From positions 1 to 22,989 of the forward strand of contig JANOQV010000119.1 in the NCBI GenBank assembly GCA_031414955.1: a DNA stretch of 22,989 nucleotides. Direction: 5' to 3'. Position numbers and translations under genes: made by a program. Origin of the DNA: Pedosphaera sp. (GTDB lineage: Bacteria > Verrucomicrobiota > Verrucomicrobiia > Limisphaerales > SIBH01). The notes below the pieces were generated by a model. That model ran no database searches, was not told the DNA's origin, and saw only the letters and a list, made by a program, of their open reading frames with translations. Numbering within the stretch: the stretch's first letter is position 1; each line of letters begins with the position of its first letter. Below are positions 1-22,989 of the stretch, in pieces.

Positions 1-61
1 CCGCAGGGCGTGGCCGGGGCGGAAGTCGCAGGAACTGTTTCGATCCTCGGCCTGAGCGACC

Positions 62-87
62 TGCTGCGGGTTGAAAACCCGCGCGCC
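62..87. repeat. REP-like palindrome
   Basis: GCGGGTT-GAA-AACCCGC hairpin (66-82) inside TGCTGCGGGTTGAAAACCCGCGCGCC, downstream of the minus-strand hydrolase gene. Confidence 0.55.
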
Positions 88-172
88 GGTGAGGGATGCG
101 GCCCGCTCGCGGCCGACCCGCCTTTTCTGCCTCGGAATTCGGGGTTATCTCACCCCGCCCGGCCCCGGTCCC

Positions 173-2224
173 TTATGGTGCGATCCAGTCTGCGATTTGT
201 TCTTCGCTCAAGAGGGCGCTTTCCTGGCGATAGCGTTCCGGGACGTGCATGCCCCGGTAAACCTTCGTGATGAAACTGGTGGTGAACTTGGAGCCGACGT
301 TGTGCAGGAGGAGCGGGTTCGGGCCGCCGATCACGGCGACACCTTCAAAACCGCCCAGCGTGCGCAAGCCCGGCGTGAACAAATCGCGCTCCAGCAAATG
401 GCGGTCGTCGGTGGAATCGAATTGGACGCAATCCGCGACCAGCGCATCGGCGGCCGGCGCAGCCAGCATGGCCCAAAGTCCGGCGCGCCCGGAGCCGCAA
501 AGCACCACGCGGCGCCCCTTGCTCTGGGCCTGGGCAAAGGCGCAAGCCGTGACGAGATCCTGCACGCGTTCCTGCACCTCGGTGCGATTGTAGCCGGTGT
601 AGAAGTTGGCGAAGTAGTCGCGCGGCTTGGACTTGGTCCCGGCCATTTCGCCGGTTTGGAAGGTATCCAGCAGCAAGACGGAGAGGTTCTTCTGCAACAA
701 CTTTTGCGCCAGGCCTTTGGGCGCTCCCTGGGCGTCGAGGTAGGCCGCGCGGCCATCCGCATGAGCCAACACCACCATGGTGCGCAACGAGTCGCGGCGC
801 GGGGTGAGGAGCAACAGCGGAATCCGGTCGCCGCGCCCGGCCCGCCCAATGGTCAGGCGTGTGGCGGTGTAATTCTCGGCTTTGGTGATCTTGTCCGTCT
901 GGACCATCAGCCCGCGCTCCACAAACTCGACCTGCAACGAACGCTTCCAGGCCGGCAACATCTGCGCCCGGTAACGATCGAGCAGGGGCGGATTGACCGG
1001 GGCATAGGTCCACAAATTATCCAAGGTCTTCTTCTGCAGGTAGGCGATTAATTCTTCCTCCGTGAGGGCATTGGCGGGCCGCTTTCCATCCGGGAACACT
1101 TTCAGATCGGCATCCGGCTCCTTGGTGTAGGCCAATTCCTTCCTGGGCGCGCCATCGCCCTGGTGCAAGAGCGTCTGGGCAAAGAATCCATAAACCGCCT
1201 CGCGACTGGTCTGGTTGTAGTTGTGGTCAAAGTCATAGCGTACGAAGCGCAGTTCGGCGGCGGCGTTGAACATCTGATAAGCCTTGCGCACTGACGGGCC
1301 TTCAATTTCCAGGGTGGCGCGCGTCCAGTCGCCCGTGGCGGCCACGAACATCTGCGGGCGCGGCGCGGGCTGCGCCGCGTATTCCATGTTCGAGTAATCC
1401 ACGCGCAGCCCCGGCGCATTCTCACAAGAGCAGCCGCCTTGCATGGAATGCGAGACCATGACAATGGGGGCCTGAACAGCCAACCGCTCCTCAACCGCGC
1501 CGAGCATGAAGGTCTGCGTTCCCCCGCCGGATTCGCCGGTACAGGCCACGCGGTTGGCATCCACGTCGGGCAGCGCGAGCAGGAAGTCGAGGGCGCGAAT
1601 GGTGTTCCACGTTTGCAAGCCCATCTGGTTGATGTTCCAGAGCTGGTTGGTGGGGTCATTCGCGAAGTGGCGGTGCGTGTTATCTCCGGCCGGGCGGGCC
1701 GGGCGGGCGAACTGCGTGTCGTTATAGCCCACCATGTCCCAGGAGAATGCGACCAGGCCCTGCCTCGCGAAATGGATGCAGCGCGCCGCGATGCTCCCGG
1801 CGGCTTCATCAGCGAAGCGGCCGGTGTTCCAATGGCCGTGCGGATTCAGCACGCCGGGAAACGGCCCGGCCCCCCGTCCCAGGGGACGGTAGAGATTGCC
1901 CGCCACGTAGAATCCGGGGTGGCTCTGGAAATAGACTTTCTCCACGGAGTAACCCTCGCGCTCCACGCGTCCGAAAACTTTCGCTTCGAGGGGAGTCTTT
2001 TCCGGCAACGGCCACAGGCCACAACTGACCAGAGCTTGCTCGCGAATGGCCTGGGCGCGCTGCTGCCATTCGAGCTTGGAGGCAAACTCGGGAAAGGTCC
2101 GCCGCGTGTTCAACGTCCTGACCGGACCACTCCGCTCGTCCTGCTCGGGAAGCACTGGCTGGGCGGCGCGCAGGCCAACGGCTCCCGCGCAGGCCAGCCC
2201 TAATAGTGTCGGAAACTTCATCAT
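173..2224 (-). CDS. Secreted alpha/beta hydrolase, acetylxylan-esterase-like, with two hydrolase-like modules
   Basis: Start trimmed to ATG 2224 (or 2221), giving the signal peptide MMKFPTLLGLACAGAVGLRAA. Motifs: GNLYRP, PHGH, DMVGYND, nucleophile elbow GESGGG, HNYN. The second module has GSGRAG at the elbow position. Confidence 0.8.
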   Translation of the reverse strand: MMKFPTLLGLACAGAVGLRAAQPVLPEQDERSGPVRTLNTRRTFPEFASKLEWQQRAQAIREQALVSCGLWPLPEKTPLEAKVFGRVEREGYSVEKVYFQSHPGFYVAGNLYRPLGRGAGPFPGVLNPHGHWNTGRFADEAAGSIAARCIHFARQGLVAFSWDMVGYNDTQFARPARPAGDNTHRHFANDPTNQLWNINQMGLQTWNTIRALDFLLALPDVDANRVACTGESGGGTQTFMLGAVEERLAVQAPIVMVSHSMQGGCSCENAPGLRVDYSNMEYAAQPAPRPQMFVAATGDWTRATLEIEGPSVRKAYQMFNAAAELRFVRYDFDHNYNQTSREAVYGFFAQTLLHQGDGAPRKELAYTKEPDADLKVFPDGKRPANALTEEELIAYLQKKTLDNLWTYAPVNPPLLDRYRAQMLPAWKRSLQVEFVERGLMVQTDKITKAENYTATRLTIGRAGRGDRIPLLLLTPRRDSLRTMVVLAHADGRAAYLDAQGAPKGLAQKLLQKNLSVLLLDTFQTGEMAGTKSKPRDYFANFYTGYNRTEVQERVQDLVTACAFAQAQSKGRRVVLCGSGRAGLWAMLAAPAADALVADCVQFDSTDDRHLLERDLFTPGLRTLGGFEGVAVIGGPNPLLLHNVGSKFTTSFITKVYRGMHVPERYRQESALLSEEQIADWIAP

Positions 2225-2292
2225 GGATTGCCCGGAACCGTAGGCAAAGCCACCCAGGGAGGTAAGAAAATTTTGCAACGTCGGAAAGCCCG

Positions 2293-2321
2293 TTGTCACC
2301 GTTGGAAAAGCCCGTTAGCCT
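2293..2321 (+). promoter_or_regulatory. Putative sigma70 promoter
   Basis: TTGTCA(2293-2298)-17 bp-TAGCCT(2316-2321), 8 nt before ATG 2330; no Shine-Dalgarno visible. Confidence 0.55.
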
Positions 2322-2329
2322 TTTCCGAC

Positions 2330-2728
2330 ATGAGTGCGCCAAGAATTCTTTACTGCCACTGCACGCACGCCCAAGTCGTGCCCAGAGAGGTCAAGGAAGC
2401 CGTGCTCAAGAAACTCTGCGACTCGGGTGTCTCCTTCGAGGCCGTGGCGGACCTGTGCGAAATGTCCGCGCGGCAGGACGCCGCGCTGCAACGACTCGCC
2501 GCCGGTGACAGCATCAAAATCGCGGCCTGCTACCCGCGCGCCGTGAAGTGGCTTTTCCACACCGCCAAGGCTCCCCTGCCCGTGGCCGGAACCGAGGTGC
2601 TGAACATGCGGGTGCAATCGGCCGAGGAAGTCGGGGCCGCGCTGTTTGAACAGGAATTGAAACCCAACCTGCCCGCGGGCAAGGAAACCAAACCGTCCGC
2701 TGCGGAACTGCCCGCGGCCGCCGCCTGA
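2330..2728 (+). CDS. Small putative Fe-S protein resembling the HdrA N-terminal domain
   Basis: 132 aa from ATG 2330. Motifs RILYCHC, DLCEMS, IAACYPR and EVLNMR parallel the HdrA N-terminal pattern VxVCHC / xxCS / AACSPR / xNIRE. 2-bp gap to the ferredoxin gene. Confidence 0.65.
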   Translation: MSAPRILYCHCTHAQVVPREVKEAVLKKLCDSGVSFEAVADLCEMSARQDAALQRLAAGDSIKIAACYPRAVKWLFHTAKAPLPVAGTEVLNMRVQSAEEVGAALFEQELKPNLPAGKETKPSAAELPAAAA

Positions 2729-2730
2729 TT

Positions 2731-3582
2731 ATGAGCATCAAAGACCAAACCACCCTCCGCGTTGTGCTCTATGAAGGCGAGGGAGCCCAACCACTGGATG
2801 CTGCGGACAGCTTGGCCGCCCTGACCGCGCTCTTGGATCGCGGCTACGCCGTCACCCGCACCACCACGCGCGGGAGCGTGGCTTCCGACGACCACACCTC
2901 GCTGCTCGTGCTGGGCCGATTTGGGGCAAGCGCCCCCGTGGCCGAAGACGCCACCGGCCGCAGCGCCGTGCAATTCCGGAATCTCGATCAAACTGGAATC
3001 CAGGGTGTCGCCGACCTCGTCGAGGCCGAACGCTCCCAACGAGGCGCGGCCCAGCACGGCGAATGGAGGCCGTGGTTTCCCGTCATCGACTACGACCGCT
3101 GCACCAACTGCATGCAGTGCCTGAGCTTCTGCCTCTTCGGTGTCTATGGGGTCGATGAGGGCGGCAAGATTCAGGCGCAGAACCACGACAACTGCAAAAC
3201 CAACTGCCCCGCCTGTTCGCGCGTCTGCCCCGAGGCCGCGATCATGTTCCCGAAATATAAGTCCGGCCCCATCAACGGTGACCTGGTGAGCGCGGAGGAC
3301 TTGGATCGGGAGAAGATGAAGATCGACATCAGCGCCCTGCTCGGCGGCGATGTTTACTCCATGCTGCGCCAGCGCAGCGAGCGCGCCCAGACCCGCTTCA
3401 GCAAGGAACGCGACGCGAACAAGGCTTTGACCGAGCGGCAGAAGTGCCTGGTCAAGCTGGCTCAAGCTGGCGACATCCCGGCGGAAGTCTTGATGAGCCT
3501 GCCCTCGCCGGACGAAATCATGCGCCGCGCTGAAGAAGCGAAGGCCAAAGCCCAGGCGGCTCTGGCGGCCCAGCCGAAATAA
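2731..3582 (+). CDS. 4Fe-4S dicluster (ferredoxin-family) protein with N- and C-terminal extensions
   Basis: WFPVIDYDRCTNCMQCLSFCLFG (CxxCxxCxxxC) and CKTNCPACSRVCP (CxxxCxxCxxxCP); charged helical C-terminal tail. Confidence 0.85.
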   Translation: MSIKDQTTLRVVLYEGEGAQPLDAADSLAALTALLDRGYAVTRTTTRGSVASDDHTSLLVLGRFGASAPVAEDATGRSAVQFRNLDQTGIQGVADLVEAERSQRGAAQHGEWRPWFPVIDYDRCTNCMQCLSFCLFGVYGVDEGGKIQAQNHDNCKTNCPACSRVCPEAAIMFPKYKSGPINGDLVSAEDLDREKMKIDISALLGGDVYSMLRQRSERAQTRFSKERDANKALTERQKCLVKLAQAGDIPAEVLMSLPSPDEIMRRAEEAKAKAQAALAAQPK

Positions 3583-3609
3583 GGCGGTCGGGACGAAGCA
3601 GCCGGCCAC

Positions 3610-4917
3610 TCATGGAGCGGCGATCTTGGGCTGAGCCTTCTGCCACTCGGCCTCGGTGGCATTCTTCAAGCCATGGATATGCACGAAGGTGCCCTTCTTG
3701 TTGCCCACGATCACGTCCGGCAATTTGTCACCGTTGAGGTCCGCCGCCAACACTTGCGTCCCCACGCCACTGTCCAGGTCGATCGGATAAGGCAGCCAGT
3801 CCACGTCCTGAGCGGAGTTGCGGACGAGCTTGAACCAGTAAACCACCGCCGCGCCCGCCGGGTCAGCATCGCCATGCGCGCCGTGAGCCCAAAATCGTTT
3901 ACCGGTCACGATGTCCTTGAGGCCATCGCCATCCATGTCCACGAGATCCACGGCGTGCAATTGCGAGAAAACCACGCCGTATTTGTTTTCCTTGGCTGTC
4001 TTGCCGGTGATGCGGTGCTCGGTGAAGGAAATTTTCCCGCCGTCCCGCTTCTGCTCAAACCACGAGAGTCCATAACCGTGGGCCTCCAGGCTGGTGATCA
4101 CGTCATTCCACCCGTCACCGTTCACGTCGTAGGCGTACATCTGCGCGCCGCCTCGACCGAAGTTCGCGGCGTGCTTGGTCCATTCGCCCTCCGCCCTGGC
4201 TTCCCACCAACCGCTGGCCTCCAGCAGGTCCGCCTTGCCGTCGCCATTCACGTCGCCAAAGCCCATGCCGTGGCTGAAGCGTTGCCACCCGCCCTTGGGG
4301 GTCACCGCGTGCCAGGTCCAGGGCTGGGCAGGATTGCTCCAATCCGGCGCGGCGTAGCCGAAGGTGCCGCGCGAGTTGGACACAATCTCGGGCTGGCCAT
4401 CGCCGGTGAGGTCGCCCCACTGCGGTGATTCATTGTCCACCACGTCGTAAACCTTGTGCCTCGTCCAGTGTTCAGCGCCGGCGGCATTCTTCGCGCCCTT
4501 GGGATTCTCGAACCACGAAGCGTCCAAACCGGGAAAGCCGTAGATCAAGATGTCGTCCCAGCCGTCCTTGTTGAAATCATGGGTGAAGGCGAAAAAATTG
4601 TCCGAGTAGGTGTTGTTCTGCCCGAGCGCGCCCTCAAAGCCGGGAATGGGAATCTTGGAGACTGGCCCAAGCTTGAAGCTCTTCGTGGCCGGATAGTACT
4701 CGTGCCGCGCCTTGAAATCCGGCCCTTCCCACCAATACGGCCCGGACACCACATCCGTTTGGCCGTCGTGATTGAAGTCGCCGATGGCAGCGCCCTCGCT
4801 CCAGAACTGATCGCTGAGTTGAAGCTTTTTCCAGGTGTGAACAGTGAAGTCGGCCGCGAGGGAGGAGGCGGCGCAGGCCGCGCAGACCGCCGCGAAAGCA
4901 ATTGATGTCTTGGTCAT
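3610..4917 (-). CDS. Secreted FG-GAP/VCBS repeat protein
   Basis: Start trimmed to ATG 4917 (signal peptide MTKTSIAFAAVCAACAASSLAA). Repeated DxNxDGxxD motifs (DFNHDGQTD, DFNKDGWDD, DVNGDGKAD, DMDGDGLKD, DLNGDKLPD). Confidence 0.88.
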   Translation of the reverse strand: MTKTSIAFAAVCAACAASSLAADFTVHTWKKLQLSDQFWSEGAAIGDFNHDGQTDVVSGPYWWEGPDFKARHEYYPATKSFKLGPVSKIPIPGFEGALGQNNTYSDNFFAFTHDFNKDGWDDILIYGFPGLDASWFENPKGAKNAAGAEHWTRHKVYDVVDNESPQWGDLTGDGQPEIVSNSRGTFGYAAPDWSNPAQPWTWHAVTPKGGWQRFSHGMGFGDVNGDGKADLLEASGWWEARAEGEWTKHAANFGRGGAQMYAYDVNGDGWNDVITSLEAHGYGLSWFEQKRDGGKISFTEHRITGKTAKENKYGVVFSQLHAVDLVDMDGDGLKDIVTGKRFWAHGAHGDADPAGAAVVYWFKLVRNSAQDVDWLPYPIDLDSGVGTQVLAADLNGDKLPDVIVGNKKGTFVHIHGLKNATEAEWQKAQPKIAAP

Positions 4918-5025
4918 ACGCAAGGTCTGCCAGAGCAGAGCGCCGGAAGCAAGACGAGGGTCAGCTATTTGCCGGGGCACCCCCCAGCCCAGCGATGACC
5001 CGCGCAGGAGGGTGGACAAAGGAAC

Positions 5026-5084
5026 GCCCCGGTGGGGGCCGGACAAACACACAGAATTTCTTGTCCGTTCCCCCGCTCCGGGGC
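5026..5084. repeat. Imperfect inverted repeat (REP-like element or terminator)
   Basis: GCCCCGGTGGGGGCCGGACAA ... TTGTCCGTTCCCCCGCTCCGGGGC, lying between the desulfurase stop and the FG-GAP start. Confidence 0.4.
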
Positions 5085-5169
5085 AAATCAACCGCACCTC
5101 GACCAACGGGCTGCAATCAGCTACTCAAACCAGGTTGGCGGCTCTTCAAGTGGTGCTGGTGGCCAGACC

Positions 5170-6339
5170 TTATCCCGGCTCCACGCCGTTTTCCAGAACC
5201 TTCTGCCGGGCCGCCGGGATCGTTCCCGGCACGGACTTCAAGGCGGCCAGGAGTACGTTCCAGTCCTCCATCGTCGTGTCCCAACCGGCACTGAAGCGGA
5301 GCGCGCGCCCGGCTTGCGCCGCCGTGTGGCCCATCGCGAGCAATACTGGAGACGGCTGCTCCTTGCCGCTGGAACAGGCGGAACCGGTCGAGACGGCGAA
5401 GCCCAGCTTGTCGAGTTTCACCACCCAACGCGGCTGACCATCCGCCTCCGGCATGAGCGCAGAAACCGTGTTCCAGAGACGCGGACTGCGGACTGCGGCG
5501 ATGGCGCAACCGGGCAAGGCGGTGAGCAATCCTTGCTCAAAGTCATCGCGCCCGGTGCCAAGCGCGACGAAGTCTCCACGTCCGATCTGTTGTGTGCGCC
5601 ACTCCAAAGCGGCGAGCATGGCGAGCACTCCGGCCACGTTCTCGGTGCCGGCCCGCCGCGTTTCCTCCTGCGGCCCGCCCCGCAGCAACGGCGTGAGGGC
5701 GAGGGTTGAGGGGACTTTGAGAAAACCGACGCCGCGCGGGCCACCAAACTTGTGCGCCGCGCCGGAGAGCCAATCACACACGCCCAGATCGCCCGCTGGA
5801 AGTTTGCCAATCCATTGCGCCGCGTCGCAGAAGAACGGAACTTCCCGCGGACGACAAAGCGCCTGCGCCGCGCGCCACGGTTGCAGCGCCCCCGTCTCAT
5901 TGTTCGCGGCCATGAGAGCCACGAGCGCCGGGCGCTGCCGGGACAACTGATCCTCCAGCCAATTGAGATCCGCGATGCCGTCCTGCGTCGCGGGGATCAC
6001 TTTCAACCGCGGACCAAAGTAAAACCTCGCCGGATCCAGCACGCAGGGGTGTTCGAGAGCCGACACCCACACTTCGCCCTCGGCCGCTCCGGTGCGCGCG
6101 TAGTGGTGCAACACCGTGTTGTTCGATTCCGTGGCCCCCGAGGTGAAGACGATCTCTGACTCATGGCAGCCCAGCCTCGAGGCCAGTGATTCCCGCGCTT
6201 CGCCCAGCGCGGCCTCGGCCCGCGCGCCCAGTCGGTGCGGACTGCTCGGATTGCCCGGAAATTTCTCCGTGGCCTCCAGCCAGGCCCGCCGAGCCTCCGG
6301 CAACAAGGGCGTGGTGGCGTTATGGTCGAAGTAAATCAA
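5170..6339 (-). CDS. Group I cysteine desulfurase (IscS/NifS-like, PLP-dependent)
   Basis: TTG start; YFDHNATTP, FTSGATESNN, MAANNETG, PLP-lysine motif HKFGGPRG, RAGTENV, catalytic loop STGSACSS. Confidence 0.93.
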   Translation of the reverse strand: MIYFDHNATTPLLPEARRAWLEATEKFPGNPSSPHRLGARAEAALGEARESLASRLGCHESEIVFTSGATESNNTVLHHYARTGAAEGEVWVSALEHPCVLDPARFYFGPRLKVIPATQDGIADLNWLEDQLSRQRPALVALMAANNETGALQPWRAAQALCRPREVPFFCDAAQWIGKLPAGDLGVCDWLSGAAHKFGGPRGVGFLKVPSTLALTPLLRGGPQEETRRAGTENVAGVLAMLAALEWRTQQIGRGDFVALGTGRDDFEQGLLTALPGCAIAAVRSPRLWNTVSALMPEADGQPRWVVKLDKLGFAVSTGSACSSGKEQPSPVLLAMGHTAAQAGRALRFSAGWDTTMEDWNVLLAALKSVPGTIPAARQKVLENGVEPG

Positions 6340-6430
6340 GGTGCGATTGGAACGGCGGCACGCCGGGCAGGCGAGAAAATTTGTTCACCTGCGCGCCAGG
6401 GTCTGCGCAAACAAGCCAACAAGCTGAAGC

Positions 6431-6458
6431 TTGAACTCCCACCGCGCCGCCTTACCGT
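6431..6458 (+). promoter_or_regulatory. Putative sigma70 promoter for the gcvH-like/GTPase operon
   Basis: TTGAAC-16 bp-TACCGT, 7 nt upstream of GTG 6466. Confidence 0.4.
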
Positions 6459-6465
6459 CCGGCGC

Positions 6466-6936
6466 GTGGACACCAGCAAGCCGACGACTCTTTTCTACAA
6501 GCGCTCGCATTTCGTGACGCATCTGCCGGTGGATTGCCTCTACTCACGTTCCCACTTCTGGATCGCGCGCCAGCCGGATGACACCTGGCGCGTGGGCCTG
6601 ACCAAGTTCGCCACCCGGATGCTCGGCGACATGGTCGATCACGGATTCGAGACGCCGGCGGATTCGCCGGTCGCGGTCGGACAAATCATCGGCTGGGTCG
6701 AGGGGTTCAAAGCCATCTCGGATGTTTATTGTGTGGTGACGGGAACTCTCCTGGGCGGCAATCCTGAACTGCGCGAGAAAATTTCCCTGATCGACAAGCA
6801 TTGTTACGACCGCGGCTGGCTCTATGCCGTGGGTGGCACTCCCGACGAACGATGCCTGGATGTGAACGCCTATCGCGAGCATCTCGACCGCGCGATTGAT
6901 TTGATCCTCTCGAAACAGAAAACTGAAGACGCATGA
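6466..6936 (+). CDS. GcvH-like lipoyl-carrier protein
   Basis: Probable GTG start at 6466 (the longer ORF overlaps the desulfurase gene). H-protein hallmarks YSRSHFW, VGLTKFATRMLGD, lipoylation-type motif VEGFKA (cf. VESVKA), N...YDRGWLY. Confidence 0.82.
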   Translation: MDTSKPTTLFYKRSHFVTHLPVDCLYSRSHFWIARQPDDTWRVGLTKFATRMLGDMVDHGFETPADSPVAVGQIIGWVEGFKAISDVYCVVTGTLLGGNPELREKISLIDKHCYDRGWLYAVGGTPDERCLDVNAYREHLDRAIDLILSKQKTEDA

Positions 6937-8105
6937 ACCTCAAGTCCAAGAGCCAAGGTCCAAATTCGGGGAAGGCGCGCTATGTGATGATCGGCGGCTT
7001 CCTCGGCGCGGGCAAGACCACGGCGGTGGCCCGGCTGGCGGAGCGGTTGACTCAGGGCGGGCGGCGCGTGGGACTCATCACCAACGATCAAGGGGTGGAG
7101 TTGGTGGACACGGCCATGCTCCGAGCGCGCGGCTTCGCCACGGAGGAAATCCCCGGCGGCTGCTTCTGCTGCCGGTTCAACTCGCTGGTTGAGGCCGCGC
7201 AAAAGCTGACGGACAGCACGCGACCCGAGGTGTTCATCGCGGAACCAGTGGGCAGTTGCACCGATCTGGTGGCGACGGTCACTTATCCGCTGCGGCGTAT
7301 TTACGGGGACAGTTTTTCCATCGCGCCCCTGAGTGTGCTGGTCGATCCGGTGCGGGCGGCGCGAGTGTTTGGATTGGACGCGGGGGGCAAATTCTCCGAG
7401 AAGGTGACCTACATCTACCGCAAGCAACTGGAAGAGGCCGACCTGATCGTCATTAACAAGAGCGAGACCGTGGACGCGCCCAGGCTCGAAGCTCTGCGCT
7501 CCAGACTCCGGGAGGAATTCCCCAGCGCCGAAGTGTTCGCGGCCTCGGCCCGCACCGGCATGGGACTCGAGGCATGGTTCGAACACCTTGCGGCGGCGGA
7601 ACAAATCGCGCGCGCCACGATGCCGGTGGACTACTCGCTTTACGGCCAGGGAGAGGCCTTGCTCGGCTGGTTAAACGCCACGGTGGCGCTGCGGGGCGCA
7701 AACGGTGACTTCGATGGCAATGCGGCGGTGCAAACGCTCTGCCAGGAGTTGCAGCACCACCTCGCCGCCGCCGGGGCCGAGGTCGCGCATTTGAAAATGA
7801 CGTTGAGTCCCGAGGCCGGGCTGTCCGATCTCGCGGTCATCAATCTGGTGCGTAACGACCACGTCCCCGAACTGTCTCAAATGTTGGGCGCGGAAATCGC
7901 CCGCGGCCAGCTCATCATCAACCTGCGCGCGGAGGCGGACCCCGAGCGCCTGCGCGCCGCGCTGGCCGCCGCGCTGGCCGCCGTGTTTCCCGCTGATTCT
8001 TTGGTGGAGGCGCGTTTGGAACATTTGGAAGCCTTCCAACCCGGCCAGCCCCGGCCGACTCACCGCGACGTGATTGTCTCCCCGCCGAAAGTTTTCGGAG
8101 CGTGA
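6933..8105 (+). CDS. CobW/COG0523-like G3E P-loop GTPase (putative metallochaperone)
   Basis: GGFLGAGKTT (Walker A), ITNDQG, GCFCC metal motif, EPVG (ExxG), INKSE. ATGA overlap with the gcvH-like stop. Confidence 0.88.
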   Translation: MNLKSKSQGPNSGKARYVMIGGFLGAGKTTAVARLAERLTQGGRRVGLITNDQGVELVDTAMLRARGFATEEIPGGCFCCRFNSLVEAAQKLTDSTRPEVFIAEPVGSCTDLVATVTYPLRRIYGDSFSIAPLSVLVDPVRAARVFGLDAGGKFSEKVTYIYRKQLEEADLIVINKSETVDAPRLEALRSRLREEFPSAEVFAASARTGMGLEAWFEHLAAAEQIARATMPVDYSLYGQGEALLGWLNATVALRGANGDFDGNAAVQTLCQELQHHLAAAGAEVAHLKMTLSPEAGLSDLAVINLVRNDHVPELSQMLGAEIARGQLIINLRAEADPERLRAALAAALAAVFPADSLVEARLEHLEAFQPGQPRPTHRDVIVSPPKVFGA

Positions 8106-8265
8106 CGTGGCTTTCCGAGACCGGTTGACTGCTCTGCGCTGTAACCTCGGCGATCAGTTCAATTCGCCTCGGCCCACCCCGCGGCTCCATCAGCAAACCT
8201 CCCCGCCGTTCGCAGGCCGCACTTGCCGAGACGAATTCTCCTCCCGCACACTCCGTCCGAAACTC

Positions 8266-10953
8266 ATGCTCACTTTGAAATTTTGCCGTCGCTCCTCGCT
8301 CATGCTGCTGGCCTTGATGGCCGGCTGCGCGCCCACTCCGTCCGAATCATTCCTCACCTCCGCCGAGCGGGTCGGACGCGGCGGTGGGAATCGCGCCGTG
8401 ACGCCCGTGCATCAAGTGCTCACGCCCTATGGACAACAAGTCGAGCTGACCGGTCTGCGCCCGCAGGCTCTGAGCCTCAGTCCCGATGGCAAACTGCTCG
8501 CGGTCTCAGGCAAGTCGAGCGAAGTCGTCCTCATTGATCCCGCCTCGGGAAAAATTCTTCAACGTGTCGCGCTGCCTTCGGAGAAAGCGAACGAGCCACA
8601 GCCCGATGTGGTCTCGCCCAATATTCTCGCGCCCGACAAGAAGGGACAGTTGAGCTACACCGGCCTGATTTTTTCCCCGGACGGACGACGTCTATTCCTC
8701 GCCAATGTAAACGGGAGCGTGAAGGTCTTCGATGTGGCCACCAACGGTCACGTCTCGGGCGCTTTCTCCATCGCGCTGCCCAACGCCAACGCGCCCCGGC
8801 GGACCAATGACATTCCGGCGGGCCTGGCTTTATCACGCAACGGCCGCCGCCTCTACGTTGCGCTCAATCTCTCCAACCGTCTGGGGGAATTCGACGCGGC
8901 CACGGGCAAACTTCTGCGCCTTTTCGACGTGGGCGTGGCGCCCTTCGATGTCGTGCTGGTGGAGGATCGCGCGTATGTGAGCAACTGGGGCGGAGGCCGT
9001 CCGCAGCCAGGCGATCTCACCGGGCCGGCGGGGCGCGGGACTTTGGTCAAGGTTGATCCGGTTCGGTTCGTGGCCTCGGAGGGCTCGGTCAGCGTGATCA
9101 ATTTATCCAACTCCGCCATCAAGCACATCGCCGTCGGCCTCCATTCCTCCGCCCTCGCGCTCCATCCGGCTGGCCGCCACCTCGTTTGTGCCAATGCCGC
9201 CAGCGACAACCTCAGCGTCATCGACACCCGTACCGACACCGTTGTTGAAACGATCTGGGTCAAGCAAAGCCCGGCCGATATCTTCGGCGCGTCGCCCAAC
9301 GCCCTCGCCTTCAACAAAAAAGGCGACCGCCTTTATGTCGCCAACGGCACGCAGAACGCCATCGCCGTGATCGACTTTGATCCCGGCGCGTCGAAGCTGC
9401 TCGGACTCATCCCCGTCGGCTGGTTTCCCGGCGCGATTACGTTTCATCCCCAGCTCAATTCCCTCCAGGTCGCGAACCTCAAGGGCTTGCCCACGGCCAT
9501 GAGCAAGGTCAGCGGCACCAGCACCAACAAAGGGTTCAACACCACGCATCAATATCACGGCTCGCTTTCCCTGTGTCCGATTCCCTCCCGCCGCGAACTC
9601 AAACGCCTCTCCGCTCTCGTGTGGAAAAATTACCGTCGCGAGCAACTTGCTGTCGCCAAACTCCCGCCTCGTCCCCATCAACCGCCGCGTCCCGTGCCCG
9701 AACGCATCGGCGAGCCGAGCGTGTTCAAGCATGTGGTCTATGTCATCAAGGAGAACCGCACCTACGATCAGGTTCTGGGCGACGATCCGCGCGGCAACGG
9801 CGACCCCGCGCTCTGTGTCTTCGGCGAACGCATCACCCCGAACCAGCACAAGCTGGTGCGCGACTTCGTGCTGCTCGATAACACCTATTGCGCCGGGATT
9901 CTCAGCGCCGACGGCCATCAATGGTCCACCACCGCCTTCGGCACGGATTATCTCGAACGATCCTTTGCCGGCTGGCCGCGCAGTTATCCCGACGGCATGG
10001 GGGAGGACGATGCCGACGCCCTCGCTTACTCGCCCGCCGGGTTCATTTGGGACAACGCCTTGCTCCATCAGAAAAGTTTGCGGAACTACGGCGAGTTCGC
10101 CGAGCCGCAGGTGGCCTGGCGATCCGGCAAGAAGGGCACGCCGGATTTTCTTTCCTGTTACCGCACTTGGAAGGGCGAGACGAACTCCGTGATTTTCGCC
10201 AGCCAGCCCATGATCGAATCCATCCGCCCGCATCAGCCGACCAATTACGTCGGCTGGGAGATGAACGTGCCCGATCAGTACCGGGCCGACTTCATCATCC
10301 AGGAACTGCGCGAGTATGAAGCGCGGGGCGAGTATCCAAACCTGACCATCATCTGCCTGCCGAACGACCACACCAGTGGCACGAGCAAGGGATCGCCCAC
10401 GCCGGCCGCTTGCGTGGCGGACAATGACCTCGCCTTCGGTCGCATTGTCGAGGCGATCAGCCACAGCAAGTTTTGGAAGGAGACCGTCATCTTCGCCATC
10501 GAGGATGACCCGCAGGCCGGCTGGGATCATGTAAGCGGCTATCGCACCACGGCGTATTGCATCAGCCCCTACACGAAACGCGGCGCCGTGGTCGGCACTC
10601 AATACAACACGACGAGCTTGCTGCGGACGATGGAGCAGATTCTCGGGCTGCCGCCGATGAACCAGTTCGATGCGACCGCGACCCCGATGTTCGATTGTTT
10701 CACCAACACGCCCGACTTCACGCCCTTCGTCGCTTTGAAGAACAACGTGCCGTTGGATGAAATGAATCCCGACCCGAAGAAGGTGGCTGACACTTTGCTC
10801 CGCCAGAACGCCTATAGCTCGGCGCGTTTGAATTTCCGCCAGGTGGACGCCTGTCCGGAGGACGTGCTCAACCGCATCCTCTGGCACGCGATGAAGGGCA
10901 GCGCCGCGCCTTACCCAGCGTGGGCGGTAACGGCGGTGGATGAGGATGACTGA
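8266..10953 (+). CDS. YncE/YVTN beta-propeller plus alkaline-phosphatase-superfamily (phosphoesterase) lipoprotein
   Basis: ATG 8266 with lipobox LMAG-C; YVTN-like repeats (LYVANG, YVSNWG); C-terminal KHVVYVIKENRTYDQVLGD, SADGHQW, LPNDHT, EDDPQAGWDHV. Confidence 0.88.
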   Translation: MLTLKFCRRSSLMLLALMAGCAPTPSESFLTSAERVGRGGGNRAVTPVHQVLTPYGQQVELTGLRPQALSLSPDGKLLAVSGKSSEVVLIDPASGKILQRVALPSEKANEPQPDVVSPNILAPDKKGQLSYTGLIFSPDGRRLFLANVNGSVKVFDVATNGHVSGAFSIALPNANAPRRTNDIPAGLALSRNGRRLYVALNLSNRLGEFDAATGKLLRLFDVGVAPFDVVLVEDRAYVSNWGGGRPQPGDLTGPAGRGTLVKVDPVRFVASEGSVSVINLSNSAIKHIAVGLHSSALALHPAGRHLVCANAASDNLSVIDTRTDTVVETIWVKQSPADIFGASPNALAFNKKGDRLYVANGTQNAIAVIDFDPGASKLLGLIPVGWFPGAITFHPQLNSLQVANLKGLPTAMSKVSGTSTNKGFNTTHQYHGSLSLCPIPSRRELKRLSALVWKNYRREQLAVAKLPPRPHQPPRPVPERIGEPSVFKHVVYVIKENRTYDQVLGDDPRGNGDPALCVFGERITPNQHKLVRDFVLLDNTYCAGILSADGHQWSTTAFGTDYLERSFAGWPRSYPDGMGEDDADALAYSPAGFIWDNALLHQKSLRNYGEFAEPQVAWRSGKKGTPDFLSCYRTWKGETNSVIFASQPMIESIRPHQPTNYVGWEMNVPDQYRADFIIQELREYEARGEYPNLTIICLPNDHTSGTSKGSPTPAACVADNDLAFGRIVEAISHSKFWKETVIFAIEDDPQAGWDHVSGYRTTAYCISPYTKRGAVVGTQYNTTSLLRTMEQILGLPPMNQFDATATPMFDCFTNTPDFTPFVALKNNVPLDEMNPDPKKVADTLLRQNAYSSARLNFRQVDACPEDVLNRILWHAMKGSAAPYPAWAVTAVDEDD

Positions 10954-11107
10954 AGGCGGCCGCCCGGCCCTGCGGACCAAGCCCCTCAGAAAGTTCACGC
11001 CCAGCCCGCACCTCGTCCGGGGCCAGATGAGTTGGGATGCTTCCATCCACTCTCCCGCAAAACCGCGCGCCTTGCGCCGGCCCACCATTCCCCTCAAGCT
11101 GCCGCCG

Positions 11108-12517
11108 ATGAAATCCATCGTCGCCCGTCTCGCGCTCGCGCTTATTTGCGCCGCCGCCGCGCCCTGCCCCGCCGAGGACTGGCCCCGCTTTCTCGGCCCG
11201 CGCGGCGACAACACCTCCACTGAAACCAGCCTGCTGGAAAAGTTTCCGAGCGACGGTGTCCCCATCGTGTGGGAAATGAAAATCGGCACCGGCTACAGCG
11301 CGCCCTCCGTGCGTGGCGGACAAATGGTGCTGCACCACCGGGTCGGCCGCGAGGAACTGGTCGAGAGCTTCACCGCCGCCCATGGCCAACCCCTCTGGCG
11401 GCACGCCTACCCCAGCAGCTACACCGATCCCTACGGCTACAACAATGGCCCGCGCTGCACCCCGCTCCTGACTTCGAACCGCTGCTACACTTTCGGCGCC
11501 GAGGGCAAGCTGATTTGCCTCGACCTCGGCACGGGAAAAATAGTCTGGCAGCGCGATACCGCCAAAGAGTGGAACGTGCCCGAAGCCTTTTTTGGCGTCG
11601 GCAGCACTCCGCTCCTCGAGGACGAAAAGCTCATCGTCATGCTCGGCGGGCAACCGAACGCCGGCGTCATCGCCCTGGATGCAGCCACCGGGAAAACCAT
11701 CTGGCAGAACGTGGGGCAGACCAACTGGACGGGTGTGACCAAACTCGGCTTCCGTGCCGAGCGGCCGTACGAATGGACGGGCGTCGAGAAGCAGGCCAGC
11801 TACTCCTCGCCCGTCGCGGCCACCATTCACGGCCGGCGCCACGTCTTCTGCCTCCTGCGCCAGGGTCTCGTCTCGCTCAACCCGACCAACGGTGCCATCC
11901 ACTTCTCCCGCTGGTTCCAATCCGAAGCCAACGACACCGTCAACGCCATGCTCCCCGTGGTGCAGGACGACCTCGTGCTCATCTCCGCCGCCTATTACCG
12001 CTTGGGTGCCGTCCTCCTGCGCGTGCGGCCCGATGGCCGTTCCACCGAGGAAGTCTGGCGTATCCCGCGCCACCCGACCGACCCCGCCGACCGCGACCTG
12101 GTCACGGGACGCTGGAAACAACCCGTCCTGGAAATTCACTGGAACACACCCATCCTGCGCGATGGCTTCCTCTATGCCTTCAGTGGGCGCAACGAACCCG
12201 ATGCGACGTTCCGTTGCGTCGAGTTCCAGACCGGACGCCTGCTCTGGTCACGCGACGAGCGCTGGCCACCGCACAGTTCCCCGCAACCCCCGCTCTTCGG
12301 ACGTGGCTCGGCCATTCTCGCCGACGGCAAACTCATCGCGCTGGGCGAAGGCGGGATGTTAGGCCTCTTCAAACCGAGCACCAATCAGTGCGAAGAACTC
12401 TCTCGCTGGCAAGTCCCCTCCCTGCACTACCCCTGCTGGGCCGCACCCGTGCTCTCCGGGAAAAGATTATACCTGCGCAGCGAGGATCGGCTGGTGTGCT
12501 TGAATGTGGCGAAGTGA
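11108..12517 (+). CDS. Secreted PQQ-binding-like beta-propeller protein
   Basis: Signal peptide followed by EDWPRFLGP; GYSAP, GPRCTP, ASYSSP, WAAPVLSGKRLYLR typical of the PVC-expanded family. Confidence 0.88.
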   Translation: MKSIVARLALALICAAAAPCPAEDWPRFLGPRGDNTSTETSLLEKFPSDGVPIVWEMKIGTGYSAPSVRGGQMVLHHRVGREELVESFTAAHGQPLWRHAYPSSYTDPYGYNNGPRCTPLLTSNRCYTFGAEGKLICLDLGTGKIVWQRDTAKEWNVPEAFFGVGSTPLLEDEKLIVMLGGQPNAGVIALDAATGKTIWQNVGQTNWTGVTKLGFRAERPYEWTGVEKQASYSSPVAATIHGRRHVFCLLRQGLVSLNPTNGAIHFSRWFQSEANDTVNAMLPVVQDDLVLISAAYYRLGAVLLRVRPDGRSTEEVWRIPRHPTDPADRDLVTGRWKQPVLEIHWNTPILRDGFLYAFSGRNEPDATFRCVEFQTGRLLWSRDERWPPHSSPQPPLFGRGSAILADGKLIALGEGGMLGLFKPSTNQCEELSRWQVPSLHYPCWAAPVLSGKRLYLRSEDRLVCLNVAK

Positions 12518-12552
12518 GATTGGGCCGGGCGCAGCCCGGAAAGCATGTTTTT

Positions 12553-13227
12553 CTACCGCAACGGGGCCACGCTCACTTCCTTGAAATGCACCCGCTGCTG
12601 GTCGTCGTGATTCTGCAGACCGATGTAGCCTGAGCTTGGCCGCAGCCCACGCTCTGGCTCGTATTCCTTGGTTCTCGGCGGCACCGCATCGCCTTCGGTA
12701 AAGTCCGTCACCAGCCGGCCGTTGACTTCGACCCGCGTGCGCTTCCCTTCCAGAGTGATGAGCAGCACGTTCCATTCGTTCACGCGCGCCTGCACCACGT
12801 TCTTCGCCGGGCTGAAGCTGTAAAGACAGCCGGTGCGGTGCCAGAGGTCGCCGTTGTTCTCGATCTGCACCTCGTAGCCGCGATGCACGGCGAACCATTC
12901 ATCCCGGGGCGGCTCGGGGATGCGGATGAACACGCCCGAGTTGTCGTGACCACTGGTAGGCTGAAACACGATGCGGAGACGGCAGTCACCGAACTTCTCG
13001 CGCGTATACCAGAACAGCCCCATGCCACCGTGAGTCACCAGTTCGCCGTTCTCCAACTGGAAATGGCCCGGGCCAACCATCTGCCAGCCGTTCGTGCTCG
13101 AACCATCGAAGATCGGACGCCAACCACCACGAGCCGAGGCGTGCATCGACTTGCAGGAGAGACTGGTTGAAACTACCGCGCACCCAAGCAACGCGCCGGC
13201 CAGACGAAGGAGCAATTGAAAACTCAT
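12553..13227 (-). CDS. DUF1080 (3-keto-disaccharide hydrolase-like) secreted protein
   Basis: Signal peptide; WRPIFDG, NSGVFIR, YEVQI, NEWN, GYIGLQNH motifs. Confidence 0.88.
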   Translation of the reverse strand: MSFQLLLRLAGALLGCAVVSTSLSCKSMHASARGGWRPIFDGSSTNGWQMVGPGHFQLENGELVTHGGMGLFWYTREKFGDCRLRIVFQPTSGHDNSGVFIRIPEPPRDEWFAVHRGYEVQIENNGDLWHRTGCLYSFSPAKNVVQARVNEWNVLLITLEGKRTRVEVNGRLVTDFTEGDAVPPRTKEYEPERGLRPSSGYIGLQNHDDQQRVHFKEVSVAPLR

Positions 13228-13375
13228 GGTGCTGAAAGCCTACCCCGAAGGTCGCCGGCGGAAACGAAAAATGTCCAGCGGTGCCGAGAGGTCGCGCGTA
13301 GAAACAACCAACACCTCAAGCCCCGGGGAAAGACTCATCCACTTGCGTTGCCGCGCACCGATGGGCCCAGCCAAC

Positions 13376-13732
13376 TCACGCCTCAGACGGAGGAGGCGGC
13401 AGGATGCTCGTGGGCAAGGCCATGATTTCCTGGGCCTGTTCCAAGTCGGCCGGTGCCACTTGCACCCGGGCGAAACCAAAGCCGTTTGAGTCCAGGGAAA
13501 ATGTCTGCATGACAAACTCATCAGGCATGAAGACCTTGATGCCGGCCGCGTCGAGCTGGCTGGCCAGCAAATCCGCATCGACCAAGTTGCGGCACTTGGT
13601 CAGCGTGACCCATTCCCTCTGCGGGTTCTCGTCCGGCGCGGCGGCGGCCACTTTGAATTGATCGGTGCCACATCCGGCGCAATGGGCGGCGGCGTCCGTG
13701 TTTTCCAGGCCGCATTCAGTGCAAGTTTTCAT
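13376..13732 (-). CDS. Zinc-ribbon plus DUF2007-like small protein
   Basis: N-terminal CTECG...CAGCG, then ADLLASQLDAAGIKVF...RVQV..DLEQAQEI, typical of DUF2007. Confidence 0.75.
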   Translation of the reverse strand: MKTCTECGLENTDAAAHCAGCGTDQFKVAAAAPDENPQREWVTLTKCRNLVDADLLASQLDAAGIKVFMPDEFVMQTFSLDSNGFGFARVQVAPADLEQAQEIMALPTSILPPPPSEA

Positions 13733-13923
13733 GGCAATGAATTCAGGCTACGCGGGGCGCGCGCGTTGTCACGAAAAAGCTTGGCCGCGTCTCCGGTGGC
13801 CCGCCGCCTGCGCGGCCCCAGCGGATCGGATATCTGGACGACCTCGTAAATGAGCCGGAGAATTGCGTTGCCCGCGCGGACGGAGAGTTTTAGAAATAGC
13901 CCAGCCCAAACCAAAGGATCCAA

Positions 13924-14367
13924 ATGCAGGCGACTGTGAACGAGATTCTAAAACAGAAGGGTTCACGCGTGTGGACCATTCCCGGCGAAGCGACTGTCTT
14001 CGAAGCCATTCAACTCATGGCGGCCCGCAACATCGGCGCCCTGGTGGTCGCGGTCGGGGACAGGATCGAGGGCATCTTCACCGAACGCGATTACACGCGC
14101 AAAGTCGCGCTGCACGGCAAATCGTCGAAGGACACGCTCGTGAACGAGATTATTTCCCATCAGTTGTGCGTCGCGGCACCGGACAGCACCATCGAGGAGT
14201 GCATGCGATGGATGACGACGAATCGCGTGCGGCATCTGCCCGTGCTGGATGGCGGGGTGCTGGTCGGTTTGGTTTCCATCGGCGATCTGGTGAACTACAT
14301 CATCAGCGCCCAGAGCGTGGAAATTCTTCAATTGCAAAATTACATCACCGGCCAGTATCCGGGTTGA
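13924..14367 (+). CDS. CBS-pair protein
   Basis: NIGALVV, GIFTERDY, RVRHLPV, GLVSIGDLV, C-terminal YITG. Confidence 0.92.
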   Translation: MQATVNEILKQKGSRVWTIPGEATVFEAIQLMAARNIGALVVAVGDRIEGIFTERDYTRKVALHGKSSKDTLVNEIISHQLCVAAPDSTIEECMRWMTTNRVRHLPVLDGGVLVGLVSIGDLVNYIISAQSVEILQLQNYITGQYPG

Positions 14368-14454
14368 GACTTGGGTGCGGCCGGATTCACACCCCATCTT
14401 CGCGGGCTCCGGGTGATTTGACCTGAGCCACCACTTTTTGCCACTGTTCCGCGC

Positions 14455-15537
14455 ATGGGCAATTCCTTCGGTCATTTGTTTCGCATCACCACCTGGGGCG
14501 AGTCGCACGGTGGCGGCGTGGGCGTCGTCGTGGACGGCTGCCCGCCGCGGCTGCCCCTGACCGAAGCCGACATCCAGCCCGACCTGGATCGTCGCCGTCC
14601 CGGCCAGTCGAAGATCGTCACACCGCGCAAGGAGAGCGACACGGTGCAGATTCTTTCCGGCACCTTTGAAGGCCGGACCCTGGGCACGCCCATCAGCATG
14701 TGGGTGAAGAACGAAGACGCGCGCCCGGAGGCTTACAACGAGATGGCCACAAAGTTTCGTCCCTCCCACGCCGACTACACTTACCAGACCAAGTATGGCA
14801 TCCGGAACTGGCAGGGCGGCGGACGTTCCAGCGCGCGTGAAACCGTGGGCCGCGTCGCGGCCGGGGCGATTGCGAAGAAGATTCTGCGCGAGCGTTTCGG
14901 CGTCGAAGTCCTCTCGTACGTCAAGCAGGTCCAGCGCATCACCGCTGATTTGAATCCCGACACGGTGAAGGCGAAGGACATCGAGTCCAACATCGTGCGC
15001 TGTCCGCACCCGGCCACGGCGGAGAAGATGATCCGCCTCATTGAGAAGATGCGCCGCATGGGCGACAGCGTGGGCGGCATCGTGGAGGGAGTCGCGCGCG
15101 GCGTGCCGGTGGGCTGGGGCGAACCGGTCTTCGACAAACTGGAAGCGGACCTGGCCAAGGCCATGTTGAGTCTGCCTGCCTCGAAGGCTTTCGAGGTGGG
15201 TTCCGGTTTCGCCGGCATTCAACTGACCGGACGCGAACACAACGATCTGTTCCGGGCCAAGGCGGGCAAGGTTCGCACTCTGACCAATCGCTCCGGCGGC
15301 ATTCAGGGCGGCATCTCGAACGGCGAAACCATTTACTTCCGCGTGGCGTTCAAGCCCGTGGCCACGGTCATGCACGAGCAGGACACGGTGGACGTGAAGC
15401 TTCAGAACACCACGCTCAAGGGCCGGGGCCGCCACGATCCCTGCGTGCTGCCCCGGGCCGTGCCGATGGTGGATGCCATGACCGCGCTCGTGCTGGTTGA
15501 TCACGCACTGCGCCATCAGGCACAGTGCGGAGGATGA
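14455..15537 (+). CDS. aroC: Chorismate synthase
   Basis: [41 protein letters not shown] signatures. Confidence 0.98.
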
Positions 15538-16437
15538 TCAGGGCTTGCGAATGATGGTGCGGCGGGCGACGCGGGATTCCTGGCCTTCCTGATCCACGCT
15601 TTTCACCTGAAACACGTTCGTGCCCACGGCCAGGTCCACGATTGCCGACCAACTGGTGGCCGGGGAGTAACTCGCGGGGGCATCCGCCTCATACCAATCA
15701 TTGCCGCCGAGGCGCCAGAGCACTTGCGTCACGGAGATGCGATCCCTGGCCGTGCCAGTGACCGTGATGACGCCGTTGGTCGTGCGTGAACGAATTTTTC
15801 GCGGAGTGCCGATCACAACGGTCGGCCTCGCGAAATCTGCGCTGCCATTAACCACTACGGTGACCAATGGTTCTCCGGGTTCCCCGTCCACTGGCGGCGA
15901 CGGCCTTTCGGTGGTAACGGCCTTGAAGTAAACAGTTCGGTCAAATCGATACCCGCCGATGTCCACGAAAAAATCCACCGAGCCGAGTCCATTCTCGTCC
16001 CACCCCCCGCCCTCGGCTACGAAACTCGACTCCAGCCTCCGAGTGGCACCTGCGATCGTCAACACGTCGCCCCGACGCGAGAAAGTCAGGCTGCCCCGGA
16101 CGATGAAGTGATCGTTGTCGTCAAAGTCGCCGAGAATATACATCGTGCGGTTGCTGGTGTAGTTCCGACCTTCGCCCCATGTGGTTGACCAACTCACGCC
16201 GCCCAGGTTCATTTCCACCGTGGTGTCAGCGTCGATCACCAGGTCGCGCAATCCTGGAATGGTGACGCGCCCGGTGATGCTGCCGCTATCGCGTGTCACG
16301 ACATCGCAATAGGTTTCACCTTCTTCGGTCGTGCAGACGCGAACATCGTTGAGCCGCTCGGTAAAGCGGATGGAATTGGCAGCGGACAATCCGCAAAGGG
16401 TGAGACTGAGGGTTAGAAGAGTGATCTGAGCTTTCAT
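15538..16437 (-). CDS. Secreted hypothetical protein with C-terminal Ig-like domain
   Basis: Start probably ATG 16437 (MKAQITLLTLSLTLCGLSAA). Beta-rich; C-terminus ITVTGTARD...W...L..GTNVFQVKSVD resembles bacterial Ig-like domains. Confidence 0.65.
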   Translation of the reverse strand: MKAQITLLTLSLTLCGLSAANSIRFTERLNDVRVCTTEEGETYCDVVTRDSGSITGRVTIPGLRDLVIDADTTVEMNLGGVSWSTTWGEGRNYTSNRTMYILGDFDDNDHFIVRGSLTFSRRGDVLTIAGATRRLESSFVAEGGGWDENGLGSVDFFVDIGGYRFDRTVYFKAVTTERPSPPVDGEPGEPLVTVVVNGSADFARPTVVIGTPRKIRSRTTNGVITVTGTARDRISVTQVLWRLGGNDWYEADAPASYSPATSWSAIVDLAVGTNVFQVKSVDQEGQESRVARRTIIRKP

Positions 16438-16584
16438 AATCGTCGAAACATTTGTCGTTGGAGCGGGCATAACGATGAATTTTTAACCCAGGCTGCTCCG
16501 CTCCGGGAAGGCAAATTTCCTCAAGGAACATTGCCCTTAAGAAAAACGCGTGAAATTGCCGACAGCCATCCCCATGCTCCCGCC

Positions 16585-17448
16585 ATGAAATCACCGCACC
16601 ATGTTGTCGCGCTGCTGCTCGGCGCACTGACCTTAAGCTTGACGGCCCAGACCGCCCTGCCCCTTTGGCCGGACGACGCGCCGGGCGCCCTGGGCAAAGC
16701 GGACAAAGACATTCCCACCCTCACTCCTTATCTCGCCGACCCCGCCATCGCGACCGGCGCGGCGATGGTGATCCTTCCCGGCGGCGGCTACGGCGGACTG
16801 GCCGGGCACGAAGGCAAAGGCTACGCCGACTGGCTGGTCACAAACGGCGTCTCCTGCTTTGTGGTGAAATATCGTCTCGGCCCGGGCGGCTACCGGCATC
16901 CTTCCATGTTGCAAGATGCGGCGCGCGCCGTGCGCCTCGTCCGCGCGCGGGCCGCCGAATGGAAAGTCGATGCCAAGCGCGTCGGCATCATCGGCTCCTC
17001 GGCCGGAGGTCATCTCGCCTCGACGCTCATCACACACTTCGATGCCGGCCAGACGGACGCCTCCGACACCGTCGAACGCCAGAGCAGTCGGCCGGACCTG
17101 GCCATTCTCTGCTACCCCGTCATTTCGATGGGACCAAACACGCACCAAGGGTCGAAGAACAATTTGCTCGGTCCCAAACCCGATCCTGATCTGGTGAAAC
17201 TCCTCTCCAACGAAACTCAGGTGACCAAGGACACGCCGCCCTGCTTTCTTTGGCACACTTGGGAGGACAAGGCCGTGAAGGTGGAGAACTCGCTCGAATT
17301 CGCCACCGCCCTCCAGCGCGCCGGCGTGCCCTTCGATCTGCACGTCTATCAAAAAGGTTCGCACGGCCTCGGTCTGGGCAAGGGCGAACTGCATCCCTGG
17401 GCCGGCGACTGTCTCTACTGGTTGCGGGCGCAGAAATTCGTGAAGTAG
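16585..17448 (+). CDS. Secreted alpha/beta hydrolase (carbohydrate-esterase/BD-FAE-like)
   Basis: Signal peptide; PGGGY oxyanion motif, GSSAGG nucleophile, D (WEDKAV) and H (GSHGLG) triad candidates. Confidence 0.88.
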   Translation: MKSPHHVVALLLGALTLSLTAQTALPLWPDDAPGALGKADKDIPTLTPYLADPAIATGAAMVILPGGGYGGLAGHEGKGYADWLVTNGVSCFVVKYRLGPGGYRHPSMLQDAARAVRLVRARAAEWKVDAKRVGIIGSSAGGHLASTLITHFDAGQTDASDTVERQSSRPDLAILCYPVISMGPNTHQGSKNNLLGPKPDPDLVKLLSNETQVTKDTPPCFLWHTWEDKAVKVENSLEFATALQRAGVPFDLHVYQKGSHGLGLGKGELHPWAGDCLYWLRAQKFVK

Positions 17449-17490
17449 CTCGTGACAGCCATGTCCGCGTGATCCGATGAATCGAAGACA

Positions 17491-17555
17491 GAGCGCCGCA
17501 ATCTTTGCGGCGAGAGAACCTGCCCCATCGCCAAGCCGCAAGGATTGCGGCGCTC
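17491..17555. repeat. REPIN-like inverted pair of 21-bp palindromes between convergent genes (possible bidirectional terminator)
   Basis: GAGCGCCGCAATCTTTGCGGC (17491-17511) and GCCGCAAGGATTGCGGCGCTC (17535-17555) are reverse complements with 1 mismatch; each arm is itself a hairpin. Confidence 0.8.
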
Positions 17556-17559
17556 CGGT

Positions 17560-19131
17560 TCAGGGCGCGGGCGGCGAGACAATCGCGTAAAGATTCTGCA
17601 TCGTGGCCACGTAGAGCACGCCGTTGGCCGCCGTGACCGTGGCGCTGATGGGATGCTTCAAATCCAACTCCGCCAGCACGGTCTTCTCGCGCGCCGCCGC
17701 CCACACGTAGAAATTCCCGCTGCGCGTGCCGAGGTAAACCTTTCCGTCCGCGACATACGGCGAGGCCCACGAGTCGCCCTTGATGTCGTGCGTCCAAAGC
17801 GGCTCCCCGCTCGCGGCTTCGAGGCAGTGCATCTTGCGCCCGATGTCGGAGATGAAGATGAGTCCGCCCTCCACCGCCGCTGTGGCCAGGACATGCTTCT
17901 CCAGCGGATACGTCCAGACCGTGCCGGTGCGCGTGATGTCGCCGGCCTTCGTCACGTCAATGCACTTGAGCCAGGCCTCGTTCTTGCCCCAGAAGATGTC
18001 CCCACCGCCCGCGACGTAGAGCCGGCCCTCCCGAAAGACCGGCATACCGTAAATGTTGCTCGGCCCCTCTCGCTTGTTGGTGGTGAAGCGATGAACTTCC
18101 GTGCGCGGAGCGTCGGGGTCGAAGTCGAACTCGAAGACCTTCTTCAGATGAAGCGGATTACCTCCGACCCGATCCGTCACCGCGCGCACCTCGGGCTGGA
18201 GCGGTTCAAATCCATACACTTTCCCATTCCCGCCGCAGAAGAAAATGACCTGCTTGCCCTTCACCAGGCCCAGCGACGGCGACGACCAGTTACAATGAAA
18301 CGTCTCCGGGGCCACGCGTTCGTTGTCCCGCGCGAGGTAGGCGCCCGTGCGCTTGTCCAGCACCACGAGTCCCGGCGCCTCCGGCGTCCGAATCTTCCGG
18401 TGCGTGCTGTCCACACCCGTGCCGCTGTTCAGGTAAAGATGGTCGCCCAGAATCAGGATCGAACTGTGCGAACCGTCGTGCGACCAGATGCCCGCGCCCT
18501 GAGTGAGATCGAACTTCCAAAGAATGTCCGCGTCCAGCGGGCCGGGCGTGAGCAGGGTTTCTAGTTTGGGGTTTGGGATTTGGGATTTGGTGATTTGGTT
18601 GGTGCTGTCCGCCATCGTCTTCTGCACCATGTAAACGCCCTCGTCCTGGAACGGCCCGTCGTTGCCGTTCACCAGACCCTTCGCATCCAGGCACAACACC
18701 GCGCCGCGATTATCGACCACATAAACGCGGTCCCCCTCGACCGTGGCCGGGGAAGAGATGCCGCAGTTCGGCCAGTCGTGATACTTGTCCTCCTCCCGCT
18801 TGGGCACGACCAACTGCCAGAGCAGCCGGCCCGTGGCCTCCTCGAAACACATCAACACCCCCCGGTCGCCGCGATGCTTCGCGTCGCGCGGGTCGCTGTT
18901 ATTCGTGCCGATGTAAACGCGGCCATTGGCCACCACGGGCGTGGAATGGGTCTCACTGCCCAGCTTGGCCACCCACTTCACGTTCCGGCCCGACTTGGGA
19001 TCAAAGTCCGCCGGCAAGCCGCGCTCAGCGGAAACCATGTTCCTCGACCAGGCCTGGCCCCACTGCGGCTGATCGGCGGCCGGGAGCGAGACCGCGAGAG
19101 CGACGAGGGGCAGAGCGCGCAATAATTTCAT
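17560..19131 (-). CDS. Secreted PQQ-binding-like beta-propeller protein
   Basis: ATG 19131 with signal peptide; DQPQWG, NVKWVAKLGS, STPVVANGRVYIGTNN, WASPYVADGKVY. Confidence 0.88.
   Translation of the reverse strand: MKLLRALPLVALAVSLPAADQPQWGQAWSRNMVSAERGLPADFDPKSGRNVKWVAKLGSETHSTPVVANGRVYIGTNNSDPRDAKHRGDRGVLMCFEEATGRLLWQLVVPKREEDKYHDWPNCGISSPATVEGDRVYVVDNRGAVLCLDAKGLVNGNDGPFQDEGVYMVQKTMADSTNQITKSQIPNPKLETLLTPGPLDADILWKFDLTQGAGIWSHDGSHSSILILGDHLYLNSGTGVDSTHRKIRTPEAPGLVVLDKRTGAYLARDNERVAPETFHCNWSSPSLGLVKGKQVIFFCGGNGKVYGFEPLQPEVRAVTDRVGGNPLHLKKVFEFDFDPDAPRTEVHRFTTNKREGPSNIYGMPVFREGRLYVAGGGDIFWGKNEAWLKCIDVTKAGDITRTGTVWTYPLEKHVLATAAVEGGLIFISDIGRKMHCLEAASGEPLWTHDIKGDSWASPYVADGKVYLGTRSGNFYVWAAAREKTVLAELDLKHPISATVTAANGVLYVATMQNLYAIVSPPAP
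18563..18598 (-). repeat. Heptamer tandem repeat (GATTTGG/CCAAATC type) inside a CDS
   Basis: AGTTTGG GGTTTGG GATTTGG GATTTGG T GATTTGG; reads as NQITKSQIPNPKL in the propeller. Confidence 0.7.
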
Positions 19132-19323
19132 GACTGGCAACTGACGCCCACGGTGGACGCTCACTTCATTTCCCCGCGCCGGAGAGCGCGGCGATTTCGC
19201 CCCGGGCGGTGGCCGTGCGCAAGCACCTTGGGCGCGAACCCTGGCCGGCCCACGTTGGGGAAACCGACCGTGGCCACCGCGCTCCCCAGCCCCGACACCA
19301 GTCGGGGCTCGCCACCTGATTTG

Positions 19324-19351
19324 CCCTCAACCATCAACTCTCAACTCTCAA
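19324..19351 (+). repeat. Heptamer tandem repeat (CTCTCAA type, 4 copies)
   Basis: CCCTCAA CCATCAA CTCTCAA CTCTCAA. Confidence 0.7.
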
Positions 19352-19413
19352 CCAACTTGGCCCTCCGCCTTGAGCAACGCGAGGTCATTGGCCGCATCCA
19401 CCTTCATTAACTT
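19348..19413 (-). pseudogene. Relic of a trypsin-like serine protease domain
   Basis: Minus frame reads KLMKVDAANDLALLKAEGQVG*, matching the catalytic-Asp region (D...DLALLK) of trypsin/HtrA-type peptidases; no His or Ser motif nearby. Confidence 0.5.
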
Positions 19414-19526
19414 GCTCCGCGAAACGAGAATTAAAACCGACAAGGCGGCCTCAAAACGCTCCTTGATCAACACAAGCGCGTTGATGTCTATTGCCCACCG
19501 ACAGTTTCGGTTGTGAGCTTGCCTGG

Positions 19527-20111
19527 ATGAAAGTCGATCAATTCATTGCCCGATTTAGAACGCACTTTGAAACAGAAGGATTCAGTTTTGTCGATGGAGG
19601 TGTGACAGGCCCAGTCGTGCCAAGAGTTCCTCCCGCGCAGCAGCTCTGGACCTTTGGTTACGAACGAGGAGCAACGGATGAAGCGCTTTCTGCCTTGGCT
19701 TCAGAGTTGGTTGAACTCGCTGACCTAATTTCGTTTCGTTTGACAAGTGGTGCACCGGTTCTCGTTCTGGCTTTCAGTGGAGATGGAATGACGGACGAGG
19801 CGATAATTGGGCACTTTGTCCTTTTCGAACGATTTGCTCCCAAGTTAAAGAAATTTTCGCTCACATACTCGGGAGGCTTGAAGCGACAGGTTTGGCTGAA
19901 TGTGTTCGTCATTTTTGAAACAACTAAATGCGCGTGCCACTTCCATTTGAACGTGCAGCAGCTTTGCCTTCGCACGCAGTTCTGGAACAAGATTTATGTC
20001 AGACCGTGGGGAATAGACCTCGAATCCCGCCGTGTTTATCGTGCCAAAACGTTGCTCCCCGAGTCTGCTGATTTTTGGTCTGCCGAGAAATTGGAGCAGC
20101 AACTCTTCTAA
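19527..20111 (+). CDS. Hypothetical protein (AT-richer than its surroundings)
   Basis: 194-aa ORF from ATG 19527; no recognised motif; 14 bp upstream of the next ATG. Confidence 0.7.
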   Translation: MKVDQFIARFRTHFETEGFSFVDGGVTGPVVPRVPPAQQLWTFGYERGATDEALSALASELVELADLISFRLTSGAPVLVLAFSGDGMTDEAIIGHFVLFERFAPKLKKFSLTYSGGLKRQVWLNVFVIFETTKCACHFHLNVQQLCLRTQFWNKIYVRPWGIDLESRRVYRAKTLLPESADFWSAEKLEQQLF

Positions 20112-20125
20112 GCAAACTGGTTCGT

Positions 20126-20776
20126 ATGCGCCATAACCCTCGCAATCGCCCAACGCTAAACCGGTACACAAGCCTGCCAGTCCTCCTAGACATCCTCACA
20201 AGGAAGGAGATCATGCTTTTGAATCCAGCATCGTGGGAGGACATAAACGATTCGTTTTACATTGAGCAGTACAGGATTAAGAAGAACCTGAAGGCAGTTC
20301 TGGCCCTCTGCTTCACGACACGAGCTGAGACTTTTCACCATTGGAAGATCTTCTCCGGAGGATCGAGTGGGGTCTGCATACGGTTTTACAGAACAACGTT
20401 CCTCCAGTGTGTGCGCGATGTTCAAGGAACCCATTCAAAATCTGTGAAATACAGGCTCGTCAAAGAACTGAAAGAGAATCCTCCGCCCCTCGAAGACTGG
20501 CCCTTTCTGAAGCGCAAACCATTTCGGGACGAGGGCGAGTTCAGGATTATCTACGAAAACAGCGAGACATGCGAAGAGACAAAGGCAATCCCATTTGATG
20601 TCAATTGCATTCACTGGATCTCCTTAAGCCCTTGGCTACCACGTTCTATTATGGAGACTGTCAAGAAGGTCATAAAAGCAATCGATGGCTGTGAAAAGGT
20701 TCCCGTCAACCGATCCACTCTGATCGAGAATTTAGGTTGGAGATCAGCAATCGAGAATACGCCGGCTTGTTCCTAG
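20126..20776 (+). CDS. DUF2971-like protein
   Basis: RYTS...NPASWED.ND, LCFT..ETFHHWKIFS...GVCIRF, V.Y, FLKRKPFRDEGEFRII: the motif order typical of DUF2971. Confidence 0.7.
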   Translation: MRHNPRNRPTLNRYTSLPVLLDILTRKEIMLLNPASWEDINDSFYIEQYRIKKNLKAVLALCFTTRAETFHHWKIFSGGSSGVCIRFYRTTFLQCVRDVQGTHSKSVKYRLVKELKENPPPLEDWPFLKRKPFRDEGEFRIIYENSETCEETKAIPFDVNCIHWISLSPWLPRSIMETVKKVIKAIDGCEKVPVNRSTLIENLGWRSAIENTPACS

Positions 20777-20798
20777 ATAGTTGATTGGCGCTTCTCGT

Positions 20799-20855
20799 GT
20801 CTTGCGAACTCTCCCTTGTCAGCCCCCCTTCAACCACTCCCGCAGCGTGGCCAGG
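20799..20855. repeat. 57-bp imperfect direct repeat, copy A
   Basis: 50/57 identical and ungapped versus 22142-22198 (aligned by eye). Confidence 0.9.
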
Positions 20856-20983
20856 TCTTTTTTGAAGTGCGCGCGCATGGCGTCGTTCTCGCCCAGTTCG
20901 TATTCGTGATGCTGGCAAATGGAGCCGGTGTAGTTCGTGGCCTGCAAGCGTTTGAGGAAATCACGGTTCACCATGCCTTCCCC
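20819..20983 (-). pseudogene. 3' fragment of a sugar-phosphate isomerase/epimerase (TIM-barrel) gene
   Basis: GEGMVNRDFLKRLQATNYTGSICQHHEYELG...KKDLATLREWLKGG* matches the GxG..Y.G...HxEY C-terminus of the xylose-isomerase-like family; the 5' part is replaced by REP palindromes. Confidence 0.7.
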
Positions 20984-20986
20984 ATT

Positions 20987-21048
20987 GGCTGCTCCTCTCC
21001 CTGGCCCTCTCCTCACTCGTGCCTCGCGAGGAGAGGGAATCGGCAGCC
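20987..21048. repeat. REP-like hairpin
   Basis: CCCTCTCCTC (21005-21014) / GAGGAGAGGG (21028-21037) 10-bp stem, with outer GGCTGC/GCAGCC. Confidence 0.7.
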
Positions 21049-21050
21049 GT

Positions 21051-21191
21051 GGTGGGGCGCGTCGCTCCGCGCGCGCCGCCGCTGCGGAGAGGGTTGTGCG
21101 GAGTCCAGAAAACCAAATCGTCGCGAGACGCCACCACCCTCGCGCCTCATCCAGTCACACCCCGGCGCGCGCGGAGCGACGACGCCCTACC
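21051..21191. repeat. REPIN-like element with GTAG-type ends
   Basis: Perfect 19-bp inverted repeat CGTCGCTCCGCGCGCGCCG (21060-21078) / 21163-21181, with outer ends GGTGGGGCG / CGCCCTACC. Confidence 0.8.
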
Positions 21192-21213
21192 CGCGCACGC
21201 CCTTGCCGGCGCG

Positions 21214-21519
21214 TCAGGCTGGCGGGAAGAACCGGGGCAAATCCCTCATGCCGTGAAGAACGCGCAGGATCACGATCCGGTCGCCGCGCGGCTGATAGAA
21301 GACGAGGTAGTTTCCGAAGCCGTCAACCGCCCGGGAGCGGACGCCGACGAGTTTGCGAAAGCTGCGTTGCGAGCCGAGTTCGGGATGGGCCGCGATGTAG
21401 TCGAAGGTTTGTTCCGCCGCCGCCAGCAGCCGATCCGCCGCGTCCACATTGTCGCGGGCGATGTAGCGCCAGTGTTTGTTCAGATCGAGGCGGACGCGGG
21501 CCTTGACGACGTAGTTCAT
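21214..21519 (-). CDS. parE: ParE/RelE-family type II toxin
   Basis: DL..HWRYIARDN.DAADR, HPELG, YLVFY...IVILRVLHGMRDL; TGATG overlap with the antitoxin gene. Confidence 0.88.
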   Translation of the reverse strand: MNYVVKARVRLDLNKHWRYIARDNVDAADRLLAAAEQTFDYIAAHPELGSQRSFRKLVGVRSRAVDGFGNYLVFYQPRGDRIVILRVLHGMRDLPRFFPPA

Positions 21520-21782
21520 CACGCGACGGGGCCGCCAGCGTGTTCCTGATGAAGTTCGGTGCGAAGATCAGTCCAGAAAGTTTTGCTCGCGGGCAGGTCG
21601 GGGCTGTCGAGACCTTCCTGGATTTCCTGTTCCAACCAGTCCGCGCCGGCTTGCAGCATTTTTTCCTGCTCCTTCCAGCGGCGCAGGCTGTCGCGGATGA
21701 CTTCGGCCACATCCACGTAATCGCCACTGGTGATTTTCTCGGCGACGAACTTGTCGAGGCTGGGAGACAAATCAATTTTCAT
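21519..21782 (-). CDS. parD: ParD-family (ribbon-helix-helix) antitoxin
   Basis: MKIDLSPSLDKFVAEKITSGDY...EVIRDSLR...IQEGLDS pattern; directly upstream of the ParE-like gene. Confidence 0.88.
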   Translation of the reverse strand: MKIDLSPSLDKFVAEKITSGDYVDVAEVIRDSLRRWKEQEKMLQAGADWLEQEIQEGLDSPDLPASKTFWTDLRTELHQEHAGGPVA

Positions 21783-21788
21783 GGTGCG

Positions 21789-21817
21789 AGGCTATTGCGG
21801 ATGGCGGCGGTTGTCAA
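21789..21817 (-). promoter_or_regulatory. sigma70 promoter of parDE (probably leaderless transcript)
   Basis: TTGACA(21817-21812)-17 bp-TAGCCT(21794-21789)-6 nt-ATG. Confidence 0.7.
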
Positions 21818-21843
21818 AAGGCGAGGGTATCGAGACCAGTCAC
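21814..21843 (-). pseudogene. Probable N-terminal scar of a VapC/PIN toxin
   Basis: GTGA overlap with the antitoxin stop; reads (M)TGLDTLAF*, and xxLDT is the typical PIN-domain start. Confidence 0.5.
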
Positions 21844-22073
21844 GACTCGCCTCCGCGCGCGTCATTGACCAATGCGCTCAAGGGCTGGCCGGGCGGCTGG
21901 TCGCCCCAGACGGCTTTGGCCCGTGCGAGAAAATCCGGCTGTGGGCGCGAGGCGGGGACGAGCTTCGCCACGACTTGATCCTGCTGCGTGACCTCGACTT
22001 CTTCTCCGGCGGCAAGCCAGCCCGAAATCTTGGCCCACTGCTCCGGCACCTGCTGAACGCTGGCGGTTTTCAT
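21840..22073 (-). CDS. Phd/YefM-like (VapB-type) antitoxin, orphan
   Basis: MKTASV...W...GEEVEVT....VAKLVP. Upstream TTGCGG-17 bp-CACTTT-6 nt-ATG (22108-22080). Confidence 0.78.
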   Translation of the reverse strand: MKTASVQQVPEQWAKISGWLAAGEEVEVTQQDQVVAKLVPASRPQPDFLARAKAVWGDQPPGQPLSALVNDARGGES

Positions 22074-22141
22074 GCCGGGAAAGTGCCGGGCAATTCACTC
22101 TGCCGCAAGCCGCGAAATGAATGTTCACTGCGCTGCTGCCC

Positions 22142-22198
22142 GTCTCGCGAACTCTCCGTGGTCAGCCCCCTTTCAGCCATGCCCGCAGCGTGGCCAGG
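22142..22198. repeat. 57-bp imperfect direct repeat, copy B (encodes LATLRAWLKGG* on the minus strand)
   Basis: 50/57 identical to 20799-20855; retains the TIM-barrel gene's last codons, stop and downstream 20 bp. Confidence 0.9.
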
Positions 22199-22397
22199 AA
22201 CGCCGGAAATGAACGTCATCAACGCCCGAACTGAACTCGCCCCGCTGCCGGGGACGCCGTCCCGCCTCGCCGGGCACCGGTTCCAGCCGGCGGCAGGGCC
22301 ATTCCCGCTCAAAACCGCGCTTTTCCGCGCTGGAGGGGCGTTTTTCCGCCTCGGAGGGGCCATCCCGGTCGCGGTGGGGTGTTCCACGGGCTTCGCC

Positions 22398-22691
22398 GGG
22401 AAGACCCCGGCGGTTTCTTGGGCCACCCCGCGCGAAAAGGTTTGGAACCCGGAGCCGGGAGGGAAGACCCCGCCGGTTTCGTGGAACACCCCGGCGCGCG
22501 GAGGGGCCACCCCGGCGGATTCCGGGAAGCCCCCGGACGTTTCCTGGGCCACCCCGCGGGAAATGGTCTGGAACCCACGCCGTTCCTGGGCCACCCCGCT
22601 GCGCGGAGGGAACACCCCGGAAGCCGCAGGGCACACCCCGGCGACTTCTTGGAACACCCCCGAACGCGGAGGGACCACCCCCGGAATAAGG
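22398..22691. repeat. Degenerate 21-bp tandem array (14 clear units, about 4 more degenerate units back to ~22314)
   Basis: Units of form (G/T)GG-NNN-ACC-CCG-N9 in exact 21-bp phase without indels. The plus frame reads GKTPAVS WATPREK VWNPEPG GKTPPVS WNTPARG GATPADS GKPPDVS WATPREM VWNPRRS WATPLRG GNTPEAA GHTPATS WNTPERG GTTPGIR. Confidence 0.9.
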
Positions 22692-22836
22692 AGCGCGACC
22701 GTCCCGGTCGCTCCAGCCGGCGTCGCCCCGGCTGGCTCCCCGCCCCCCGTGCCTGCACCAACCACGACGTTCTTTTCGCGAGGGGAAGTTTTCGGCGAGA
22801 CGCCGAAAACCGCAGGCGAGACTCCGCGCGCTCCCC
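22690..22836. repeat. REPIN-like element with double-hairpin arms
   Basis: Left arm GGAGCGCGACCGTCCCGGTCGCTCC plus CCAGCCGG..CCGGCTGG; right arm GTTTTCGGCG-AGA-CGCCGAAAAC (22788-22810) followed by ...CGCGCTCCCC. Confidence 0.65.
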
Positions 22837-22849
22837 AACGAACTCCTGC

Positions 22850-22989
22850 ATGACTTGGGACACCGGCACCTGGGACAGCGGCTTCTGGGATGCACCGCCC
22901 GCACCCGCCTCCGACTATTTCCTCTCCAAACCAAAAACAAAAACACAGATGAAACGACAAAACTATTATCCCAGCCGCATCGGCGATCA
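22850..22989 (+). CDS. 5' end of a hypothetical protein (runs off the window); start at ATG 22850 or 22949
   Basis: MTWDTGTWDSGFWDAPPAPASDYFLSKPKTKTQ-MKRQNYYPSRIGD in one open frame; A/C-rich tract before the second ATG. Confidence 0.65.
   Translation, partial: MTWDTGTWDSGFWDAPPAPASDYFLSKPKTKTQMKRQNYYPSRIGD

What the first reader, a model, noticed from the sequence alone, without database searches (positions are those of the whole stretch)
2330..8105. Candidate undescribed Fe-S/lipoyl sulfur-relay system: HdrA-N-like protein, ferredoxin, cysteine desulfurase, orphan GcvH-like carrier and CobW-like GTPase
Seen: five cofactor-related genes within 5.8 kb, interrupted only by an FG-GAP gene. Two pairs are tightly coupled (2-bp gap; ATGA overlap), and the desulfurase is divergent from the gcvH-like/GTPase pair across a 126-bp gap. 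No iscU/iscA/suf, gcvP/gcvT, lipA/lipB or hdrBC genes are in the window. Established: GcvH-like proteins work outside glycine cleavage (LbpA in the sHdr sulfur-oxidation system, lipoyl relays), desulfurases donate persulfide sulfur, and COG0523 GTPases insert metals. Inference: a sulfur donor, lipoyl carrier, Fe-S redox module and metallochaperone form a dedicated redox or cofactor-maturation pathway that I cannot match to a named system.
Basis: partly seen in the sequence, partly recalled or inferred. Interest (0 to 1): 0.75.

Follow-up and report, generated by a model that had tools for sequence, protein, structure and literature searches.

The report
Iron-sulfur helper arm of terpenoid pathway
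These five genes are not a stand-alone sulfur relay but the iron-sulfur and electron-supply half of a conserved nine-gene bacterial pathway that probably makes a still unidentified ring-shaped isoprenoid lipid, using a radical enzyme related to those that join lipid tails.

Summary
All five genes, their spacings and their catalytic motifs are real, and their linkage is conserved. They are not a self-contained system. In relatives they form one operon with a radical-SAM enzyme, a DUF116-polyprenyl synthase, a single-toroid protein and an 'SHC-like' class II terpene cyclase, a clade published as function-unknown. This genome has all nine genes, on five contigs. Of 101 genomes of the order, 43 carry all six markers tested and 38 carry none.

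New here:
(1) The radical-SAM enzyme nests in a family that fits the published description of Mss, the bacterial lipid tail-joining synthase (32% identity to a Moorella member; the validated enzyme itself was not available).
(2) The Cys-rich protein and the ferredoxin occur fused, once also to the radical-SAM enzyme.
(3) Non-orthologous desulfurases joined the cluster at least twice.
(4) The window-type desulfurase tracks with a strong cytochrome-oxidase hit (44 of 45 genomes versus 0 of 9).

Best reading: an electron-delivery and Fe-S build/repair kit for an oxygen-sensitive radical step. The GcvH-like protein keeps only its lipoyl lysine. The product is unknown. The scan has found this cluster before on other DNA.

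The parts
2330..2728 (+). A: small Cys-rich flavodoxin-like domain resembling the N-terminal Fe-S domain of HdrA; four invariant Cys (C9, C11, C43, C67); often fused to the ferredoxin domain of B
2731..3582 (+). B: 2x[4Fe-4S] ferredoxin with an unassigned N-terminal domain and a conserved helical C-terminal extension; probable electron carrier, with A, for the radical-SAM enzyme
   Evidence: Eight cluster Cys plus C239 invariant in 31 of 31. Directly precedes the radical-SAM gene (within 500 nt) in 18 of 26 loci holding both.
5170..6339 (-). C: dedicated group I (NifS/IscS-type) cysteine desulfurase with PLP lysine K197 and catalytic C322
   Evidence: C322 in 46 of 46. Below NifS and IscS cut-offs. 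Own clade (100/99) apart from three genome paralogues. In 46 of 58 cluster-positive and 4 of 43 cluster-negative genomes.
6340..6465 (.). 126-bp divergent intergenic region between C and D
   Evidence: Divergent arrangement in 46 of 80 genome loci, gap 68-775 nt. Only a sigma70 -35-like word recurs (9 of 32 short gaps); no operator found.
6466..6936 (+). D: GcvH-like carrier of its own family with an invariant lipoyl-type lysine K82 in E-G-F/L-K-A and no invariant Cys
   Evidence: E79 and K82 invariant in 38 of 38; K in 30 of 31 in a wider set, C130 in only 18 of 31. In 47 of 58 cluster-positive and 1 of 43 cluster-negative genomes. Abuts the radical-SAM gene in L090-L093 and L125-L129.
6933..8105 (+). 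E: G3E (COG0523-like) P-loop GTPase with CFCC metal motif and an unassigned C-terminal domain; probable metallochaperone of the pathway
   Evidence: C77, C79, C80 and C109 in 64 of 64. PF02492 hit; below CobW, ZigA and CobW_rel_Se cut-offs. In 51 of 58 cluster-positive and 1 of 43 cluster-negative genomes.

Best explanation
The five genes are the accessory arm of a nine-gene pathway for an unidentified polycyclic isoprenoid lipid. The other four genes are F (radical-SAM enzyme), G (DUF116-polyprenyl synthase), H (single alpha/alpha-toroid protein) and I (SHC-like class II cyclase).

Shown by genomics: joint operon, co-occurrence, fusions and retained catalytic residues.

Inferred steps:
1. G builds a prenyl chain longer than C15 and I cyclises it.
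2. F, a relative of the lipid tail-joining enzyme Mss, abstracts H from an unactivated carbon and makes a C-C link (prenyl-prenyl or prenyl-acyl), before or after cyclisation.
3. A plus B form a three-cluster electron carrier that reduces F for SAM cleavage.
4. C supplies sulfide and E handles metal for building and rebuilding the many Fe-S clusters of A, B, F and the seven-Cys DUF116 domain. This is needed most in aerobes.
5. D, acylated or lipoylated on K82 by the housekeeping LipM/LplA-like ligase and LipA, serves F, most likely as a dithiol reductant.

Odds: membership in the terpenoid pathway about 0.9; the stepwise mechanism as written about 0.5.
For: Operon: D-E-A-B-F-G-H, with I and C nearby, in genome loci (F 26, G 24, H 20, I 7 of 80). 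A single-strand D-E-A-B-F-G-H-I-nifS operon occurs in 11 of 80 metagenome loci, and F-D-E-AFd-G-H-I in G176. All four partners are in this genome. Profile over 101 genomes: 43 have all six markers, 38 none, about 2 expected with all six if independent; A occurs in 53 of 58 G/I-positive and 0 of 43 negative genomes. Fusions: A-ferredoxin in 7 of 8 longer A homologues read; A-ferredoxin-F in P0243. F: 32% identity over 336 aa, E 2e-62, to a Moorella thermoacetica radical-SAM protein; nests within that family and shares three C-terminal Cys with it in 7 of 7 and 15 of 15 rows; carries CNxxCxGC, GGEP and IEPC, matching the Mss blocks in the supplement of PMC13159169. DUF116 has seven invariant Cys. 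The desulfurase behind I in the second lineage is not an orthologue of C (it scores higher against a genome paralogue in 11 of 11 loci), so a desulfurase was recruited independently. A COX1 hit at E<=1e-120 is present in 44 of 45 system genomes with the C orthologue and 0 of 9 without it. PMC13159169 (section 9) reports mss only in anaerobes and active in E. coli only anaerobically.
Against: No product, substrate or interaction has been shown. F could not be compared with the validated Mss sequences: no accession or 90 matched the paper's lists, and for three species the paper's hit list names other accessions than the proteins I found (species assignment of the paper's accessions is my recall). 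F lacks the DF motif of Mss block V (it has DAY) and has RGC instead of the proline-rich block VI. Reduced clusters without D and C exist, including a closed genome (G338), so neither is needed for the core chemistry. The C orthologue also occurs without the system in 4 genomes, near a gene I read by eye as mutY. The oxygen correlation rests on 9 genomes from 6 genera, kin are not independent, and 8 genomes with partial sets were left out of that test. P0243 is a single sequence and could be an artefact. No lipoate ligase was seen among the conserved neighbours.
Confidence: 0.55

Rival explanations
1. Sulfur insertion: F works like LipA or BioB, putting sulfur from its auxiliary cluster into a prenyl or D-bound acyl chain, and C refuels that cluster. 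The product is a sulfur-containing terpenoid or a new lipoate-like cofactor on D.
For: A desulfurase was recruited at least twice, probably three times. D often abuts F. F has only three Cys for its auxiliary cluster, leaving an open site. GcvH is the natural substrate carrier of LipA (established knowledge).
Against: F occurs in complete-looking clusters without D or C (G338, G359 second locus). D occurs without the C orthologue in three genomes. F's nearest family fits a C-C forming enzyme. The C orthologue tracks with cytochrome oxidase, as expected for cluster repair rather than for a stoichiometric sulfur donor.
Confidence: 0.2
2. D is a substrate carrier rather than a reductant: an octanoyl or other acyl chain on K82 is presented to F, which couples it to the prenyl chain or to the cyclised terpene, giving a hybrid acyl-terpenoid lipid.
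For: K82 and E79 are invariant and no Cys is. D-F adjacency holds even when the other genes lie elsewhere (L090, L092, L093, L125). Mss couples fatty-acyl tails (PMC13159169). The genome encodes a LipM/LplA-like protein (read as such from its motif).
Against: Clusters without D keep F, G, H and I. No enzyme for loading or releasing an acyl chain is among the conserved neighbours.
Confidence: 0.15
3. One reading: a self-contained sulfur or lipoyl relay (sHdr/LbpA-like) unrelated to lipid synthesis.
For: In this window the five genes lie without the terpenoid genes. A resembles the HdrA N-terminal domain. C orthologues occur without the terpenoid genes in 4 of 43 genomes.
Against: A, D and E are found in 0, 1 and 1 of 43 genomes lacking G and I. 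They share one operon with F-G-H-I in several lineages. No HdrB above cut-off. D lacks the two conserved Cys of LbpA described in PMC6067878.
Confidence: 0.05
4. Chance neighbourhood of unrelated cofactor genes.
For: The arrangement in this window is rearranged and interrupted by an unrelated FG-GAP gene.
Against: Searches show conserved order and co-occurrence.
Confidence: 0.01

Closest known systems
'SHC-like' / unknown-function clade of class II terpenoid cyclases (Santana-Molina 2020, PMC7306690; McShea 2025, PMC12414744)
   Same: Partner gene I has both SHC domains and a DxDD motif, scores far below the hopene-cyclase cut-off (65.6 against 431.1 bits), comes from Verrucomicrobia and has a polyprenyl synthase neighbour, as the 2020 supplement notes.
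   Different: In the passages I read, neither paper mentions the five window genes, the radical-SAM enzyme or DUF116 (0 hits for DUF116, GCV_H, cobW and Radical_SAM in the 2020 supplement text; its synteny figure S10 is a picture I could not see). Function is stated as not demonstrated.
Mss, bacterial membrane-spanning lipid synthase (Sahonero-Canavesi 2022, PMC13159169)
   Same: Partner F shares blocks I-IV and the EPC motif. Its sister family has the same length class (450-500 aa) and host range (Firmicutes including Moorella, Caldiserica, Coprothermobacterota, Atribacterota, Spirochaetota, Nitrospirota, Nanoarchaeota).
   Different: F forms its own shorter clade (about 400 aa, support 1.0), differs in blocks V and VI, lives mostly in aerobes and sits in a terpenoid operon. 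Identity of the sister family with validated Mss is inferred from motifs and hosts, not from an accession match.
sHdr-LbpA sulfur-oxidation system (Cao 2018, PMC6067878)
   Same: Stand-alone GcvH-like protein with conserved lysine next to Fe-S proteins, one of them HdrA-N-like.
   Different: No hdrBC, no cluster-encoded ligase, no two invariant Cys in the carrier, and linkage to terpenoid genes instead.
Hopanoid (hpn) clusters with HpnH
   Same: Cyclase plus a radical-SAM enzyme acting on a terpenoid.
   Different: The genome has true SHC and two squalene/phytoene-synthase-family genes separately. An F orthologue scores 38 bits against an HpnH cut-off of 225. The precursor enzyme is a chain-elongating polyprenyl synthase.
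Pathway-dedicated NifS-type desulfurases (NifS of nif clusters, DndA; recalled)
   Same: An extra group I desulfurase encoded with Fe-S-rich client proteins, besides a housekeeping IscS.
   Different: No NifU/IscU scaffold in the cluster; a G3E GTPase and a GcvH-like protein accompany it instead.

Membership tests
sHdr-LbpA system | hdrABC-like genes with the carrier gene | tested here: not met
   None among conserved neighbours. Best HdrB score in the genome 42 bits against 345; CCG proteins are 444-460 aa. Genome is 95.9% complete.
sHdr-LbpA system | Carrier with strictly conserved lysine | tested here: met
   K82 in 38 of 38.
sHdr-LbpA system | Two strictly conserved Cys in the carrier (PMC6067878) | tested here: not met
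   No invariant Cys; C89 in 13 of 31 and C130 in 18 of 31.
sHdr-LbpA system | LplA-like ligase in or near the cluster | tested here: not met
   Not among conserved neighbours; PF03099 hits lie on other contigs.
Canonical GcvH | TIGR00527 cut-off and orthology | tested here: not met
   66 against 115.85 bits. A canonical copy exists on C36 at 29% identity; separate branch.
Lipoyl-domain proteins | Lipoylation of the lysine in vivo | not testable with these tools
   Lys and Glu(-3) retained; LipA and a LipM/LplA-like gene are in the genome.
Group I cysteine desulfurase | PLP lysine and catalytic Cys loop | tested here: met
   HK197FGG and TGSAC322 conserved, C322 in 46 of 46.
Housekeeping IscS/NifS | Equivalog cut-off and linkage to iscU/nifU | tested here: not met
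   260 against 530.75 (NifS) and 168 against 643.2 (IscS) bits. IscU lies beside another paralogue on C169.
G3E / COG0523 GTPase | Walker A, CxCC and ExxG motifs | tested here: met
   GFLGAGKT, CFCC and EPVG conserved across 64 orthologues; PF02492 above cut-off.
CobW / ZigA / CobW_rel_Se subfamilies | Curated cut-offs | tested here: not met
   48/332, 41/600 and 63/180 bits.
HdrA N-terminal Fe-S domain | Fold and Cys pattern | tested here: inconclusive
Mss (partner F) | Blocks I-IV and VEPC | tested here: met
   CNLRCQGC, GGEP, block III, block IV and IEPC present. My regular expression for block II was mis-specified and matched neither F nor the Moorella protein; GGEP...F.N was read from the alignment.
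Mss (partner F) | DF of block V and proline-rich block VI | tested here: not met
   F has DAY and RGC.
Mss (partner F) | >=30% identity and E<=1e-50 to validated Mss | tested here: inconclusive
   Met against a Moorella thermoacetica family member (32%, pairwise E 2e-62). The validated proteins were not obtainable and no accession matched.
Mss (partner F) | C-C coupling of lipid tails | not testable with these tools
   Needs an assay.
SHC-like clade (partner I) | Two-domain class II cyclase with DxDD, not SHC, polyprenyl synthase nearby, PVC host | tested here: met
SHC-like clade (partner I) | Placement in the published clade by phylogeny | not tested
   Reference sequences of the published tree were not available.

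The most novel reading that the evidence does not exclude
A route to polycyclic lipids that needs no squalene synthase. An Mss-type radical-SAM enzyme joins hydrocarbon chains (prenyl to prenyl, or prenyl to an acyl chain carried on a GcvH-like protein) to feed or finish the SHC-like cyclase. Aerobes run this oxygen-sensitive step with a private desulfurase, GTPase and lipoyl kit. This would be a new role for a lipoyl-domain protein, in terpenoid synthesis, and a candidate source of orphan polycyclic biomarkers.
Probability: 0.3. Interest if true: 0.85.

Novelty: new variant of a known kind. Interest (0 to 1): 0.62.

Why it matters
The substrate and product of the SHC-like cyclase clade are an explicit open question; McShea 2025 says the evolutionary scenarios for cyclase substrates wait on it. 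This work gives the nine-gene set to express together and a specific chemical hypothesis for the radical step. It also suggests why expressing the cyclase alone might fail. About half of the sampled genomes of this order carry the system (58 of 101), so the lipid may be common. Some fossil polycyclic isoprenoids lack a characterised pathway (cheilanthanes are listed so in bioRxiv 10.64898/2026.01.29.702649); a link to them is speculation. F-type proteins may also pass loose Mss-homologue screens and be misread as branched-GDGT capacity in PVC genomes (inference).

Tried and rejected
- B's N-terminal domain as a Cys-less copy of A: hhalign probability 0.2-0.4%, rejected.
- D as a Cys-persulfide carrier: C130 looked conserved in close loci (79 of 81) but is absent in distant members.
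- A shared operator in the C-D gap: none found.
- FG-GAP, esterase and phosphoesterase neighbours as members: found in 0, 0 and 1 of 80 loci.
- No solved structure of F's family or its sister family; best hits are SkfB-type enzymes.
- An accession match to validated Mss was sought in 25 sister-family clusters and not found. The paper's Data S1 homologue list is not held.
- Expression: no RNA holder listed.
- No SufBD gene was found in this 95.9% complete genome.
- Literature searches that found no description of the five-gene arm or of an Mss-cyclase link: (open-access library only).
Full report
OBSERVATION. The window is the whole contig C119 of a 6.5-Mb, 95.9% complete, 5.8% contaminated genome. 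The closest D homologues lie in records titled Pedosphaera, Limisphaerales or Verrucomicrobiota (some titles look mislabelled). A has no family hit; B is a dicluster ferredoxin; C an aminotransferase class V desulfurase; D GCV_H; E a cobW-type GTPase. All fall below the curated cut-offs of the named equivalogs.

CONSERVATION. In 80 genome loci anchored on D (the best 80 of 343), E occurs in 64, C in 48, A in 36, B in 35 and the FG-GAP gene in 0. The usual order is C on the opposite strand, then D, E, A, B. Clustering the neighbours showed four more recurring genes, named by Pfam: a radical-SAM protein F, a DUF116-polyprenyl synthase fusion G, a single prenyltransferase-toroid protein H and an SHC-domain cyclase I. 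At E<=1e-20 they occur in 26, 24, 20 and 7 of the 80 loci (lower bounds, since loci are cut). This genome holds all four at 58-79% identity, on contigs C303, C193, C14 and C180. So the window shows the displaced half of a nine-gene system.

PROFILE. One draw of 101 genomes of the order was searched with D, G, C, A, E and I (tallied). All six are in 43, none in 38, and 20 are partial. Among 58 genomes with G or I, A is in 53, E in 51, D in 47 and C in 46. Among 43 without, the counts are 0, 1, 1 and 4. Kin are not independent and most genomes are drafts, but the split runs through families and even genera. In a phylum-wide draw, only 4 of 300 other genomes (none labelled same order) had a close D (E<1e-25); all four carry F next to D. 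In 80 metagenome loci anchored on a distant D (best 80 of 188; three are canonical GcvH), 11 show one strand of D-E-A-B-F-G-H-I-desulfurase. The six of these put in a tree form one branch; their taxon was not determined. A reduced form, A-ferredoxin fusion, F, G, H, I, without D or C, occurs in a closed genome (G338) and as a second locus in G359.

THE RADICAL-SAM PARTNER. A profile of F run over 1.84 billion representatives returned, after F's own family, proteins of 450-500 aa at E 1e-71 to 1e-51. Of 64 hits of at least 380 aa, 51 score higher against a Moorella thermoacetica member than against F. Their hosts match the range given for Mss in PMC13159169 (section 9), and their motifs match its six blocks (supplement). 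F is 32% identical to the Moorella protein over 336 residues, nests inside the family in a FastTree tree with two own-genome outgroups, and shares three C-terminal Cys. Against this: F differs in blocks V and VI, and I found no accession match to the paper's lists. The Mss link is therefore an inference from motifs and hosts. The scan's index has no finding with these words.

OXYGEN. The Mss paper reports the enzyme only from anaerobes. I grouped system-bearing genomes by presence of the C orthologue and then searched COX1. All 45 with C have a hit, 44 at E<=1e-120. Of 9 without C, none reaches that level, 6 have no hit and 3 have weaker ones. Oxidase types were not classified. G123 was counted on D, E, F and C only; 8 genomes with partial sets were left out; the 9 come from 6 genera. 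Five genomes checked, four of them from this group, all carry ordinary desulfurases. The pattern fits a build/repair role for C better than a role as product sulfur donor.

MECHANISM. Shown: gene linkage, co-occurrence, fusions and retained residues. Inferred: G makes the chain and I cyclises it; F makes a C-C bond on an unactivated carbon; AB delivers the electron; C and E assemble or repair clusters; D, through K82, supplies reducing power or carries an acyl chain. Joining chain ends in the Mss manner would not give a squalene-type linkage, so the product need not be a hopanoid-like triterpene. H has no assigned role. The main rivals are sulfur insertion (0.2) and D as acyl carrier (0.15).

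WHAT IS KNOWN. Read as passages: PMC7306690 main text and supplement (figure S10 not visible), which notes a polyprenyl synthase near SHC-like genes and a probable non-squalene precursor; PMC12414744, which calls the clade's function undemonstrated; PMC13159169 (Data S1 not held); PMC13459092, which says mechanistic work on Mss is lacking; PMC11868695; PMC6067878; bioRxiv 10.64898/2026.01.29.702649. Seven searches found no description of the five-gene arm; subscription journals are not covered. The scan has reported this cluster on other genomes several times. One note calls the sulfur and lipoyl genes an add-on of one branch. My data agree that they are optional, but show repeated recruitment of different desulfurases.

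VERDICT. Real, conserved and uncharacterised. It is the accessory half of a terpenoid cluster built round a published function-unknown cyclase: a new variant of a known kind, with a concrete and testable chemical hypothesis. Interest 0.62.

Noticed in passing
window 3610-4917 (-): Secreted-type FG-GAP repeat protein inserted between B and C; absent from all 80 related genome loci, so not part of the system.
   Followed up: yes
window 14455-15537 (+): Chorismate synthase next to a CBS-domain gene (13924-14367); ordinary housekeeping genes.
   Followed up: partly
window 21214-22173 (-): Small ORFs that look by eye like a ParE/ParD-type toxin-antitoxin pair (21214-21522, 21519-21782) and a further antitoxin-like ORF (21840-22073); not scanned.
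   Followed up: no
window 19491-20776: Two ORFs without Pfam hits in a lower-GC stretch (51-56% against about 63%), possibly acquired.
   Followed up: partly
window about 22300-22750: Repetitive stretch with recurring near-identical segments, seen in the ORF translations; not analysed.
   Followed up: no
G000 C113:4-99, C50:3-290, C136: Partial second copies of B (91% identical), of I and of SHC at contig ends or on short contigs; may reflect the 5.8% contamination or strain mixture.
   Followed up: partly
L098-L101 (G342, G360, G372, G396): The C orthologue persists near a mutY-like gene (read by eye) in four genomes lacking the rest of the system; possibly its ancestral site or a remnant.
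   Followed up: partly
G359: C4 and C16 (L104): One genome carries D and C at one locus and a divergent reduced cluster (A-ferredoxin fusion, F, G, H, I) at another.
   Followed up: partly
Plasmids NZ_CP077819.1, NZ_CP117576.1, NZ_CP118754: Distant relatives of F (27-28% identity) annotated as radical SAM proteins on enterobacterial and Methanosphaera plasmids; context not examined.
   Followed up: no
G000 whole genome: No SufBD gene found; Fe-S assembly appears to rest on an IscS/IscU pair plus three further desulfurases.
   Followed up: partly
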